In this document: piece after piece, positions 1 through 35,210 of the stretch
How positions within the stretch are numbered: position 1 is the stretch's first letter
Layout: each line of letters begins with the position of its first letter
IMG/VR virus record: IMGVR_UViG_2565956633_000004
Coordinates: 1-35,210 of that record
From: a virus
Taxonomy: Duplodnaviria; Heunggongvirae; Uroviricota; Caudoviricetes
Length of the DNA stretch: 35,210 nt
Direction: 5' to 3' (one strand)
The notes under the pieces: generated by a model
The model's input: the letters and a program-made list of their open reading frames with translations, nothing else
Databases searched by the model: none
Told to the model about the DNA's origin: nothing
Program-made: the position numbers and the translations under genes

Positions 1-303
1 TTCTCCCAAACCAAGGTTTTCGAGAGCCGTTTTCACCGTGCCATCCGATTTGATATCGCCAAACGGATTCTTGCGGCTTAACAGCAGCGCGCGAAGTGCG
101 GTAAGCAACTGATCGTGCCGCCCCTTCTCCAGGCTGGCACCGGATGCCTCCACCACGCTGCAAAGCTCCTCCTGCAACATGTCAAAGTAGTCATCATCCA
201 GATCGGTGGCAGGTGTGCCGGTCTGGGGGTTACCACGGGTAAAACCGTTCTTACCCGCGCCGAACTTATCCTTCTGCGCGGTTTTCGTGTCTATACGATG
301 CAT
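1..303 (-). CDS. Tail fiber protein, N-terminal 101 codons only (gene continues past window start)
   Basis: ATG at 303 with GGAG 8 nt upstream; open frame to position 1 translating [60 protein letters not shown]...; lies directly downstream of the gp48-like gene, where Mu-type tails place the fiber gene. Confidence 0.55.
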
Positions 304-306
304 GAA

Positions 307-891
307 TTACTCCGGATATTTAAAAATTACGTAGGTATGCGACGGGCAGAGTTTGTTAAGCACACACTCGACAACGGTGTCGCCCCAGATACGCAGTGCG
401 GAATCACAGGGATCGCCACATGTCATCCAGGTGGTGTTGGTGGCGGCTGGCATGTTGACCTGCCAGTAATACCGCCATTCCGGCGCATTCACAGCGTCAG
501 TGCAGGCTGATGAGCAGGTGAACGTGCTTTTGTCGTATCGCGTGATGGTAGCGTCTGGTCTGCCCAGGGCAGCAAGCTGTGCAAGGTAAAAATCCTCATT
601 GATGCCGCCCGCCAGGTTAACCTTCGCATCCAGTCGTTGCTGACGCTGGCGAAGGGTCTGTGTCCCTGCGGGAATACATTCATCCGGCAGACCGCACAGA
701 CGCTCCCAGCGGTTTATCAGTTCAGTGGTGGTGCGCGGATCCAGCTCCCGCATCAGGGCATCCGCACGCTGATGAACGCGGGTTAATGACGGTGCCGCAC
801 CGGCAATCGCCGGATCGCTGGCTGACCACGCCGGACCGGGCGGCAGCAGTGCCGACAACAGACGGATGTAATCATCGTTTGTCACGTCCAT
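307..891 (-). CDS. Mu gp48-like baseplate/tail protein (YmfQ/DUF2313-type)
   Basis: 194-aa ORF overlapping the upstream baseplate J gene; position and size match Mu gp48. Confidence 0.6.
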
Positions 892-1940
892 GAAATCGTC
901 CCCAGAACCGCCAGTTCATTTTTTGCAATGGAGATATTGTCTGCCGGTGCAAGCAACTGATGGCTGTATTCCCCGTTCGCACCGGAAATCGCTTCACTGA
1001 TACGTGACACCTTCAGTTCTCCCTGCGGATAACCATCACGCAGCAGGAACGAACGCAACTCCGCGGTAATGGCAGCCCGTATTTCCGGTGTGTCCGGCGT
1101 CACGCGGATATGAAAATCCACCGTATGTGCCACCGGCCTGAATACATACAAATCAGAGCCTGCCACCGGGGCCAGTGGCTCAATGTGTTGTCTTGCCGCC
1201 GTTTCCGTTGATTCTTCCGGAATGGGATTAATCAGGTCACTGCTGGCAATCATCACACCGACAGTTCCCGTTCCCATCCAGTGACGGTATGTCCATGCGC
1301 GGGTAATGCCGGGCACTTCTTTAGCCCAGACGACATAGTCCCCGTCAGCCCCGCCCTGAGGCGTCCAGTAATACCGCTCAATGACGCGGGCGCGCCACGT
1401 TTCCAGCTCTTCAGTATCAAATCCACCTGTCAGGGTATCTGCCACGCCGGAAGACGGCAGACCATTAACCGGCGTGACCAGGATTAATGACGTACCGTCG
1501 TCAGCGTTACCGACCGCGCCTGCACTTGAGCAGGTGATCGGCACGCGCAGGACACCACCGGCGCTGGTTGCATCGGCAGTTGCCGTGTACTGAACCAGGT
1601 CATTGCGCTGAATAACACTCCCGACGGTCACCTTCAGGCCATCGCTGACGCCTTCCCAGCGCATATACCCGCTGGCAGTCGTGGCCCCCTTGCGCGGACA
1701 CCGTTTCATCGCAGCATGTCGCGCCAGCCAGGACTCATCGCACAGGTCAGGCAGCATATTCATTGCCAGATAATCGATGTACCCGTAAACCGTATGCAGC
1801 GCCGCCGCATACACCTTTGCCCGCACGTCTTCATCCATGCGCCGGAGCGTGTCGCTGACGTCCAGCCTGGCGAATAAATCGTTACGGAGCATACTGATAT
1901 TTTCTGCCAGCGTCGGGCGCTGAAATTCACTGTCCGCCAT
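882..1940 (-). CDS. Baseplate J-like protein (Mu gp47 family)
   Basis: 352-aa ORF in the conserved gp45-gp46-gp47-gp48 order; overlapping stops/starts typical of baseplate operons. Confidence 0.75.
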
Positions 1941-2355
1941 GCGTTATCGCACTCCACAGATCATCAAAAGAAATCATTACCGGTCCGTCACGACGCCAGA
2001 GAGTGATACTGTTACCCAGTTCATTAATCCCGGTGCGGCGGATATCCAGATCAATACGGGACACCACGCCGTCATCAATCATCCATTGCAGGCATTCGCG
2101 GATATACCCCCTTACCGTCTGCACCAGCTGATTGGTCAGTTTGCTGCGCTGAAGCAGCCACAGTCGGGAGCCGTAACGGTCATTCTGTACCGCAGGCCAG
2201 GTATCCCCCCACCATCCCATCGGGACGTCGGCGTTGTCATCAGGCTCCGCCCGCCGCCAGGTAAACAGGGAAATCACCACGGCGCGGGGCAGCGGATCCA
2301 GCGGTGCGCTGGCGCAGGTGCGTTTACCGTTCACCGTCAGCCACAGTTCCATCAT
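1927..2355 (-). CDS. Mu gp46-like baseplate protein
   Basis: 142-aa ORF between spike (gp45-like) and baseplate J; ATGA-type overlap with neighbours. Confidence 0.6.
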   Translation of the reverse strand: MMELWLTVNGKRTCASAPLDPLPRAVVISLFTWRRAEPDDNADVPMGWWGDTWPAVQNDRYGSRLWLLQRSKLTNQLVQTVRGYIRECLQWMIDDGVVSRIDLDIRRTGINELGNSITLWRRDGPVMISFDDLWSAITHGGQ

Positions 2356-2900
2356 GCCTCCATCGCTTTATCAGGTTTGTCGGTGTTACTGCCCTGACCG
2401 TTCTCTCTGTGACGATGCCCGTTATAGGCAAGCCGCATCGCTGACATGGTGGTACCGCCGGAGTCGCACAGGTCTTTCACCTGTCCGGTCACTTCCAGGT
2501 CCATTTCAAAACGTGCCTTAGGCGCATTGCGAAACGTGATCGTTTTACCTGCACCGTCCACCACGATCCCCTCCCGGGTCAGCGTCACAGACTGCCCCTG
2601 ATCGTCATAGACAGCCACCTCACCCGTCTGCAGCCCTTTCAGGCGGTAGCGCCGGTCCGACACCGTAACAACCACCGCATGAGAACGGTCGCCATCCGGA
2701 AACAACACCACCGCTTCCGCACCGCTGTTTGCCCTTGCGGTAAAACCGTAGGGTTCAAGATGTTCAACCCCGGCTTTGGGTTCACCGGCAATCAGGGACA
2801 CATCCACGGTCTGACATTTCGTGGCGGCACTGATGCTTTTCACCACGGCCCGCCCAATCAGGCCGAGGAGTTGTCGCTGCATGGCTTCAATCGTCCTCAT
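2352..2900 (-). CDS. Baseplate assembly protein V / central spike (Mu gp45 family)
   Basis: 182-aa ORF, N-terminal OB-like region followed by Gly-rich C-terminus; synteny. Confidence 0.65.
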   Translation of the reverse strand: MRTIEAMQRQLLGLIGRAVVKSISAATKCQTVDVSLIAGEPKAGVEHLEPYGFTARANSGAEAVVLFPDGDRSHAVVVTVSDRRYRLKGLQTGEVAVYDDQGQSVTLTREGIVVDGAGKTITFRNAPKARFEMDLEVTGQVKDLCDSGGTTMSAMRLAYNGHRHRENGQGSNTDKPDKAMEA

Positions 2901-3979
2901 CAGAACGGCTCCTCCTGTACTCTGGCTTTTTTCTTTTTCCGCGCGCCGGGGGCTTCGGGTTCAGGCAGATAAGCATCAGGTGGGCCGACACGGATTTCCG
3001 TCAGGGTGCCGTTCTGGTCCTGAGTAAACGTGACTTCCGAGACAAGCAGTTCGGTATTGTCGAAACCACAGACCGGATCAAAGACAATCACCCGCTGGTT
3101 GGGCTGCCACAGCGTACCGTTACCCTGTCGCCAGCCCTGCACCACATAGGTGGTTTCATCCGTCCGCGCCGCCCGTTGTCGGGCTTCAAAGTCCGCACGG
3201 GCAATACAGCCTGCCCCCGTAGCCTGCCCTGTCTGCCTGATATACATCGGACGGTAACGGGCAATAAATGCGTCCTCTGTGCGGGCCCGCAGCGCGGTGG
3301 TGGTGGCCTCACCGAAATCATCGTCGTTTCCGGCACGCTGCCCCGCCACCTGGTAAACTGAAAACCGCTCCCGGATACTCTTCTCCGTATCACAGGAAAG
3401 GATGTTTTCCCCAAGTACCAGCGCGGTATGTGCCCGCGTTGAGCCAATACCACCAATCACCAGCCTGCCGTGCGGGTCGTCATAAGCCAGCGCCTGCTGC
3501 TGACCGAGTATTTTGTTGATCACCTCGATCACCGTTTCACCGTGATCAGGCTGGACATCCGGAATAACACCCGACGGCGCATCGCTGTTCACCACCTCAA
3601 TGCCGAAAGGCGCAGCAAGCGCCTGCGCAATCTGCACCAGCGAGCGTCCGTTAAACTGTGTCGGTTCGGCTGCACAGTCAATCAGGTCAGCCGTCAGACT
3701 ACGTCCGGCAATACCGGTGCTGACCGAACGGGCATCGTAACGAACGGGGGTCGCCTCCACCCAGCCGGTGATCACCAGCTCATCACCAATCAGCACTTCC
3801 ACTTTTGAACCATTTTTAATGCGCGGCTGAAGCGTGGTGATACCCTCATCTCCCGGCCACTGGCGGGTGATCTCCACGCTGAAATCCCGCGCCAGCCGTT
3901 CAATACCGGCACCGATGCGCACCGATGTCCAGCCATTCCACTCCCGGCCATTTACCCGTAGCGTGACGTTCTCGTTCAT
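2900..3979 (-). CDS. Baseplate hub protein (Mu gp44 / P-like)
   Basis: 359-aa ORF directly downstream of the DNA circularization protein N homolog; synteny with Mu tail module. Confidence 0.6.
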   Translation of the reverse strand: MNENVTLRVNGREWNGWTSVRIGAGIERLARDFSVEITRQWPGDEGITTLQPRIKNGSKVEVLIGDELVITGWVEATPVRYDARSVSTGIAGRSLTADLIDCAAEPTQFNGRSLVQIAQALAAPFGIEVVNSDAPSGVIPDVQPDHGETVIEVINKILGQQQALAYDDPHGRLVIGGIGSTRAHTALVLGENILSCDTEKSIRERFSVYQVAGQRAGNDDDFGEATTTALRARTEDAFIARYRPMYIRQTGQATGAGCIARADFEARQRAARTDETTYVVQGWRQGNGTLWQPNQRVIVFDPVCGFDNTELLVSEVTFTQDQNGTLTEIRVGPPDAYLPEPEAPGARKKKKARVQEEPF

Positions 3980-5304
3980 TGCACTGGCACCTTCAGAGGG
4001 ATCACCGGCACAAAGCCGGGATGCGTAATGGCATTACGCCGGATAATGTCCGCGTCACGCGCCGCGTTATCAAACCAGGTCGCCGCCAGCACCAGCGCGG
4101 GTAAGACCTCATCCGGCGTGCGCTGAATGATCCGAGCAGACTGTTCAAGGCGCGTGTTGATATCCGCATTCAGATCTGCTTTCACCCGGCGCAGCGCCAG
4201 AAACAGCGCATCACTGGTTGTACGGGACAACTCCTTATCAATTGCCGTATTCAGTGTGTCGCGAATGTCAGTCAGTTCTTCCCACGTTGGCAGGTCAACC
4301 GTGTTTTTCACCGCCGGTGCATTGTTCAGTGCCGGATGCGTGACGGAAGGCCAGCCGGTGCTCTGCGCGGAAGTTGTTGACTGCCCCACTGCGGCATTCT
4401 GCATCACCGCGGAAGTTGTTGGCGCAGGCAATCGGGTGACGGCATACGCCGCTTCGCTGATTGCGGTCGCACGAAGGGTGCTGGCAACCACGTTACGCTG
4501 CTGCGTCGCCGTGGCGGTGGTTTTACTGTCCGTTTTCCAGATGCCGCGCGGTTGCAGATCGCTGCCGAGGCTGACACCGGAAAGCGTTTTGATCATGGTG
4601 ACCAGGTCGCTGGCGTTACCATAAAGGCGTTTCCCGGTACGCCACATTTTCTGCACCTGCTCAACGAAATTTTTGCCTGACGATGGCGGCGGCAGAAGTA
4701 CCGAGATATCCCCCTGCAACAGCCTGGCGGCATCCGATACGGCAGAATCCACCACTTTCATCGCATCAGAAACATACCCCAGCATTATGCTGGCATTACC
4801 GATAACGTCGTTCTGCACGAAATCCGCCACACCATCGATACTGAAACCGCTGAAGCTGTCACTGATGCAGTCATCCAGTGCAGAACAGGATGACATCAGC
4901 GTCTGCGCCGTCGCCGCACCTGATGTGGGGTAAGAGAGTTCTCCCGCTTCGACAAACTTCAGGTCAAAGCGGACAATACGCCCTTCACTTTTCGATGTGC
5001 TGACCCGAACCTCTCCGTCAACACAGACTTTCAGCTCACCGTAAGTCGGGTGGACAAGCGTGCCGGGACCGGGTTTATTCAGCGCGTCAATCAGGCGATC
5101 GCGCTGGTCAAAGCAGTCATCGCCCACCACATAAGCCGTGATGGACGGGCGGAAAGTGACTTTTCCCAGATCTTCGGTATAGGGTTTGTCGCGGTTCGGA
5201 TATTCGTGTGTTTCCACACGGCGACCTGTTCCCGCACTTTCTTCTTCAACCTTAAACGGCACACCGCGAAATGACGCGTCCTGAAGCCTGTCTTTCCACG
5301 TCAT
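3976..5304 (-). CDS. Mu gp43-like DNA circularization protein N (tail protein)
   Basis: Conserved N-terminus MTWKDRLQDASFRGVPFKVEEESAGTGRRVETHEYPNRDKPYTEDLGK. Start re-assigned to the ATG at 5304 (GGAG 5 nt upstream); the ORF-track extension to 5352 would translate through a terminator hairpin. Confidence 0.8.
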   Translation of the reverse strand: MTWKDRLQDASFRGVPFKVEEESAGTGRRVETHEYPNRDKPYTEDLGKVTFRPSITAYVVGDDCFDQRDRLIDALNKPGPGTLVHPTYGELKVCVDGEVRVSTSKSEGRIVRFDLKFVEAGELSYPTSGAATAQTLMSSCSALDDCISDSFSGFSIDGVADFVQNDVIGNASIMLGYVSDAMKVVDSAVSDAARLLQGDISVLLPPPSSGKNFVEQVQKMWRTGKRLYGNASDLVTMIKTLSGVSLGSDLQPRGIWKTDSKTTATATQQRNVVASTLRATAISEAAYAVTRLPAPTTSAVMQNAAVGQSTTSAQSTGWPSVTHPALNNAPAVKNTVDLPTWEELTDIRDTLNTAIDKELSRTTSDALFLALRRVKADLNADINTRLEQSARIIQRTPDEVLPALVLAATWFDNAARDADIIRRNAITHPGFVPVIPLKVPVQ

Positions 5305-5316
5305 ATAAACTCCGGA

Positions 5317-5341
5317 TATAAAAAAGCCCACCGAAGTGGGC
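5317..5341 (-). terminator. Rho-independent terminator closing the PH-domain moron
   Basis: Minus-strand GCCCAC-TTCG-GTGGGC hairpin followed by TTTTTTATAT, immediately after the moron stop codon (5368) and before the N-gene RBS. Confidence 0.7.
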
Positions 5342-5367
5342 ATGAAAGACATAAATTAATGTAAGGT

Positions 5368-5745
5368 TTACCCTGCTATTTTTTGAGCCAGATGAGCCTG
5401 CAATTTATAAATGTTTGCTCCTTTACTGAACTGTTTTTTTATCGGTTCTGCAATACCAGAAATCCATATCTTCATTTCAGCATCAAGATCAAGATGCCCG
5501 GCGGTTTCAATAGAAAAGTTTGTCACAGATTTATAAGGAATCGAACGATACTCTACTTTTTTCCCTGTGACACCCTGCTTATCAATAAAAATTAACCTTC
5601 TGTTAGTCAGAATAATTTGGTCACGAATGAGTTTATAGGCAAGTTCGACATTTTCTCCCTCACCTAAAACAGCCCCTAATTCCTGTTGTGCATCTGATGC
5701 ATTAATTTCACCGGCATTACCTATAATGGCATGTAACAGACCCAT
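5368..5745 (-). CDS. Moron: small PH-domain-like (bacterial PH/GRAM-like) protein
   Basis: AT-rich ORF between tape measure and N genes; start placed at internal ATG 5745 (AAGGGA RBS); core LTNRRLIFIDKQGVTGKKVEYRSIPYKSVTNFSIETAG resembles bacterial PH-domain proteins; own promoter-like TATAAT upstream and own terminator downstream. Confidence 0.5.
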   Translation of the reverse strand: MGLLHAIIGNAGEINASDAQQELGAVLGEGENVELAYKLIRDQIILTNRRLIFIDKQGVTGKKVEYRSIPYKSVTNFSIETAGHLDLDAEMKIWISGIAEPIKKQFSKGANIYKLQAHLAQKIAG

Positions 5746-5797
5746 AGATTTCCCTTCAGTTGATAACAAACTTAAAGACAAATTATATCTGGTTCCG

Positions 5798-7633
5798 TCA
5801 TCTGCCAATATGCGTATAGCCAACATCGTGATTTATATCAAAACCGCTGGATCGCGTTTCCATAACCCGCATACCCGGAGGCGAATTCACAAAAGAGACC
5901 TTGATCTCACCGTCAACTTTTGGCGCAGAAGCTTTGTTAATCATGAAGGGATTCGGGCCTGTAGCATCGGAGGCGTTGTTTGACTGAGCCGGATCTACCG
6001 CCGGATAAGGTGTGTATCCCCGCGCCGGTATTCCCGTCCCATAAGCATCATAAGCACCCGCGCCCCACTGCGCCGAGTTAATGGCATCGACCGTGTCACC
6101 GGAACTGTCGGTAAACCACTCAATAATTGGCTTCAGCTTGTCCCACATATCCTGAAACCACTTAACAACCGGTCCCCAGTTATTGATTACCATCCCCAGC
6201 GGCGACCAGGCAAAAACCTTCTTCAGAAGTTCCCAGCCAGCCTCAAAATAAGGACCAATGGTTTCCCAGAGCTTCTTGAAATAAGGTCCAACAACATCCC
6301 AGTTAGTGATAATTAATCCCGCAGCCAAGGCAATCGCCGTCGCAATCATGCCAATCGGCGTCATCGACATGATCCTGCTGACGATACTGATGGCACTGCC
6401 CACGCCCATCAATCCCAGTTTCAGAATCGCAAGACCGGCAGCAAGCCCGACGACGCCGCGAATAACCCGGGGATTTTCATCCGCAAACTTCGTGAATTTT
6501 TCCCCCAACTCCCCCAGCCATTGCGTGATATTTTTGGCGTCACCAGAAAATGCGCCGCCAATAGCCGCAAGGCCGTTAGTTGCGGTCCCCGTCATTGCCT
6601 CCCACAGGTTGGACAGCGTACCAAGCTGTGCCTGAACACGTTTATTCAGGCTGGCCTGTTTATTCATCTTCTGCTGGATCTGATCGTAACCATCCTTTCC
6701 TTTATCGATTAGTGCATTGACCACCTGAAGGGTTTCGGCATCATCACCAAATATTGCCTTAAGTACGCCTGTTCGCTTAACGTCGGTCAGTTTTCGCAGC
6801 TTTGCCAGTTGCCTGAACATGTTATCAAGACCGCCAAAACTTCCTTTGCCGTCAGTAAAATCGAGCTGTACCCCGAGTTTCTGGCGGGCCATGATTTTAT
6901 TGACGTCCCTGATTTTCTTAACGCTTAATCCGGACTGGATAACTTTTCGCAGGGCATTACCTGCCGACTCCCCGTTCATCCCCATCTGATCCATCATGAC
7001 GCTGATGGGGGCAAGGCTCTGTGCAGCCTGAAGACCGTCCTTGTTCACCATCTTCAGAACAGAACTGGTTTTAGTGAAGAAGGACAACATGTTGGTATCG
7101 TCAACGCCCAGATAAAACGCCTTCTGGATAGTGTCGAACAGCCCCATCATGTCTTCTGACGCCGTTCCGGTAGCATCCTGCATCTTTGCAGCAAACTCAG
7201 CAGCCGCTTCCGGTGTTTTTTTCAGTTGTACCGCAAGATAAGCTGTCGCTTTACCCACACCGCCAAGAATGTTTTCTGCCGGGATCCCCTGACGCACCAG
7301 CATCTGCATCATGTTCTGGAAATCAGCCGTTGTACCGGGTAGCTGGTTACCCAGGCCAATAGCCAGTTTATTGATGTCCTGAAAGCTCTTTCCAACCTCG
7401 CCATTCGCATCCATCATGGCGACTTTCAGCCCGGTGGCGGCGTTTTCCTGATCGGCATAAGATTTCAGGGAAAGCGTCAGACCCGCTGCCAGTCCGCCAC
7501 CAAGCGCCAGCCCACCCTTTGACGCTTCTTCCGCCTGGCGTTTAAATCCCCGGATTTTCTTTTGCATTTTCGACAGCGCGGGAGAAAGCCTGTCGACACC
7601 GGTGATCAACGCCTTAAGCTCAAATTCAGCCAT
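5798..7633 (-). CDS. Tail tape measure protein
   Basis: 611-aa ORF, Ala/Gly/Leu-rich with predicted helical and C-terminal hydrophobic segments, directly after the frameshifted tail chaperone pair. Confidence 0.8.
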   Translation of the reverse strand: MAEFELKALITGVDRLSPALSKMQKKIRGFKRQAEEASKGGLALGGGLAAGLTLSLKSYADQENAATGLKVAMMDANGEVGKSFQDINKLAIGLGNQLPGTTADFQNMMQMLVRQGIPAENILGGVGKATAYLAVQLKKTPEAAAEFAAKMQDATGTASEDMMGLFDTIQKAFYLGVDDTNMLSFFTKTSSVLKMVNKDGLQAAQSLAPISVMMDQMGMNGESAGNALRKVIQSGLSVKKIRDVNKIMARQKLGVQLDFTDGKGSFGGLDNMFRQLAKLRKLTDVKRTGVLKAIFGDDAETLQVVNALIDKGKDGYDQIQQKMNKQASLNKRVQAQLGTLSNLWEAMTGTATNGLAAIGGAFSGDAKNITQWLGELGEKFTKFADENPRVIRGVVGLAAGLAILKLGLMGVGSAISIVSRIMSMTPIGMIATAIALAAGLIITNWDVVGPYFKKLWETIGPYFEAGWELLKKVFAWSPLGMVINNWGPVVKWFQDMWDKLKPIIEWFTDSSGDTVDAINSAQWGAGAYDAYGTGIPARGYTPYPAVDPAQSNNASDATGPNPFMINKASAPKVDGEIKVSFVNSPPGMRVMETRSSGFDINHDVGYTHIGR

Positions 7634-8044
7634 GTGTGCGTTTCTCCTGCTCTATCCTGTTTGCCTGACTGACCAGCAAGGGAATTTCACTGATCGGCAT
7701 ATTCAGCAATTCGAAGGGATTAATGCGCCAGTAACTGGCGCAGTCAAAGAAGCGATCAGTGAGGTATTCAGCCGTCAGGCCTGGAGGAAAAAACCGGCCA
7801 CAAGCCACGCCGCTGCATTCAGGTCTGCCGGAGACATCTGGTCGACAGAGCTTTGCGGCACTTTCGCCAGCCGCACGATGTATTTCGATACCACATGCGC
7901 CAGAAGTCTGACGGACTCATCCTGATTCATCTGGTAGGGATATCCCAGCTCGCGGACATCTTTCCCGGTGGGCTCATCAAACTCCAGTACGGAGAGTGTC
8001 TCACCATGAGCGATAATCGGTTTCTTTAACTCAAGCTCTTTCAT
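7626..8044 (-). CDS. Tail assembly chaperone, -1 frameshift-extended product (lambda G-T analog)
   Basis: Minus-strand slippery run GGT TTT TTC (plus 7787-7795) near the 3' end of the short ORF; the -1 frame continues as ...FFPPGLTAEYLTDRFFD... to 7626, overlapping the tape measure start. Confidence 0.65.
7775..8044 (-). CDS. Tail assembly chaperone (short product; Mu gp41 / lambda G analog)
   Basis: 89-aa ORF between tail tube and tape measure genes, ending ...AAWLVAGFFLQA. Confidence 0.75.
   Translation of the reverse strand: MKELELKKPIIAHGETLSVLEFDEPTGKDVRELGYPYQMNQDESVRLLAHVVSKYIVRLAKVPQSSVDQMSPADLNAAAWLVAGFFLQA
7787..7795 (-). promoter_or_regulatory. Programmed -1 ribosomal frameshift slippery site of the tail chaperone
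   Basis: T-TTT-TTC heptamer in the zero frame at the position where the two chaperone reading frames overlap. Confidence 0.6.
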
Positions 8045-8400
8045 TACTGGTAATCCCCTTCTTCACCGTGGAACTCAAGATCAACCGTGCCTTCTTCGGC
8101 ATTATGGTTCGCTTCGCCGTGCAGCCAGGCAGACGACAGTACATAGACCTGACCGTTCGCCAGCTCGGCAGTGATTGTCATCTCATCAGACGAGGTGATT
8201 TTGTTCACCGGAAAATTCTTCGGCACCTTGAAGGTCCCTTTGACATAAGGCGCACGGTGAGTTTCCTTGCGGTCCACTGAACCGTCCAGGCCGATGATGT
8301 CATCATTGACCGTCCTGTTCATGGGCACCTCAATGCCGCCGGTCAGCGATAGCTGCTGACCGTCAATTTTGAAATAACAGGTTCCCCCGATACGGGCCAT
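8044..8400 (-). CDS. Tail tube protein (Mu gp40 family)
   Basis: 118-aa ORF immediately downstream of the sheath gene; size and position characteristic. Confidence 0.75.
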   Translation of the reverse strand: MARIGGTCYFKIDGQQLSLTGGIEVPMNRTVNDDIIGLDGSVDRKETHRAPYVKGTFKVPKNFPVNKITSSDEMTITAELANGQVYVLSSAWLHGEANHNAEEGTVDLEFHGEEGDYQ

Positions 8401-9896
8401 TATGCAGACTCCTCTGAATACTGAAGACGGAACTGATTAACCACGGCAAAGACACGCAGCTGGTTAACATAGTCAGGCGGGAACAGCGTGTTCAGGCGGT
8501 TCGGATCGCTGGCATCACGCTCCACAACCAGGTACTGCTTAAACAGTTCGTAGTTTTCCACGATCCCCGCACGCTCAAGCTGACGGTAGGTTGCCAGCAG
8601 TTCCCCTTTGATCACCGCCGGGGTGACAATCGCCTGACCGGGACCAAAGCGGGTACCGTCACTGGCAAGCTTGTGACGCCCGTACTTACTGGTAATGACG
8701 GATTTCAGTTTGCGCAGTACATACGCGCTGGTATGCAGTGTCTCACTGTCGAGGTAGCTGTTATCCGCAACCCCGTAAGCGTTTTTCCTGTACGTGGTGA
8801 CATCACGCTGAATGCGCAGTACCCCGCTTTCGACATACGCCGTTGCCACGCCATGAGACAGCAGGGTCTGTTGCTCGGTCATCGTGAACCGTTTCCCCTT
8901 CGGCGCAGGCAGCATACCCACCAGCTCACCGGTCTGCGTGGGACGTGCCGGATCGTTGCGGATAAACACCGCTGCGCGGGCGGTACGGCTTGCCGCCAGC
9001 TCGTCGGCAGGCGTCTGGGTCTCTTTTTCGTACCCCGCCAGGGTAATGTGCTGCTGGTTAAACTGGTCACCTGCGGTCACCAGTTCTGACAGCGAGCCGA
9101 TCTTTGCCGTATACACATGACCATACAGCTGACGCGCATAGCTCCAGCGACCGCTGGTATCGTTCATCTCGGTCACCAGCGTGTTAACGGAGGCCGTGTC
9201 GTTGAACGGCAGGCCGATATAATCAAACGGCTCATCCGCCATTGCAGCCACCGCGCTGGTGAGAACAGGAGCGCCCGTTCCGGCGGTCCCCGTCGCCACG
9301 GCAATCTGTACGCCCGCTGGCAGCACTTCGCCCCCACCAAAGCCGTAGTAATTGAGGCTGACAGGAATTTCATTCCCGCAAAGCCCCTTATGACGCGCGG
9401 TCAGTGTGACCACGCCTGCCGAAGATGAAGCCGTAAACGGCAGGGCCGGAACGGCATTGATGGCATCCTGGATACTGCTGGCAATCGTCGCAACGTTATC
9501 GCCGTTGGTCACCGGAGCCTGCACGCGGGTACGTCCCACATAGACATTCACCGTGCCGCTTTCGGTTGCTTCCCCGGTCACCGTCAGCGTAACCGTTGCC
9601 GCCGCGCCTGTGGCTTCCGGAACGGCAATCACATACAGCTCGCCAAACGGGTCGGTCTGGCGATAAGCCTCGACCATACGCGCCAGCTGACTTCCCGCAC
9701 CACAAATCTGGCGTGCATAGTCTGCCGACGGCATCAGTACCAGACTGTTGGCAACAATCTCTGCACCGTTATTGGCATGACCAATCAGCAGCGATGCTCC
9801 GCTGTCCTGTGCAGTATTCGCCGCCTGGTTATCCATTTCCGCATAAAACAGCGGAACCAGCGTATTCGACGGAATGGTGTTAAAGCTTATCGTCAT
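8400..9896 (-). CDS. Contractile tail sheath protein (Mu gp39 / L family)
   Basis: 498-aa ORF, AAGGTGA RBS, followed by tube gene with a 1-nt overlap. Confidence 0.85.
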   Translation of the reverse strand: MTISFNTIPSNTLVPLFYAEMDNQAANTAQDSGASLLIGHANNGAEIVANSLVLMPSADYARQICGAGSQLARMVEAYRQTDPFGELYVIAVPEATGAAATVTLTVTGEATESGTVNVYVGRTRVQAPVTNGDNVATIASSIQDAINAVPALPFTASSSAGVVTLTARHKGLCGNEIPVSLNYYGFGGGEVLPAGVQIAVATGTAGTGAPVLTSAVAAMADEPFDYIGLPFNDTASVNTLVTEMNDTSGRWSYARQLYGHVYTAKIGSLSELVTAGDQFNQQHITLAGYEKETQTPADELAASRTARAAVFIRNDPARPTQTGELVGMLPAPKGKRFTMTEQQTLLSHGVATAYVESGVLRIQRDVTTYRKNAYGVADNSYLDSETLHTSAYVLRKLKSVITSKYGRHKLASDGTRFGPGQAIVTPAVIKGELLATYRQLERAGIVENYELFKQYLVVERDASDPNRLNTLFPPDYVNQLRVFAVVNQFRLQYSEESA

Positions 9897-10050
9897 CGGT
9901 ATTCACCTTTTTATTCACGCGCCGGATATCACCCGCTGCTTCACGGCGCAGCCAGTAGTTGTTCTCGTCAACATTTCGCCCCTCGGCGGGCAAAAGGTCG
10001 CCACGGGCAGGGTCAGGAACTGACCGCCCTTTAACAGGTTTCACAAACAT
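9880..10050 (-). CDS. Small hypothetical protein (56 aa) upstream of sheath
   Basis: ORF read by hand (MFVKPVKGRSVPDPARGDLLPAEGRNVDENNYWLRREAAGDIRRVNKKVNTDDDKL); below the 60-aa cutoff of the ORF track; no clear RBS. Confidence 0.25.
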   Translation of the reverse strand: MFVKPVKGRSVPDPARGDLLPAEGRNVDENNYWLRREAAGDIRRVNKKVNTDDDKL

Positions 10051-10058
10051 GAAGATTC

Positions 10059-10619
10059 TCAGGAAGGAAGGGTTATTTCGGTGTGATGTTCGATATCGCC
10101 GTCAGGCCCGTTACCGGGATCGAGATAATCAACATCAATCGCCAGCGTTCGCAGTTCATCCAGACTGTTCAGGTCATCCTGCTGGCGGGTATCGTCTTCG
10201 GTCAGCTCGCTGATGACCGAAAAATCGAACTGATAAATCAGCTCATGACGATTCAGATCCAGCAGCGTGCCGCCGTCATAGGTAATCGGGTTACCGCACG
10301 CTTCCGGGTTCCAGCCCAGCAGGGCCTTAAAGAGCATCTGCCGGACATCGTCCACCACATCATACGAAGCAAACTGACCGCGCTCATCACGCCCGTTACT
10401 CAGTATGACAACCACGGAGAAGCCCTCTTTCAGCTCCTGCCAGTAGTCGGTCTGGCTTTTGTTTTCTCCCGGAGAGTCATCACCCGGTACCACATACGCC
10501 GCCGGGAGTCTCAGCTTTCCGACCTCCGGCAGATTTTTGAACTGTGCCGCGCCTGCCACCCGGTTTTCAAAATACGGGCAGCGGGCACGCAGCGCAGCAA
10601 TAACAGGCGTCAGTTTCAT
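10059..10619 (-). CDS. Virion structural protein, probable tail completion/terminator (Mu gp37-like)
   Basis: 186-aa acidic ORF between the virion morphogenesis protein and the sheath gene. Confidence 0.4.
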   Translation of the reverse strand: MKLTPVIAALRARCPYFENRVAGAAQFKNLPEVGKLRLPAAYVVPGDDSPGENKSQTDYWQELKEGFSVVVILSNGRDERGQFASYDVVDDVRQMLFKALLGWNPEACGNPITYDGGTLLDLNRHELIYQFDFSVISELTEDDTRQQDDLNSLDELRTLAIDVDYLDPGNGPDGDIEHHTEITLPS

Positions 10620-11122
10620 CTGTGTCGTCGCTCCGGCTTCAGTGATTTACGTAATTCCCGCGCCAGAAAATAGCGTGTCCAGCTGCGGTTCTTTTCAAGC
10701 GTTTCCACCATAAAGTTATTACGTGGAGCCAGTCGCCAGCCGCTGCCACCGGATGCACCACGATGATGGCTGCGACGACGCTTTGCTCCTCCCCGGACAC
10801 CAAAAAACAGAAACGCCGGATAGAAGTCACCAGAGATCATCCGGTTCCCCTTCCCGTTGCGCTGGTTAGGGGCAATGCGTGTCATAAAACCGGCTCGCTT
10901 TTTACTGGCTCCCGGCACCATGTAACCAATCGAACGAGCCAGGCGTCCGGTCTGATAACCGGGGTTTTCACCCGGTGCCGACCGCGCACGGCGCATCACC
11001 AGCCGACGGGCATCACGCATATGACGCTGCCCAATCGTGACAAACGCCCGCCGGACACGGGCACGGTTAAAGCGCATCTCCGCGGGCTGCTGAACATCAA
11101 CGTGAAAAAAGGGAGTCGCCAT
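10616..11122 (-). CDS. Phage virion morphogenesis / tail completion protein (gpS / Mu G-like)
   Basis: Arg-rich 168-aa ORF with GENPGYQTGRLARSIGY motif typical of this family as I recall it. Confidence 0.5.
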   Translation of the reverse strand: MATPFFHVDVQQPAEMRFNRARVRRAFVTIGQRHMRDARRLVMRRARSAPGENPGYQTGRLARSIGYMVPGASKKRAGFMTRIAPNQRNGKGNRMISGDFYPAFLFFGVRGGAKRRRSHHRGASGGSGWRLAPRNNFMVETLEKNRSWTRYFLARELRKSLKPERRHR

Positions 11123-11507
11123 TGCTGCCTCCGTGACTCTGCGTAAATTCGCCCAGTTCCGTACACTCCAGCAGCAGAAAGCGCCGCGCCCCGTTCAGAT
11201 CGCGCTGACGTTTCACCCGGTACACACTGTCACCGCAGACCACCTCATAATCAGCGGTGATCCCCCGGCGGTAACGAATGGTGATGTAATGGGTGATGGC
11301 GTCCCCGGTCTGCGCGGTTTCCTGCCAGGTGGTGGCACTGGTCTGGACAACCTTCGCCCATGTCCGGAACGCAACCGGGTATTGAGGATCCACGCCAAAG
11401 TTATCCGCGGGCATATCCACCCGCTGGCGGATCAGGACGCGTTTATTCAGTTCACCGGGGTCCGGCAGAATGTAGGTTGCGCTGGTCTGCGCCTGACGAA
11501 TTTTCAT
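11097..11507 (-). CDS. Head-tail adaptor / head closure protein
   Basis: 136-aa ORF in head-tail joining block; ...HYITIRYRRGIT... pattern common in head-tail joining proteins. Confidence 0.55.
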   Translation of the reverse strand: MKIRQAQTSATYILPDPGELNKRVLIRQRVDMPADNFGVDPQYPVAFRTWAKVVQTSATTWQETAQTGDAITHYITIRYRRGITADYEVVCGDSVYRVKRQRDLNGARRFLLLECTELGEFTQSHGGSNGDSLFSR

Positions 11508-11827
11508 TGCGGAAAGTACCTGTACGGGCCGACAAGCCAGCCAAAACTCTGCGGCATGTCGAGTTTCTCCACTTCCGTAACCGACGAGCGGTTTTCGTAA
11601 AAATGGCTGATAAGCATCAGCATCCCCAGACGAATATCATCCGGCAGGTGCAGCCCGTCCGGATCGCTGTCCGGAATGGTTTCATCCGGAGCATAGAGCT
11701 TCCGGTTCAGATACGTTTCCGTCCGCTTTTGCGCCGCACAGGCCAGCAGTTGCAGATGGCGGTCATCAGCATCGAAATCCTCATCCAGCCGGAGTTGGGC
11801 TTTAATCTCTTCCATTGTCAGAAGCAT
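11504..11827 (-). CDS. Head-tail connector protein (gp6-like)
   Basis: 107-aa ORF starting MLLTMEEIKAQLRLDEDFDADD..., typical N-terminus of gp6-like connector proteins; synteny. Confidence 0.55.
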   Translation of the reverse strand: MLLTMEEIKAQLRLDEDFDADDRHLQLLACAAQKRTETYLNRKLYAPDETIPDSDPDGLHLPDDIRLGMLMLISHFYENRSSVTEVEKLDMPQSFGWLVGPYRYFPQ

Positions 11828-11829
11828 AC

Positions 11830-12030
11830 TCAGCCCTCTTTACTGGTCGTGGCTTTTTTCTCTTTTGCCGCTTTACTGCTTTTTGCACTGATTCCGCGCT
11901 CTGCTAACCCGGCCTGAAGTGCAATCTCCTGCACCCGGGCAGGAAGCGCCCCGTCGTCATACTCACCGGCCCGAATGACCTCAACACGCATACCGTCCGG
12001 TGACCATTTCAGATCTTGTTTCAGGATCAT
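11830..12030 (-). CDS. Small hypothetical protein downstream of capsid gene
   Basis: 66-aa ORF with Lys-rich C-terminus; follows the post-capsid hairpin. Confidence 0.3.
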   Translation of the reverse strand: MILKQDLKWSPDGMRVEVIRAGEYDDGALPARVQEIALQAGLAERGISAKSSKAAKEKKATTSKEG

Positions 12031-12048
12031 GATTCTTCACCCGTCAGA

Positions 12049-12074
12049 ACAGGGGGCGCGGTTCCGCGCCCCTG
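12049..12074 (-). promoter_or_regulatory. GC-rich stem-loop immediately after major capsid gene
   Basis: CAGGGGCGCGG-AA-CCGCGCCCCCTG inverted repeat on the transcribed strand, no U-tract: possible attenuator or mRNA-stabilising element. Confidence 0.4.
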
Positions 12075-12079
12075 AGTGA

Positions 12080-13285
12080 TTACGCCGCTGCAATCTTCAG
12101 CAGTTTGATGGCCTGCGAATCGACCAGCATCCCGCCGGTGCGCTTGGTGGTATAAAAACCGACAAACGGTTTATTGGTGTACGGGTCACGCAGAATGCGG
12201 GTGCCGATACGGTCAACGATGGTGTAACCCCGTTTGAAGTTACCAAATGCAATGGCTTTCGCATCAGCGGCGATATCCGGCATCTGTTCGTTTTCAGCGA
12301 TACCGTAACCCGCCAGAGAGGACGGCTGCCCCAGTTCCAGCCCCGGACGCCACAGATAGTTACCCTCGCTGTCTTTAAGCAGACGGATGGCAAACAGGCT
12401 GTTGTTGTTCATCATGAACTTCGCGCCAGTGCGGTGTGCCTTACGCAGCGTGTAAATCAGTTTGATAATGGCGTCTGCGGTCACCGCGGTCGCTTCGCCG
12501 GATACAATATGCTGAAGTTTGCCGAACGCCCGGACCTTGTCGGTTTCATCAGTGGATTCATACGCCAGGAACCCTTTCGGCTTCTTGGTGCCATCGCCTG
12601 AGGTAAAGGCAATTTCTTCCTGTTCGGCAAATTCGGTTGCCAGCTCGCTGTTGATCCAGGCCTCCACGTTGAAGAAGGCATCGTCCAGCATTTTCTGGGT
12701 AGCCTGCGGGTTGCCGTAAATTTCCCCCATGAGAGGTTCAATCAGCTCCAGTCTGGAGGTGGCAGTCTGGGATCGCGTATCCGTTTCCCCCACCCATCCG
12801 GAAGCCGTACCGCCCAGATTCACCAGTTTTTTGTAGTCGGAACCGCCAACGGTGATCACCGTGGCTTCCTGACGCATCACCACTTCATCTTTCAGCAGGT
12901 TAAGAATGTTGCGATCCAGTGCTTCCGGCACGGCATAGCCACCGTCTTCATCGGTGCCCACCTGTAATGCCTTGCGCTCCAGATCGCGCAGACCGTCTTC
13001 ACGGCCTTTACGCAGAAAGCCCACAAACGCTTCTTTATGCTCAGTGGCCAGTTTATTTTGCACACCACCTGCCGGACGTTTCAGCTCAAGCAGCTCTTTT
13101 TCAAGATCGCTTTTGAGATTTTCCAGCTCGCTGAGTTTCCCGTTCAGGGTTTCCACCTGCCCGGCAAGTTTGCCTTTTTCCTGCTCAATCGCATCCACGC
13201 GCTTGTCGTTCTTTGCCTTGAAGTCGTCAAACTTCTGCTGCAGCTCCTGCGCGACCTGTTCCACATCTTTAATATCAACCGCCAT
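12080..13285 (-). CDS. Major capsid protein, HK97 family, with N-terminal coiled-coil delta/scaffold domain
   Basis: 401 aa; N-terminal heptad-rich segment (EQEKGKLAGQVETLNGKLSELENLKSDLEKELLELK) then capsid-like body; follows prohead protease. Confidence 0.85.
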   Translation of the reverse strand: MAVDIKDVEQVAQELQQKFDDFKAKNDKRVDAIEQEKGKLAGQVETLNGKLSELENLKSDLEKELLELKRPAGGVQNKLATEHKEAFVGFLRKGREDGLRDLERKALQVGTDEDGGYAVPEALDRNILNLLKDEVVMRQEATVITVGGSDYKKLVNLGGTASGWVGETDTRSQTATSRLELIEPLMGEIYGNPQATQKMLDDAFFNVEAWINSELATEFAEQEEIAFTSGDGTKKPKGFLAYESTDETDKVRAFGKLQHIVSGEATAVTADAIIKLIYTLRKAHRTGAKFMMNNNSLFAIRLLKDSEGNYLWRPGLELGQPSSLAGYGIAENEQMPDIAADAKAIAFGNFKRGYTIVDRIGTRILRDPYTNKPFVGFYTTKRTGGMLVDSQAIKLLKIAAA

Positions 13286-13299
13286 CGTATTTCTCCTGA

Positions 13300-13986
13300 T
13301 TAGAAGTTCAGATTTTTCAGTGCATTCAGTGCAGAGCCCACATCCTCAGCGTCGCGCAGGGACAGTGCGCCATAGCCCCCGGCCATGAATGCTTTGGCCT
13401 GGGTACGGGAGAGTCCGACATCACGCAGGACTCTTTCGATTTTTTTCTGTTCAGGGATTTCCCCGCGGGCCAGCGCGTTCTTGACGTCGCTGATCCGCGC
13501 CTCGTCGTTAGACGGAAACGTCACCAGACTGACTTCCCAGAGGTCGATTTCTTTCAGCAAAAAGGCTTCTTTCGTCCGGTCGTATTCCCAGTCTTTCAGG
13601 ACGTACCCAATAGAAAGGCCGGTTAACGAACCGGCCTTCATGTGTGCATGTGCGCGTTTTGCCAGGGGATCATCATCAATGAGCAACCGCCCCCTGACGT
13701 AAAGCCCGACATCGTCTTCCTTCATTTCGGTGTAAACTCCGATGGGCTCATCCATGCGGTGCTGCCAGAGCAGCGCAGGTAACGCTTTTCTGTCACTCCA
13801 CGTCCGCAGGGAAGCAGCAAATGCCCCGGACATCACCACATCATCGTGGCTGTCCTTTACACCAAAGACGGAGCCATACCCTTCAAACTCACCGGAGTCA
13901 CTGACAGATTTCAGACTCAGCGGTACATCAAGACGTTGTTTCGTCTGCATTGGCGTTATCCTTCTGCTTACCGGCTTTACTGCCAT
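13300..13986 (-). CDS. Prohead protease (HK97 gp4 / U35 family)
   Basis: 228-aa ORF between portal and capsid genes; 59-bp overlap with portal suggests true start may be the internal Met. Confidence 0.75.
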   Translation of the reverse strand: MAVKPVSRRITPMQTKQRLDVPLSLKSVSDSGEFEGYGSVFGVKDSHDDVVMSGAFAASLRTWSDRKALPALLWQHRMDEPIGVYTEMKEDDVGLYVRGRLLIDDDPLAKRAHAHMKAGSLTGLSIGYVLKDWEYDRTKEAFLLKEIDLWEVSLVTFPSNDEARISDVKNALARGEIPEQKKIERVLRDVGLSRTQAKAFMAGGYGALSLRDAEDVGSALNALKNLNF

Positions 13987-15169
13987 CGGAGGGTTTCGTG
14001 GTCATGTTCATCGGTGTGAGATAGACATCACCACCGGGACGCGGATTCATATCTTCCAGGTCGCGGCAGTCATTGGGAGAGTAAATTCCCCAGTTGATCC
14101 CGGTGGCGTAGGCTTCAAAACGGGACTTCATATCCCCGCGCAGTAACGCCCCGGCGTTAAATTTGGCGTAATAAACGCCCTGCTTACTTTTTCGTACCAG
14201 TCCGGTGTTGATCCGCTGTTCGATGCGGGTCAGATACGGCACCAGTGAATAGTTGATAAATCCCAGCCCCAGCTCTTCGATATTGTTGAAGGTGGCGCGA
14301 TCGGTGTTCTGCACCATGTGCAACGGCACCCGGAACAGACGACAGATTTCTTCAAGCTGAAACTTGCGGGTTTCCAGGAACTGGCTGTCCTCGGCGTTCA
14401 GCGCCATCGACTTCCAGTCCAGCCCCATCTCAAGGATCATCGGGCGGTGAGCATTGCCAAGCCCGGTGTGACGCTCCTCAAAATCTTTCTTCAGGCGCTC
14501 ATAAGCCTGATCTGACAGCGTCTGCTCTGTACGCAACACACCCGACGTCACCGCGCCATTGCTGAACAGTCTGGCCCCGTGCTCTTCGGTCGCAGCTGCC
14601 AGCGATATTGCCTCGCGGGCATAGGCGATGGGATTCAGCCCCACCAGTCCGTCCAGCGTTAGCGTGCGCACATGCCAGATATCCTCCTGGCTCAGTACAT
14701 CCGTGGAGCCATCCGGGAATGTGACCTGATAGATCGGCTCCCAGCTACTGTTAAGCTTCGGTACCACACAGCCGGGATCGACGGGCAGCAGTTCAGCCAC
14801 TTCGCCAAATGCTTTCACTTTGTAGGCGTAAAAGTTTCCCCGCAGGCACAGACAGGTGACCACCAGCTCCCAGAACTCCTGCGGCGTCATATAGCCATTG
14901 GGATGCGTGGAGATCAGTTTATGCAGACGTTCGCCGGTGGCTCTCTGCTTCAGGCTGCCGTTCAGGTGATACAGATTGCAGGGCAACATCCCGACCGACT
15001 CTGCCAGCACTCTGACGCAGGAAAAAACCGCCGTCAGTCGCATGGCCCGCTGACTGCTGATCTGCTTTCCGGTATAGGTGTCGTAGGACAACCCGATGGC
15101 ATCCGCCAGCTCTGCTGGCGTGGTCACCGGTGCGTCACTTTTTCGTTGAAATAATCCCGAAAAGAACAC
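13928..15169 (-). CDS. Portal protein (HK97 family)
   Basis: 413-aa ORF after terL; GTG start overlapping the stop of the small membrane ORF. Confidence 0.85.
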   Translation of the reverse strand: MFFSGLFQRKSDAPVTTPAELADAIGLSYDTYTGKQISSQRAMRLTAVFSCVRVLAESVGMLPCNLYHLNGSLKQRATGERLHKLISTHPNGYMTPQEFWELVVTCLCLRGNFYAYKVKAFGEVAELLPVDPGCVVPKLNSSWEPIYQVTFPDGSTDVLSQEDIWHVRTLTLDGLVGLNPIAYAREAISLAAATEEHGARLFSNGAVTSGVLRTEQTLSDQAYERLKKDFEERHTGLGNAHRPMILEMGLDWKSMALNAEDSQFLETRKFQLEEICRLFRVPLHMVQNTDRATFNNIEELGLGFINYSLVPYLTRIEQRINTGLVRKSKQGVYYAKFNAGALLRGDMKSRFEAYATGINWGIYSPNDCRDLEDMNPRPGGDVYLTPMNMTTKPSDGSKAGKQKDNANADETTS

Positions 15170-15351
15170 TATTTACCTCCACCAACAGACAGCTGTGTAC
15201 GGTCGAGATATCGCGCTACCAGCCACGACCAGAACAGGCACAACGCCCCGGCAACAACAAACCCCGCCGGGGGATAAATCAGCCAGGCACCATACGCCAG
15301 CAAAAGCGCCCCCAGCACGCCCACCAGAGGCGCGAGAATCAGCATGATCAT
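15169..15351 (-). CDS. Small two-helix membrane protein between terL and portal
   Basis: 60 aa, two hydrophobic segments ([23 protein letters not shown] / [16 protein letters not shown]); GAGGT RBS 5 nt before ATG; coupled to both neighbours. Confidence 0.45.
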
Positions 15352-15362
15352 AATTACCTCAG

Positions 15363-17096
15363 TTAAAGCGAGCGGATCCCATAGGACTCAATGTGGTCAG
15401 ACAGCGTGTCTTCTTTCTCGTACAGCATGGCTCTGCCAACCGCCATAATCAGCGCAACTGCACCGTCAATTTTGTTTTCCGCCTGCTCTTTGACGGGTTT
15501 CACCACATCATCGTTACCCGGAATGGTTTTGCCGACCACATTGCCGATACACCAGGTCATGATGGGATTGCCATCATGATGAAAGCGCCCCGATTCAATT
15601 GCCGCTTCCAGCTCTTTCATCGGGTCGGACATGTTGGTGTAGTTCTGAATGATAGTGACGGGATTCAGGTCTTCATCAGCAAGGTCATGTGACAACCCGG
15701 TCGCCCCGAAGGGGTCGATGGGTGACTCACTGACCGGGCTGATTTTGTTCGCCGCTTTGGCCTCCTCGAGGATGTAGCGATAATCCACCTCCGCACCATC
15801 GGTAACGGTCAGAACGCCCATTTCCACCCATTTCTGAAAGCGTTCGGCTGTCCGGCGATCTTCATTTTTCTCGACGCTGTACACCGTGTCATACGGTACC
15901 CAGAAGCGCGGAGCCACACTGTAGTAATGCGTTTTACCGTCAATCTCGCGGGTATAAAGTCGCGCCATGCTGTTCATATCCAGCTTACGCGCCAGGTCAA
16001 AGGCCAGAATGCACGGTTGCCCCTCGAACTGCTCAAGGGTCAGTGATTTATCCTCGCAGCTCTGCCAGCTCACCAGGTTGAAATACGCCGAACGCGCCGA
16101 CACCCAGATATTGAGGTGTTTTGTTTTAAAGACGTTTGCCAGACGGGCGTTATTTTTCGCACGCTGCTGCTGACTTAACAAAAATTCGCGATAAACCGAC
16201 ACGCCAATATTCGGGTTAGCTTTTTCCAGCACCTGCGGGTCGGTCCAGTCATCACCTTCATCAACGGTATAGATGATCCCGAACAGTTCATCGTTGGGCA
16301 CCGAGCCGTTGAGCATCTCGATGACTTCCCGCCGTTTGTCGTAGCACGGCCCCTCAATGTTGTACCCGGCGGTGGTAATGGCCCACATCAGTGGCTGGCG
16401 TCGCGCCCCCATCCCGGTAAGCATCGTGGTGTAAAGCGCATCTGTGGCGTGCTCGTGATATTCATCCACCACGGCACAGTGGGGTGATGAACCATCACCG
16501 GGGTTACCGATCAGCGGTTCAAACCGCGCACCATCCTCCGGACGGTTCATGTTTGAGGCGTTAACCTCAATCCCGAACGCTTCCGTCAGCATGGGTGTGC
16601 GTTTACACATCAGTCGTGCCGGGCGAAAGACTTCCCACGCCTGTTTCTCTGTCGTGGCACCGGAATACACTTCCGCGCCAAACTCGTTATCACAGGCAAA
16701 ACAATACAGGGCAACACCGGCAGAGATTGCCGATTTGCCGTTCTTACGGGGGATTTCGGTATACACCTCCCTGAAGCGGCGCAGCCGGGAGCCTTTATTG
16801 ACCCAGCCAAACGCACAGCAGATCACAAAGAGCTGCCACGGTTCCAGCGTGATGGGCATCCTCTTGAATGCCCACTCCCCCTTGGTGTGTGGCAACAGCT
16901 GAATAAATTTCGCGGCCCGTTCAGCCAGGTCCTTGTCGAAGCGGTAACGAAACGACTTACTTTTTTCCGCCATCAGGTCATCAAGATGGCGCTGGCAGGC
17001 CTGAATCACAAACTGGCAGGCCACAATCTTTCCGCGCACGACATCACGGGCATACTGATTGGCAGCATTTACGTTGGGGTAAGATTTCCGGCTCAT
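15363..17096 (-). CDS. Terminase large subunit
   Basis: 577-aa ORF with Walker-A-like region ([12 protein letters not shown]) and C-terminal nuclease region; overlaps terS. Confidence 0.9.
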
Positions 17097-17587
17097 GATT
17101 CGATGATTTTCAGAAACTGGTTAGTGGCTTTCTTCTGCCCCGCCAGGCCAATCAGACGCTGGCGGCTGCTGGGGTCGAGTCCGAGCATTGCCCCCGTGCT
17201 GCTCATCTCGGACTCCTGTTCTTTCTTGGCGGTCAGCTCAGGATTTTTGACCCTGCCGCCCATTGCACCGGTGATGGTGTTGCCCTGTCTGGCAATATTT
17301 TTCACGGCACGTCGCCAGAACTCGTAGGCCACGCACCACCGCTCAAGCACCGCAAGGTCAGTCACGCACAGCAGGCCCTGACCGCAGAGTTCTTTAGTTG
17401 TCAGTTGCCACATGATCGTAGCGAGAGGGAGATCTTCTTCAGCGAACCACTCCGGTGGCTCAACACCTTTGATGGGCGTAAAAACAGGTTCATCTTTGTT
17501 CAGGGCTCGCTTGCCGGGGTTTCCGGCCAGCGCCTTGCGCGCCGTTGGCTTGGGGCGACGCCCGGAACGCCCCGCCGTTCCAGCCAT
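17093..17587 (-). CDS. Terminase small subunit (P27 family)
   Basis: Start placed at ATG 17587 (AGGAG 8 nt upstream), giving [34 protein letters not shown]... Confidence 0.75.
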
Positions 17588-17596
17588 ATGCGGCAC

Positions 17597-17712
17597 TCCT
17601 GGTTAAATTTCATTTTTCGCGGGTATAAAAAAACGATGGGGCGGGCAGTCCGGAAGACGTCAGGTCACAGGGATTTGACCCGCCCCTCCCCTCAGACAGT
17701 TGAGAATTATTA
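17597..17712. other. Candidate cos / packaging-recognition region
   Basis: Intergenic block between HNH and terS with GC-rich dyad GGGGCGGG ... CCCGCCCC and adjacent A/T-rich element (TTTTTTTATACCCGCGAAAAATGAAATTT on the phage strand), the usual cos position in HK97-like genomes. Confidence 0.35.
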
Positions 17713-18063
17713 TCACTTTAGCCGTTCACGGGCCGTCTTCGCCTTATGGCACGGCCAGCACAGGCTCTGCAGATTGCTGTCGGCATCTGTGCCGCCATGC
17801 GCTTTAGGGATGATGTGGTCAACGGTTTTCGCCTCACGTACCACACCGGCACGCAGGCACAACTGGCACAGGCCTTTGTCACGCTTCAGCACACGCGCGC
17901 GGATAACGTCCCACTTCGAACCATAACCGCGCTGGTGACGGGACTGACCTGGCTTATATTGCGTCCAGCCTTCGCTTTTGTGGCTTTCACAATAGCCTGA
18001 CGGATCTGTGGTGGTATGGCGGCAACCGCGAACACGGCAGGCTTTTGGGATTCGTGGCGGCAT
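17713..18063 (-). CDS. HNH endonuclease (terminase-associated)
   Basis: 116 aa with Cys pairs and DHIIPKAHGG...N...LCWPCH HNH motif; GGAG RBS. Confidence 0.85.
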   Translation of the reverse strand: MPPRIPKACRVRGCRHTTTDPSGYCESHKSEGWTQYKPGQSRHQRGYGSKWDVIRARVLKRDKGLCQLCLRAGVVREAKTVDHIIPKAHGGTDADSNLQSLCWPCHKAKTARERLK

Positions 18064-18416
18064 ATGTACTAATCTCCGATTTATCCAAATTTCACTGCCA
18101 TAATGCCGACATTCTCTGCCATTGTTGGCTCCGTTTATCCGTTAAAAGGGATATCAGTTAAGTTATCCCGTGTAGGGTATAAGCCATTGTCGAGACCACT
18201 CATTGAATGGTCTCTGCAATAACCGATGTCTTTCCATCAGTCCGCCACCACAAAGAATCTTTTTTGCCATAAGGCTGGAGGTTCATCTTTCAGTGGCTGC
18301 CAGTGTTATTTCCCCACTTACTGGCTTGGGTTGTATCGCTGTACTGCCGTAACTGGTTACCCAGAATAAATTCCGGTTTCATTATCAAGCCCACCCGTAG
18401 ATGGGCTTTGTAATGG

Positions 18417-18674
18417 CTACTTCGCTTTTGCTTCCGCTCGCTTACGCCGGCGCTCTTCTTTCCTCTCGGCTTTTGCCATGTCCATGAATGCCTGCATGAT
18501 CGAGTTCCGCATCATGTAGCTAACAAAGTGATGATTGACACAGCCGTTGAGGCGCAGCTGCTCGCCAAACTCATCCACCGAGGCCAATGCTTCCATCATG
18601 CCCTTCTCGCCTTTCATGAACTCTGAGAAGTCGCGCCCCGCTCTGGAGGCGCATTCAATGACACGATCACTCAT
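18417..18674 (-). CDS. Hypothetical protein with basic C-terminal tail
   Basis: 85-aa ORF, ATGA overlap with upstream KilA-N gene; C-terminus ERKEERRRKRAEAKAK. Confidence 0.4.
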   Translation of the reverse strand: MSDRVIECASRAGRDFSEFMKGEKGMMEALASVDEFGEQLRLNGCVNHHFVSYMMRNSIMQAFMDMAKAERKEERRRKRAEAKAK

Positions 18675-19168
18675 CCCGGAAGCCCGGGGATCGTAATCTG
18701 CAGCTGGTTAGCCAGGGAGTTAATCTCAGCGACCAACACTGGCTTCGTATAGCGCCATGCCGCCAGCCCTTGTCCGCAGAAGCTCGCCATGTCTTTCTTC
18801 TGGTCAAACTCATGACATTTCATGTTGAGCTGCGCACTTAAGCTGTTGCGATGCTGAAGTTCTCCGGTGAAGTAGTCATCGAGGACTTTATAGGCCGCGT
18901 ACTTGAACCCGGGGTTTAACCAAGCCGCATAATCGTAAGCAACAAACTTCCCGCCATATGTTCCACCGTGTACACCGCGCTCAGTAAAAACCACAGATTC
19001 GTGGTTTTTCTCCAGCTCGGCTAAGAACTCTTTGGTCTGCTTGTTTCGCAGGTAGTGGTAAGGCGATTCAGATTCACTTTTACCACTGGCTTTCCACATA
19101 TCAGTGAGGCAGATCATTCCTGATTCATCAACACGGATCGGTGTATTAAAAAGCGTGATTGCTTTCAT
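18671..19168 (-). CDS. KilA-N domain protein
   Basis: Start assigned to ATG 19168 (AAGGT RBS); MKAITLFNTPIRVDESGMICLTDMWKASGK... and GGKFVAYDYAAWLNPGFKYAAY resemble the KilA-N fold signature. Confidence 0.5.
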   Translation of the reverse strand: MKAITLFNTPIRVDESGMICLTDMWKASGKSESESPYHYLRNKQTKEFLAELEKNHESVVFTERGVHGGTYGGKFVAYDYAAWLNPGFKYAAYKVLDDYFTGELQHRNSLSAQLNMKCHEFDQKKDMASFCGQGLAAWRYTKPVLVAEINSLANQLQITIPGLPG

Positions 19169-19307
19169 AGCGTCTTTACCTTTTAGAAAGTGAGCCTGTC
19201 TCACAGAAAAGCCGCCCGAGAGAGGTCGCCACCTATAACGGCATTTCTCAGGCTCGCTTACTGAAAGGCTCTCGTTAATATGCGCGTGAGATGCGCTGTG
19301 AAATTCA

Positions 19308-19336
19308 GATATAAAAAGCCCCGCGAATGCGAGGCT
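19308..19336 (-). terminator. Putative terminator downstream of lysis cassette
   Basis: Minus-strand AGCCTCGC-ATTC-GCGGGGCT hairpin followed by TTTTTATAT. Confidence 0.4.
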
Positions 19337-19509
19337 AAATCCTGGTATTTGTAATGACTGGCTCTTATCTCAACGCAGCCCCTTACCGCGCGCCAGATGC
19401 TCAATATCAAGCATCAGCAATGAGATGTTTAATCTGGATTCACTCCAGAAGTGATCATCACCCTGTCTACAGAGCCAGATGTGAAGGATGATGAGTAAAA
19501 TTATCGCTA

Positions 19510-19977
19510 TCATCGAGGGCATTGCGTCCTGATGTATTCCTGAAGCGTTCTCAGTGCTGTTTGGTCGCGGATAATTCCGTCCCGGACACCGAGAACGTTT
19601 CGTCCAGCAACTGGAGAGAGTTCGACGGTGGCATCATTGCCCATGCCGGAGGCGCTGGAGGTTTCGGCTGAGGATGGCACAGGGCATTTTCCTTTGACGA
19701 GCACCCGACCACCATTATCAAGCTTACGCCGAAGAGCATCATTTTCAGCTTTCGCATCAGCTAACTCCTTCGTGTATTTTGCATCGAGCGCAGCAACATC
19801 ACGCTGGCGCTGCTGCATGTCAGTAATGGTGGCAGTCGCCTGCTTCAGCTCACTGCCTTTTTTATCGCGCTGCTCTTTGTAGGCGATGGCGTTATCACGG
19901 TAATGATTAACAGCCCATGACAGGCAGACGATGATGCAGATAACCAGAGCGGAGATAATCGCGGTGACTCTGCTCAT
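19510..19977 (-). CDS. Rz: Spanin, inner-membrane subunit (Rz)
   Basis: N-terminus [31 protein letters not shown] matches lambda Rz as I recall it; ATGA overlap with R. Confidence 0.9.
19551..19757 (-). CDS. Rz1: Spanin, outer-membrane lipoprotein subunit (Rz1), embedded in Rz in another frame
   Basis: Signal peptide plus lipobox (LIMVVGC), Pro-rich mature part ([14 protein letters not shown]); entirely inside Rz. Confidence 0.8.
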
Positions 19978-20450
19978 ACCTCAATCTCTCTGACCGTTCC
20001 GCCAGCCTCTTTGAATTTTGCAATCAGGCTGTCAGCCTTATGCTCGAACTGGCCATAACCAGCGCCCGGCAGTGAAGCCCAGATATTGCTGCAACGGTCG
20101 ATTGCCTGACGAATATCACCGCGGTCAATCATCGGTAAAGCACCACGCTCTTTAATCTGCTGCAGAGCTACAGCGTCCTGGCTTTCTGGAGAAAAATCTT
20201 TCAGGTCAAGCTGTTTACGGTAAGCATCCCACCAGCGTGAAAGAAGCTGGTAACGTCCGGCTGCTGTTGATTTGAGTTTGGGGTTTAGCGTGACAAGTTT
20301 GCGAGGGTGATCGGAGTAATCAGTGAATAGCTCTCCGCCTACAATGACGTCATAACCATGATTTCTGGTTTTCTGACGTCCGTTATCTGTTCCCTCTGAC
20401 CACGCCAGCATATCGAGGAACGCCTTACGTTGATTATTGATTTCCACCAT
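19974..20450 (-). CDS. R: Endolysin, lambda R-type lytic transglycosylase
   Basis: 158 aa beginning [39 protein letters not shown], essentially lambda R as I recall it. Confidence 0.95.
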
Positions 20451-20757
20451 CTTCTACTCCGGCTTTTTTAGCAGCGAAGCGTTTGATAAGCGAACCAATC
20501 GAGTCAGTACCGATGTAGCCGATGAACACGCTCGTTATATAAGCGAGATTGCTACTTAGTCCGGCGAAGTCGAGAAGGTCACGAATGAACCAGGCGATAA
20601 TGGCGCACATCGTTGCGTCGATTACTGTTTTTGTAAACGCACCGCCATTATATCTGCCGCGAAGGTACGCCATTGCAAACGCAAGGATTGCCCCGATGCC
20701 TTGTTCCTTTGCCGCGAGAATGGCGGCTAACAGGTCATGTTTTTCTGGCATCTTCAT
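20434..20757 (-). CDS. S: Holin, lambda S-type with dual start (S107/S105)
   Basis: [43 protein letters not shown]... matches lambda S as I recall it; Met1-Lys2-Met3 dual-start motif. Confidence 0.95.
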
Positions 20758-21162
20758 GTCTTACCCACAATAAGGGGATTTGCTCTATTTAATTAGGAAT
20801 AAGGTCGATTACTGATAGAACAAATCCAGGCTACTGTGTTTAGTAATCAGATTTGTTCGTGACCGATATGCACGAGCAAAACGGCAGGAGGTTGTTAGCG
20901 CAGCCTCCTGCCACCCGCTTTCACGAAGGTCATGTGTAGAAGGCCGCAGCGTAACTATCACTAATGAATTCAGGACAGACAGTGGCTACGGCTCAGTTTG
21001 GGTTGTGCTGTTGCTGGGCGGCGATGACGCCTGTACGCATTTGGTGATCCGGTTCTGCTTCCGGTATTCGCTTAATTCAGCACAACGGAAAGAGCACTGG
21101 CTAACCAGGCTCGCCGACTCTTCACGATTATCGACTCAATGCTCTTACCTGTTGTGCAGATA

Positions 21163-21224
21163 TAAAAAATCCCGAAACCGTTATGCAGGCTCTAACTATT
21201 ACCTGCGAACTGTTTCGGGATTGC
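21163..21224 (-). terminator. tR'-like terminator ending the short late leader transcript
   Basis: Minus-strand AATCCCGAAAC ... GTTTCGGGATTTTTTAT compound hairpin with U-tract, about 190 nt downstream of the predicted late promoter. Confidence 0.7.
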
Positions 21225-21355
21225 ATTTTGCAGACCTCTCAGCCTGCGATGGTTGGAGTTCCAGACGATACGTCGAAGTGACCAACTAGGCGGAATCGGT
21301 AGTAAGCGCCGCCTCTTTTTATCTCACTACCACAACGAGCGAATTAACCCATCGT
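21165..21355 (-). ncRNA. Lambda 6S-like late leader RNA (pR' to tR' transcript)
   Basis: Interval between predicted late-promoter start and tR'-like terminator; sequence downstream of CAACGATGGGTTAATTCGCTCG resembles the lambda late leader as I recall it. Confidence 0.55.
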
Positions 21356-21362
21356 TGGGAAA

Positions 21363-21391
21363 ATCTTATCCATATTTTTTGAAAAATGCAA
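21363..21391 (-). promoter_or_regulatory. Late promoter (pR'-like) with presumed Q-utilisation site
   Basis: Minus-strand TTGCAT-17 nt-TAAGAT just after the Q stop codon. Confidence 0.5.
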
Positions 21392-21422
21392 GCATCATGT
21401 CGTCATCTTCGGCGAAAACCAT

Positions 21423-22175
21423 TTATCTTGTCACTTTTCTCAATTGTGTCTCTGCATATGCTTCTTCCTGCCAGCACTTTGTAACCAGTTTATCAATGAC
21501 ATCTGCATATCCTTTGTACCACTGATAATCCGTCAGATCCGGTACCAGCTTCTGGACATGATGCCGCGCCAGTGTGGTTGGTAAACGGCTAAACCGGTTT
21601 CCATTGCAACGCCCACAAATCTTATAAACAGGCGCACCATGAAGCCGGGTTCTTTTTTCATCCAGTACAATACCTTTCCCCTTACACCCTCTGCACGCTG
21701 TGCTGACCTCTCCCTTACCATGACAATGCTGACATAGTTCCTTCACCCACTCTTCCTTGATAACAGATTCCCCGCTTCTGGAGTGTTTCACCACTTCGCG
21801 CAATACATTATGAAATCCAGTACCAGCACAATGCTCACAGCGAGCCTTACTTGCCGCAGACCTGGAATAATCAGCAAAGGCAAAATTCACAAGGTAAGGG
21901 ATGATCTGTAACCGGGTTTCTTCACTCAATTTGTTCAATGTCGGGTTATCCAGTGCCATCGCGTAATTGAGCAGACCTTCAATCGCAAACTGAGGATCCT
22001 GAACACCAACTTTTGCCAGAAATAAGGCAAACCCAAGCGGTGCTTTCGACTGCACCATCCCCTGCGCAGCCATCACATCCGTAATCGTTAAACCACCCGA
22101 GCCTGTCGCCGGTGCCTCATCGCTCAATTTGGGAGATTTTGGGGAGTAATATTTTGGTAAGGCTTCAAGGTTCAT
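21423..22175 (-). CDS. Q: Late antiterminator Q (lambda Q family) with expanded CxxCxGxG zinc-finger repeats
   Basis: YSPKSP, TDVMAAQGM, FAFADYSRSAA...ARCEHCAGTG and C-terminal ...VTR parallel lambda Q as I recall it; four CxxCxGxG motifs; sits directly upstream of late promoter and S. Confidence 0.75.
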   Translation of the reverse strand: MNLEALPKYYSPKSPKLSDEAPATGSGGLTITDVMAAQGMVQSKAPLGFALFLAKVGVQDPQFAIEGLLNYAMALDNPTLNKLSEETRLQIIPYLVNFAFADYSRSAASKARCEHCAGTGFHNVLREVVKHSRSGESVIKEEWVKELCQHCHGKGEVSTACRGCKGKGIVLDEKRTRLHGAPVYKICGRCNGNRFSRLPTTLARHHVQKLVPDLTDYQWYKGYADVIDKLVTKCWQEEAYAETQLRKVTR

Positions 22176-22188
22176 GCTCGTTCTCCAC

Positions 22189-23184
22189 TTACGCCAGTAC
22201 GCCTATTGCCAGCGCACGATCGATAAAACGAAATATCAGCTCCAACTGGGAGCCATACTTCTCTTCAAATGCCACGGTATCCGCATGCAGCTCGTCGTGA
22301 TGCTTTCTGCACAAAGGCAACACAAAGAGGTCATGCGCTTTTGTACCCATTCCACCCTGACCGTGACCTATCAGGTGGTGGGGATCATCAGCAGGCTTTC
22401 CACAACATGCACACGGCTGCGTCTTAACCCAGCGCGTGTACTTTTCGTTAACCCAGCGGCGACGTTTAGGGCGTAACATAAAAGACTCCGGCGACTCCGG
22501 ATCCACTTTCAGCGCCAGCACCTTTTTCGCTTTATCCTGGATGATGCTGGTGGCAGGAACCGAAGGCACAAGATCACTTTCCCGGGTGACAGACGGCACA
22601 ACAGGCTTCGGTAATCTCAGTGCCTTACGGGCTGCACTTTCCGGTAAGGCATCCGCCAGATCATTACGAATCAGCCACCAGCACAGTTCCGGCATTGTCA
22701 CAACGTGACTGTCATCAAAACCGAGATCCCGACGCACAACAGACAACACCCAGCGGGCACAGTTATCCGTTGCCATTGATTCCAGCCGTTCCGTGAACTG
22801 ATCGCGCAACTGGTTATCGCAGTGCCAGCACAGACGGATTGCGCCCGGCGCGTGTCGCATTGTTGTCATGTTCTCGCTGTGCCAGTCGGAATGAGGCCAC
22901 TGGCAGCCTTTTTCACGAAGTAACCAGCTTTCAAGACATTCCACGCCACCAGCACGACGGATCACTGCCTCATTGCGGAACACGGCCCGAACGGCAGGAT
23001 CATCCGCCAGCGGTTGTGATGCCGCCGGAACGGCACCACTGGCAAAAGATGAATAACGTTCTGGCTCAGGCTCCAGCAGGACACGCCCCTGCATAAACAG
23101 GGGCATCAGCTCTGAACCGGGTCTGAACAATACGATCCCCATACGCGGGGCAATTTCAGGGGTCAGTAGTGCTCTCACGGTCAC
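22189..23184 (-). CDS. DUF968-type lambdoid protein with C-terminal HNH-like Cys/His motif
   Basis: 331 aa; C-terminus PCACCGKPADDPHHLIGHGQGG...LCRKHHDELH; typical position between RusA-type genes and Q. Confidence 0.45.
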   Translation of the reverse strand: MTVRALLTPEIAPRMGIVLFRPGSELMPLFMQGRVLLEPEPERYSSFASGAVPAASQPLADDPAVRAVFRNEAVIRRAGGVECLESWLLREKGCQWPHSDWHSENMTTMRHAPGAIRLCWHCDNQLRDQFTERLESMATDNCARWVLSVVRRDLGFDDSHVVTMPELCWWLIRNDLADALPESAARKALRLPKPVVPSVTRESDLVPSVPATSIIQDKAKKVLALKVDPESPESFMLRPKRRRWVNEKYTRWVKTQPCACCGKPADDPHHLIGHGQGGMGTKAHDLFVLPLCRKHHDELHADTVAFEEKYGSQLELIFRFIDRALAIGVLA

Positions 23185-23185
23185 C

Positions 23186-24016
23186 TCAATGAACGGTATC
23201 GAGCAGCTTTAACAGCTCAGGGAATCGGGATTCGAAGAAATGCGGCTGCGTCTCGCGCGGATTTGCGGGACTGGTGATGTTCTTGCCGAACATGCAGCCT
23301 TTCGCCGTCAGCGACCAGAATTTTTTGATGTTGTTAATCCCGGTACGGCTGTATCGTTCGCGCTGCTCGACGATCCCCAGCTTCACCATCTGGTGATATG
23401 CCTGATTAGCTGTCAGGCGGATACCATACTGCTTGAGCAGTGCACTCAGTGACAGTGTCGGGCGACTTGAGCCATCGTGTGCATCAGCAGGAGCATCAAT
23501 GGCATAGCGCGGTGCCAGATTCGGTAAGCCAACAGCCTCCTGGAGTTTCTGACAGGCTCCAAGCACTGAAGAGTTAGACAGGTTTAATTCCCGGCGCATA
23601 AAGTCCAGCAGAATCACACCAGCCTGCATCTTGTCAGCAGCCTGTCCGGATAATTTTTCCGGTGCGCTGGTTACCATGTCGAAAGTACGGATCACCTTCA
23701 GATGGAATGACGGGCTTATCCACATTGCATAGGCATACACCAGTTCTTTGCAGACATACGTCCCCTGGTTATTTCCGCCACGAATAACGTTAACTGGCTC
23801 TATATTGACCGAGTTGCAAATCTGCAACTCGCTTATTAAACGTTCAGTTTGCTCATTGCGGAGCCAGAATGCAGGCTTATGCTTATCCAGAGAACCGGCA
23901 GCCCTGTGCAGATCGTTCAGGCTGTAACGACCATAAGCATCACGACGAACTTCAATACCATCAATGACCATCAGATTATTCATACTTCGTTTCTCCTCTT
24001 GATCAGGCGGCTGCAC
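23186..24016 (-). CDS. KilA-N domain protein (possible antirepressor-like)
   Basis: 276 aa; GRYSLNDLHRAAG...KPAFWLRNEQTERLI and GTYVCKELVYAYAMWISPSFHLKVI resemble KilA-N. Confidence 0.45.
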   Translation of the reverse strand: MQPPDQEEKRSMNNLMVIDGIEVRRDAYGRYSLNDLHRAAGSLDKHKPAFWLRNEQTERLISELQICNSVNIEPVNVIRGGNNQGTYVCKELVYAYAMWISPSFHLKVIRTFDMVTSAPEKLSGQAADKMQAGVILLDFMRRELNLSNSSVLGACQKLQEAVGLPNLAPRYAIDAPADAHDGSSRPTLSLSALLKQYGIRLTANQAYHQMVKLGIVEQRERYSRTGINNIKKFWSLTAKGCMFGKNITSPANPRETQPHFFESRFPELLKLLDTVH

Positions 24017-24392
24017 CCGCCGTTTTCTCGTACTTACTGATGGTGATCTCGACCTTCCCTTTCGGGATAACCGGTCCCCACTCCACCAGCATTCTTTTCA
24101 CCTGTCTGTCGTCTTCCCACACACCCGCGTGGGTCAACGCGTCAAACAGCGCCTTGTTATAGTTGTCCAGATCGCGGATCCGGTTATCCGGAGGAAACAA
24201 CACGATCTCCACTGAAGCAGGTGCCGACGTTGGTTTTGGCAGACGACGTAACTGCTCAACTATTGCTGCGCACGCCGCGCTCTGAAATTTTCGCCCCGCC
24301 GCGCTTATCAGGCTCTTACCAGCAAATGCCCCTTTGTTGGGGTGTCGCCAGTACGAGTTCACGCTGGGCGGGAAAGGCAGGATCAGCTTCAT
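24003..24392 (-). CDS. rusA: Holliday junction resolvase RusA
   Basis: 129 aa; LPFPPSVNSYWR...RDLDNYNKALFDALTHAGVWEDDRQV parallels E. coli RusA catalytic motifs as I recall them. Confidence 0.85.
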   Translation of the reverse strand: MKLILPFPPSVNSYWRHPNKGAFAGKSLISAAGRKFQSAACAAIVEQLRRLPKPTSAPASVEIVLFPPDNRIRDLDNYNKALFDALTHAGVWEDDRQVKRMLVEWGPVIPKGKVEITISKYEKTAGAAA

Positions 24393-24715
24393 ACTTTCAG
24401 GCCTCTCTCATGTAACCAGTGGGTTGCACGCAGCCTGGCGTTTTCCTCACCGGCAAGCAGTGCGCGGATAATCCCGACCGCCTCGCTGTCGTCGTCCTTC
24501 ACCGCGGTATGAAGCGTTATCCCCCGGGCCACGCCACGCTTTATCGTGATGACGCCTTTTTTCTCCAGTGCGCGAAGATGCTCCACCGCTGCATTCACTG
24601 AACGGTATCCCAGCATGGTTGCCACCTCCTGATTGGTTGGCGGGAAGCCACGTTCTTTCTGGTAAGAAATCAGCATATCCAGCACCTGCTGCTGGCATTG
24701 AGTTAACGTAGTCAT
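24389..24715 (-). CDS. LexA N-terminal DNA-binding-domain homolog lacking the S24 peptidase domain
   Basis: 108 aa from ATG 24715 (TAATG coupling to upstream gene): TQCQQQVLDMLISYQKERGFPPTNQEVATMLGYRSVNAAVEHLRALEKKGVITIKRGVARGITL aligns residue by residue with the LexA winged-helix domain; only ~40 further aa, no Ser/Lys dyad. Confidence 0.65.
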   Translation of the reverse strand: MTTLTQCQQQVLDMLISYQKERGFPPTNQEVATMLGYRSVNAAVEHLRALEKKGVITIKRGVARGITLHTAVKDDDSEAVGIIRALLAGEENARLRATHWLHERGLKV

Positions 24716-25209
24716 TAAGCCCCCACGTAATTCCCTGACAGATACCACTCATCACCCGATACAGCGCGCTTGCTGCTTTTCCGTAAACACTGCTCACGAC
24801 GCGCCAGAAAATTGTTTCGTTCTGGCTGGGAGTGGCTTTCACGGAATGCCGCCATCCACACCGTTGCAGCACGACGGTATAAGCCCCTGGACTCCAGTTC
24901 TTCCGCCTGGCGGGTCAGGCACAAAATCACCCGGGGATCGTTAGTGCCGACATAGAAATTGCGCACAGGTCTGGTTTCACGAACTGGTTGTGGTTCCGGA
25001 TCCTGCGCTCTCTCAGTCAGGCGCGGGAAATGTCTGTGTGTATCTCCTTCACAACGGTGAGCCACACGCCCACTCTGACGTAACTTGCTTGCTGACTGCA
25101 GAACGCGCTGCCGTGAGTAACCTGCAAAAGCATCCGCAATGTCTCCGGAAGTACAGCCCGGATGGGCTTCAATGAATTTCTGAACGTCATTCAAAAGACT
25201 CATAATCAC
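24715..25209 (-). CDS. Hypothetical protein, YfdN-like (164 aa)
   Basis: ATGA overlap with O-like gene; N-terminal winged-helix-like segment; same length and position as CPS-53 yfdN. Confidence 0.45.
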   Translation of the reverse strand: MIMSLLNDVQKFIEAHPGCTSGDIADAFAGYSRQRVLQSASKLRQSGRVAHRCEGDTHRHFPRLTERAQDPEPQPVRETRPVRNFYVGTNDPRVILCLTRQAEELESRGLYRRAATVWMAAFRESHSQPERNNFLARREQCLRKSSKRAVSGDEWYLSGNYVGA

Positions 25210-26147
25210 CCCCTGAATCCTGCCGGGATCTGGCTGTAGTCCACGTTGTCGTAACTGGATTTGAAGTACGGGTCTTCGCGTTTTTCGGTGTACGTGCTTA
25301 CGGACGGCGATAAGCGCAGGGAAAGCTCATCCCATTTTTCCCGCAGCTTCGACGGGCTGAGCACGTTACGGCACCAGAACGGATCGCGGCTGACGCGGCT
25401 GTACATCTCGCAGATTTGTTTGTGAGTACGACCATCCTGCACACACATCAGGCGAATTTCGTTTGCCCAGGCTGTCCAGTTCGGTTCTTTGGGACGAACC
25501 ACCTCGCCGTCACATTCGGCAGCCTGCTCGTACAGGGCGATGATTTTTTTCCAGAGCCACTGTGCGCAGGTCAAATCATCCTGCGTCCCCCACTGGCGTT
25601 TTTTAGGGCTGAATACAACCGCATCAGGATGGCGAGTTAAAAAATCCTGTTCAGCCGTCTGCGTGTCCGGTTGCGAAGCGTCCGGACGAGAAGGTTTTTT
25701 ATCTGATGGATCATGTTTTGATTTTACTGACGGATCCCCGCCAGATTCTGACGGGTGAAAACCCGCTTTTTTGCCAGATTTCGACGCATCAAATTTTGAC
25801 GGGTCAGATTTTGATGCGTCAGATTTTGACGGGTCAGAATCTGACAGTTGAGAAAATGCCGCTGCCTGAAGCTTCGCAACGTTAAGCTGATAAACATTCG
25901 ACGCATTGCGGTTACCCTGGCGACGCGCCTTACGCGTTAACCAGCCTTCTGCTTCCAGCCGTGCGATAGCCGTTCTGACGGTACTCATCCCCGCGCCAAT
26001 CTGGCGGGCAATGGTTTCAATTGATGGCCAGCACACACCTTCGTCATTACTGAAATCAGCCAGGCGTGCCATAATTGCCACGCTGGATAATTTCATGCCT
26101 GACGCTGCGCAACCATCCCATACATAGCCGGTTAATTTAGTGCTCAT
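25206..26147 (-). CDS. Replication initiation protein (O-like) carrying the origin iterons in its coding sequence
   Basis: 313 aa; N-terminal HTH-like region; central repetitive SDSDPSKSDASKSDPSKFDASKSG encoded by DNA iterons. Confidence 0.65.
   Translation of the reverse strand: MSTKLTGYVWDGCAASGMKLSSVAIMARLADFSNDEGVCWPSIETIARQIGAGMSTVRTAIARLEAEGWLTRKARRQGNRNASNVYQLNVAKLQAAAFSQLSDSDPSKSDASKSDPSKFDASKSGKKAGFHPSESGGDPSVKSKHDPSDKKPSRPDASQPDTQTAEQDFLTRHPDAVVFSPKKRQWGTQDDLTCAQWLWKKIIALYEQAAECDGEVVRPKEPNWTAWANEIRLMCVQDGRTHKQICEMYSRVSRDPFWCRNVLSPSKLREKWDELSLRLSPSVSTYTEKREDPYFKSSYDNVDYSQIPAGFRG
25741..25850. repeat. Origin iterons (about six ~17-18 bp direct repeats, CAGATTTTGACGGGT-like)
   Basis: Tandem repeats visible in the sequence: ccagattctgacgggtg / ccagatttcgacgcatc / aaattttgacgggtcag / attttgatgcgtcag / attttgacgggtcag / aatctgacagttg. 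Confidence 0.7.
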
Positions 26148-26358
26148 GACCGACCTCTATTTCCCTGAATTTACGACGAAACTGTTCGAGCGGACTGAAG
26201 CACTCATGCTCATAGCCTTCGCGGAGGTAGATAACCCGTTGTGTTTCCGGTTCCCAACGAATGACTCTGACGGGCACTCCGTAGTGATCTTTGAACCAGC
26301 GGTTAACTTGTCGCAAAGGACTGTCTCCTTCTGCCGGTTGAAATCCCCCACAGCCCAC
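26137..26358 (-). CDS. Hypothetical protein, 3' part of a possibly frameshifted gene
   Basis: 73-aa frame with GTG start and no RBS; overlaps the O-like start by 11 nt. Confidence 0.3.
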
Positions 26359-26495
26359 TCTGCAAAGCTGTGGGTTACAATTTCCCTGTCACCTGGTACA
26401 TTCACTGCATAGCAATACTCCACCTTCGCTTTTCCACCCGGTACAGGAAGCGCAATCAGTTGCGAGCGACGGTAGTGTGTTGTTAAACTGTTCAT
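26157..26495 (-). CDS. Hypothetical protein, 5' part of a possibly frameshifted gene
   Basis: Protein-like only for the first ~55 codons; frame then degrades while the overlapping frame (26137-26358) becomes protein-like; junction at a G5 run. Confidence 0.3.
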
Positions 26496-27043
26496 GCGTT
26501 AGTTTCTCCACAGTCACGACACGCCACGGCGCCCGGAGCTGCACACTCGCGGGCGTCACTACTTTCTGAAACGCAAAAGATTTTGTAGACCAGTGCTGCA
26601 TGCTCCTGCAGCTTCGAAATTGAGAGGTACAGCTCATCGTTAATTGCTGTCTTCTCATGCGGTTCCACTACACCGTCTTCAATTGCTGAACGAATCTGTT
26701 TTGAATAACTGCCGATCTGTTCAATGACCTCCAGCAGGCGTTGGTTGATATCGGCGTTGTCCACATCCTCGATGTCAGGAAGAGACACAAATACGCCATT
26801 TGCAGACTGCGCCACAGCATCAGCAATGAAGTGAGTGCCACCAGCACGCTGTAAAACCATTGCCCATCCCAGCGGGAAAATCTGATCGCCATCTGCACGA
26901 AGGCGGTTGAATAAAGCGTTTTCTGTTACATCGAGCCAATCAGCCGCTTCAGCGTAACCACCCGGCAACGCCGCGATAGTTTTTCTGACAGCTTTCACGT
27001 ACCACTCAGGCTGTTTTTCTATTTTCCAGTGATGCTTACCCAC
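26492..27043 (-). CDS. Putative CII-like / YdaT-family early regulator
   Basis: 183-aa ORF immediately after cro-like gene in the early-right operon; assignment by position and rough recollection only. Confidence 0.35.
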
Positions 27044-27296
27044 GGTTCACCTCCTGTTCCTGTGGTTTAAACCCATTCTGGTTTTGGCTAGATTGAAAAC
27101 GTGCCGGATAAAGAATCTGCATTTCGCTGATTTCACCCTTAAAAAAATTGGCTAAACGTTCTGCAAGCTCGATAGATGGAATCTGCTCCAGCCTCTCAAT
27201 ACGACTCAACGTCGCTGGATTGACTTGAACACCCGCAGCAACATGCTGCAAAGTGAAACCATGCGCCTTACGCACATTTCGTAATGGTGATTGCAT
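27036..27296 (-). CDS. Cro-like HTH repressor
   Basis: 86 aa, HTH (GFTLQHVAAGVQVNPATLSRIE); GGAGG RBS; divergent from cI across an operator-rich region. Confidence 0.65.
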   Translation of the reverse strand: MQSPLRNVRKAHGFTLQHVAAGVQVNPATLSRIERLEQIPSIELAERLANFFKGEISEMQILYPARFQSSQNQNGFKPQEQEVNRG

Positions 27297-27393
27297 ATAT
27301 CCTCCAAATATTGCGCGTTATGCATGTTATTTCACGCAAGTATTTTGCGCAAGTTGATTTGCTTATCACGCAATAAAGAAATGTAATAAACGC
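27297..27393. promoter_or_regulatory. Immunity-region operator/promoter block (divergent cI and cro promoters)
   Basis: Repeated CGCAA/TTGCG half-sites (ttgcgcg, cacgcaagtattttgcgcaag, cacgcaa) across the 97-bp intergenic region; cI ATG preceded by TAATAA close enough for a leaderless transcript. Confidence 0.6.
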
Positions 27394-28086
27394 ATGAACA
27401 TAGGAAAACGAGTCAGACAACTTCGCCAAGCGAAGAACATGAAAATCGCCGATCTCGCTGAAGCAATAGGAGTAGATGCGGCGAACATCTCGCGCTTAGA
27501 AACGGGTAAGCAGAAACAATTTACCGAACAAACACTGAGTAATATTGCCAAGAGCTTAGGTGTTGATATTGCTGATCTCTTTACCTCTGCCCTCAAAAGT
27601 AATACTGTATATAAAAACAGTAATGATGAGGATGTTGCGCAGGTGAAGGATGTGTTCCGTATTGAAATGTTGGATATCAGTGCCAGTGCGGGAAATGGCC
27701 TTATCCAGGGCGGTGATGTCATTGATGTGATTCATGCCATCGAATACAGAACTGATAATGCTGTATCAATGTTCGGCGGACGACCAGCCAATCACATCAA
27801 AGTTATCAACGTTCGTGGGGACAGTATGTGTCCAACCATTGAGCCAGGAGATCTCATCTTCGTTGATGTCAGCATCAATCAGTTTGATGGTGATGGTATA
27901 TATGTCTTTGGTTTTGATGACAAAATATACGTTAAAAGACTTCAAATGATTCCTGACAAACTGCTGGTGATTTCTGATAACCAGATTTACCGTGAATGGG
28001 GAATTACTAGCGAAAACGAACACCGATTCATGGTCTTTGGAAAGGTCTTAATCAGTCAGTCGCAAACCCTTAAGAGACATAATTAA
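27394..28086 (+). CDS. CI-type prophage repressor (HTH plus S24 LexA-like autopeptidase domain)
   Basis: 230 aa; N-terminal HTH (MKIADLAEAIGVDAANISRLETGK), C-terminal VRGDSMCPTIEPGDLIFVD...KIYVKRL S24 motifs. Confidence 0.9.
   Translation: MNIGKRVRQLRQAKNMKIADLAEAIGVDAANISRLETGKQKQFTEQTLSNIAKSLGVDIADLFTSALKSNTVYKNSNDEDVAQVKDVFRIEMLDISASAGNGLIQGGDVIDVIHAIEYRTDNAVSMFGGRPANHIKVINVRGDSMCPTIEPGDLIFVDVSINQFDGDGIYVFGFDDKIYVKRLQMIPDKLLVISDNQIYREWGITSENEHRFMVFGKVLISQSQTLKRHN
27603..27622. promoter_or_regulatory. Near-consensus LexA (SOS) box inside the cI coding sequence
   Basis: TACTGTATATAAAAACAGTA, a CTGT-N8-ACAG palindrome with TA flanks; differs from the E. coli consensus TACTGTATATATATACAGTA only in the central AT tract. 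Confidence 0.4.
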
Positions 28087-28103
28087 CTTCAATATCCCAT
28101 CCA

Positions 28104-28128
28104 TCGGCCACCGAAAGGTGGCTTTTTA
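28104..28128 (+). terminator. Rho-independent terminator after cI
   Basis: GCCACC-GAAA-GGTGGC hairpin followed by TTTTTAT, 20 nt after the cI stop. Confidence 0.7.
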
Positions 28129-28140
28129 TCACCCATAATT

Positions 28141-28200
28141 TTGCACATCTCGCAAAATATTACTTGCGTATATCGCATTTTAATTTTATCTTTTGTTCCA
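28141..28200 (+). promoter_or_regulatory. Candidate early-left promoter/operator (pL/oL analog)
   Basis: TTGCAC ... CGCAAAATATTACTTGCGTATATCGCAT: the same CGCAA/TTGCG half-sites as in the cI-cro intergenic region. Confidence 0.45.
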
Positions 28201-28370
28201 GACCAACTACAGGATTACAACAAAATCTAGTTGCAACACGGTGCATGGTGCATGTGTCGTAAGCGGTCAGTAAATGTCAAAAACGAACAGTCAGGACGAC
28301 CACGAAGTAGCCGCCGGTGGCGTATGAATGACCGGATGATTCGTTAAATACTATGTGTAAGAGAGCGCAA

Positions 28371-28574
28371 ATGAACCGTTATTTCACATGCTCGTTTTGT
28401 GGCGCAAACGAGCTGCAGGCAAAAAAAATCATCGCCAAAGGCGGAAAAGATGAAGTTGCTATCTGCTCTGAGTGCGTAGTCTTGTGTGTAGGGGCATTAA
28501 TCAATATCAGCACAACTATTCAGTTCACACCAAATGAGAATGCGCCTTTAGATGCGCGGAAATCTGGAGGTTAA
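28371..28574 (+). CDS. Small ClpX N-terminal zinc-binding-domain-like protein (first early-left gene)
   Basis: MNRYFTCSFCGANELQAKKIIAKGGKDEVAICSECVVLC: CSFCG...K-I-A-G...ICxECVxLC parallels the ClpX C4 zinc-binding domain; no AAA+ module. Confidence 0.55.
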   Translation: MNRYFTCSFCGANELQAKKIIAKGGKDEVAICSECVVLCVGALINISTTIQFTPNENAPLDARKSGG

Positions 28575-28582
28575 AGAACAAA

Positions 28583-28858
28583 ATGAAAGTCCAGATTTTA
28601 AACAATAGTGGTGAAGTCGTTTGGTCATACGACATAGCCGCTCCTGTAGATCAGAGCGGCGATAGCTGGACCAATGGGAAACATCAGATTATGGCTGGAG
28701 TTGTATTCTCTTTACGCCGTGCTTTGGAACAGGCTGAAGTATTTCCATCAGACCCTGAATGGAAATGGCCTTTTTCTATTTGTCCAAATTCGGAGAGCAC
28801 ATTTCAGAAAATTGGTCAGAAAGTCGCACTCGAAGAGCATCAGCCAACTGTTTCCTGA
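28583..28858 (+). CDS. Hypothetical Trp-rich small protein
   Basis: 91-aa ORF 8 nt after the ClpX-ZBD-like stop; GGAGG upstream; 3' end overlaps a convergent ORF. Confidence 0.35.
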   Translation: MKVQILNNSGEVVWSYDIAAPVDQSGDSWTNGKHQIMAGVVFSLRRALEQAEVFPSDPEWKWPFSICPNSESTFQKIGQKVALEEHQPTVS

Positions 28859-29021
28859 TTTTTTCAGGTAACTCGTCGGCATCGCAGAAACAACAACGCT
28901 CGATCATGTTGAAAGCCGATTCGTAGAACTGTTTCTGCTGAGTGTCGCTGAGACAGGAAAAGAGCGACGTTACGATGATTTTATTAATTGCATTATCAAG
29001 TTCTTTTTCATCAAAAGTCAT
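28776..29021 (-). CDS. Hypothetical small protein, convergent to early-left operon
   Basis: 81-aa ORF with AAGGA RBS 9 nt upstream; AT-rich. Confidence 0.35.
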   Translation of the reverse strand: MTFDEKELDNAINKIIVTSLFSCLSDTQQKQFYESAFNMIERCCFCDADELPEKIRKQLADALRVRLSDQFSEMCSPNLDK

Positions 29022-29039
29022 TTGATTTTCCTTTTATGT

Positions 29040-29458
29040 ATACGGGCTTAAAAGGATACCACCGAGCCTGAAGTGGTGAAAAGACAGGCACATAACAGCT
29101 AAGTATTTTCAACCAGAGAGAATCCTTAGCGTTGTGGTGAATGCGGCTCAGCGCACGCGGGTTAAGGTTGAGGCTGACAGTCGACCTTCTGTGGATACCC
29201 ACCCGCCTGGTGTGCAACCTTCGCCAGGCACCGGGAGGCACCCGGCACCACAACTTTATGCTGTGTGTAGTCTTGGCGGTACCTGCTTGTACCCTTGCTT
29301 CCGGCTGGTACCGTCCTTTTTACAAAACAGAGAAGAGCATCACCGGACGACGGGCTCATAACCCAATCCATCCGGGCGGCAGTCACCGCAGGTGTTCTTC
29401 TCTGTTTTGTGGAGAAACTAACCGACCTTGCAGGGTCGATATGATGAGGAGCAGCAAA
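29040..29458. other. GC-rich, highly structured non-coding region (candidate ncRNA or regulatory leader)
   Basis: No credible ORF (overlapping frames give Arg/Cys-rich junk); nested dyads including a ~19-bp stem (29322-29344 pairing with 29391-29410) enclosing a 46-nt loop, CCGGG-AGGCA-CCCGG, two GGTACC-containing repeats. Confidence 0.4.
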
Positions 29459-29821
29459 ATGGCTAGCGAACGCAGTACTGATGTGCAGGCATTTATCGGG
29501 GAGCTGGACGGCGGCGTATTTGAAACCAAAATCGGCGCAGTTCTCAGTGAAGTCGCTTCCGGTGTGATGAACACGAAAACCAAAGGTAAGGTCTCGCTCA
29601 ACCTGGAAATCGAACCGTTTGATGAGAACCGAGTGAAAATCAAACACAAACTCTCATATGTTCGCCCGACTAACCGCGGGAAAATTTCCGAAGAAGACAC
29701 CACCGAAACGCCGATGTATGTCAATCGCGGTGGTCGCCTGACTATTCTGCAGGAAGACCAGGGACAGTTGCTGACTCTTGCCGGTGAACCTGACGGAAAA
29801 CTCCGCGCAGCAGGTCATTAA
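29459..29821 (+). CDS. YfdP-like protein (120 aa)
   Basis: Start re-assigned to ATG 29459 (GAGGAG 7 nt upstream); same length and position as CPS-53 yfdP. Confidence 0.55.
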   Translation: MASERSTDVQAFIGELDGGVFETKIGAVLSEVASGVMNTKTKGKVSLNLEIEPFDENRVKIKHKLSYVRPTNRGKISEEDTTETPMYVNRGGRLTILQEDQGQLLTLAGEPDGKLRAAGH

Positions 29822-29886
29822 TATCGTTCTTAATTAACTGATTATTTATCTCATCACTGAATATCTTTATATAGTGAGGACTTATT

Positions 29887-30711
29887 ATGTCTCAGAACTT
29901 AGACGCAACCGCAATTAATCAAATCCATGCCCTTATTTCTGCTCAGGGTGTTAATGAAATTATCAGTAAGATTGGTGCCGATGCTGTGGCATTGCCTGAG
30001 AATTTCCGCATTCATGATCTGGAAAAATTTAATTTAAATCGCTTCCGTTTCCGTGGTGCGCTTTCCACTGCCAGCATCGATGACTTTACCCGTTATTCTA
30101 AAGATCTTGCAGATGAAGGCACCCGCTGCTTTATCGATGCTGATAATATGCGTGCCGTCAGTGTGCTTAACCTGGGTACTATTGATGAACCAGGTCACGC
30201 AGATAACACCGCCACTCTCAAACTGAAAAAGACAGCACCGTTCTCTGCTCTGTTGTCTGTTAATGGCGAGCGTAACTCCCAGAAATCACTGGCAGAATGG
30301 ATTGAAGACTGGGCCGACTACCTTGTGGGCTTTGATGCTAATGGTGACACCATTCAGGCAACAAAAGCGGCTGCGGCGGTCCGTAAAATCACGATTGAAG
30401 CAAACCAGACCGCTGATTTTGAAGATAATGACTTCAGCGGCAAACGCTCCCTGATGGAGTCTGTCGAAGCGAAGACCAAAGACATTATGCCAGTGGCATT
30501 TGAATTTAAATGCATTCCGTTTGAAGGTCTGAAAGAACGTCCGTTTAAATTACGCCTCAGCATTATCACTGGCGATCGTCCGGTACTGGTTCTGCGCATT
30601 ATTCAGCTGGAGGCGGTGCAGGAAGAAATGGCTAACGAATTTCGTGATCTGCTTGTTGAGAAATTCAAGGACAGCAAAGTAGAAACCTTTATTGGTACTT
30701 TCACCGCCTGA
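29887..30711 (+). CDS. yfdQ: YfdQ-like protein (DUF2303-type, 274 aa)
   Basis: 274-aa ORF, same length and position as E. coli CPS-53 yfdQ. Confidence 0.6.
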
Positions 30712-30838
30712 TTTCATTACTGCAAATGCCCCTGCGGGGGCATTTATGGAAACGTAATTTACTCAATAATCGCCGGATGGTGAGGGATTCTTTTTACCAG
30801 AATTCAGCGCGGTGCAGCGCATATACGTGGAGAACAAA

Positions 30839-31375
30839 ATGTCATTTATTAAAACTTTTTCCGGGAAGCATTTTTATTATGACAGGATAAATAAAGATGA
30901 CATCGTTATTAACGATATCGCGGTTTCCCTTTCAAATATCTGTCGCTTTGCAGGACATCTTTCACACTTCTACAGCGTCGCCCAACATGCGGTGCTTTGC
31001 AGCCAGCTGGTACCGCACGAATTTGCTTTTGAAGCGTTAATGCATGATGCAACAGAAGCGTATTGCCAGGACATTCCCGCACCACTGAAACGCCTTCTTC
31101 CTGACTATAAACGGATGGAAGAAAAAATAGACGCCGTAATCCGTGAGAAATACGGGTTACCCCCGGTTATGAGTACGCCCGTGAAATATGCCGATCTCAT
31201 CATGCTGGCAACCGAACGCCGCGATCTCGGGCTTGATGATGGCTCTTTCTGGCCTGTACTGGAAGGTATCCCGGCAACAGAGATGTTCAAAGTTATTCCA
31301 CTGTCGCCAGGCCATGCCTATGGGATGTTTATGGAACGTTTTAACGAGTTATCGGAGTTACGCAAATGCGCATGA
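30839..31375 (+). CDS. yfdR: HD-domain phosphohydrolase (YfdR-like, 178 aa)
   Basis: Start at ATG 30839 (GGAG RBS): MSFIKTFSGKHFYYD...; HD signature ...FAGHLSHFYSVAQHAVLCSQL...ALMHDATEAY. Confidence 0.7.
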   Translation: MSFIKTFSGKHFYYDRINKDDIVINDIAVSLSNICRFAGHLSHFYSVAQHAVLCSQLVPHEFAFEALMHDATEAYCQDIPAPLKRLLPDYKRMEEKIDAVIREKYGLPPVMSTPVKYADLIMLATERRDLGLDDGSFWPVLEGIPATEMFKVIPLSPGHAYGMFMERFNELSELRKCA

Positions 31376-31728
31376 ATGTTTTCGAAATGGAAGGGTTTCT
31401 TCGCGGGAAATGTGTACCGCGAGATCTGAAAGTGAACGAAACAAATGCTGAGTACCTGGTGCGTAAATTTGATGCGCTTGAAGCTAAATGTGCAGCACTG
31501 GAAAACAAAGTAATACCAGTGTCAGCTGAACTGCCGCCAGCGAACGAAAGTATTCTGTTATTTGATGCTAATGGAGAAGGCTGGCTGATTGGCTGGCGTT
31601 CTCTCTGGTATACATGGGGGCAAAAAGAAACCGGAGAATGGCAGTGGACATTTCAGGTCGGGGACCTTGAAAACGTCAATATCACTCACTGGGCTGTAAT
31701 GCCAAAAGCACCGGAGGCTGGAGCATAA
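31366..31728 (+). CDS. YfdS-like protein (DUF551-type, 120 aa)
   Basis: 120-aa ORF overlapping the yfdR-like stop; length and position match yfdS. Confidence 0.5.
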   Translation: MRMNVFEMEGFLRGKCVPRDLKVNETNAEYLVRKFDALEAKCAALENKVIPVSAELPPANESILLFDANGEGWLIGWRSLWYTWGQKETGEWQWTFQVGDLENVNITHWAVMPKAPEAGA

Positions 31729-32009
31729 TGACCACATTTACCGATAAAGAACTGATTAAAGAAATCAAAGAACGAATCAGCAGCATGGACGTGCGAGACA
31801 ATGTTGAGCGCCGTGCTTATGAAATTGCTCTGGCATCGCTGGAAGAGGATCCGGTGGCATGGCTGCATTCAGACAATGGCTTAGGTATTCCGGCAATAAC
31901 CAGAAGTAAAAACGTTGCTGACAGTTGGTTATCAAAGGGCTGGTATGTTCAGCCGCTATATATAGCTCAGCCGATGCCAATACAAGAACCGCCGCAGGAG
32001 GTAAAGTGA
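31728..32009 (+). CDS. YfdT-like small protein
   Basis: 93-aa ORF coupled to neighbours. Confidence 0.45.
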   Translation: MTTFTDKELIKEIKERISSMDVRDNVERRAYEIALASLEEDPVAWLHSDNGLGIPAITRSKNVADSWLSKGWYVQPLYIAQPMPIQEPPQEVK

Positions 32010-32581
32010 TGAACAACTTAATGATCGACCTTGAGACGATGGGGAAAAATAAGGATGCGCCGATCGTTTCTATTGGCGCAGTGTTCTTCACCCCAGAAAC
32101 CGGAGACATCGGACAAGAATTCTATGCGGCTGTCAGCTTGGACAGTGCTATGGAGCAAGGGGCCACACCTGACGGCGACACCATCCTGTGGTGGTTGAAA
32201 CAAAGCCCTGAAGCACGAGCTGCAATCTGTATTGATGATACTTTGTCGATCAGCGATGCACTCTCTGAACTGAGCCATTTCATTAATCGGCACGCAGACA
32301 ATACGAAATATTTAAAAGTCTGGGGTAACGGAGCCAACTTCGACAACGTAATTTTACGCGGAGCTTATGAGCGAGCAGGACAAATCTGCCCATGGGCGTA
32401 CTGGAATGATCACGATGCGCGCACGATCGTTACGCTTGGGCGTTCCATCGGATTCGACCCAAAAATGGACATGCCTTTCGATGGCGAACGGCACAACGCC
32501 CTGGCTGATGCTCGTCATCAGGCAAAATATGTTTCCGCTATCTGGCAGAAATTAATTCCTGCCACCAGCACAGAATTATGA
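32009..32581 (+). CDS. DEDD-type 3'-5' exonuclease (DnaQ-like fold)
   Basis: Start at ATG 32009 (AGGAGG RBS): MNNLMIDLETMGKNKDAPIVSIGAVFF (Exo I motif D-x-E), later HNALADARHQA (Exo III motif). Confidence 0.65.
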   Translation: MNNLMIDLETMGKNKDAPIVSIGAVFFTPETGDIGQEFYAAVSLDSAMEQGATPDGDTILWWLKQSPEARAAICIDDTLSISDALSELSHFINRHADNTKYLKVWGNGANFDNVILRGAYERAGQICPWAYWNDHDARTIVTLGRSIGFDPKMDMPFDGERHNALADARHQAKYVSAIWQKLIPATSTEL

Positions 32582-32617
32582 TTTTCCCGGGTGCAGCCGG
32601 TTTTGATGGAGAAAATT

Positions 32618-32899
32618 ATGAACACCTTGTTTTTACTGATGGCTGAATTCAATACCCCTAACATTGAACTCTCAGCAGTTAGCCAAAAGTACTTTGGCAT
32701 GAGTCCAGCCACGGCAGAAGCAAAAGCAAACGCTTGTAAGTTGCCCGTTCCAACATATCGCATCGGCACATCACAAAAAGCAAAACGTTGCATCAATATT
32801 CAGGATCTTGCGGAATACATAGACAAAAGACGAGAAGAAGGACGTATCGAGTGGGAACAGGTCAGAACAAGCAAACAGAAGGGCAAAGAACATCACTAA
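32618..32899 (+). CDS. PrtN-family small DNA-binding protein (possible excisionase/recombination directionality factor)
   Basis: Start at ATG 32618 (GGAG 6 nt upstream): MNTLFLLMAEFNTPNIELSAVSQKYFGMSP...; last gene before the prophage-end terminator, where CPS-53 carries torI. Confidence 0.5.
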   Translation: MNTLFLLMAEFNTPNIELSAVSQKYFGMSPATAEAKANACKLPVPTYRIGTSQKAKRCINIQDLAEYIDKRREEGRIEWEQVRTSKQKGKEHH

Positions 32900-32900
32900 A

Positions 32901-32930
32901 GAAAAAACCCGCCTAAAGGCGGGTTTTCAA
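32901..32930. terminator. Bidirectional rho-independent terminator at prophage right end
   Basis: AAAAAACCCGCC-TAAA-GGCGGGTTTT with A-tract before and T-tract after. Confidence 0.8.
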
Positions 32931-32946
32931 AAAGCACCAGCTATGA

Positions 32947-33120
32947 TCATGCTGCTTTGCGACGACGAAGCTTACCCTGCTGCTCTTTACCAGAGACAGT
33001 AGCGTGAGTGAACGCATTAGGAGCAGCCTTCATCAGAACTTCAACAGCAGCACCCATACCTGCGAATGCTTTCATTGTGTCGAACTTAACCTGTGGCTTG
33101 GTTGCTTTTTGATCTTTCAT
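32947..33120 (-). CDS. Small Lys-rich protein (57 aa), function unknown
   Basis: ORF read by hand (MKDQKATKPQVKFDTMKAFAGMGAAVEVLMKAAPNAFTHATVSGKEQQGKLRRRKAA); GGAG 7 nt upstream; below the ORF-track size cutoff. Confidence 0.4.
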   Translation of the reverse strand: MKDQKATKPQVKFDTMKAFAGMGAAVEVLMKAAPNAFTHATVSGKEQQGKLRRRKAA

Positions 33121-33188
33121 AGAAAACTCCCGAGACAGTAAAGGCGTCTCTAACCCTCTCTTTAAAGCTAGCTTGTTTCGCTAACTTA

Positions 33189-33209
33189 TGCCAATCGATC
33201 ATGTCGATT
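33189..33209. promoter_or_regulatory. Perfect palindrome CCAATCGA-tcatg-TCGATTGG upstream of the 57-aa ORF
   Basis: 8-bp arms, 5-bp spacer; a second dyad CTACAA-t-TTGTAG lies at 33267-33279. Confidence 0.35.
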
Positions 33210-33316
33210 GGTGACATCGTTTCTTAGTAGTTTAAGCACAAAACGACTGCCATAGATGTACCTTTAAGGTAATCTGGACGGGTATCCTACAATTTGTAGA
33301 CCCTTCTCGTCTATAC

Positions 33317-33853
33317 CTACTGAGCAAATTTAAGAAAGATATCCTGCAGCTCATCAATGACTGCAGACATCACATAACCGCACTGTTCCATGCGGAAACC
33401 AAAAGACTCGTAATACTGCACCAGTTCTGGTACTGGCTCTACAATGTGGACAACTTTACATTCAACAGCTTTACAAAATATAAAAGCACTCATAAGAGTG
33501 AGTAAAACCATGCGCCCTTTCAATGGGTGAGATTCATCTTCTCTAGAAAACCTTTCGATCATATGGATACGAAAGATGTTTTCTTCAACCCCATAAACAC
33601 AAATTGCTGCTCCTGATGGTATTCCCTGAACCCGACCTTGCTGAACAAGTTTTATGCAGAACTCATACTTTTCTCTGGAGTTGCCATAGGTGCTTAACGC
33701 ATAGTCCCATTCAAGCTCACCATAGCCACCACACAGAATCTTGTAATCATCATCACTGAGCGGACCAACAGCAAGAGGTAAGCCGACATGATCAATAATC
33801 AACTGGATATTGTTACGTACAGATTGACCTATCTCGTCTAGGGTAAGCATCAT
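33317..33853 (-). CDS. Hypothetical protein, AT-rich (possible acyltransferase-like fold)
   Basis: 178-aa ORF; segment HPLKGRMVLLTLMSAFIFCKAVECKVVHIVEPVPELVQYYESFGF loosely resembles a GNAT motif-A region; weak assignment. Confidence 0.35.
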   Translation of the reverse strand: MMLTLDEIGQSVRNNIQLIIDHVGLPLAVGPLSDDDYKILCGGYGELEWDYALSTYGNSREKYEFCIKLVQQGRVQGIPSGAAICVYGVEENIFRIHMIERFSREDESHPLKGRMVLLTLMSAFIFCKAVECKVVHIVEPVPELVQYYESFGFRMEQCGYVMSAVIDELQDIFLKFAQ

Positions 33854-34392
33854 AGACTCTCAAGCGGAACACTAAAAATCTCATTATATCTCATTCTGAT
33901 GCCCGGCATGGATTACACCTTGAAATGAAAACACCGGGTTCCCAATAGGCTCCCACAAAGTGTATAACTACTTGTTTTTCAAAAACGGTACATCCTATCG
34001 AGCATTGGTGCAACGCTAAACCGACCACTCCAGTGAACGTCAGTTTTTTCAGGCATTGCGCTGGTTTGGTTGATTTTTTGCATTTCAGAATTACCGTGCA
34101 TTTTCAAATGTAGAGATTATTTTATCGATATATCATGGGGTTATGTTATTCAGCATCACTGTTCAGGAGGCTCAATAACGGGGTACTATACCATAACAAC
34201 AGGAAGCGCCTGTCTCATTGCAAAAGAAAATTGAGATCCTCTCAAGGCATGAAGCTCTCACGAAGTGATGGAAATAATCTTATTAGCCGTTAGCTTTGTT
34301 AAGGCCAATGATAAACAATCCAGGTTCGACGATAAATAAAAATCACACATTAAACTCCGGTGATATCTCTCCCTGCTAATAGCACTGATAGA

Positions 34393-34422
34393 GAAAAAAA
34401 GAACCCAATAAGCATTGGGTTC
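34393..34422 (-). terminator. Rho-independent terminator after the partial AT-rich gene
   Basis: Minus-strand GAACCCAAT-GCTT-ATTGGGTTC followed by TTTTTTT. Confidence 0.65.
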
Positions 34423-34463
34423 TTTTATGTAATGCCTTCCATACCATCGAAGAACTTCACATA

Positions 34464-35210
34464 TTATTTCTCCGATTTAACCCCGAATAAATCATAAATT
34501 AATTTAGAAGTGTCTGTATATATTTTAATCTTTTCCTTTGAGTTTGGGTCAAACGACTTAGCAAAGTCAATTAATTTCGGTGCAGCATCTCGCATTTTGC
34601 TTAAAATATCAGGGGCGAGCTTTCCTTCATTCACCAGATGTGACATCTTATCCAGATAGCCATCAAAATTCATTTCTCCCCCATCTGCCAGACGCTTCAT
34701 CTCTCCCAGGTACTTCTTCATATCACGTTGAGATAACTCTTCAAACTGAGCTGTCAGATAGTTCTCATTATCATCATTAATATTCACTTTTTCTGCTCCT
34801 GCTAAATCTGTGTAGGCACTAGAGTATGAAAGTGAAATCAACAGCGAAGCGAATAATTTTAAGCTGTTGTCATCATATTCCTGACATGCATTAACAAACG
34901 TTAAAAAACCAGAACCTATTGCTTGCAAATGTATATTCGCTAAAGGTTCATTATCTTTAGATTCCTCATAAAAAAGCTGAACCGTGGAGGGAAGGCCATT
35001 CTTGGTTTCTACATCAAAAGTATATCGTTCTATGGGCGTTGCATCTTTATTATCCTCAGGATTACATATACTATTAATCGCAAAATGAAAAATAGCCCGA
35101 TCAACAACTGATGCAATAAATTCACGATCGTTTAATTCCTCATCAGTGCAATCTCCAATATACTTATTAACCCACTCTTTGAGATTAGTTATTTGCTCAA
35201 TTAAAAACAC
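34464..35210 (-). CDS. Hypothetical protein, AT-rich, 5' end outside window
   Basis: 248 codons open to the window edge, no start codon inside the window; acidic, Lys/Asp/Glu-rich; no domain recognised. Confidence 0.45.
   Translation of the reverse strand: MFLIEQITNLKEWVNKYIGDCTDEELNDREFIASVVDRAIFHFAINSICNPEDNKDATPIERYTFDVETKNGLPSTVQLFYEESKDNEPLANIHLQAIGSGFLTFVNACQEYDDNSLKLFASLLISLSYSSAYTDLAGAEKVNINDDNENYLTAQFEELSQRDMKKYLGEMKRLADGGEMNFDGYLDKMSHLVNEGKLAPDILSKMRDAAPKLIDFAKSFDPNSKEKIKIYTDTSKLIYDLFGVKSEK

Follow-up and report, generated by a model that had tools for sequence, protein, structure and literature searches.

The window, by which we mean the whole 35,210-nucleotide stretch of DNA analyzed here, is an E. 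coli prophage of the SfV/SfII/SfI type. Its head is of the HK97 type and its contractile tail of the Mu type, and it encodes a Q antiterminator and a CI repressor. Within its tail gene cluster a short cassette with a single gene for a bacterial PH-domain (bPH_1) protein separates the tape-measure gene from the DNA-circulation (N) gene. The features of the locus, together with the antiterminator, are as follows.

21423–22175, minus strand: Q-type antiterminator of the prophage (PF03589 Antiterm, E 1.1e-53)
5798–7633, minus strand: tail tape-measure gene, the upstream neighbor (611 aa; PF10145 PhageMin_Tail, E 1.3e-26)
5803–5808, minus strand: -35-like hexamer TTGGCA, within the 3' end of the tape-measure open reading frame
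5342–5797, minus strand: cassette, approximate extent relative to the empty slot (net +433 bp versus SfII, SfV and SfI)
5782–5787, minus strand: -10-like hexamer TATAAT, separated by 15 nt from the -35 and by 36 nt from the ATG
5751–5757, minus strand: ribosome-binding site GAAGGGA of the PH gene, 5 nt upstream of the ATG
5745–5368, minus strand: bPH_1 (PHb1) gene, the cassette cargo (125 aa plus stop, predicted soluble; RefSeq WP_001514801.1, 'PH domain-containing protein')
5320–5341, minus strand: intrinsic terminator GCCCAC-TTCG-GTGGGC plus TTTTTT, directly before the N ribosome-binding site
5304–3976, minus strand: DNA-circulation (Mu N / gp43-type) baseplate-hub gene, the downstream neighbor (PF07157 DNA_circ_N, E 2.9e-34)

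The original prediction placed an AT-rich unit between tape measure and N, and this stands: GC content is 0.37–0.40 over positions 5251–5850 versus 0.52–0.60 in both flanks, and the neighboring genes match PhageMin_Tail and DNA_circ_N. Gene by gene, GC is 0.38 (GC3 0.29) for the PH gene, 0.52 for the tape-measure gene and 0.57 for the N gene. The predicted open reading frame of about 125 codons proves to be 125 aa exactly, includes the peptide quoted for it, and is preceded by the expected ribosome-binding site, of which AAGGG is kept in Edwardsiella phage EPP-1 and in a second Edwardsiella-type contig (L014). The same GAAGGGA also stands upstream of an unrelated cargo gene in phage SKA5. The N-type gene, annotated Mup43/N in SKA5, has the ribosome-binding site GGAG at 5313–5310.

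The 433 bp are absent from SfII, SfV and SfI, where the slot is empty between flanks that are 96–97% identical to those of the window; the tape-measure gene itself has 96–97% nucleotide identity to their orf14-type genes. The matching region spans 2701 bp in the window versus 2268 bp in these phages, each as two aligned pieces. Junction alignments show that the C-terminal codons of the tape-measure gene vary with the cargo of the slot, and the left junction of the cassette is blurred because these last codons differ too. Among 5426 complete E. coli genomes, 1101 match some part of the tail module and 854 match both flanks. The PH cassette is carried by 28 genomes (~3% relative to those with both flanks), with identical copies in sequenced strains such as E. 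coli G3/10, where the gene occupies 2070146–2070523 of NZ_CP060075.1, and four of the 28 copies are interrupted by IS1.

The short gap between the tape-measure and DNA-circulation genes is a cargo slot. In a spread sample of E. coli relatives it is empty in about half, and where occupied it holds one of at least four unrelated single-gene cassettes. Of the other cargoes at this site, one encodes a signal-peptide protein of 170 aa, another a lipoprotein of 225 aa, and a third, lying on the opposite strand, a TM-anchored OB-fold protein; these three reach Kyte-Doolittle values of 1.7–2.2 at their N termini, unlike the PH protein. As the OB-fold cargo is antisense to the late operon it needs a promoter of its own, and the slot thus hosts independently transcribed genes. 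A limited literature search found no description of this slot.

Absence from most related tail clusters, a foreign base composition and the presence of other cargoes at the same site support the PH gene as a horizontally acquired accessory cassette. The accessory insert that had been proposed is borne out by the census, and its presence in all related clusters as a structural gene, named at the outset as the observation that would speak against it, is not seen: SfV, SfII, SfI and most relatives are without the PH gene. The cassette is a real moron of a familiar kind, in a cargo hotspot. In the Juhala/Hendrix sense of the term, as defined in PMC3594210, it consists of DNA absent at the same position in close relatives, with deviant base composition and a terminator, the hairpin being common to the forward-oriented states of the slot.

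EPP-1 and L014 carry the PH gene in the same slot. Their PH protein is 89% identical to that of the window, versus 69% for the tape-measure protein and 67% for N, and upstream of the gene both contain a non-coding relic of a tape-measure 3' end of the E. coli type. The PH gene is under strong purifying selection (pN 0.06 versus pS 0.75, dN/dS about 0.02–0.03).

The putative promoter TTGGCA-15-TATAAT had been located within the 3' end of the tape-measure gene, which is correct for the -35 hexamer; the -10 hexamer lies beyond it, downstream of the stop codon at 5800–5798. No other site in the 35 kb window reaches 11 of 12 matches with spacers of 15–19 nt, and one of that quality is expected in ~0.6% of 150-nt single-strand stretches of matching composition. 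Its 15-nt spacer is suboptimal, and it was missed by a standard scan with spacers of 16–18 nt. That scan called no promoter for the PH gene, either in the window or in EPP-1, and no convincing one for the other slot cargoes. It also called none for the antisense OB-fold gene, which must have one, so the scan lacks sensitivity here and its negative outcome carries no weight. The -35 hexamer is also found in empty-slot SfII (TTTGGCAGG) and in EPP-1 as non-coding DNA, and the -10 hexamer is TATAAC in the two Edwardsiella sequences. The autonomy and prophage expression first proposed for the unit would depend on this one candidate site; the 15-nt spacer, the TATAAC variant and the -35 in the empty slot were counted against a promoter active in the lysogen.

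A strong terminator was expected just before the ribosome-binding site of N and is present as a hairpin with six T residues at 5341–5320. The 55-nt stretch containing it has a folding energy of -12.7 kcal/mol (z -3.2; 0 of 200 shuffles equally stable), and the terminator is 100% identical in EPP-1 and L014. Its proposed role as a hallmark of the insert does not hold up, since a hairpin and T-run precede the N ribosome-binding site in all forward-oriented slot states examined, including empty SfII, whose annotation lists a related hairpin (TCCCAC-TCCG-GTGGGA-T6) as a terminator; the element is therefore not creditable to the PH insert alone. The antisense OB-fold state is without a hairpin terminator at that site. 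No terminator lies between the tape-measure and PH genes, so the late transcript must include the PH gene. Lambdoid Q proteins enable late transcription to read through terminators, and the Q protein of this prophage may act likewise on the terminator within the operon.

The cassette protein scores 163.2 bits on the PF08000 bPH_1 profile, whose curated cut-off is 27.7 (E 3.1e-48), its residues 3–122 of 125 covering profile positions 2–121 of 122, and also matches phrog_7115 (E 6e-54). Among solved structures it is 52.7% identical to PDB 3dcx over 112 residues (E 4e-39) and 49.6% identical to 3hsa over 121 residues (E 1e-38). By this homology it is a genuine bacterial PH domain, its fold settled by ~50% identity to crystal structures that have the seven-stranded beta-sandwich and C-terminal helix cap. 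The bacterial PH-like core that had been recognized in the translation is thereby confirmed, and a fold at odds with PH, also named beforehand as a possible contrary outcome, did not emerge when checked by sequence homology. The acidic inter-protomer site is complete, with D42, D55, Q57, K63, E80, D86, D88 and E90 (PHb1 numbering) all present; across an 11-sequence alignment of cellular and phage members six of these eight are invariant and two are at least 90% conserved. A dome-shaped C5 ring is predicted from the identity of about 50% to pentameric PHb1 proteins (PMC2817789). The membrane association anticipated for the protein finds no counterpart in its sequence, whose maximum 19-residue Kyte-Doolittle mean is 0.58, with no hydrophobic segment, and in which no signal peptide or lipobox was detected. 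Structures of PF08000 have been available since 2010 (Xu et al. 2010, PMC2817789), and the family is not known to have a biochemical function.

By sequence the protein belongs to the cellular type of the bPH_1 family. It is 72% identical to the product of a chromosomal Edaphovirga gene and 57–66% identical to those of Photobacterium, Bacillus, Clostridium and Streptomyces genes. The cellular homologues are highly conserved, stand as solitary genes and have ordinary chromosomal neighborhoods, which speaks for a general activity in the cell over one dedicated to phage defence. A search for a conserved partner gene around 20 of them, from different genera, returned nothing meaningful, with an aminotransferase as 5 and DoxX as 3 of the 78 neighbors.

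In viral contigs the family has a different setting. In 13 of 32 non-redundant contexts bPH_1 lies on the same strand as a CI-like repressor, ImmA protease and/or integrase gene, mostly in the gap between repressor and integrase, and the commonest neighboring Pfam families are HTH_3, Peptidase_M78 and Phage_integrase, with an Ltp lipoprotein found twice. ORF124 of Lactococcus phage ul36 is situated between int and ImmA/CI, and a 186-like Vibrio phage has the order cI - PH - SIR2-like defence gene - int. In four viral contexts bPH_1 is just upstream of genes sized like the small and large terminase subunits, and Terminase_4 is among the neighbors. Where bPH_1 is at a contig end (e.g. L066–L073) it could be a host gene at a mis-called prophage edge, and such clusters were left out of the count. 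Mis-called edges were also considered as a source of viral bPH_1 more widely, and were rejected for the 13 of 32 contexts with co-oriented repressor, ImmA and/or integrase genes. The presence of PHb1 genes in lysogeny modules had already been noted by Xu et al. 2010 (PMC2817789).

Searches of PADLOC-DB v2 with a limit of E 1 gave no match to the window PH protein or to the SKA5, lipoprotein and OB-fold cargoes, and with a limit of E 0.1 none to the PH proteins of ul36 and the Vibrio phage; the sole matches were to the SIR2-like neighbor in the Vibrio phage. The envelope features of Sie proteins (TM segment, signal peptide or lipobox) are absent from the cassette protein.

We tentatively favor, with a probability of roughly 0.4, the interpretation that the locus is an AT-rich accessory cassette whose soluble bPH_1 protein would benefit the lysogen, most likely through exclusion of or defence against competitor phages, and would not contribute to tail building. 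The PH gene would have been captured from an enterobacterial chromosome, and the cassette would move between tail modules by recombination in the conserved flanks. During lytic growth the gene would be transcribed with the tail operon, by Q-modified polymerase reading past the terminator. In the lysogen there is probably low constitutive transcription from the candidate TTGGCA-15-TATAAT site, which the terminator would keep out of the baseplate genes. More speculatively, the protein could form a cytoplasmic pentameric dome whose acidic sites dock on a partner, itself conserved and basic, on or close to the membrane's inner face, and the docked dome could interfere with an incoming or replicating competitor phage, to the benefit of the lysogen. 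The exclusion hypothesis draws indirect support from the siting of phage homologues in lysogeny modules. Counted against the favored reading, besides the promoter features named above, were the lack of a match to a PADLOC model, the absence of a membrane segment or signal peptide, the solitary and highly conserved cellular homologues, the crediting of resistance to sie309 and sie312 and not to sie285, the retention of the gene in only ~3% of E. coli prophages with both flanks, and the persistence of IS1-disrupted copies.

It is also possible, although we consider it somewhat less likely, that the cassette acts by lysogenic conversion, an extra copy of a conserved cellular bPH_1 gene helping the lysogen to withstand stress on the envelope or of another kind. 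In favor of this, the protein belongs with the cellular members, at 72% identity to that of Edaphovirga and about 60% across phyla, with all conserved-site residues kept, and its cellular homologues are solitary chromosomal genes. According to Xu et al. 2010 (PMC2817789), YvbH and other homologues occur in the membrane or an insoluble fraction, and the PHb-carrying bIL285 prophage alters sensitivity to lysozyme and nisin (PMC6127208). Against this, megablast with the cassette (about 85% nucleotide identity or more) matched only the 28 prophage-carrying genomes, so E. coli is without a close chromosomal copy of it; the repeated adjacency to repressor, integrase and a SIR2-like defence gene suits inter-phage conflict at least equally, and single bPH_1 genes have no stress phenotype on record.

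Expression confined to the late phase, with the tail operon and in the service of the lytic cycle (envelope conditioning before lysis, late superinfection protection or the countering of host defence), would leave the promoter-like site as fortuitous. The inclusion of the PH gene in the late transcript with a good ribosome-binding site is consistent with this, as are the non-optimal spacer, the unconserved -10 in Edwardsiella, a -35 that is ordinary coding sequence, and the four viral contexts upstream of terminase-sized genes, which are late or structural territory. We nevertheless regard it as improbable, given that phage bPH_1 genes occur most often in the lysogeny module, on the same strand as repressor and integrase, rather than in a late operon, that the antisense slot cargo must carry its own promoter, and that the 35 kb hold a single 11/12 promoter-like site, which stands in the right position.

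The protein might instead inhibit growth or act in abortive infection, as a solitary 'toxin' whose harm to the cell is triggered by infection. A comparable case is GinF (SpyT3) of S. pyogenes MGAS10270; this solitary inhibitor of growth blocks translation on over-expression in E. coli and is predicted to have a PHb-like fold resembling 3dcx (PMC3337138). That likeness is a fold prediction for a protein whose authors reported no conserved domain (PMC3337138), and a tblastn search of phages at E 1e-5 gave no Streptococcus phage homologue. Toxicity is also hard to square with cellular bPH_1 genes that are solitary and constitutive-looking in many phyla, with no partner antitoxin, and with Shewanella proteins made in amounts enough for crystallography (PMC2817789); we consider this explanation very unlikely. 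A structural or assembly role in the tail of this phage lineage, suggested by a co-oriented position inside the tail cluster that is shared with the Edwardsiella phage sequences, is effectively refuted by presence and absence across relatives, the gene being missing from SfV, SfII, SfI and most E. coli relatives with tail genes 96–98% identical, replaced in others by unrelated envelope proteins, and disrupted by IS1 in some copies, while the family is mainly cellular and is placed by other phages in lysogeny modules.

Returning to exclusion, a broader and more doubtful proposal is that soluble bPH_1 rings may constitute an unrecognized and very widespread class of single-gene, prophage-expressed anti-phage or exclusion factors, repeatedly captured from a highly conserved cellular gene by temperate phages of Proteobacteria, Firmicutes and Actinobacteria. 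Such rings would cap or titrate, from the cytoplasm, a conserved component on which incoming phages depend. The gap between tape measure and N in SfV-like phages would then be a previously undescribed defence or exclusion hotspot.

For a family about 60% identical across phyla, repeated capture by temperate phages under purifying selection, at sites where prophage-expressed genes lie, is a rare clue to function. The E. coli cassette offers a tractable test system, with identical copies, natural empty-slot and IS1-disrupted controls, and standard coliphage panels. With about half of the sampled prophages carrying cargo, the slot may also serve in the search for new lysogenic-conversion or exclusion genes. 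Should the PH gene prove to be without detectable effect, it is simply a well-documented ordinary moron.

Rousset et al. in 2022 reportedly described P2/P4 hotspots as variable accessory-gene sites in temperate phages and satellites. The slot shares with these a fixed site and alternative, unrelated single-gene cargoes in otherwise near-identical phages, and differs in that no slot cargo matches a PADLOC defence model. Tai genes similarly sit at 'moron loci'. The known Sie proteins of temperate phages are located in the membrane or envelope, whereas the cassette protein is without a membrane segment or signal peptide.

The bPH_1 proteins of lysogeny modules (ul36 ORF124, Microbacterium Min1 ORF77, bIL285 orf2 'sie285' and gene 4 of Vibrio phage 10N.286.45.B12_PE001) belong to the same Pfam family as the cassette protein and are likewise accessory genes of temperate phages, sited where prophage-expressed genes lie, but between repressor and integrase and not in the tail cluster. 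ORF124, ORF77 and the Vibrio protein are 33–40% identical to the window protein and mutually very diverged. The bIL285 orf2 product differs in being extended at its N terminus (181 residues; Xu et al. 2010, PMC2817789), and PMC6127208 describes it as a membrane protein. In the latter source this membrane-anchored lactococcal PHb protein is named sie285, and resistance is credited only to sie309 and sie312.

The PHb1 proteins of Shewanella loihica and S. amazonensis (PF08000, formerly DUF1696; 3hsa/3dcx; Xu et al. 2010, PMC2817789) are, like the cassette protein, ~125 aa in length with a full-length profile match. They are 50–53% identical to it, with all eight acidic-site residues and no membrane segment; the difference is one of location, PHb1 being a solitary chromosomal gene and the cassette protein being encoded in a prophage tail cluster.

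The remaining parallel is HK97 gene 15, the original 'moron' (Juhala et al. 2000; Cumby et al. 2012, via PMC3594210), a tail-operon gene derived from cellular yebO whose product is prophage-expressed and blocks DNA entry. It is upstream of the tape-measure gene, whereas the PH cassette is downstream, and gp15 resides in the inner membrane, with both its expression from the prophage and its exclusion of DNA entry demonstrated, whereas the cassette protein is predicted to be soluble. Gene 15 is like the cassette in being a single small gene of foreign composition in the tail operon adjoining the tape measure, absent from close relatives, accompanied by promoter-like and terminator elements, and drawn from a cellular family, YebO there and bPH_1 here.

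The window is an SfV/SfII/SfI-type prophage with HK97-type head and Mu-type tail genes (the latter annotated Mup39-45 in phage SKA5), and its PH gene is an accessory single-gene cassette that lies in a hotspot; the product is a canonical PHb1 protein, and the gene is under purifying selection. The genes in this part of the window are oriented on the minus strand, with the tape-measure gene followed by a 493-nt gap and then the DNA-circulation gene (N).

Features of the PH locus and regulatory genes of the prophage
7633..5798, minus strand: tape-measure gene (PF10145)
5808-5803 and 5787-5782, minus strand: promoter-like site 5' of the PH ORF, as read from the sequence (TTGGCA, 15-nt spacer, TATAAT)
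5745..5368, minus strand: PH ORF, 125 aa, the single ORF of the gap, preceded by GAAGGGA
5341-5320, minus strand: hairpin GCCCAC-TTCG-GTGGGC and six T, immediately 5' of the N ribosome-binding site
5304..3976, minus strand: N (PF07157)
21423-22175: Q antiterminator
27394-28086: CI-like repressor

The ~125-aa ORF with a ribosome-binding site predicted inside the tail cluster is present and encodes the peptide quoted in the original prediction. GC content is 0.37-0.40 across 5251-5850 and 0.52-0.60 in both flanks, and the GC3 of the ORF is 0.29. The promoter-like site expected in the 3' end of the tape-measure gene is also found, although only its -35 lies within that ORF (stop codon 5800-5798). 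It was not reported by a standard promoter scan with spacers of 16-18 nt; in our own scan (spacers 15-19) it is the sole match of at least 11/12 on either strand of the 35-kb window, and such a site occurs in 0.6% of 150-nt single-strand stretches of simulated sequence of the same composition. The -10 is TATAAC in the Edwardsiella copies, and a conserved promoter is less likely for that reason. The 55-nt stretch containing the hairpin has a fold energy of -12.7 kcal/mol (z -3.2); the predicted strong terminator is therefore there, but it is no hallmark of the insert, as a hairpin also ends the empty slot (see below).

The PH protein is a full-length match to Pfam bPH_1 (PF08000; E 3.1e-48); bPH_3 comes second among the Pfam matches, and PHROG 7115, a family without known function, is matched as well. 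In the PDB it matches two Shewanella PHb1 proteins, 3dcx (52.7% identity) and 3hsa (49.6%), at E about 1e-39, in agreement with the bacterial PH-like domain originally proposed. These structures have a PH/GRAM/GLUE-like fold and form dome-shaped pentameric rings, in which a conserved, mostly acidic site spans two adjacent subunits (Xu et al., PMC2817789); all eight site residues (D42, D55, Q57, K63, E80, D86, D88 and E90) are kept in the PH protein. Judged by profile, fold and site residues, membership of PF08000 can be taken as established, and the RefSeq name is already 'PH domain-containing protein' (WP_001514801.1). A search of the protein for a hydrophobic segment found none.

In phages SfII, SfV, SfI and vB_EcoM-689R6 the flanks are 96-97% identical to those of the window, and the match falls into two pieces spanning 2268 bp rather than 2701 bp, showing that the insert is absent. 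The tail module is present in 1101 of 5426 complete E. coli genomes, with both flanks matched in 854, and the insert is found in only 28/5426, always at 99% identity or more. IS1 lies within the gene in four of the 28; in NZ_CP075062.1, NZ_CP117717.1, NZ_CM142896.1 and NZ_LR890651.1 an IS1B is located at about nt 312 of the 453-nt query (window 5345-5797). Plasmid records hold 13/1250 tail-module places, which could be phage-plasmids or assembly artefacts, and NZ_AP023208.1 (70,209 bp, E. coli TUM18781, typed as a plasmid) carries one whole tape-measure - PH - N segment.

State of the tape-measure/N slot in 48 records with both flanks, sampled evenly along the match ranking
Empty: 25/48
Insert of about 0.62 kb: 12/48
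Insert of about 0.7-0.76 kb: 5/48
Gene annotated 'OB-fold protein': 4/48
PH gene: 2/48

Alternative cargoes, at sites corresponding to window 5305-5797 in other E. coli SfV-like prophages
Locus L002, 2595-3107, minus strand: 0.62-kb cargo, 170-aa protein with N-terminal signal-like segment
Loci L006/L008, 1259-1936, minus strand: 0.76-kb cargo, 225-aa lipoprotein with lipobox LLGGC
Loci L007, 1316-1762, and L009, 1233-1619, plus strand: OB-fold cargo, membrane-anchored tRNA_anti-like protein (PF12869)

The tape-measure/N gap is thus a cargo hotspot, with the PH gene among its rarer occupants. All of the alternative cargoes have an N-terminal hydrophobic segment, and no PADLOC model matched these or the PH protein. 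The OB-fold cargo is antisense to the tail operon, and the slot does therefore host independently transcribed genes. Each forward-oriented slot state, including the empty one, has its own hairpin and T-run directly before the conserved N ribosome-binding site, and the SfII annotation records the hairpin as a terminator despite the empty slot; these terminators are a general property of forward-oriented states and not peculiar to the PH insert. The final few tape-measure codons also vary among slot states. A second AT-rich stretch (33200-35210, GC 0.35-0.43) at the right end of the window includes a 178-aa ORF lacking Pfam matches (33317-33853, minus strand) and a DUF2713 gene (34464-35210, minus strand) that is cut off by the window end; both may be additional accessory genes of the early-left region of the prophage.

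The PH gene occupies the same slot in Edwardsiella phage EPP-1 and in another contig of Edwardsiella type (L014). There the PH protein is 89% identical to that of the window and the terminator hairpin is identical, whereas protein identity is as low as 69% for the tape measure and 67% for N. Ahead of the PH gene, after the stop codon of its own tape-measure gene, EPP-1 has a non-coding stretch that includes TTGGCA and is homologous to the final 40 nt or so of a tape-measure ORF of the E. coli type.

Tape-measure 3'-end remnant, TTGATGTAAATCACGATG...TATTGGCAGATAA, non-coding
EPP-1 (L004): 5850-6000
L014: 3849-4000

From its sequence this remnant is a recombination scar, indicating that the cassette moved between tail modules along with a piece of flank. 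Between the window and Edwardsiella genes pS is 0.75 (synonymous sites saturated) and pN 0.06 (dN/dS about 0.02-0.03), and the gene has thus long been kept functional.

The family is unusually conserved, with 57-66% identity between the PH protein and proteins of Photobacterium, Endozoicomonas, Bordetella, Bacillus, Clostridium, Streptomyces and Herpetosiphon; an Edaphovirga chromosomal gene is the closest (72%). The cellular bPH_1 genes examined are solitary among ordinary metabolic neighbours, and no conserved partner gene was found beside them. One 65%-identical homologue (Logan contig SRR29693848_86, L016 1-10378) lies near genes for a KAP-family NTPase, a Tpt1/KptA-type RNA 2'-phosphotransferase domain and DUF2625, and several more without Pfam match; in contrast to the remaining chromosomal contexts, the region has the look of a variable or defence-island-like one.

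Among 32 non-redundant IMG/VR phage contexts, with two genes considered on each side of bPH_1, the commonest neighbours are HTH_3/XRE (9), Peptidase_M78 ImmA (6) and integrase (3); S24 occurs twice, as does the Ltp exclusion lipoprotein. A per-locus check places same-strand repressor, ImmA and/or integrase genes, mostly flanking the PH gene, in 13/32, including copies 54-58% identical to the window protein; in four further contexts bPH_1 directly precedes genes sized like small and large terminase subunits, and the tail slot accounts for only two. In Lactococcus phage ul36 the bPH_1 gene lies between integrase and ImmA/CI genes, and the lysogeny operon of the 186-like Vibrio phage 10N.286.45.B12_PE001 (L017 4240-8402) reads cI - bPH_1 - SIR2-like - small ORF - integrase, its 612-aa SIR2-like protein matching the PADLOC Aga SIR2-PNTD models (E 3.5e-64). 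By identity the window protein belongs to a cellular-type branch, and those of ul36, Microbacterium phage Min1 and the Vibrio phage have diverged far more (26-45% to other members and to one another), so that any function carried over between the branches is presumptive.

Since nothing separates the PH gene from the tape-measure gene, it is probably part of the lytic tail-operon transcript, and during lytic growth Q would carry polymerase across the terminator. In the lysogen the 11/12 promoter-like site would probably drive constitutive transcription at a low level, with the terminator shielding the baseplate genes. More speculatively, the acidic sites of a predicted pentameric ring may be the binding sites for a conserved basic partner located at or close to the inner membrane, to the benefit of the lysogen. 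We rank this whole chain first with interference against competing phages as its outcome (probability about 0.4): many phage homologues lie in lysogeny modules, one of them beside a SIR2-like gene, the other cargoes of the slot are envelope proteins, and HK97 gp15 offers a precedent, being a tail-operon moron that descends from cellular yebO and prevents DNA entry (PMC3594210). A role in host physiology or stress is nearly as likely, if still tentative: the PH protein resembles a cellular copy that has not diverged, and YozO of B. subtilis is under sigma-W regulation (PMC2817789). Expression in the late phase only, serving the phage itself, is unlikely, and a GinF-like toxin (PMC3337138) distinctly more so. 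A tail structural role is most improbable; the IS1B-interrupted copies indicate that the gene is dispensable to the prophage.

Compared with the moron definition of PMC3594210, the cassette shows three of four features (absence in relatives, composition and terminator), and for the fourth, an own promoter active in the prophage, it has the promoter-like site with its 15-nt spacer as a candidate. Superinfection exclusion proteins are usually located in the membrane, and the PH protein, lacking a hydrophobic segment, differs from them in this respect. That bPH_1 is a widespread prophage-borne exclusion factor seems doubtful, though if true it would make the cassette somewhat more interesting. 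The bPH_1 family, its fold and its presence in lysogeny modules of phages have been in the literature since 2010 (PMC2817789); this analysis adds a description of the tape-measure/N gap as a hotspot for several cargoes, a cassette common to two genera together with its recombination scar, and a census of bPH_1 contexts in phages.

What the first reader, a model, noticed from the sequence alone, without database searches (positions are those of the whole stretch)
27603..27622. Near-consensus SOS box embedded in the cI repressor gene
TACTGTATATAAAAACAGTA matches the E. coli LexA box consensus at 18 of 20 positions, including both CTGT/ACAG arms and flanking TA dinucleotides. It lies in the linker-coding part of cI. 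A bare CTGT-N8-ACAG is expected by chance roughly once in a window this size, but the full 20-mer match is much less likely. Together with the phage-encoded LexA-DBD-only protein, this suggests LexA-type control of an internal promoter or roadblocking of cI transcription.
Basis: seen in the sequence. Interest (0 to 1): 0.5.

Follow-up and report, generated by a model that had tools for sequence, protein, structure and literature searches.

The report
SOS operator nested inside phage repressor gene
A full-strength binding site for the bacterial DNA-damage repressor LexA is kept by selection inside the coding sequence of a prophage repressor gene found in about a fifth of complete E. coli genomes, and it most likely switches on a hidden shorter version of that repressor when DNA is damaged.

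Summary
TACTGTATATAAAAACAGTA lies at 27603-27622, in the linker codons (aa 70-77) of a cleavable cI-type repressor (27394-28086). It is base-for-base the E. coli umuDC/sbmC operator and scores 26 bits on a LexA matrix; no simulated window comes close.

It is not chance or a by-product of the peptide. In 50 of 53 non-redundant orthologues (about 46-99% protein identity), from at least 13 genera of Enterobacterales plus unassigned viral contigs, a LexA box sits at the same codon position. CTG/CAG are invariant, synonymous positions are frozen, and the encoded peptide and the flanking linker vary freely. Six other cI families lack it.

All 50 box-bearing genes also have a Shine-Dalgarno-preceded in-frame GTG/ATG/TTG 20-55 nt downstream; the three box-less relatives have none. 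In most of them the box has the same layout as the umuDC promoter (-35-like hexamer, 17 nt, TACTGT).

Best reading, inferred and not shown: a LexA-repressed promoter inside cI drives a C-terminal-domain-only isoform (147 or 144 aa) that antagonises intact repressor during SOS. Roadblock, antisense-promoter and phage-LexA-target readings remain possible. No paper found describes this site. LexA binding, a transcription start and the short protein all need experiments.

The parts
27603..27622 (.). LexA operator (SOS box) TACTGTATATAAAAACAGTA, in cI codons 70-77
   Evidence: 26.3 bits and identical to the umuDC/sbmC operator. It is conserved at the same codon position in 50 of 53 non-redundant orthologues.
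27394..28086 (+). cI-type repressor gene, 230 aa: HTH_3 plus Peptidase_S24. Ala99-Gly100 is at 27688-27693, Ser144 at 27823-27825 and Lys181 at 27934-27936.
   Evidence: It is annotated as cI in Shigella phage SfII, whose protein is 98.7% identical.
27580..27585 (+). Putative -35 hexamer TTTACC of the inferred internal promoter, 17 nt upstream of TACTGT
   Evidence: TTTACN in 37 of 50 orthologues, and Phe63 is TTT in 17 of 18. These bases also encode the conserved Leu-Phe-Thr, so the evidence is modest.
27603..27608 (+). Putative -10 hexamer TACTGT, the left arm of the box
   Evidence: Same geometry as umuDC, TTGATC-17-TACTGT. A 47-bp TTGACA-17-box fragment is a working SOS promoter (PMC9074414). 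The left arm is more strictly conserved than its mirror arm.
27628..27632 (+). Shine-Dalgarno-like GAGGA upstream of the internal start
   Evidence: duplex with the 16S 3' end of -6.4 kcal/mol, the best in-frame internal candidate in the gene.
27643..28086 (+). Inferred nested in-frame ORF starting at GTG (Val84), 147 aa. It contains the C-terminal domain only, including the Ala-Gly site. An alternative start is GTG 27652 (Val87), giving 144 aa.
   Evidence: Gene callers chose these starts independently: NCBI called 147 aa on contig-cut copies, and ENA called 144 aa on a contig where the 230-aa ORF is intact.
28106..28123 (+). Intrinsic terminator after cI
   Evidence: A terminator is annotated at this place in SfII.
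27036..27296 (-). Divergent cro-like gene. The operator region lies between it and cI (27297-27393).
24389..24715 (-). Phage LexA-like protein with the DNA-binding domain only (108 aa). It is a possible second ligand of the box.

Best explanation
The 20-mer is a functional host LexA operator kept by selection on the DNA inside the cI coding sequence. It most likely overlaps a weak sigma-70 promoter that reads in the same direction as cI: TTTACC, 17 nt, then TACTGT, the same layout as umuDC. In an undamaged lysogen LexA sits on the -10 and start region and keeps this promoter off. When DNA damage lowers LexA, a short mRNA would start inside or just after the box (about 27615). It would be translated from an SD-preceded in-frame GTG (27643, or 27652) into a 147- or 144-aa isoform. 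That isoform has the S24/dimerisation domain and the Ala-Gly site but no DNA-binding domain. The most likely role of this DBD-less isoform is to pair with intact cI, or to cleave it in trans, so that operator occupancy collapses faster. This would be an antirepressor encoded inside the repressor gene. Induction would then depend on LexA depletion as well as on RecA-stimulated cI self-cleavage.

Shown: site strength, DNA-level selection, and perfect co-occurrence with a downstream translation-start signal. Inferred: LexA occupancy, the promoter, the short protein and its direction of action.
For: (1) The site is identical to the validated umuD/sbmC operator and scores 26 bits.

(2) The host encodes LexA.

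(3) A box of 15-28 bits lies at the same codon in 50 of 53 non-redundant orthologues. The 50 include members of at least 13 genera of Enterobacterales plus unassigned viral contigs, at about 46-99% protein identity.

(4) Synonymous positions are frozen. ACT is used 21/21 times (36% of Thr codons elsewhere in these genes), GTA 19/23 (19%), AAC 14/14 (46%) and AGT 21/22 (15%). Codon identity given the same amino acid is 0.79-1.00 in the box against a gene median of 0.47. All eight top windows overlap the box.

(5) The peptide over the box varies (TVYKNS, TVCINS, TVYNDS, TVQTNS, AADLYS), and the flanking linker is the least conserved part of the protein.

(6) All 50 box-bearing genes have an in-frame GTG/ATG/TTG with an SD duplex of -5.3 kcal/mol or stronger at aligned aa 82-95. 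The SD sequences and start positions differ between lineages. Only 5.6% of other 17-codon windows contain such a signal. Synonymous resampling gives a combined p of 7e-7. The three relatives without a proper box have none.

(7) In 15 of 18 orthologues the best + strand promoter-like hit is TTTACN/TTTATT/TTCAAA-17-TACTGT, scoring 5.5-8.6; umuDC's own promoter scores 8.9. The two with a GACTGT or CACTGT left arm instead have a -35-like hexamer 17-18 nt upstream of a perfect TATAAT inside the box (10.8). Proteus fits neither pattern: its best hit has a -10 five nt upstream of the box. Hits on the - strand are not positionally conserved.

(8) Position 1 is T in 46 of 50, against 32 of 50 at its mirror position. 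This fits an extra -10 role for the left arm.

(9) A 47-bp fragment of -35, 17 nt and this box is a working SOS promoter (PMC9074414).

(10) The layout parallels umuD. The distance from box end to start is 19 nt in umuD and 20 nt here. The C-terminal domain's best PDB sequence match is UmuD/UmuD', with 36% identity to UmuD.

(11) The ENA gene call on a contig with an intact 230-aa ORF chose the Val87 start.
Against: There is no experimental evidence for LexA binding, a transcription start or a short protein. No TSS table could be reached.

The promoter scores are ordinary for these genes: the best score per 170-nt window averages 6.1, with a 90th percentile of 8.3. The tool's own stricter promoter scan found nothing in 26900-28700, not even at the cI/cro control region. 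The -35-like bases also encode a conserved Leu-Phe-Thr, so their conservation is not independent evidence.

In this window the SD-to-GTG84 spacing is long (10 nt). The mEp460-type alleles have GTA at codon 87, so the start position is not fixed.

The internal start is also present on full-length cI mRNA, so the short form might be made constitutively. This weakens a simple SOS-only model. Testing whether the SD is masked in the long mRNA gave only a weak signal.

Box loss together with start loss rests on two lineages only (Dryocola and Phaseolibacter). The direction of the isoform's effect, antirepressor or buffer, is pure inference.
Confidence: 0.5

Rival explanations
1. LexA bound inside the gene acts only as a roadblock or attenuator for RNA polymerase transcribing cI from its own promoters, with no internal promoter. 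Full-length cI would be held down in undamaged cells and rise when LexA is cleaved. This would buffer the lysogen against weak or transient SOS signals.
For: The operator is strong and conserved and lies 210 nt into the transcribed region. The promoter evidence is only modest.
Against: It does not explain the perfectly co-occurring SD plus in-frame start just downstream. It does not explain the stricter conservation of the left arm or the joint loss of box and start in Dryocola. Raising cI during SOS runs against induction of phages known to be inducible by mitomycin or UV (phiNP and phi1720a-02; bioRxiv 10.1101/2025.01.01.630987).
Confidence: 0.15
2. The palindromic box controls a promoter on the minus strand. 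After LexA cleavage, an antisense RNA would run back through the 5' half of cI and its promoter into cro. This would lower cI synthesis and add repressor-independent cro transcription. From my own recollection, not checked here, the oop antisense promoter of lambda is reported to be LexA-repressed and would be a comparable case.
For: The box is a palindrome with an A+T-rich core that offers -10-like hexamers on both strands. The direction of the effect would make biological sense.
Against: Promoter-like hits on the - strand differ in position between orthologues. The would-be -35 lies in a hypervariable stretch with 3-nt indels. The mirror arm is less conserved than the + strand arm. This reading gives no role to the conserved downstream start.
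Confidence: 0.1
3. The main ligand is the phage's own uncleavable LexA-like DNA-binding protein (24389-24715), made during lytic growth. It would bind the box and shut cI, or the internal promoter, irreversibly.
For: The protein is 43% identical to the LexA N-terminal domain, and most of the recognition helix is kept: RSVNAAVEHLRAL against RSPNAAEEHLKAL. This box is the only strong LexA site in the 35-kb window.
Against: The gene is not tied to this cI family. It occurs in SfV, SfIV and cdtI, which did not match this cI region at the DNA level. ST64B, phiNP, Kp4873-4 and P7641, which carry the box, are not among the 40 of 61 matching records listed. Box-bearing orthologues span at least 13 genera of Enterobacterales. 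Glu44 of the recognition helix is changed to Val, so its specificity is uncertain.
Confidence: 0.07
4. The conservation reflects a need of the protein (a TV..S linker motif) or of the mRNA (a hairpin), and the LexA match is coincidental.
For: Thr71, Val72 and Ser76 are the only invariant residues in the linker. The 20-mer can form a 6-bp stem.
Against: The synonymous third positions are fixed far beyond the genes' own codon usage. Amino acids 73-75 vary widely while the LexA-critical bases do not. CTG/CAG never covary; they are invariant 50 of 50. Seven sequences pair T6 with C15, which would break a hairpin. The sequence equals a validated operator.
Confidence: 0.03

Closest known systems
E. 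coli umuDC promoter-operator (LexA-repressed; the product UmuD is a stand-alone S24 protein)
   Same: The 20-bp operator is identical. The geometry is the same: a -35 hexamer, 17 nt, then TACTGT as the first six bases of the box. The distance from box end to start codon is similar (19 nt against 20 nt). The product would be an S24 domain preceded by a short tail carrying the self-cleavage site. UmuD/UmuD' is the best PDB sequence match of the cI C-terminal domain.
   Different: Here the unit lies in frame inside a larger repressor gene rather than in an intergenic region. The -35 is TTTACC, not TTGATC. Identity to UmuD is only 36% over 83 aa. No umuC partner follows. Transcription from this site is not shown.
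LexA-controlled prophage antirepressors (coliphage 186 Tum; Gifsy GfoA/GfhA)
   Same: The proposed logic is the same: loss of LexA switches on a small protein that inactivates the prophage repressor. Gifsy phages are described this way in PMC7067206; the 186 Tum case is from my own knowledge.
   Different: In those systems the antirepressor is a separate, unrelated gene, and the repressor is not self-cleaving. Here the candidate is a truncated copy of the repressor itself, encoded within it. The repressor also keeps Ala-Gly, Ser and Lys, so two SOS inputs would act on it.
Lambda-type cI repressors (HTH plus S24, RecA-stimulated self-cleavage)
   Same: Domain order, the Ala-Gly site, the Ser/Lys dyad, a divergent cro and a cII-like neighbour are all shared.
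   Different: No LexA box was found in or near the cI genes of BTP1, PhiR34_1, HK75 (HK022-type), phiMhaA1, PhiR49_2 or e14 ymfK. The nested operator and start are specific to the SfII/ST64B/mEp460/phiNP family.
Nested in-frame regulator isoforms (phiC31 repressor gene c; Tn5 transposase and its inhibitor Inh). Recalled from my own knowledge, not checked here.
   Same: A shorter, N-terminally truncated protein made from an internal promoter and start within the same reading frame, able to interfere with the full-length form.
   Different: Neither case is a LexA-gated S24 repressor. No homology is implied.

Membership tests
Gammaproteobacterial LexA operator (SOS box) | CTGT-N8-ACAG palindrome with an A/T-rich spacer and a high score on a matrix of known operators | tested here: met
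   26.3 bits, higher than 24 of the 25 training operators, which were written from memory. Identical to the umuD/sbmC boxes.
Gammaproteobacterial LexA operator (SOS box) | The host encodes LexA | tested here: met
   lexA is annotated about 13 kb from the prophage in the genome that is 100% identical over the cI region, E. coli 730V1.
Gammaproteobacterial LexA operator (SOS box) | LexA binds the site in vitro or in vivo | not testable with these tools
   No binding data were found for this site in ten literature searches (nine completed, one returned an error).
Gammaproteobacterial LexA operator (SOS box) | The site overlaps a promoter that it represses | tested here: inconclusive
   A umuDC-like -35/17/-10 layout is positionally conserved in 15 of 18 orthologues, but its scores are within the background range. 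The stricter scan found nothing.
Lambda-type self-cleaving cI repressor | N-terminal HTH plus C-terminal S24 peptidase with an Ala-Gly site and a Ser/Lys dyad | tested here: met
   HTH_3 at aa 7-62 and Peptidase_S24 at aa 104-218. A99-G100, S144 and K181 are invariant in the alignment.
Lambda-type self-cleaving cI repressor | Divergent cro and operators between the two genes | tested here: met
   A cro-like HTH gene at 27036..27296 (-), annotated as cro in SfII. Repeated TTGCGCAA/CACGCAA motifs lie in 27300-27390.
LexA-controlled antirepressor module (186 Tum / Gifsy type) | A LexA operator at the promoter of a gene whose product inactivates the repressor | tested here: inconclusive
   The operator and a downstream translation start are present and conserved. 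The activity of the product is unknown.
LexA-controlled antirepressor module (186 Tum / Gifsy type) | The repressor itself is not RecA-cleavable | tested here: not met
   The cleavage site and catalytic residues are conserved. This is therefore not a member of that family, although it may work like one.
UmuD-like LexA-regulated stand-alone S24 protein | An SOS box about 20 nt upstream of the start of an S24-only product that has an N-terminal cleavable tail | tested here: met
   This is met at the sequence level for the nested ORF. The box ends at 27622, the GTG is at 27643 and Ala-Gly lies 15 residues later. In umuD the box ends 19 nt before the ATG.
UmuD-like LexA-regulated stand-alone S24 protein | It exists as a separate transcript and protein | not testable with these tools
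   The only hints come from gene callers.

The most novel reading that the evidence does not exclude
A widespread family of lambdoid repressor genes, including those of Stx2-converting, serotype-converting and effector-carrying prophages, contains an SOS-gated gene-within-a-gene. LexA loss would turn on a DNA-binding-domain-less isoform of the repressor that poisons the full-length protein. The lysis-lysogeny switch would then read LexA and RecA as two separate inputs from one locus. The unit may descend from fusion of an HTH domain onto a umuD-like, LexA-regulated S24 gene that kept its ancestral operator and ribosome-binding site.
Probability: 0.3. Interest if true: 0.85.

Novelty: new variant of a known kind. 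Interest (0 to 1): 0.7.

Why it matters
This cI allele is present in 1040 of 5426 complete E. coli genomes. It is also carried by Stx2-converting phages, Shigella phage SfII, Salmonella phage ST64B and Citrobacter phage phiNP.

If LexA gates a second product of the repressor gene, the induction threshold of these prophages would depend on LexA depletion as well as on RecA-stimulated cleavage. Antibiotic-triggered Shiga-toxin release and phage spread would then depend on it too.

It would also be a clear case of a transcription-factor site and a translation start maintained by selection inside a coding sequence. Routine annotation cannot see such features. A handful of synonymous mutations would test the idea directly.

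Tried and rejected
- E. coli K-12 e14 ymfK, the nearest well-known relative by neighbourhood, has no such site. Five other cI families also lack one. The feature is therefore family-specific, not general to cI.

- Literature: ten searches (nine completed, one returned an error) and several papers were read. None mentions a LexA box in this gene. The ST64B transcriptome paper places the damage-induced sRNA STnc1310 about 330 nt downstream of cI, not inside it. No TSS table for ST64B was held.

- Rfam: no family at the site.

- A C-terminal-domain isoform starting at Met92 was rejected because that Met is not conserved.

- SD masking in the long mRNA by upstream CCUC-type sequences gave a weak signal. 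Cognate pairs average -10.1 kcal/mol against -8.7 for non-cognate pairs (permutation p 0.0004, but the sequences are related). Accessibility rises only from 0.33 to 0.39. I treat this as inconclusive.

- An RNA hairpin reading was rejected: the arms show no covariation, and seven sequences have pair-breaking changes.

- The first viral-contig scan returned only near-identical E. coli copies. These were used as a population sample: all 80 keep a box of at least 23.6 bits.

- The second CTGT-N8-ACAG, at 32130, is absent from the 12 best LexA-matrix hits in the window, the lowest of which scores 5.8 bits. I take it as chance.

Full report
**What is there**

The window is an SfII/mEp460/e14-like lambdoid prophage of E. 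coli. The 801-bp stretch around cI (27300-28100) is 100% identical to the chromosome of strain 730V1. The ORF 27394..28086 (+) encodes a 230-aa repressor with HTH_3 (aa 7-62) and Peptidase_S24 (aa 104-218). It has an Ala99-Gly100 site, Ser144 and Lys181, a divergent cro-like gene, a cII/YmfL-like gene, and a terminator at 28106-28123.

The 20-mer TACTGTATATAAAAACAGTA is at 27603-27622, in the reading frame (AA)T ACT GTA TAT AAA AAC AGT A(AT). This corresponds to linker residues 70-77.

**Is it more than chance?**

I built a LexA matrix from 25 K-12 operators written from memory, leaving umuDC out. On it the site scores 26.3 bits. The next best site in the window scores 10.9, and the best of 300 simulated windows scores 18.9. 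The 20-mer is identical to the operator 20 nt upstream of umuD in K-12 and to the umuD and sbmC boxes in Table 4 of PMC3009722. It is the only strong LexA site in the 35 kb.

**Is it selected, and on what?**

I collected cI orthologues from annotated phages, from one genome per species and from viral contigs.

- After removing sequences more than 95% identical at the DNA level, 53 remain. Of these, 50 have a box of 15-28 bits at the same codon position. Protein identity among the 50 runs from about 46% to 99%. They include Escherichia, Shigella, Salmonella, Citrobacter, Klebsiella, Kluyvera, Pseudescherichia, Trabulsiella, Buttiauxella, Pantoea, Mixta, Rosenbergiella, Proteus and Serratia, plus unassigned viral contigs.
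- The box is an island in the least conserved part of the protein. Amino-acid identity drops to 0.1-0.3 on either side of it.
- CTG and CAG are invariant in all 50.
- Synonymous positions are frozen. ACT is used 21/21 times (36% of Thr codons elsewhere in these genes), GTA 19/23 (19%), TAT 16/17 (59%), AAC 14/14 (46%) and AGT 21/22 (15%). Codon identity given the same amino acid is 0.79-1.00 in the box against a gene median of 0.47. The eight best 7-codon windows all overlap the box.
- The peptide changes freely at positions that LexA tolerates: TVYKNS, TVCINS, TVHINS, TVYNDS, TVQTNS, AADLYS.

An RNA hairpin is unlikely because the arms never covary and seven sequences carry pair-breaking changes. 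Other cI families (BTP1, PhiR34_1, HK75, phiMhaA1, PhiR49_2, e14 ymfK) have no such site. In 80 near-identical viral-contig copies, the box is intact in all.

**What does it control?**

Three observations point to a unit that reads in the same direction as cI.

1. Geometry. In K-12 umuDC the hexamer TTGATC is followed by 17 nt and then TACTGT, the first six bases of the operator. A 47-bp synthetic fragment, TTGACA-17 nt-this box, is reported to be a working SOS-inducible promoter (PMC9074414). In cI the same box is preceded at 17 nt by TTTACC. TTTACN is present in 37 of 50 orthologues. In 15 of 18 it gives the best + strand promoter-like hit, scoring 5.5-8.6 against 8.9 for umuDC. The two orthologues in that set whose left arm is GACTGT or CACTGT instead have a perfect TATAAT inside the box with a -35-like hexamer 17-18 nt upstream (10.8). 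Proteus fits neither pattern. Hits on the - strand are not positionally conserved.

2. Asymmetry. Position 1 is T in 46 of 50, whereas its mirror position is the equivalent base in only 32 of 50. The left half is closer to consensus than the right. This is expected if the left arm doubles as a -10.

3. A conserved translation start. Every one of the 50 box-bearing genes has an in-frame GTG/ATG/TTG at aligned residues 82-95, preceded by an SD-like sequence with a duplex of -5.3 kcal/mol or stronger. The SD sequences and start positions differ between lineages: GAGGA, GGAGA, GAGGG, AGGAG and AAGGGGGG at positions 82, 84, 86/87, 90 and 95. Only 5.6% of other 17-codon windows in these genes hold such a signal. 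Synonymous resampling of the linker gives per-sequence p values of 0.016-0.25 and a combined p of 7e-7. The three relatives without a proper box are two Dryocola sequences and Phaseolibacter; the latter also lacks the Ala-Gly site and the catalytic Ser. These three have no such start.

In this window the candidates are GTG 27643 (Val84, with SD GAGGA at 27628-27632) and GTG 27652 (Val87). An ENA gene call on a contig with an intact 230-aa ORF chose the Val87 start. NCBI chose Val84 on contig-cut copies.

**The inferred product**

The product would be residues 84 or 87 to 230. That is the whole S24/dimerisation domain with a short tail carrying the Ala-Gly site and no DNA-binding domain. Its layout mirrors umuD: box, about 20 nt, start, short tail, cleavage site, S24 domain. 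UmuD/UmuD' is the best PDB sequence match of this domain, with 36% identity to UmuD against 29% over a shorter stretch to LexA.

From established knowledge of LexA and lambda cI, C-terminal domains mediate dimerisation, and isolated C-terminal fragments can cleave intact molecules in trans. Such a product would therefore be expected to antagonise intact repressor. I take that as the most likely role. The operator is identical to that of umuDC. From my own recollection, not checked here, umuDC is one of the tightly repressed, late-induced SOS operons, which would suggest expression only after strong or sustained damage.

**Weak points**

- Nothing has been shown experimentally.
- The promoter scores are within the background range for these genes, and the stricter scan finds nothing.
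- The -35 bases also encode a conserved Leu-Phe-Thr.
- The start codon position shifts between clades.
- The internal start is also present on full-length mRNA. Evidence that it is masked there is weak.
- Loss of the box together with loss of the start rests on two lineages.

**Rivals**

- A pure roadblock on cI transcription. It does not explain the downstream start, and it would raise cI during SOS in phages known to be inducible.
- A minus-strand promoter for antisense cI and cro transcription. It has no conserved geometry.
- Primary use by the phage's own LexA-like protein, which is 43% identical to the LexA N-terminal domain. That gene is not tied to this cI family.

**Novelty**

LexA operators that control separate antirepressor genes are known. 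A LexA operator conserved inside a self-cleaving repressor's coding sequence, coupled to an in-frame internal start, was not found in ten literature searches (nine completed). I rate it a new variant of a known kind.

Confidence is about 0.9 that this is a selected LexA site. It is about 0.5 for the internal promoter plus short isoform, and about 0.3 for the antirepressor role.

Noticed in passing
window 28353-28574 (+): Just downstream of cI and its terminator lies a 73-aa protein consisting only of a ClpX C4-type zinc finger (Pfam E 1.4e-10; RefSeq annotates a 67-aa version). From my own knowledge, the ClpX zinc-binding domain docks adaptors and substrates such as UmuD. A Nat Commun 2023 paper (PMC10584840) reports that ClpX is needed to finish CI inactivation in S. 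aureus. A free copy of this domain next to cI might modulate ClpXP handling of repressor fragments. It is not annotated next to cI in SfII or JJ1886.
   Followed up: partly
window 29101-29324 (+): Match to Rfam STnc100 (Gammaproteobacterial sRNA): 43.5 bits, just below the gathering score of 47, E 2.6e-7, covering the full model length.
   Followed up: no
window 24389-24715 (-): The phage LexA-like protein has only the DNA-binding domain plus a roughly 30-aa tail. Its recognition helix differs from LexA at Pro40 to Val, Glu44 to Val and Lys48 to Arg. The gene sits in the nin-like region between a PerC-family regulator gene and rusA. It is shared with phages that carry other immunity types (SfV, SfIV, cdtI, Stx2c phages). 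Whether it silences host SOS genes during lytic growth is unknown.
   Followed up: partly
L034 1000-1500 (Phaseolibacter flectens): The most distant relative (40% identity) has lost Ala-Gly and the catalytic Ser, so it is probably non-cleavable, and it has no box in the gene. It does have a 19-bit LexA box (TACTGGTTAAATTTTCAGTT, at 1266) in the A+T-rich region upstream of the repressor gene. This would fit a separate LexA-controlled induction route there.
   Followed up: partly
window 27297-27393 and 28130-28190: The cI ATG has no Shine-Dalgarno sequence and lies about 6 nt after a TGTAAT -10-like hexamer, so cI mRNA may be leaderless as in lambda. Repeated TTGCGCAA/CACGCAA/TCGCAAAA motifs on both sides of cI look like the OR and OL operators.
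   Followed up: no
L005, L008, L009, L012 (mEp460, Stx2a_1447, 1720a-02, phiNP): Deposited annotations start cI at Met16 (215 aa) rather than at the conserved Met1. Other gene calls start at Val84 or Val87. The start of this gene is therefore annotated inconsistently in public records.
   Followed up: partly
window 27575-27590 versus 27625-27645, and orthologues: Pyrimidine-rich codons just upstream of the inferred transcription start (ACCTC, ACTCC, CCCTCC, CTTTTC) tend to be complementary to each orthologue's own SD-like sequence. Cognate pairs average -10.1 kcal/mol against -8.7 for non-cognate pairs. This hints that the internal ribosome site might be masked on full-length mRNA. The effect is small.
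   Followed up: partly

Follow-up and report, generated by a model that had tools for sequence, protein, structure and literature searches.

A standalone ClpX-type zinc-binding domain encoded behind the repressor of a lambdoid prophage, a possible competitor for ClpX N-domain ligands

The zinc-binding domain (ZBD) at the N-terminus of ClpX is a docking hub for adaptors and many substrates, and ClpXP determines how stable replication initiators, fragments of repressors, the stress sigma factor, antitoxins and tagged products of translation are. In one report, lambda O, SspB, RssB and trigger factor are described as using a common hydrophobic ZBD surface around F16 and I46, and lambda O as not being degraded when ClpX lacks the ZBD (PMC7804408); another names F16, A29 and Y34 of the ClpX ZBD as important in SspB binding (PMC3064785, citing Thibault 2006). 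The domain is also active on its own: isolated ClpX ZBD, added separately, inhibits the RssB-mediated breakdown of sigma-S in vitro (PMC7226468).

Phage-encoded blockers of host AAA+ proteases have been described as well, namely T4 PinA, T7 gp4.5 and lambda RexB (PMC10286901). PinA and gp4.5 target Lon, while RexB affects the ClpP-dependent degradation of lambda O, Phd and MazE; all three have been shown or proposed to blunt ATP-dependent proteolysis, such that phage proteins are protected or toxin-antitoxin activation is prevented. The protein described here is likewise a small phage protein, but it has no sequence or fold kinship with these blockers, and the mode of action that we propose for it is mimicry of the docking domain of the protease. 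RexB is, like the phage ZBD, encoded beside cI; however, its gene belongs to the cI operon and is located upstream of oL, while the ZBD gene follows downstream of both the cI terminator and the operators. A literature search found nothing relevant on ClpX zinc fingers that stand alone or are orphans, nor on phage anti-ClpX proteins.

The window, by which we mean the whole 35,210-nucleotide stretch of viral DNA that was analysed, represents the SfV/SfII/mEp460/ST64B/CPS-53 type of lambdoid prophage. It carries a cro-like gene on the minus strand (27036–27296) and, on the plus strand, a cI-type repressor gene (27394–28086) encoding an HTH and a Peptidase_S24 domain (Pfam Peptidase_S24, 6e-19; HTH_3, 1e-11). 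The terminator scan places the intrinsic terminator of cI, GGCCACCGAAAGGTGGC followed by a T run, at 28106–28123 (plus strand), where SfII has an annotated terminator. Just beyond it lies a putative oL/pL region (28126–28192, plus strand), delimited by two repeat families (D2 and D8) and a relaxed promoter scan: the operator-like half-sites TTATCACCCA (28126) and ATTTTGCACA (28138), both within 28126–28147, repeat motifs of the cro/cI intergenic region, and the best pL candidate in the window, TTGCGT-17-TATCTT at 28164–28192, agrees with the consensus at 7 of 12 positions. The terminator and promoter scans found no early-left promoter of good consensus in the window; three related loci (L010–L012) have near-consensus promoters at the place equivalent to the window pL.

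After the operators and a leader of about 230 nucleotides comes the gene under study, an intact open reading frame on the plus strand (28371–28574) comprising 67 codons and a stop, with its ATG at 28371 and a TAA at 28572–28574. The first-pass annotation of this DNA had singled out a 67-residue protein encoded by the first open reading frame after the cI terminator and the operator-like repeats, a placement borne out by the open reading frame list, the terminator scan and the repeat families; the protein segments that it quoted occur exactly in the translation, MNRYFTCSFCGANELQAKKIIAKGGKDEVAICSECVVLCVGALINISTTIQFTPNENAPLDARKSGG. We assign the start to 28371 because homologues all open with MN(R/S/N)Y and have a Shine-Dalgarno sequence, which here is AAGAGAG (28359–28365, plus strand, 5 nucleotides 5' of the ATG, as seen in the sequence) and in homologous loci is AGGAG at equal spacing. 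An in-frame upstream ATG at 28353 was rejected as the start, lacking a ribosome-binding site. The ZBD gene is positioned as the first gene for transcription from the repressor-controlled early-left promoter.

It is followed by orf91 (28583–28858, plus strand; 91 residues), a member of phrog_3195 (PHROG match, 8e-64), which starts 9 nucleotides past the ZBD stop codon and is preceded by GGAGG. Next come a convergent gene, orf81 (phrog_3311), and a non-coding block, beyond which lie yfdP, yfdQ (DUF2303), yfdR and more genes towards the integrase end. The non-coding block (about 29055–29440) is itself conserved, being 98–99% identical to SfII, and within it 29101–29324 (plus strand) matches the STnc100 family (RF02076) over its full length but, with 43.5 bits (E 9e-8), stays below the gathering score of 47. 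STnc100 is a prophage sRNA family related to PasD (bioRxiv 10.64898/2026.05.13.724894).

Several comparisons support the identification of the phage protein, by sequence profile and predicted fold, as a homologue of the ClpX N-domain that consists of the ZBD only. The first-pass annotation had proposed this likeness, and the E. coli ClpX string that it gave agrees with the HMMER alignment to PDB entries 2ds5 and 1ovx. The Pfam profile of the ClpX zinc finger (PF06689, zf-C4_ClpX) matches the protein at 41.4 bits, well above the gathering cutoff of 27 (E 1.3e-10), over profile positions 2–34 of 39 and with its CxxC...CxxC ligand pattern present; by BLASTP, the protein is 43% identical to the N-terminus of E. 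coli ClpX over 37 residues (E 8e-9). When a family profile built from 27 sequences was compared with the PDB, only ClpX chains were retrieved (E 8e-17 to 5e-14), the next match having an E-value of 0.01. The absence of an AAA+ module, also proposed in that annotation, is likewise upheld: the protein scores only 25.8 and 22.7 bits with the NCBIfam ClpX equivalogs (NF003745 and TIGR00382), whose cutoffs are 359 and 371, and these matches span only the N-terminal 40 or so positions.

Structure prediction for the protein alone led to the same assignment. An AlphaFold2 model based on 27 sequences has a pLDDT of 75 overall and of 78–94 over residues 1–50, and is predicted to form a beta-hairpin followed by a helix (residues 33–52), a ZBD fold of the treble-clef type. 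A first model, based on eight sequences, had a pLDDT of 63, and its Foldseek matches gave the same picture. The best seven Foldseek matches in the PDB are all ClpX (probability 0.99–1.00), and the eighth has a probability of 0.21. Six of the seven are ZBD crystal chains (2DS5–2DS8), with a TM-score to target of 0.81–0.85 and an rmsd of 1.4–1.6 Å relative to the model; the seventh is a full-length ClpX–ClpP model (9a5x; rmsd 1.7 Å). The phage protein has in common with the E. coli ClpX ZBD the putative zinc site, the CSFCG and ICxEC motifs, the equivalents of F16 and A29, the hydrophobic core and, as predicted, the hairpin and C-terminal helix; it differs from E. coli ClpX in lacking the unfoldase module and in being phage-encoded and repressor-controlled. 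The domain identity as such is not new, since it is already present in public annotation: RefSeq/PGAP names the protein 'ClpX C4-type zinc finger protein' (WP_001083098.1), and PHROGs places it in phrog_5259 (E 2e-31), the function of which is listed as unknown. No family among the PADLOC defence profiles was matched by the protein at E≤0.1.

The predicted zinc ligands C7, C10, C32 and C35 are invariant across the 27 family members. Because the phage protein carries a 3-residue insertion, 21 residues separate its cysteine pairs, compared with 18 in ClpX. The predicted folded core comprises roughly residues 1–50, the last 17 or so residues being modelled with low confidence and variable in sequence, and in family alignments residues 1–46 are conserved while the C-terminal tails are unrelated from locus to locus, which suggests that the functional unit is the zinc domain with its helix. 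In a comparison of six divergent copies over 42 domain codons, synonymous sites were saturated (pS 0.48–1.0) and pN was 0.12–0.30, giving a dN/dS of 0.14–0.25 where it could be computed; the domain is under purifying selection.

An exhaustive search for relatives retrieved, as the closest, short orphan ZBD proteins or proteins with two to four ZBDs in tandem, with full-length ClpX first appearing at E~1e-5. Identity between the phage ZBD and the E. coli ClpX ZBD is only about 40%, which is less than its identity to other orphan ZBDs. Taken together, these observations argue that the lineage is old and does not represent a recent capture of host clpX. The orphan and tandem ClpX-type zinc-finger proteins (PHROG 5259, 20296, 12435 and 6797) belong to the same family, being short and devoid of the ATPase; the enterobacterial subfamily is set apart from other orphan ZBDs by an AKGGKDE insertion, an invariant alanine at the position of Tyr34 and a fixed first slot after cI. 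Elsewhere, an orphan ZBD is found 75 nucleotides after the repressor gene of a Mu-like transposable prophage, another within the rightward early operon of a different temperate phage, and further distant ones in runs of small phage-like genes; BFVD holds a few orphan ZBDs, all uncharacterised. Only four GenBank phage records contain a close homologue of the phage ZBD. The gene is present in 131 of 5,426 complete E. coli genomes (2.4%), and it is far commoner in Salmonella, where one 112-residue variant is indexed in more than 13,000 collection blocks.

In every enterobacterial locus with enough flanking sequence, the ZBD gene lies 118–285 nucleotides downstream of an HTH plus Peptidase_S24 repressor gene, on the same strand. 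This adjacency was seen in L003–L011 and held in five distinct locus types, although the loci that carry the gene differ in their cro type (HTH_3 or P22_Cro), in their downstream genes (YfdP/DUF2303, RdgC or ParB-like) and in their replication genes. A fixed tie of the ZBD gene to one type of replication initiator was thus rejected, the initiator type differing among carriers. An obligate partnership with orf91 was rejected as well, since orf91 is absent downstream of the gene in the Salmonella loci and in L007–L011.

Comparison with SfII indicates how the gene relates to its surroundings. The cI gene, terminator, operators and leader of SfII are near-identical to those of the window, but a block of about 200 nucleotides that coincides very nearly with the ZBD open reading frame is missing: identity is near-complete up to about 28347 and resumes at ATGAAAGTCCAG (28583), the start of orf91, so that pairwise alignment delimits a ZBD cassette (about 28347–28582, plus strand) that is in the window and not in SfII. 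The orf91 family supplies the first gene after the leader in other phages, and a truncated remnant of it is found in SfII. Among 119 viral contigs, the first open reading frame after the leader RNA described below encodes a CxxC...CxxC ZBD in only 17–19, while in about 85% of the related contigs this slot is occupied by unrelated small open reading frames, including the orf91 family. Its absence from SfII, the variability of the slot and its patchy occurrence lead us to regard the ZBD gene as behaving like an accessory (moron-like) early gene and not a core regulator.

The residues through which ClpX docks its partners are only partly retained in the phage protein. In HMMER and family alignments, F16 and A29 of ClpX correspond to F9 and A22, both invariant. 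However, Y34 is replaced by an alanine (A30) that is invariant across the family, and I46 corresponds to A42 at a position that varies among alanine, threonine, valine and isoleucine. The family-specific insertion lies in the hairpin next to the Tyr34 position (KGGKDE versus GPS in ClpX), and the helix is far more hydrophobic than that of ClpX (VVLCVGALINI versus VDLCNDIIREE). The hydrophobic core positions L27, I28, I35, L42 and I47 are kept. With two of the four docking residues retained, SspB-like docking cannot be assumed, and the suggestion of the first-pass annotation that a free ZBD could titrate adaptors is weakened, and not supported, as far as SspB is concerned: the F16 and A29 equivalents speak for it, whereas the invariant alanine, the variable I46 position and the adjacent insertion speak against it. 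The loss of Tyr34, the insertion and the more hydrophobic helix suggest that the phage protein probably accepts a narrower, or a different, set of ligands than host ClpX does. Judging from these residues, the phage ZBD most likely has the ClpX N-domain network as its target, although its range of ligands is altered.

We propose, at a probability of roughly 45%, that the free phage ZBD serves an N-less lambdoid prophage as an accessory early protein and competes for the ligands of the ClpX N-domain. Once cI repression is lifted, the protein would accumulate, fold around one zinc ion and probably dimerise like the ClpX ZBD; it would then compete with the three N-domain dimers of the ClpX hexamer for docking adaptors or N-domain-dependent substrates, slowing the ClpXP-dependent degradation or remodelling of these while leaving N-domain-independent substrates untouched. 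As the first product of a strong early promoter, it could plausibly outnumber the cellular ClpX N-domains. Likely beneficiaries would include unstable phage proteins, such as an O-like initiator, and antitoxins whose ClpXP-dependent loss sets off abortive defence. Such titration is plausible given the in vitro inhibition of adaptor-mediated degradation by the purified ClpX ZBD, noted above. Together with the need of lambda O for the ZBD and the surface that its ligands have in common, this makes the decoy reading reasonable, and it is testable with existing ClpXP assays. Against it stands the fact that the gene is dispensable for this type of phage, as judged by its absence from SfII and the variable slot; and the variation in replication-initiator type among carriers indicates that there is no fixed phage client.

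Two other readings also take the ClpX-type fold as their starting point. A ClpX-type finger might have been re-purposed as a small binding module with a partner outside ClpXP, the resemblance to ClpX reflecting no more than shared fold ancestry. The altered pocket (Y34A, the insertion and the variable I46) and the unusually hydrophobic helix would fit such a change of partner, as would the deep divergence from host ClpX, the fact that the nearest relatives are orphan or two- to fourfold tandem ZBDs of unknown function and not ClpX, and a location in a variable accessory slot of the kind typical of diverse host-takeover and anti-defence genes. However, the characterised members of PF06689 are all ClpX N-domains, the phage protein keeps the hydrophobic core along with two of the three residues that contact SspB, and the gene recurs beside the repressors of both lambdoid and Mu-like phages, whose switches involve ClpX clients, that of Mu among them; on balance we consider a partner outside ClpXP a serious alternative, though less likely than competition for ClpX N-domain ligands. 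Alternatively, the phage protein might act as a poison subunit, disabling N-domain function through mixed dimers with the ClpX N-domains or by docking onto the ring, with no titration of ligands. As the ClpX ZBD dimer is constitutive, exchange of subunits would need co-translational capture. The phage protein is, moreover, only about 40% identical to its prospective partner and differs from it on the helix face at the equivalents of D41, N44, D45, I46 and R48, so that this explanation appears improbable to us even though the phage family maintains the hydrophobic core positions and the ClpX ZBD is, according to the title of Wojtyra 2003, a dimerisation domain.

The first-pass annotation had further remarked that the gene sits where lambda carries N and that no boxA/boxB nut site was evident. 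The latter observation stands: the leader (28124–28370) contains no lambda-type boxA, there is no Rfam nut match, and an Rfam scan of the whole window at gathering thresholds gave no match. The former is misleading, given that SfII shares the immunity region and leader but is without the gene, and that the slot is filled by unrelated open reading frames in most related contigs. The phage group to which the window belongs is without an N gene (PMC3851460; PMC12315714), and this, together with the first early-left position of the ZBD gene and the structured RNA just upstream of it, would invite the view that the protein is the functional counterpart of lambda N, that is, an early regulator or antiterminator with the leader RNA or RNA polymerase as its target. 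However, the leader RNA and the ZBD gene occur independently of each other, the RNA being present and the gene absent in SfII and ZF40, and the reverse being the case in L010 and L011; the protein has no arginine-rich motif; and its predicted fold matches only the ClpX ZBD. Given this independence and the variable slot, we do not regard the ZBD protein as the N counterpart, a role that we consider highly improbable.

The leader RNA is a better candidate than the ZBD gene for any N- or nut-like role. Loci with unrelated operators have in common an element of about 65 nucleotides just 5' of the first early-left gene, and its 16-nucleotide core, CCACGAAGTAGCCGCC, is found exactly in more than 120 IMG/VR viral contigs and in phages of Escherichia, Salmonella (ST64B), Shigella (SfII, SfIV and SfV), Pectobacterium (ZF40), Yersinia, Pantoea, Klebsiella, Citrobacter, Aeromonas and Providencia, nearly always unannotated in the phage records. 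In the window, the structured RNA, placed between the promoter region and the ZBD gene, spans 74 nucleotides (28278–28351, plus strand; 90.1 bits with our covariance model) and has strong covariation. It consists of the stems P1 (28283–28287/28340–28344), P1a (28290–28292/28298–28300) and P2 (28312–28318/28331–28335 plus 28337–28338), all on the plus strand, with an invariant core between the stems.

In an alignment of 44 sequences, 95% of the cells in the two proposed stems are paired, and in seven of the ten pairs both partners vary (121 cells). Covariation scores 0.689, compared with 0.165 for shuffled alignments, none of 500 of which reached 0.689, and with at most 0.133 in a control in which the partners were slid by 1–3 columns. 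RNAalifold independently finds P2 and the small hairpin P1a, in which the window shows a compensatory change from G-C to U-A. The covariance model detects a single copy in the window, and one copy in each related locus, always in the leader; in ZF40, the RNA (88.7 bits) lies about 100 nucleotides after cI, and in several loci it begins no more than about 10–20 nucleotides from the predicted transcript start. A fold obtained by single-sequence energy minimisation (z −1.1), the CCAC/GUGG stem of which is broken in SfII, was replaced by the covariation-supported structure. A small arginine-rich open reading frame with a TTG start (28231–28347) was also rejected as the meaning of the conserved leader, because conservation does not extend to its upstream part and because the covariation of both stems is that of an RNA.

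The closest described analogue of this RNA is put of HK022, likewise a structured RNA of about 70 nucleotides that opens the early-left transcript of an N-less lambdoid phage. The two differ in architecture, the leader RNA having a closing stem around two hairpins while put has two long stems, a V shape and a triplex, and in number, the window having a single copy with no rightward counterpart while put occurs as paired L and R copies. We detected no homology between them: the covariance model found no match in 16.9 kb of HK022 that included the immunity region, the best hit being a fragment with an E-value of 0.8. Rfam likewise returned no match to the leader RNA at E≤5. The authors of a study of ST64B/SfV-type phages guessed at a put-like mechanism but named no element (PMC12315714). 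For the large N-less ST64B/SfV/LLS class of lambdoid phages, in which early antitermination is unexplained, the leader RNA offers a concrete candidate, and it may prove to be a more novel object in the window than the ZBD gene.

Returning to the proposed competition for ClpX N-domain ligands, it is conceivable, if speculative, that standalone ClpX N-domain proteins form a class of phage early proteins that is widespread but has gone unrecognised and that reprograms ClpXP by mimicry of its docking domain. Throughout such a class, adaptors or N-domain-dependent substrates would be soaked up, with the result that phage proteins would be stabilised or ClpXP-triggered toxin activation would be stopped. 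If this is true, it would be the first instance in which a virus disables a AAA+ protease of a bacterium via domain mimicry, which would join the few phage anti-protease strategies represented by PinA, gp4.5 and RexB. A free copy of the docking hub would give the phage a simple and selective means of changing host protein degradation during infection, and it would provide a natural, evolution-tuned ZBD variant with which to dissect adaptor specificity.

The early-left leader of the window, between the operator-like repeats that follow cI and the gene for the ClpX-type zinc-binding domain (ZBD) protein, contains a structured RNA of 74 nt (28278-28351, plus strand), in which an invariant core, AGGCAGGACGCCCACGAAGUAGCCG, is flanked by two strongly covarying stems. 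This RNA is present in more than 120 viral contigs, whose hosts belong to many enterobacterial genera as well as Aeromonas, and it always lies directly downstream of a cI-type repressor. No Rfam entry matches it, nor does it match HK022 put. We consider it a candidate cis-acting antiterminator of N-less lambdoid phages. We also observed a 16-nt inverted repeat (81% complementary) between 28098-28113, in the left arm of the cI terminator and the sequence 5' of it, and 28315-28330, in stem P2 of the leader RNA and its loop. This pairing would be relevant only if a transcript reads through from cI, and it may be due to chance.

Downstream of the ZBD gene, two convergent ORFs, each with a full-length PHROG match, overlap by 83 nt: orf91 (phrog_3195; 28583-28858, plus strand) and an ORF matching phrog_3311 (28776-29021, minus strand). 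Of this pair, PGAP annotates only the minus-strand ORF, and in Shigella phage SfII, which shares the immunity region and has no ZBD gene, the plus-strand ORF is reduced to a 15-codon remnant (22 codons if counted from an upstream in-frame ATG). It may be that one member of the pair is a shadow ORF. The adjoining conserved non-coding block (approximately 29055-29440), in which PGAP places a 'frameshifted hypothetical protein', is 98-99% identical to SfII. It includes a match to STnc100, a prophage sRNA family, that is full-length but stays below threshold (RF02076; 29101-29324, plus strand; 43.5 bits, E 9e-8, gathering score 47), and a long inverted repeat, ACAAAACAGAGAAGA...TCTTCTCTGTTTTGT (approximately 29322-29412).

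The O-like replication initiator (25206-26147, minus strand), which is lambda-O-like in its C-terminal half, begins with MSTKLTG. This start resembles the N-terminal class of ClpX-recognition signals represented by lambda O (TNTAKI) and Dps (STAKLV), and the protein is a natural candidate substrate.

Other ClpX-type zinc-finger proteins were also observed. In an E. coli plasmid copy of the ZBD protein (P0008), the first CxxC is lost, with TCPLLVAKTSRRQ replacing TCSFCGANELQAK, while the remainder is conserved; this appears to be a frameshifted and probably inactive allele. Many proteins (P0016, P0018, P0027 and others) contain two to four tandem ClpX-type zinc fingers, and one protein of 2,505 aa has 22 matched stretches; none of them carries an ATPase of ClpX length. 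In locus L136 (3425-4198), where a Mu-like transposable prophage ends, a distant orphan ZBD of 65 aa lies 75 nt past an HTH repressor on the same strand, with which it is probably co-transcribed. This placement is notable because ClpX has both the Mu repressor and MuA among its classical clients.

Among the contigs carrying the leader RNA (L014-L133), the slot for the first gene 3' of this RNA forms a hotspot where alternative small genes occur: a family of 68-aa proteins (MHKTEPKIV...), members of the orf91 and ZBD families, and numerous singletons. That such alternative genes fill the slot suggests that it serves as a reservoir of accessory early genes, for host takeover or anti-defence.

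Follow-up and report, generated by a model that had tools for sequence, protein, structure and literature searches.

The locus raises the question of whether two small open reading frames (ORFs) that converge and overlap at their 3' ends are both genes, and what such an arrangement might do. The window, which is the whole 35,210-nt stretch of DNA analyzed, belongs to an SfV/CPS-53/e14-like lambdoid prophage of E. coli, and the region concerned is its immunity and early-left part. The plus-strand ORF (28583..28858; ATG start, 91 aa) is a member of the SfV orf33 family (phrog_3195) and lies in the early-left operon. The minus-strand ORF (28776..29021; ATG start, 81 aa; phrog_3311) is antisense to that operon. 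Several features that an earlier note had read from the DNA were found as described: the two ORFs share an 83-nt stretch at their 3' ends (28776-28858), the plus ORF has a GGAGG ribosome-binding site at 28567-28571, 11 nt before its ATG, the minus ORF has AAGGA at 29033-29029 (minus strand), 7 nt before its ATG, and a ClpX zinc-binding-domain (ZBD)-like gene (28353..28574, plus strand; Pfam zf-C4_ClpX, E = 1.4e-10) lies upstream of the pair. The plus protein is Trp-rich, as had also been noted, and its four Trp residues (W14, W29, W60, and W62) are all invariant in a five-sequence alignment.

The ambiguity over which frame is real arises because annotators disagree. PGAP calls the minus ORF alone (WP_000141753.1), as does another phage record, and the SfV record calls the plus ORF alone (orf33). 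In metagenomic contigs, gene callers often pick an unconstrained 122-aa read-through of the plus ORF instead of the minus gene.

Coding status of the two frames

Protein searches gave homologues of the plus protein with 57-71% identity, those in Salmonella, Klebsiella, and Yersinia having 50-68%, and a profile search recovered homologues of the minus protein with 56-64% identity. Nine diverged versions of the module, from Escherichia, Salmonella, Klebsiella, and Yersinia, all have both frames open, at 63-77% nucleotide identity between clades. The distance from ATG to ATG is exactly 439 nt, with no indel, in all nine. The start codons and SD-like motifs of both ORFs, that of the plus gene included, are conserved in all relatives.

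Selection on the frames was measured as pN/pS with Nei-Gojobori counts on five versions. In the part covered only by the plus ORF (28583-28775), the plus frame had a pN/pS of 0.34, and in the part covered only by the minus ORF (28859-29021), the minus frame had a pN/pS of 0.27; each value was the lowest of the six frames. Variable sites piled up at plus third positions in the former part (chi-square P = 4e-5) and at minus third positions in the latter (chi-square P = 1e-6). The peak of variability moved from the plus to the minus third position at ~28780-28795. This switch point coincides with the minus stop codons, which are located at 28776-28794 across the versions.

Both ORFs are almost certainly real genes. 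The earlier note had proposed a conservation analysis of both frames and had allowed that one of them might be spurious. When the analysis was run, both frames proved to be conserved at the protein level, and the suggestion of a spurious frame was contradicted by the selection acting on both and by their retention in diverged versions. It is very improbable that one frame is real and the other just an open antisense frame, as the annotations imply. Annotators did choose one frame or the other, and opposite the minus gene an open frame of 122-146 codons is common although not under selection, which shows that chance can produce long antisense frames here; however, the strongest constraint falls on each frame in its own exclusive part, third-position periodicity changes frame at the minus stop, starts and SD-like motifs are conserved for both ORFs, and members of each protein family could be traced down to about 30-50% identity.

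Within the overlap, a core of ~43 nt (28795..28837, both strands; plus residues ~72-85 and minus residues ~62-76) looks dual-coding. Third-position variability in this core was 0.20 for the plus frame, versus 0.40 in its single-coding part (P = 0.005), and 0.30 for the minus frame, versus 0.47 (P = 0.013). The motifs F.+.G+.VALEE in the plus frame and ALRERL in the minus frame are retained there. In most of the overlap, the minus frame dominates selection. The conserved core of the plus protein comprises residues 1-85, and its stop position shifts between versions, giving proteins of 91, 93, 122, and 146 aa with a pN/pS of 1.61 in the extension. This wandering of the stop indicates that the plus tail past approximately residue 85 is unconstrained read-through.

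Both proteins are acidic and hydrophilic, with GRAVY values of -0.38 and -0.40, and the pI of the minus protein is 4.56. The minus protein was predicted by AlphaFold2 to form a three-helix bundle (pLDDT 80.8), and a Foldseek search of PDB and BFVD with this model returned nothing below E = 1. The structure model of the plus protein was discarded (pLDDT 44). In searches of Pfam, NCBIfam, PADLOC, PDB sequences, and PHROGs, both proteins matched only their own unnamed PHROGs, and neither resembled SieB, RexAB, or any PADLOC defense model. A Cys motif (CC.C) was rejected as a zinc site, since distant homologues do not conserve it.

The early-left locus and its sas-like element

The order on the plus strand is an S24/HTH repressor gene, a terminator, a promoter-like site, a leader element, the ZBD gene, the plus ORF, and then yfdP, yfdQ, and yfdR. 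The cI-like S24/HTH repressor gene (27394-28086) was identified by a domain search, and the cI terminator was predicted at 28106-28123, shortly before the pL-like site. The putative pL-like promoter (28164..28192, plus strand; TTGCGT, 17 nt, TATCTT) was read by eye and is not among the matches of the consensus promoter scan. It is flanked by operator-like TTGC-N7-GCAA sites at 28141-28155 and 28164-28178, and a similar site is found in the cI/cro intergenic region (27359-27373). No terminator was predicted on the plus strand from 28133 to 29500 or on the minus strand left of the minus stop. This layout, from repressor through terminator and operator-flanked promoter to the plus-strand genes, indicates that the plus ORF belongs to a pL-type operon and that the minus ORF is antisense to it. 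The TTGC-N7-GCAA repeats on both sides of the repressor gene are candidate OL and OR operators.

The early-left leader element (28281..28344, 64 nt, plus strand) contains a CCGGT/ACCGG hairpin and shares 81-84% identity with its counterparts in Salmonella/Klebsiella relatives (L004, L006, and L010). It is better conserved than the neighboring genes. The element ends ~27 nt 5' of the plus ORF in L004 and L010 and ~108 nt upstream in L006, and it is found also 5' of e14 ymfJ and SfV orf33. Its hairpin covaries (CCGGT/ACCGG, CCTGG/CCAGG, and CCCGG/CCGGG), with compensatory changes in 3 of the 13 pairs of the fold, and a role as a nut- or put-like site is a possibility. The ZBD gene is inserted between the leader element and the plus ORF in the window only and is absent there in L004 and L010. 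A perfect 9-nt inverted repeat (28560-28568/28590-28598) spans the SD and start codon of the plus ORF. The ZBD gene ends with its stop codon at 28572-28574, and the repeat would suit translational coupling of the plus ORF to this gene. In Yersinia, a TTGACA-17-TACATT promoter lies directly 5' of the plus gene.

Between the gene pair and yfdP, a G+C-rich region on the plus strand (29101-29324) gave a full-model match to Rfam STnc100 (RF02076) with 43.5 bits, against a gathering score of 47 (E = 9e-8); across the whole window, no Rfam family reached its gathering score. The same region is a 'frameshifted hypothetical protein' in PGAP and ymfH in K-12 e14. A 226-aa ORF at 29141-29821 is an artifact in which this region is fused in frame to yfdP (29459-29821).

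The homology between relatives extends ~70 nt beyond the minus start codon, to roughly 29092. Hairpin 2 (29029..29056, both strands; TCCTTTTA / TAAAAGGA, inverted repeat I8) holds the SD of the minus gene in its 3' arm on the minus strand, and on the plus strand it is the first hairpin of a sas-like RNA. Its arms covary between cassettes (CCTTC/GAAGG, CCTTG/CAAGG, CTTGG/CCAAG, GCTGG/CCAGC, and TCTCG/CGAGA). The sas-like core (29058..29089, plus strand) is a near-invariant block, ACCACCGAGCCTGAAGTGGTGAAAAGACAGGC, which by its sequence probably forms an H-type pseudoknot on the pL strand. Stem S1 would pair 29058-29062 with 29073-29077 (ACCAC/GTGGT), and stem S2 would pair 29066-29070 with 29085-29089 (GCCTG/CAGGC), with an A-rich loop at 29078-29084. 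S2 appears to covary in Rac (GCCCGG/CCGGGC), in L009 (GAGCCTT/AAGGCTC), and in Yersinia (GCCGGG/CCCGGC). The helices were compared by script; in the MAFFT alignment (A6), hairpin 2 and stem 2 were out of register.

The sas-like element occurs once in the window, with 0 copies expected by chance. Its core matches the P22 sas RNA (sequence from PMC13397905) at 30 of 32 positions and is near-identical to the regions 5' of sieB in lambda, P22, and Rac. Collinearity with the P22 sas RNA extends over 29019-29092, from the start-codon CAT through hairpin 2 to ACCACCGAGCCTGA.GTGGT.AAAAGACAGGCAC. On the pL strand, the P22 sas RNA covers the complement of the sieB start codon and then both structures (PMC13397905), and it is an antisense RNA that switches SieB translation (PMC12197685, PMC7067206). 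Judged by base pairing, the element in the window would likewise be complementary to the translation start of its antisense gene.

Since the segment 5' of the minus ORF corresponds to the body of P22 sas, antisense control of the minus gene is supported by homology. We regard it as very likely that this is the sieB slot and that it carries a sas-like antisense element. The earlier note had pointed to the immunity/early junction as a slot for exclusion genes such as sieB, and this is borne out by the homology of the 5' region of the minus ORF to the sequence that precedes sieB in lambda, P22, and Rac. The note had also suspected antisense transcriptional interference; antisense control of the minus gene by early-left transcription agrees with the sas homology and is consistent with the lack of a predicted plus-strand terminator between 28133 and 29500. 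Two other explanations of the element were rejected: a minus-strand intrinsic terminator, as the T-run is not conserved in e14, and a purely minus-mRNA 5' leader, as the P22 sieB start site is annotated downstream of both hairpins. Folding energies gave a mixed strand preference for the hairpins. Window-type cassettes lack a 55-nt stretch of the leader that separates hairpin 2 from the ATG in P22 and in which the P22 annotation puts the promoter and start site of sieB.

The consensus scan found no minus-strand promoter 5' of the minus ORF, and its single match falls inside the ORF. A possible extended -10 element driving the minus gene, TGgTATCCT (29053..29061, minus strand), was seen in the sequence at the junction of S1 and hairpin 2; it is absent from the matches of the consensus scan. 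TAT-N2-T follows the stem in all short-leader cassettes examined, in a set of matches biased by the search pattern, and is missing in lambda, P22, and Rac, in which hairpin 2 lies ~55 nt farther from the ATG. The candidate element would start transcription inside hairpin 2, which is partly at odds with the covariation of this hairpin.

Co-inheritance and related cassettes

In the loci that were fetched via either protein, the partner protein was encoded in every one. Both genes were present, convergent, and overlapping in 12 of 12 versions, which comprise the nine described above and three distant ones (L148, L149, and L151). The overlap ranged from 74 to >231 nt, and the plus ORF ended before the minus stop in none of the 12. 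These adjacent genes of opposite orientation were always inherited together (12/12), as is typical of pairs of the Tai/Ati type, and the pairwise identities of the plus and minus proteins correlate (r = 0.87). The gene pair occurs behind different repressors and ahead of different early genes. The module was found in 886 of 5426 complete genomes, of which 408 hold at least 80% of it.

For the plus family, 17 cluster representatives came out of an exhaustive profile search, and the three distant versions were examined in context. In L148, a ClpX-ZBD-like N terminus (E = 7e-4) is fused to the plus domain in one 187-aa ORF (locus 101-664). This fusion suggests, as a reading of the sequence, that the adjacent ZBD gene of the window works with the plus protein. 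In L151, a MEFKDLP-type N-domain is fused to the plus domain, and L149 has a stand-alone plus form of 108 aa. All three have a convergent minus homologue that overlaps by 137-149 nt, and the pairing of the genes persists to roughly 30-40% protein identity.

Damaged copies were also seen. In some genomes, a recombination scar cuts the minus ORF after residue 67 and joins it to a phage tail gene (L014 2415-2702). In a HeN100-type cassette (L015 3001-3053), the first ~50 nt of the plus ORF are left before a different gene pair, and the weak plus ORF homologue of this cassette was rejected as such a remnant.

The main rival to a reading in which the two proteins act as effector and neutralizer is compaction without a functional link, in which an unrelated early plus gene and a lysogen moron, the minus gene, are bound by their overlap and the proteins do not interact. 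Physical overlap by itself would force co-inheritance, and compaction would also agree with the dominance of the minus frame in most of the overlap, with the unconstrained plus tail, and with the joining of the plus domain to different N-terminal domains. Lambda N and sieB are convergent neighbors as well, and no link between the two at the protein level is known to us. Compaction is nevertheless considered unlikely. Unrelated gene pairs behind a common control element are arranged in this way too, and the overlap stays intact down to about 30-40% protein identity. Moreover, a 43-nt constraint on two frames would be costly if a stop codon before the minus gene sufficed, and such a stop was never seen (0/12).

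The convergent overlap had been called unusual for an early operon in the earlier note, but this was wrong: it is the normal layout of the locus, in lambda, Rac, e14, and most other cassettes. When IMG/VR was scanned for exact matches to the S1 region, at least 119 loci were obtained, and the cargo was sampled from L025-L143 (IMG/VR), L013, L015, and L009 (5088-5112). The sas-like element, found in at least 10 different upstream contexts, is followed by at least 15 small ORFs (61-163 aa) that are unrelated to one another, e14 ymfI among them. For most of these cargo ORFs, a convergent pL-strand ORF overlaps the 3' end by 4-185 nt. Ten other cargo proteins had no significant match in Pfam or PADLOC and belonged to no known defense family there; one cargo family had a GhoS-like match below threshold (E = 0.0018). 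An N-terminal 'MEFKDLP...' or YmfJ-like module recurs in some of the partner ORFs, joined to different C termini. Some prophages (L011 4474-4500 and 5350-5385; L009 4475-4501 and 5088-5112; L016 2836-3326) have the element twice or two convergent pairs in a row, which looks like a tandem stacking of cassettes.

The sas-like element might act as a portable control module, the hallmark of a large and so far undescribed class of early-left two-gene cassettes in lambdoid prophages of enterobacteria, but we are doubtful of so broad a reading. We are just as hesitant about its second part, in which each cassette would consist of a lysogen-expressed antisense effector and an early-expressed cognate neutralizer. 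In such cassettes, the dual-coding 3' overlap would mean that recombination cannot part poison from antidote.

Known systems and the possible function of the pair

The sieB genes of lambda, P22, and Rac are likewise antisense to the pL operon, follow the repressor and pL, and converge with the pL-proximal gene; the position and orientation of the minus gene agree with the annotated lambda, Rac, and P22 records. However, the minus ORF neither encodes a SieB-family protein nor has an Esc-like in-frame internal start. SieB is membrane-bound and has ~190 residues, whereas the minus protein is a soluble, acidic, and unrelated protein of 81 residues. M39, its sole internal Met, was rejected as an Esc-like start, as no SD-like motif lies upstream and Leu takes its place in L148 and L149, two of the distant homologues. 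Lambda N and sieB abut and Rac ydaF and sieB overlap by 4 nt, whereas the window pair overlaps by 83 nt with a dual-coding core. What is new relative to sieB/sas is the unrelated cargo protein, the overlapping, dual-coded partner gene, and the shortened leader.

The ymfJ/ymfI pair of e14 (E. coli K-12) occupies the same slot, after the LexA-family repressor gene ymfK. The leader element and the sas-like element are common to e14 and the window, the flanks are partly identical, and ymfJ and ymfI converge with a 63-nt overlap. The window proteins were rejected as homologues of YmfJ and YmfI, as no sequence similarity was detectable. For ymfJ, the plus-strand partner, late SOS induction has been reported and the protein has been detected (PMC11002266). 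The pairs ymfI-ymfJ and sieB-ydaF have been catalogued from RNA-seq as convergent excludons, an excludon being a set of convergent genes whose transcripts necessarily overlap, which predicts mutually exclusive expression (PMC12288877). Excludons are defined by the overlap of transcripts, usually in untranslated regions, whereas in the window the coding sequences themselves overlap, as known from the DNA sequence alone.

A functional parallel is offered by TaiEcA/AtiEcA of phi80. An immune gene lies there in opposite orientation inside a lytic operon, beside a counter-defense gene; the lysogen-expressed gene is neutralized by its operon neighbor in the phage's own lytic cycle, and the two are co-inherited (PMC11364771). 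Tai/Ati is in a Q-controlled late operon, whereas the window pair is in the pL operon, and it is described there without a sas-like RNA or a coding overlap. The Tai/Ati proteins are unrelated to those of the window pair, and function has been demonstrated for Tai/Ati alone.

On balance, we lean towards reading the pair as a single mobile cassette of two genes that occupies the sieB slot of the pL operon, with a lysogen-expressed minus gene and an early plus partner. In the lysogen, pL would be repressed and the minus gene would be expressed from its own promoter. When pL fires, polymerases would meet the minus gene head-on, and the pL transcript would carry the sas-like hairpin and pseudoknot, which would be perfectly complementary to the minus translation start. 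This antisense sas-like RNA would then stop synthesis of the minus protein. The plus protein would be made via the pL operon only after induction or infection, as synthesis of the minus protein ceases. As the early partner, it would most likely be a counter-factor that spares the phage from the activity of the minus protein, comparable to Esc with SieB and Ati with Tai. This effector/neutralizer relation is put forward tentatively, by analogy. As neither protein matches a known family, defense model, or structure, the mechanism rests on the architecture of the locus and on two precedents, the sieB/esc/sas system of P22 and the Tai/Ati noncontiguous operon of phi80; from these we infer when each gene would be expressed, the antisense shut-off of the minus gene, and any activity in exclusion or counter-defense.

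A toxin-antitoxin-like addiction or abortive-infection module is improbable. In such a module, a toxic protein would be neutralized by the partner protein or by the antisense RNA, and the module would stabilize the prophage or kill infected cells. The small size, tight linkage, and mobility of the genes would fit, as would an antisense RNA complementary to the start of the minus gene and the GhoS-like match behind the element, although the latter is below the cutoff (E = 0.0018). SieB itself acts by aborting infection (PMC10883804). However, no toxin-antitoxin or PADLOC model was matched, and both proteins are acidic and soluble, neither being a short hydrophobic toxin of type I. The genes converge, unlike those of type II systems, with their co-directional operon and DNA-binding antitoxin, and truncated copies that lack the plus gene but keep most of the minus gene persist in genomes.

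For annotation, the conflict between the two frames is settled, and both genes merit annotation. Their overlap is a well-supported example of antisense dual coding retained in several genera, and such examples are seldom documented for bacteria and their phages. The findings connect the regulatory logic of sieB/sas, as described for P22, with hundreds of prophages in E. coli. If the pairs are effectors and neutralizers in the two-gene cassette that we favor, the locus would be a testable source of exclusion and counter-defense proteins, with the sas-like element as a search handle. If the reading of the element as a portable module were true, sieB/esc would be merely the first known example, and the ~15 or more unrelated cargo families would represent new systems of exclusion or abortive infection with self-immunity built in.

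Follow-up and report, generated by a model that had tools for sequence, protein, structure and literature searches.

What does a GC-rich block with no obvious gene of its own do at the head of an early-left operon? The window considered here (the whole stretch of 35,210 nucleotides that was analysed) is an SfV-like lambdoid prophage, and the block (29040-29458) has the cI side on one flank and, on the other, the first gene of the early-left operon, yfdP, which is followed by yfdQ, a yfdR-type nucleotidase, an exonuclease and, according to the SfV reference record, xis and int. The block had been described from the outset as richer in GC than its flanks, and this was borne out, with values of 0.56-0.585 over 29100-29400 against 0.39-0.45 on either side. 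It comprises three modules, A (29053-29098), B (29101-29324) and C (29318-29414), and is a non-coding RNA locus: a diverged, unannotated copy of the STnc100/PasD family together with a second conserved long hairpin. The reading that we prefer, at a probability of about one-half, is that the block forms an attenuating leader of the early-left operon, which releases an STnc100-type RNA and then presents a probable RNase III hairpin. The block is matched, wholly or partly, in about half of the complete E. coli genomes, the e14 element of K-12 included, and shows mosaic boundaries at 29053-29059 and 29273.

A protein-coding block, specifying either a YmfH-like protein or a YfdP extended at its N-terminus, is suggested by the annotation of ymfH over the e14 copy in K-12 and by a 226-aa ORF that runs from 29141 into yfdP. 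The first-pass annotation had seen no credible coding frame here and had dismissed the ORF as junk up to the ATG at 29459, and our comparisons agree: the ORF amounts to an N-terminal extension of yfdP, and PGAP calls its equivalent frameshifted in a RefSeq genome that is 99.8% identical. The RefSeq label for the module B stretch is that of a frameshifted pseudogene, or 'ymfH' in e14, whose copy carries a 1-nt deletion within the loop of helix P5. In addition, the locus is without an annotated gene in ST64B, SfV and phiES15, the substitutions in modules B and C are compensatory in RNA helices (see below), and the ribosome-binding site and PHROG/YfdP homology belong to the start at 29459, so that coding by the block is extremely improbable. 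The translation start region of yfdP (29423-29461, plus strand), as judged from fold and sequence, contains a small hairpin (29423-29428 with 29433-29438), the Shine–Dalgarno sequence GAGGAG (29446-29451) and the ATG, and the 120-aa product matches phrog_204 and the RefSeq YfdP.

On the other side of the block, an 81-aa ORF on the minus strand (28776-29021) has its start codon beside the block and is therefore divergent from yfdP, not convergent as had been stated; it converges only with a 91-aa ORF on the plus strand. Directly after the cI terminator (28106-28123, from a terminator scan), and about 900 nt upstream of the block, we identified a probable OL/PL region (28140-28195, plus strand) containing the operator-like half-sites TCGCAAAATATTACTTGCGTATATCGCA and the sequence TTGCGT-17-TATCTT. 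The CGCAA/TTGCG half-sites are held in common with the cI-cro intergenic operators (27300-27390), and it is these operator-like sites that make a promoter probable here; immediately upstream of the element itself we found no CI operators. The order cI, small genes, element and first early-left gene recurs in SfV, e14, ST64B, phiES15 and Stx2a_1447, and at three further loci (L013, L101 and L027).

Module A (29053-29098, plus strand), a conserved 46-nt block, lies in a divergent gap bounded by the 81-aa gene of the minus strand (start at 29021) and by module B, and includes a hairpin, CCACCGAGCCUGAAGUGGUG (29058-29077), that the terminator scan found to be terminator-like on the minus strand. 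It is 95-97% identical in Klebsiella phages, whether module B follows (L130) or not (L131, where module A lies between divergent genes). A plus-strand scan gave no promoter belonging to the element; inspection by eye alone picked out a weak sigma-70 match, AAGACA-17-TATTTT (29076-29104), which L130 does not conserve.

Module B (29101-29324, plus strand), made up of a core, a linker and a terminator, aligned end to end with the Rfam family STnc100 (RF02076, which includes the EcOnc27/sRNA103 region downstream of stx2B), covering model positions 1-206 of 206 at 43.5 bits and an E-value of 6.4e-8. This is just under the gathering cut-off of 47 bits, a level that no Rfam hit reached in the whole window, and the module was missed by annotation pipelines for that reason; the near miss itself arises because P2 is fully compensated and the middle arm is different. 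A custom covariance model, R1, constructed from 43 diverse copies, scored module B at 80.1 bits (E ~1e-18) and found it to be the only copy in the window, the stretch after the Q gene (21423-22175) included. The STnc100 helices and invariant nucleotides are all present at 29131-29254, namely P1, AAU, the P2 loop UNNGC, P4, the P5 loop AGGCA and the CACC 3' strand. A structured ncRNA, one of the candidates originally proposed for the block, is thus supported, in that the 5' two-thirds of the block are a full-length STnc100 relative whose helices covary across dozens of phages.

Module B and STnc100 have P1, P2, P4 and P5 in common, and both show AAU at the junction, UNNGC as a loop, the CACCGGGAGGCACCCGGCACCA block and a terminator at the 3' end, within prophages of Enterobacterales hosts. 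Module B differs, however, in a wholly compensated P2 (GCGGC rather than CCCCC), in its middle arm, in having no promoter at its 5' end and in a pseudoknot that is absent from the Rfam STnc100 model, and its place is the early-left leader, after cI, whereas STnc100 is found downstream of Q or stx2 in the late region. The Hfq sRNAs PasD1 and PasD2 of EPEC, which we compared by published description only, are likewise prophage-borne, and PasD is reported to be structurally homologous to STnc100 and abundant on Hfq (Zhu, Shabalina & Storz 2026 preprint); PasD belongs to the late region, with Q and LpxR as its neighbours, in contrast to the early-left position of module B.

The core of module B folds into four helices and a pseudoknot. 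P1 (29131-29139 with 29246-29254) is joined by AAU to P2 (29143-29147 with 29153-29158), which has a bulged A29155 and the loop UCAGC, and these are accompanied by P4 (29206-29212 with 29222-29228) and P5 (29231-29235 with 29241-29245; loop AGGCA), the last being the CCGGG-AGGCA-CCCGG dyad that had been noticed in the sequence (29231-29245). In a model alignment of 74 copies, pairing was possible in 90.8% of the cells of the core, compared with 40-45% when the partners were slid, and both sides change at 21 of the 26 core pairs. P1, P2 and P4 covary, whereas P5 hardly varies and is seldom found in a compensated form; P2 of the window, GCGGC/GC-A-CGC, represents a full compensation of the canonical CCCCC/GG-A-GGG. 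The pseudoknot joins AAGGUUG (29164-29170) to CAACCUU (29215-29221) in the P4 loop, and the match is specific to each copy: a strand and the loop of the same copy formed a mean of 5.98 contiguous pairs, against 4.00 for cross-copy combinations (0 of 5000 permutations as high), and in phiES15 the pairing is compensated as AAGGCUG/CAGCCUU. The core loops AAU, UNNGC and AGGCA are nearly invariant across genera. Covariation is thus heavy throughout, except in P5, and is decisive for the structure; the folding energy of module B alone (z = -1.93) is weak evidence.

The core is followed by a single-stranded linker, UUUAUGCUGUGUGUAGUCUU (29255-29274), which is conserved within the early-left subfamily (SfV, ST64B, phiES15 and Kp4866-6) and is a possible seed or Hfq-contact region; no site complementary to it was found elsewhere in the window. 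An intrinsic terminator (29275-29321, plus strand) comes next, as indicated by the sequence, the minimum-free-energy fold and alignment with the STnc100 terminator: its arms are GGCGGUACC (29275-29283) and GGUACCGUC (29307-29315), which enclose an extended loop of 23 nt, and a C and UUUUU (29317-29321) follow. The first-pass annotation had listed this dyad, which is indeed present at 29275-29315, as GGCGGTACC...GGTACCGTC, but had held that none of the hairpins was followed by a U-tract on either strand and that they were not simple terminators. The first statement is wrong, since the C-UUUUU (29316-29321) stands immediately after this hairpin and is aligned by Rfam to the STnc100 terminator, and the second fails in part, namely for the hairpin at 29275-29315, which carries that U-tract. 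A simple scan misses the terminator only because its loop is longer than 8 nt, and this unusual length makes its strength uncertain. The equivalent stems in ST64B, Kp4866-6 and Stx2a_1447 differ but retain CUUUUUAC; in the early-left copies of L013 and L027 the next hairpin has no U-tract, and an immediate terminator is therefore not universal.

The core has a helix that closes it, a pseudoknotted junction of several helices and unpaired nucleotides that are nearly invariant; located in a 5' leader and followed in most copies by a terminator, it could be taken for a riboswitch-like aptamer that senses a small molecule and controls that terminator. Across 43 non-redundant copies, however, the pairing energy between the core and the 5' arm of the terminator was -10.2 kcal/mol within copies and -10.0 kcal/mol between copies, with 1215 of 5000 permutations as good, and with no copy-specific complementarity no expression platform is evident. 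The linker also varies freely in length and sequence, the terminator is missing in some copies and arrays of three to five copies are atypical, so we consider such a sensor very unlikely.

Module C (29318-29414, plus strand) is predicted by its minimum-free-energy fold to be a long three-way hairpin, in which a main stem of 24 bp (29318-29341 with 29391-29414) carries two branches, CCGGA/UCCGG (29343-29347 with 29371-29375) and GCGG/CCGC (29376-29379 with 29386-29389). The stem of about 19 bp enclosing 46 nt that had been reported here (29322-29344 with 29391-29410) is a real dyad, whose 25-nt arms (29322-29346 and 29386-29410) are 84% complementary. The RNA folds at -58.2 kcal/mol (z = -5.66), and none of 200 shuffled sequences folded as well. 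Compensatory changes among homologous loci, decisive in the 74 copies of module B, were found in module C too: the RNAalifold consensus of 15 variants has seven pairs compensated on both sides, including column 13/110, which is CG in eight and GC in seven, and covariation support is moderate. No Rfam family matched the module. RNase III hairpins are expected to offer at least about 20 bp of nearly continuous double-stranded RNA in a leader, and the 24-bp stem provides this, is conserved with compensation and lies directly upstream of the yfdP ribosome-binding site; module C, which makes up the 3' third of the block, is a reasonable candidate for the processed leader or RNase III site that had been suggested at first.

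The long near-perfect dyad, with the mosaic boundaries of the block, might instead denote an element acting at the level of DNA, such as a cruciform, a recombination site or the small inverted-repeat mobile element that had been among the first suggestions. The unit of about 90 bp nevertheless occurs once in the window and as a single copy per prophage, at a constant locus and in a constant orientation; the E. coli matches listed are all at the same prophage locus, where the adjoining genes are yfdP, ymfH or ones for hypothetical proteins, and the median genome has one such place. Its arms covary like those of an RNA helix, G-U pairs are tolerated, the structure is strand-specific and includes a pseudoknot, the modules are reshuffled as RNA units, and the STnc100 family is known as RNA both from Rfam and from experiment. 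We find a DNA-level role scarcely credible.

The attenuating leader would operate as follows. Upon derepression, transcription would begin shortly past cI, around 28165-28200, from a PL-like promoter and would cross two small genes to enter module B, where the terminator at 29275-29321 would impose an early stop, as tL1 does in lambda. Most transcripts would end there, leaving a stable and structured 3' end product, an STnc100-type RNA; STnc100-type RNAs of other prophages accumulate and bind Hfq. Polymerases reading through would make module C, whose 24-bp stem would most likely serve as a site of RNase III processing and stability, and cleavage there would part the yfdP message from the structured RNA and set yfdP translation, as the RNase III hairpin does in the lambda N leader. 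In the PL leader of lambda, nutL is followed by an RNase III hairpin and then by N, with tL1 as an early terminator. The leader described here resembles it in having a regulatory RNA site, a long processing-type hairpin before the ribosome-binding site of the first gene and an early terminator gating the delayed-early genes, but it has no boxA or boxB and no N was seen, its terminator precedes the hairpin, and the hairpin is a candidate RNase III site. By analogy, co-regulation with the early-left genes finds backing in e14, where 'ymfH' belongs to the YmfT iModulon together with xisE and intE (PMC12133099). Reg-Seq detected no constitutive promoter before e14 ymfH and almost no promoter activity (PMC12133099), a note beyond which we found little in the literature on ymfH, EcOnc27 or put-like RNAs. 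Neither a plain attenuator nor a base-pairing sRNA explains why a pseudoknotted core and its loops should be near-invariant across genera, nor how enough polymerases would read through in phages that show no N-like gene.

STnc100-type copies lie mostly in late regions (93 of 140), with 23 behind cI, and are located only at operon heads, either behind cI or between Q and the lysis genes; where a neighbouring gene was recognisable, 121 copies were co-oriented with it and none was opposite. In 32 of the 34 copies with a clear promoter, the distance from the end of the -10 hexamer to GGUGAAU is exactly 8 nt, so that the fold begins at about +1. In phiES15, kil begins 28 nt past the terminator, and genes downstream are therefore reached by read-through. 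Annotation and small ORF comparison revealed no N gene in the phages with copies behind cI, and the small ORF comparison revealed no conserved small protein, of the kind expected of an N-like partner, encoded upstream of the early-left copies; the Q proteins beside late copies belong to different families. The late-region members, which start at +1 of a promoter after Q, recall the PR'-tR' leader RNAs (lambda 6S RNA and StxS), short RNAs produced at an operon-head terminator in the absence of antitermination, although the sequences and folds of these are unrelated to module B and the window copy is not at PR'. StxS of Stx phages is reportedly an Hfq sRNA.

Few prophage transcripts of pathogenic E. 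coli are as abundant as the STnc100/PasD RNAs, which have so far been treated as ordinary base-pairing sRNAs. Eleven STnc100 copies are transcribed in EDL933, one of them confirmed by Northern blot (PMC5331693), and this production of RNA in lysogens agrees with the leader reading; stx2-adjacent variants have been linked to clinical outcome. Both EcOnc27 and PasD are Hfq-bound, RIL-seq has linked family members in chimeras to many mRNAs, and overexpression of EcOnc27 alters fimZ and espA transcript levels. These Hfq, chimera and overexpression data favour a module B that is an independent trans-acting Hfq sRNA gene (a 'moron'), which would regulate host or phage mRNAs through base pairing, with a promoter in module A, its own terminator and no cis role at yfdP. 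Many copies do come with a sigma-70 promoter and a terminator of their own, and copies are found in arrays, and the linker and terminator vary between subfamilies as the seeds of diversifying sRNAs would. The window copy, however, has no convincing promoter, given the empty scan, the match by eye that L130 does not conserve and the e14 copy without a constitutive promoter. Moreover, the downstream early genes of phiES15 leave no room for a promoter of their own, the conserved part is the folded core rather than a seed, and strict co-orientation at operon heads is left unexplained; we judge an independent sRNA gene to be distinctly unlikely.

The placement supports a further proposal, in which module B would promote processive antitermination in cis, in the manner of the put RNA of HK022, and would replace the N protein; the folded RNA would bind its own polymerase and thereby allow read-through of the next and later terminators. 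Copies occur only at the heads of long operons and always co-oriented, behind cI where no N is seen or between Q and the lysis genes, the downstream genes need read-through, and L027, with one early-left and two late copies, recalls putL and putR. The start of the fold at about +1 in those 32 of 34 promoter-bearing copies can be compared with put RNA, which starts at +3 of the PL transcript (PMC9378689). A conserved host partner is indicated by the near-invariant loops, the varied Q families and the lack of a conserved upstream phage protein, and, with no alternative pairing between core and terminator, any effect on termination would be processive. The HK022 putL and putR and the HK639 putL-like RNA are, like module B, structured RNAs near the starts of early or late operons of lambdoid phages, with no N seen and with terminators following. 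Module B lies behind cI and before a terminator, and its position would be of the put type if the PL deduced from operator-like sites, and the lack of N as judged from annotation and a small ORF comparison, both hold. Read-through by HK022-type put RNAs acts in cis and depends on the beta-prime zinc-binding domain; antitermination by module B is putative.

Module B nevertheless resembles neither putL of HK022 nor the annotated putL-like RNA of HK639 in sequence or architecture: put RNA has 70 nt and two stems, the module B core about 125 nt, four helices and a pseudoknot. Homology to put RNA was rejected after alignment of the HK639 putL-like RNA and inspection of HK022 putL gave no similarity, and model R1 matched neither the immunity region of HK022 nor the putL feature of HK639. 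HK639 also carries its putL-like RNA in addition to a late-region family copy beside the Q gene. Terminated STnc100 and PasD RNAs accumulate in lysogens, which means that many polymerases do stop, and the tandem arrays of three to five copies, most with a terminator, look like arrays of sRNA genes. We hold put-like antitermination to be possible but rather unlikely; if it were true, the 'sRNAs' of lysogens would be terminated by-products.

The analysis adds to the family a diverged early-left subfamily that pipelines miss, or that is sometimes mislabelled ymfH or a frameshifted pseudogene, a covarying pseudoknot that Rfam does not model, an exclusive and co-oriented position at operon heads, often from promoter +1, and the finding that no phage-encoded partner is conserved across early-left loci. 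Taken together, these make passage of early terminators in SfV, ST64B and e14-type phages, in which no N is seen, directly testable. We also put forward, as a tentative proposal that we think less probable than not by some way, a joint reading in which the STnc100/PasD fold is a second, structurally unrelated class of polymerase-directed cis antiterminator, or another leader that binds host machinery, at the heads of early-left and late operons in N-less lambdoid phages, and in which, separately, module C may display a mimic of the initiator-tRNA anticodon arm.

This last proposal concerns the tip of branch 1 of module C, CGGGCUCAUAACCC (29351-29364, plus strand), in which three G-C pairs form a stem under a loop of 7 nt, CUCAUAA. 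The tip is identical at 14 of 14 nucleotides to the anticodon arm of E. coli initiator tRNA-fMet, and a 44-nt tRNA query containing this 14-nt stretch matched an annotated tRNA-Met in 5426 of 5426 genomes. An anticodon-arm mimic displayed by module C could act as a decoy or a binding site, with VapC-type tRNA-fMet nucleases, MetRS and the 30S P site as conceivable partners. A tRNA or tRNA-like gene was sought with ARAGORN in the window and six related loci and none was found, the likeness being confined to the 14 nt of the anticodon arm. When the flanks were fixed and the kernel was left free, the tip kernel was kept in 109 of 124 copies and the CAU in 123.

The window represents a lambdoid prophage of the SfV type, with 98.1% identity to Shigella phage SfV over 29000-29480. 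Of 5426 complete E. coli genomes, 2865 match this interval at least in part and 1654 contain 80% or more of it. The cro gene, a CII-like gene and the replication, Q, lysis and structural genes lie on the minus strand and run leftward, while the LexA-type cI gene (27394-28086) runs rightward to a terminator at its end (28106-28123). Just 3′ of that terminator, positions 28140-28195 hold TTGCGT-17-TATCTT and CGCAA/TTGCG half-sites that resemble the ones in the cI–cro interval; judged from these motifs, the segment is likely to be the OL/PL region, some 900 nt 5′ of the block studied here (29040-29458). Directly 3′ of the putative PL lies a plus-strand 73-aa ORF (28353-28574) whose product has a C4 zinc finger of ClpX type (PF06689, E 1.4e-10); with this domain, a phage protein might interfere with the substrates or adaptors of ClpX. 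A plus-strand 91-aa ORF (28583-28858; phrog_3195) and a minus-strand 81-aa ORF (28776-29021; phrog_3311), the latter with its start codon towards the block, are convergent with an 83-nt overlap, and their counterpart in e14 is annotated ymfJ/ymfI. The genes 3′ of the block are, in order, yfdP, yfdQ (DUF2303), a nucleotidase and an exonuclease, after which xis and int come next in SfV, and this gene order makes the block the leader of the early-left operon.

The first-pass annotation had described the block as GC-rich and densely structured, and this holds, with a GC content of 0.56-0.585 over 29100-29400 against 0.39-0.45 in the surroundings and with all the named dyads found in the sequence. 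The 226-aa ORF that it had discounted is indeed merely an upstream extension of yfdP, whose translation in fact starts from the ATG at 29459, GAGGAG lying seven bases ahead of it; that the block encodes a protein is a most improbable reading. The block is labelled a 'frameshifted hypothetical protein' (pseudogene) in a RefSeq genome of 99.8% identity and 'ymfH' in K-12 e14 (29134-29444 in the window, L002 3079-3390 in e14, and L328 1635-1945), and none of the database records examined carries an RNA annotation over it; both labels look like phantom ORFs laid over structured RNA. The claim that no hairpin has a U-tract has to be withdrawn: C-UUUUU (29316-29321) comes directly after the GGCGGUACC...GGUACCGUC hairpin (29275-29315), which is therefore an intrinsic terminator.

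The Rfam covariance-model comparison that had been proposed gave no matches in the window at gathering thresholds; a permissive scan gave a full-length, sub-threshold match to STnc100 (RF02076), with 206 of 206 positions aligned to 29101-29324, which we call module B, at 43.5 bits (E 6.4e-8; cut-off 47 bits). The same model matches the equivalent site in phiES15, ST64B and e14. Module B is a diverged, sub-threshold and unannotated member of the STnc100 family, and the original observation is real, mostly explained by a known RNA family, and not categorically new. The core shared by the family (29131-29254 in the window) consists of P1 (NNGGUG with CACCNN), a junction AAU, P2 (5 bp, a single bulged base and a UNNGC loop), a variable arm between P2 and P4, the helix P4 between that arm and P5, and P5 itself (CCGGG-AGGCA-CCCGG); 3′ of it come a linker that varies and, in most cases, a terminator. 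Relatives were collected by an exact-motif scan of IMG/VR (at least 120 loci), by our own covariance model of module B relatives (R1), which also picked up copies without the exact motif, and by a species-genome scan with the P5 stem left free in the pattern, which returned 69 distinct copies, almost all in Enterobacterales genera. R1 scored the window copy at 80 bits, compared with 63 bits for the e14 copy; the latter (L002 3175-3200), with a P5 loop short by one base (GGCA for AGGCA) and CCCGA instead of CCCGG, appears to be decaying within a defective prophage.

In a 74-copy alignment, which was fitted to the model and is hence biased towards it, 90.8% of cells were paired, compared with 40-45% when the partners were slid; 21 of the 26 pairs change on both sides, and none of 500 shuffles reached the observed values. 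Covariation in P1 and P2 is also seen in an unfitted MAFFT alignment. The P2 of the window (GCGGC/GC-A-CGC) is a complete compensatory swap for the canonical CCCCC/GG-A-GGG, and this replacement is the main reason that its score falls below the Rfam cut-off. P5 and its loop are nearly invariant, also in copies not selected for P5, with a rare compensated form, GGUGG-AGGCA-CCACC, in Kp4866-6. In addition, a pseudoknot that the Rfam STnc100 model lacks pairs the post-P2 strand AAGGUUG (29164-29170) with CAACCUU in the P4 loop (29215-29221); the phiES15 strands are AAGGCUG and CAGCCUU, and over 42 representatives a strand formed 5.98 contiguous pairs with its own loop but 4.00 with those of other copies, a value as high in none of 5000 permutations. 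A repeat element acting as DNA is very hard to credit. We found no alternative pairing of the module B fold with the terminator, which argues against a riboswitch and makes that explanation improbable.

Among the 140 copies counted, 93 lie in the late region, with Q upstream, lysis genes downstream or both, 23 lie behind cI and/or ahead of yfdP/yfdQ, and 24 were unclassified with our small reference set, five of these sitting just 3′ of lysis genes. Every copy with a recognisable neighbour (121 of 121) has it on the same strand. A clear TTGAC-N-TAnnnT promoter is present in 34 copies, and in 32 of these the −10 hexamer has its end exactly 8 nt ahead of GGUGAAU, placing the start of the fold at about +1; a strict search found a terminator no more than 160 nt away in 82 of 135 copies. 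The Q proteins beside late copies come from differing families (PF03589, PF06530 and one without a Pfam match). The window has no late copy, although it has a PF03589 Q gene. In one phage (L027), two late copies accompany a single early-left copy of the subtype seen in the window. Arrays of 2-5 copies exist; those of 3-5 STnc100-type copies are on phage contigs, at L076 4378-5465 and 8378-8521, L019 2320-3352 and L029 371-994, with a spacing of about 250 nt in L029 and L076 and a terminator after most copies. HK639 has a full STnc100-type copy (L009 44809-44981; 87.6 bits) between Q and the holin gene, beginning at about +1 of a TTGACT-17-TAATTT promoter; GenBank annotates only the terminator of this copy, and this phage additionally has an annotated putL-like RNA.

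STnc100 is known solely as a prophage 'sRNA'. Eleven copies are transcribed in EDL933, one of them Northern-confirmed (PMC5331693); a copy 75 nt past stx2B (PMC12370729) overlaps the Hfq-bound EcOnc27, overexpression of which alters fimZ and espA transcript levels (PMC12711010); and the abundant EPEC sRNAs PasD1 and PasD2, which usually have Q as their neighbour, are linked to STnc100 in a 2026 preprint. The published work that we found assigns no function to the conserved fold.

A GCGGC-type or closely related P2 is common to SfV, e14, ST64B, phiES15, Kp4882-1, L013, L021, L027 and L101; in all of these but L021 the gene context was resolved, and the copy there follows a repressor-like gene, of cI type or other. 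None of these early-left loci has an annotated N-like gene, and no small protein common to the regions upstream was found. In phiES15, kil starts 28 nt past the terminator of the element, and the early-left genes therefore need read-through. No convincing promoter was found ahead of the window's copy, and Reg-Seq detected almost no promoter activity ahead of e14 'ymfH', which the same work places in one induction-linked iModulon with xisE and intE; we therefore read the window copy as part of the PL transcript rather than as a free-standing gene, and a purely trans-acting sRNA gene seems unlikely. The pseudoknot, the strict operon-head placement and this subfamily, from phages in which no N gene was seen, provide a concrete hypothesis for the function of the STnc100 family.

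Starting from the demonstrated identity, fold, terminator and position of module B and its co-orientation with its neighbours, we give a probability of about 0.5 to an attenuated PL leader. PL transcripts would enter module B and many would stop at 29317-29322, by analogy with lambda tL1, the structured 3′ product being an STnc100-type RNA; read-through transcripts would contain a further hairpin, module C, to be processed ahead of yfdP. The main rival, that the fold is an antiterminator like the HK022-type put RNA, acting on the polymerase that made it, would fit the distribution of copies at operon heads, the start of the fold at +1, near-invariant loops across genera and the read-through requirement, as well as the lack of both a conserved phage partner and an alternative pairing with the terminator. 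However, the fold shows no similarity to put, terminated RNAs build up in lysogens and the copies are arranged in arrays, and we regard this rival as possible but doubtful.

Module C (29318-29414) is a 24-bp stem with two small branches (−58.2 kcal/mol, z = −5.66). It is a second conserved hairpin without a described family: no Rfam family matches, and the shape is kept in 15 variants from E. coli, Salmonella and Klebsiella phages and IMG/VR contigs, among which seven pairs change on both sides. Nearly all variants have the U-tract of a terminator immediately before it and GUGGAGA at its end, which is 40-50 nt ahead of yfdP. In a leader, an uninterrupted helix this long is a classic RNase III substrate, as in the lambda N leader, and cleavage of module C is predicted by analogy with that hairpin. 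In L027 (10100-10300) and L168 (7945-8050) module C lies upstream of module B, the reverse of the order in the window, so the modules have been reshuffled as units, and the two may work together. The last 7-8 nt of the C 3′ arm (CUGUUGUG) are shared there with the 5′ strand of P1, making the C stem and P1 mutually exclusive; the pair may form an RNA switch.

One branch tip of module C, CGGGCUCAUAACCC (29351-29364), has a 14-nt identity to the anticodon arm of E. coli initiator tRNA-fMet, spanning three G–C pairs and the CAU anticodon loop. CAU is kept in 123 of 124 copies, with fixed flanks and a free kernel, but these copies are closely related and the evidence for its conservation is accordingly thin. 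The tip, CGGGCTCATAACCC, could be a relic derived from a tRNA, or else a mimic or decoy directed, for example, at VapC-type nucleases, MetRS or the 30S P site. Two hairpins resembling T-arms, GTCTGGTTCGATTCCAGAC and GGTCCGTTCGATTCGGAC, immediately precede the diverged STnc100-type element in an Stx2a phage (L005 2265-2345) and a Klebsiella phage (L006 2203-2290), where ARAGORN found no tRNA.

Module A (29053-29098), at the other end of the block, has 95-97% identity in Klebsiella phages. It is followed by module B in one of them (L130) and stands without module B in a divergent intergenic region in another (L131); it could serve the divergent pair as promoter or operator, or terminate transcripts of the minus strand. 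In ST64B, isrK (RF01394; L003 21-97, minus strand) scores 64.3 bits, above its gathering score, inside the annotated sb41 transcriptional-regulator gene.

Follow-up and report, generated by a model that had tools for sequence, protein, structure and literature searches.

Elements that integrate into the 5′ end of dusA have been described by Farrugia et al. 2015 (PMC4482086); they come with a mimic of the 5′ end of dusA, and the original 5′ end is displaced to the far junction. The DNA analyzed here, a stretch of 35,210 nucleotides (hereafter the window), shows the same integration geometry: its prophage is likewise inserted in the dusA 5′ end, and what had been the 5′ end of host dusA is now found at the far junction. 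The counterpart of the mimic is found in the attP of the free phage mEp460, beside the integrase, and has ~70% (71%) amino acid identity to DusA residues 1-35. Unlike the described elements, the window holds the integrase-distal junction only, the integrase lying beyond its left end; in mEp460, a DAI-type tyrosine integrase adjoins attP.

In a three-way alignment with K-12 and the mEp460 attP, the window agrees with prophage-free K-12 rightward of positions 33998-34005, through the 5′ end of dusA and on to yjbM, and tracks mEp460 leftward of them. The 8 bp themselves, the crossover core ATGCTCGA (minus strand), are the only stretch shared by all three sequences. The alignment places the actual right-hand border of the prophage at this att junction, which lies within the dusA 5′ end of the host, and not at the terminator at 32901-32930 where an earlier note on this DNA had put it. 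Since phage-like sequence, namely that of mEp460, starts leftward of the core, the 178-aa open reading frame (ORF) that had been taken to lie outside the prophage is inside it, together with a 57-aa ORF that had been overlooked. Moreover, the 178-aa gene is not flanking chromosome, because mEp460 itself carries this cargo between xis and attP.

The remnant of the dusA 5′ end (33979-34101, minus strand) comprises 35 dusA codons (34101-33997), which match K-12 DusA residues 1-35 at 100%; it then reads into phage DNA and reaches a stop 6 codons on. In an identical strain, PGAP labels this remnant as a partial tRNA-dihydrouridine synthase. A separate observation concerns strain 81, which matches the window at 100% identity throughout our 2.3-kb query, yet whose prophage is much shorter, with the remainder not collinear. 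Upstream of host dusA, a promoter scan found a sigma-70-like site, TTAACA-17-GATTAT (34274-34302, minus strand), which is a consensus match only, and no terminator is predicted between this site and the 178-aa gene. In the lysogen, this predicted dusA promoter would point through the dusA remnant into the phage cassette described below.

The region is almost certainly made up of three unrelated things: a phage cassette, then the att junction in dusA, then host yjbM. Base composition shifts toward AT past position 32931, as the earlier note had observed, the GC content being 0.54 in the structural genes, 0.456 in the early region, 0.425 at 32931-33997, 0.393 at 33998-34463 and 0.356 in yjbM. 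It should be noted that in dusA-integrating phages the border falls inside dusA, and that neither the first strong terminator nor low GC marks it. The 178-aa and 248-aa ORFs that the earlier note had placed side by side do exist (33317-33853 and 34464-35210, respectively, both on the minus strand); they are unrelated and do not belong to a single locus.

The 248-aa ORF had been said to match no nameable family. That does not hold, as it matches PF10897 over profile positions 2-235 of 235 (E 4e-144; 478.8 bits, the gathering score being 27) and is the orthologue of K-12 yjbM, with 88% identity and the same zur-dusA position as in prophage-free K-12. Its 248 codons are the C-terminal part of a frameshift-split DUF2713 gene: an A7 instead of an A8 tract just past the end of the window splits the gene into yjbL and yjbM, as in K-12. 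The previous description of the ORF as running off the window was misleading: the gene is split at the window's end, which is why the final codon of the window is the first start of the ORF. A terminator-like hairpin on the minus strand after yjbM (34397-34426; 13-bp stem and T-run) is conserved in K-12. Compared with K-12 YjbL/YjbM, the neighbours on the zur side and the dusA side and the frameshift split are the same, with no notable difference. Intact DUF2713 proteins, 318-340 aa long, occur only in E. coli. For the 330-aa intact protein, AF2 gave a model too poor to use (pLDDT 40), from an alignment holding only E. coli sequences that are ≥84% identical. A phylostratigraphy paper (PMC12218254) ranks the yjbL-yjbM operon as young (phylostratum 9) and lists its function as unknown. 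A syntenic orthologue in a prophage-free strain, which would speak against acquired cargo according to the earlier note, is thus present for yjbM in K-12, but the gene is an E. coli-restricted orphan and not a housekeeping gene, its GC is low everywhere, and it belongs neither to the cassette nor to the prophage.

The last ~1.07 kb of the prophage, a lambdoid one that integrates in dusA, make up a segment (32931-33997) which, judged from its sequence organization, is a ‘moron’, or autonomous accessory cassette. It is laid out as a -10 box, a 178-aa GNAT-fold gene, a 196-nt spacer, a 57-aa gene and a terminator; its -10 box and terminator are predicted, its GC deviates, it is replaced in sister phages, and it occupies other positions elsewhere. 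The only families that the two proteins match are PHROGs of unknown function (4350 and 2741, respectively). None of the 178-aa, 57-aa and 248-aa proteins matches a defence HMM in PADLOC-DB v2 at E≤1.

The 178-aa protein (33317-33853; mEp460 gp23, phrog_4350) is acidic, with a pI of 4.8. Structure-based comparison bears out the weak acyltransferase-like motif noted before: the protein has the GNAT core fold β1-α1-α2-β2-β3-β4-α3-β5-α4-β6, mixed alpha/beta, the fold is confident, and there are residues invariant across the homologues. At the position of the acetyl-CoA pyrophosphate-binding motif (the β4-α3 junction), the family has an invariant H-P-L-x-G-x-M (residues 109-115; here HPLKGRM), of which the central Gly alone fits the canonical Q/R-x-x-G-x-G/A, and the loop is longer than usual. 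The candidate catalytic residues would be E100 or H97 on strand β4 and Y148 on helix α4. Neither Pfam nor NCBIfam gave a match at E≤1, ten distant relatives from an exhaustive profile search have no Pfam match at E≤0.01, and a profile search of the PDB returned chance matches only, with no GNAT among them. The family is a divergent, acyltransferase-like one without a Pfam model, and the 178-aa protein is probably an active acyl-CoA-dependent N-acyltransferase.

The 57-aa protein (32947-33120, minus strand; mEp460 gp24, phrog_2741, E 8e-36) is lysine-rich and basic (pI 10.5), with the C-terminus ...GKLRRRKAA, and its charge is opposite to that of the GNAT protein. It has no match in Pfam, including RHH and DUF1778, and a PDB profile search gave chance matches only. 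Directly after its stop codon, a GC-rich hairpin terminator (32903-32928; 11-bp stem, T-run on the minus strand) is predicted to end the minus-strand cassette transcript; it sits between the 57-aa gene and the convergent xis (PrtN-type, 32591-32899, plus strand). This hairpin and the one after yjbM agree with the terminators reported earlier. At the other end of the cassette, a consensus -10 box, TATAAT (33883-33888, minus strand), stands ~30 nt upstream of the GNAT start, with no recognisable -35. The box comes from alignment and direct reading, the two-hexamer promoter scan not having listed it; aligned upstream regions of 12 loci show that, in its other contexts, the cassette is accompanied by an equivalent TAnAAT box.

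The 196-nt spacer between the two genes (33121-33316, minus strand) is strongly structured: it folds better than its shuffles (MFE z-score -3.9; most spacers of homologous loci score between -2 and -5), and its 3′ half is conserved across Enterobacteriaceae. It contains a conserved palindrome, CCAATCGA-N5-TCGATTGG (33191-33211), upstream of the 57-aa gene, for which it is possibly an operator or a leader. Despite the good folding, we do not claim an RNA element here, as the spacer neither matches an Rfam family at gathering score nor has covariation support in RNAalifold. A 193-nt sRNA, sRNA-17, has been reported (PMC7719688) from E. coli K1, in a prophage like mEp460. The spacer was suspected to be this RNA because of the similar length and because ‘hypothetical’ genes had been removed before intergenic regions were defined in that study; the identification was rejected, the sRNA-17 sequence matching window positions 29285-29314 with 3 mismatches.

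All GNAT homologues examined (21 loci and the window) have a homologue of the 57-aa gene downstream, 93-250 nt away, and the pairing holds down to 39-43% GNAT identity. Among 5426 complete E. coli genomes, 358 have the GNAT gene and 358 the whole cassette, O157:H7, O145 and O111 strains being included, and a further 204 have the small gene only. The cassette is very common in the dusA prophages of Salmonella, and the pair is conserved across Enterobacterales and Shewanella. Its contexts include the slot between the dusA att site and xis in E. coli and Salmonella; a position downstream of Q and before methyltransferase/lysis genes in many phages; a position after Q in Franconibacter; the interior of a tail module in Photorhabdus; stand-alone loci in Pseudescherichia chromosomes; and, in Xenorhabdus, a site directly upstream of cas3. 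The earlier idea of low-GC cargo abutting the attachment region survives for the 178-aa gene, which occupies a variable att-proximal slot that holds a Panacea pair in relatives, and falls for yjbM.

As a working explanation, the GNAT-fold enzyme and the 57-aa protein would act as enzyme and antidote, forming an accessory for phage defence, exclusion or prophage maintenance. The enzyme would be bound or regulated by the 57-aa protein, which may be open to proteolysis through its RRRKAA-COOH tail, a putative degron of the kind recognized by ClpX. In the lysogen, transcription of the cassette could start at its own promoter and could also reach it by read-through from the host dusA promoter. The activity of the GNAT protein is tied to the partner in this explanation because the partner accompanies the GNAT gene in every case, while the partner is also found without the GNAT gene. 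The explanation as a whole blends secure anatomy with a tentative enzyme/antidote function, and our confidence in the blend falls a little short of even. That the cassette is a toxin/antidote-like or defence module is, taken by itself, a tentative suggestion, with the odds leaning against it. Its most specific form is rather unlikely, namely that of an undescribed two-component toxin/antidote or anti-phage module in which an acidic GNAT-fold acyltransferase is checked by a labile small protein encoded downstream, as a self-contained moron spreading among temperate phages and Enterobacterales chromosomes, including those of EHEC O157:H7 and many Salmonella.

Alternatively, the GNAT protein could be a non-toxic enzyme whose acetylation of a protein, from the host or the phage, serves lysogenic conversion, host take-over or anti-defence, with the 57-aa protein as its substrate, its specificity subunit or a transcriptional regulator. 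The late-operon position downstream of Q in many phages fits expression during lytic growth, and the Xenorhabdus location beside cas3, the pairing of a lysine-rich, basic small protein with an acidic enzyme, and a palindrome that could serve as an operator for the small gene are all in keeping with such a role. The GNAT anti-CRISPR AcrVA5 would be an analogue for an anti-defence role, and no sequence relation between it and the 178-aa protein was found. Nevertheless, the analysis points to no target, a simple enzyme would not predict the strict one-way dependence of the GNAT gene on the small gene, and a toxin-antitoxin-like pair replaces the cassette in the same slot. We consider a non-toxic modifier unlikely, though deserving of serious attention.

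The two genes might also be independent neighbours, the GNAT protein being a solo small-molecule acyltransferase (for detoxification of antibiotics, polyamines or metabolites) and the 57-aa gene merely hitch-hiking. Many Foldseek matches of the 178-aa protein are indeed small-molecule GNATs such as SpeG, the small gene occurs alone in the 204 E. coli genomes, the two genes lie 93-250 nt apart, and the small gene may have a promoter of its own. However, the GNAT protein has no NCBIfam match, and the pair travels together in at least 6 unrelated contexts and down to ~40% identity, which hitch-hiking should not survive; independence is quite improbable. A still weaker case can be made for decaying remnants without function. 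The DUF2713 gene is frameshifted both here and in K-12, but its intact alleles are common, the cassette ORFs are intact and ≥95% identical in the 358 E. coli genomes, and the pair's conservation across Enterobacterales and Shewanella, its invariant residues and the confident fold make decay very improbable. Finally, the view that both ORFs are horizontally acquired non-phage cargo in a defence or toxin island beside att, suggested by low GC and two proteins of unknown function, is scarcely credible given that free mEp460 carries the 178-aa gene, that the att junction at 33998-34005 and the dusA promoter region separate the two genes, that yjbM sits in the same place in prophage-free K-12, and that 4380 of the 5426 complete E. 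coli genomes match the 2.3-kb query, most of them in the yjbM-dusA part only and just 332 over ≥80% of its length.

The structural similarity of the 178-aa protein to N-terminal acetyltransferases (NatD, Naa20, Ard1, RimI) is as high as that to GNAT toxins. With NatD/Naa40, Naa20, Ard1 and RimI it shares only 10-14% sequence identity and its CoA-loop motif is degenerate; in further contrast to these enzymes, it stands in a phage accessory context with a dedicated small partner. In the toxin modules TacT-TacA, AtaT-AtaR and KacT-KacA, the antitoxin is encoded upstream and is translationally coupled, whereas here the only partner is downstream, at a distance of 93-250 nt. The TacAT, AtaRT and KacAT antitoxins have an RHH or DUF1778 domain, which the 57-aa partner lacks, and no sequence-level relation links the cassette to the GNAT-toxin modules. 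The GNAT toxins stop growth by acetylating aminoacyl-tRNA, an effect that their partners neutralize; they are basic tRNA binders, whereas the enzyme described here is acidic, and the acidic pI of its whole family (4.3-4.8) would speak, if weakly, against tRNA binding.

The closest relatives of the cassette are gp23 and gp24 of mEp460 (YP_007112097 and YP_007112098), which are the same genes in the same order and position between a PrtN-type excisionase gene and attP. The 2.3-kb query aligns with mEp460 over 1205 nt at 96.9% identity, and both cassette proteins are 100% identical to it in tblastn; gp23 and gp24 are annotated as hypothetical only, and our literature search found no functional study of them. 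The Panacea (SocA-like, PF13274) pairs are absent from the window and have no homology to the GNAT-fold protein, and they occupy an identical slot made up of the dusA stub, the cargo, the 57-aa gene and xis. In the sister dusA phages Lys8385Vzw and SKA5, a Panacea-domain antitoxin and its partner fill this slot with the 57-aa gene kept, and three inspected E. coli chromosomes likewise have a Panacea pair there. The retention of the 57-aa gene in these sisters fits an independent role and a leftover ‘orphan antidote’ alike. The strict two-gene architecture, the mobility of the cassette and its interchangeability with the Panacea pair make it a candidate phage-borne toxin/antidote, defence or host-modification module.

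The ORF listing places genes of 57 aa (32947-33120), 178 aa (33317-33853) and 248 aa (34464-35210) at the right end of the window, all on the minus strand; the 57-aa gene is absent from the earlier note. GC content drops in steps along the window, from 0.54 over the structural genes (1-27000) to 0.456 in the early region (27001-32900), 0.425 over the stretch that carries the 178-aa and 57-aa genes (32931-33997; hereafter the cassette), 0.393 between the attachment core and the last ORF (33998-34463), and 0.356 in the last ORF (34464-35210). The terminator scan identifies hairpins at 32903-32928, which closes the cassette unit, and at 34397-34426. Thus, the raw observation of the earlier note, i.e. 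two ORFs and terminators in low-GC DNA, is real. Its placement of both ORFs just outside the prophage right end is revised below.

The window was compared by alignment with two references, the yjbM-dusA region of prophage-free K-12 and the attP region of the free phage mEp460. From yjbM through dusA codon 35, the window follows K-12 apart from a few substitutions and, ahead of dusA, an indel of 1 nt, while to the left of 33998-34005 it tracks mEp460; only ATGCTCGA, at 33998-34005, is common to all three. This switch puts the prophage right end at about 34000 and not at the terminator (32901-32930). mEp460 aligns to window positions 32900-34104 (query positions 1-1205). In the phage, the matched stretch sits between the PrtN-type excisionase gp25 and attP/integrase gp22, and encodes gp24 (57 aa) and gp23 (177 aa); mEp460 also carries a sequence of its own that mimics the 5′ end of dusA (~71% protein identity). 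Elements with dusA-associated integrases replace the dusA 5′ end, and the original one stays behind at the distal junction (PMC4482086); the window has this textbook arrangement. By alignment, the 178-aa ORF is phage DNA lying inside the prophage, and the 178-aa and 57-aa proteins are identical in sequence to gp23 and gp24, which are unstudied. Among the 5426 complete E. coli genomes, 4380 match some portion of 32900-35210, whereas only 332 cover at least 80% of it. Strain 81 (NZ_CP088131.1 4366000-4418988; loci L039 and L001) shows 100% identity to the window across 32900-35210, but its space between actP and the dusA stub apparently fits only ~10 kb of prophage. Related strains thus seem to retain the att-proximal cassette in prophages that differ in length and content.

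The 248-aa ORF matches Pfam DUF2713 across the entire model (E 4e-144) and occupies the zur-dusA interval just like yjbL-yjbM of K-12. Judged by this match and position, it is host yjbM, an already known gene of unknown function, and not cargo of an unnamed family as had been proposed. The single functional statement we found in the literature is a listing of the yjbL-yjbM operon as young in evolution, with an unknown function (PMC12218254). Nearly all named DUF2713 homologues are from E. coli, and all are at least 85% identical. Intact forms of 318-340 aa need an A8 tract and read ...ARKKNVFLIEQ..., whereas in K-12 and the window strain the tract is A7, which breaks the gene in two (yjbL and yjbM). 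The tract lies just past the window end (35211 onward; 8300-8330 in L001 and 3560-3580 in another compared locus, L003), so the ORF seems to start with the final codon of the window. Both allele types, intact and split, occur commonly in E. coli, and the A7/A8 difference could be phase variation or simple decay. Intact lengths step by 10 aa (318/328/338 and 330/340), suggesting that an N-terminal DKLDN-type repeat varies in copy number; the AF2 model of the intact protein is unusable (pLDDT 40). In Salmonella enterica (L024-L031, 1655-2965), a 436-aa TraF_2-domain gene occupies the zur-dusA gap in place of the DUF2713 gene of E. coli; this gap therefore varies by lineage, independently of the prophage.

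The 178-aa protein has no matches in Pfam, NCBIfam or PADLOC, and matches phrog_4350, whose function is unknown. Its homologues (43-99% identity) come from many Enterobacterales and from a single Shewanella. When 1.84 billion representatives were searched exhaustively with a profile, only 94 relatives emerged at E<=1e-3, and the distant ones also have no Pfam domains. AlphaFold2, run on a 31-sequence alignment, gives a model with pLDDT 93.6 and pTM 0.90, for which the Foldseek matches listed from the PDB are all GNAT acetyltransferases (probability 1.0, TM ~0.57, 10-15% identity). In the alignment and model, the invariant residues H97 and E100 on strand β4 and Y148-x3-G-F on helix α4 coincide with GNAT catalytic and CoA-binding positions. 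The CoA loop is atypical (HPLxGxM), and the family is acidic throughout (pI 4.3-4.8). What had been noticed as a weak acyltransferase-like motif is now a confident GNAT fold. On the predicted structure, the protein belongs to the GNAT superfamily, though curated sequence models miss it; enzymatic competence is plausible, and the protein is probably an acyl-CoA-dependent acyltransferase.

With an HMM built from five small ORFs, a 53-58-aa homologue is found directly downstream, on the same strand, for all GNAT homologues fetched (21 loci and the window), including phage Eeyore, where the small ORF is unannotated and the GNAT protein only 42% identical. The small protein, which would be functionally coupled to the GNAT-fold protein, has a basic pI of 10.5. 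It contains a conserved core (FDT...GAAVEVLMKAAP), ends in ...QGK-RRRKAA, and has no relative in Pfam or the PDB. Among complete E. coli genomes, the GNAT gene is found in 358 and the whole cassette likewise in 358, while another 204 have the small gene alone; the dependence is thus one-way, the GNAT gene never being seen without its partner. In 3/3 small-gene-only chromosomes inspected and in two phages, a Panacea-domain protein (PF13274, E 2e-19) with a 128-139-aa partner replaces the GNAT gene. One-way dependence is expected of a harmful enzyme and its antidote, and would also fit a cargo slot that the small gene constantly flanks. Between the window and a Salmonella dusA prophage (L024), nucleotide identity is ~80% over the GNAT gene and spacer and then rises abruptly, where the 57-aa gene begins (boundary 33113-33120), to 98-100% over that gene. 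Throughout the Enterobacteriaceae the small gene is always the more conserved (84-98% vs. 65-81%, nucleotide), and the pattern suggests that the joint is mosaic, that the small gene is under stronger constraint, or that both hold.

The cassette occurs in several contexts: the dusA att-xis slot of E. coli and Salmonella, where in Salmonella it is very frequent (small protein in 1389 index blocks); between Q/DUF968 and the DNA methyltransferase and lysis genes in Citrobacter/Salmonella and Enterobacter prophages and phage Eeyore; within the tail module of Photorhabdus myovirus-like prophages; at a prophage end in Shewanella; and after Q, adjoining chromosomal lepA, in Franconibacter. Stand-alone copies lie in the chromosome after an EamA-family transporter gene in Pseudescherichia spp. 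and Escherichia sp. ESNIH1 (L015-L017, ~5000-7000); the genes downstream vary by species, and the surroundings are free of phage genes. In L015, a pore-forming colicin is encoded 1.6 kb upstream. In Xenorhabdus kozodoii (L023, 5105-9818), the cassette is immediately upstream of cas3 (HD nuclease-helicase), beside a CRISPR-Cas locus with no obvious prophage around. In a dusA prophage of E. coli 13E0725 (L038, 1335-2369), an additional 344-aa gene annotated 'competence protein CoiA' lies between the 57-aa gene and xis, so cargo varies at a second site of this att-proximal region as well.

Alignment of the 200 nt before the GNAT start across contexts reveals a TAnAAT box conserved in all of them, ~30-40 nt ahead of the start codon; the window has a perfect TATAAT at 33883-33888. 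From its sequence features, the cassette qualifies as a phage moron in the classical sense. A host dusA promoter-like site (34274-34302) is co-oriented with it and no terminator is predicted between them, so read-through into the cassette is possible in a lysogen. The spacer between the two genes (33121-33316 in the window; 93-250 nt across loci) folds more stably than shuffled sequence at most loci (z -2 to -5; window ~-4). Its 3′ half is conserved among Enterobacteriaceae with a palindrome, ACCAATCG-N5-7-CGATTGGT, which in the window is perfect (CCAATCGA-N5-TCGATTGG, 33191-33211) and upstream of the 57-aa gene. RNAalifold detects no covariation in the spacer and Rfam gives no match; the spacer may be an operator or promoter of the small gene, an RNA hairpin or an mRNA leader. 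Elsewhere, in the early region, a 30-nt stretch (29285-29314, minus strand) overlapping ORF 29141-29821 matches the 5′ part of sRNA-17 with 3 mismatches; sRNA-17 is reported to be an ArcA-regulated sRNA of an mEp460-like prophage in E. coli K1 RS218 (PMC7719688).

The anatomy, fold, pairing and mobility of the cassette, and the sharing of its slot with a toxin-antitoxin-like pair, are established by these comparisons. Of the earlier note, the location and the second gene fall away; what stands is a two-gene phage cassette that is real, widespread, uncharacterised and inexpensive to test. As to function, we tentatively favour an enzyme-plus-antidote accessory module for defence, exclusion or prophage maintenance, because of the one-way dependence, the structural closeness to GNAT toxins, the replacement of the GNAT gene by the Panacea pair, and the stand-alone chromosomal copies together with the one beside cas3. 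In addition, ClpX recognizes ssrA-like ...AA and MuA-like RRKKAI motifs, and the partner's C-terminus presumably resembles a degron of this type. However, the acidity of the enzyme, the lack of a DNA-binding domain in the partner, and the retention of the small gene beside the self-sufficient Panacea pair speak against this reading. So do gene order and spacing, which are unlike those of known GNAT toxin modules, and a resemblance to non-toxic protein N-acetyltransferases that is just as strong. The main rival, nearly as probable and likewise tentative, is a non-toxic protein-modifying enzyme that would act in lysogenic conversion or anti-defence; the small protein would then serve as its substrate, adaptor or regulator. 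The cassette differs from TacAT, AtaRT and KacAT in antitoxin type, gene order and coupling, and is not a member of that family; it is a phage moron whose GNAT-fold protein has a small partner dedicated to it.
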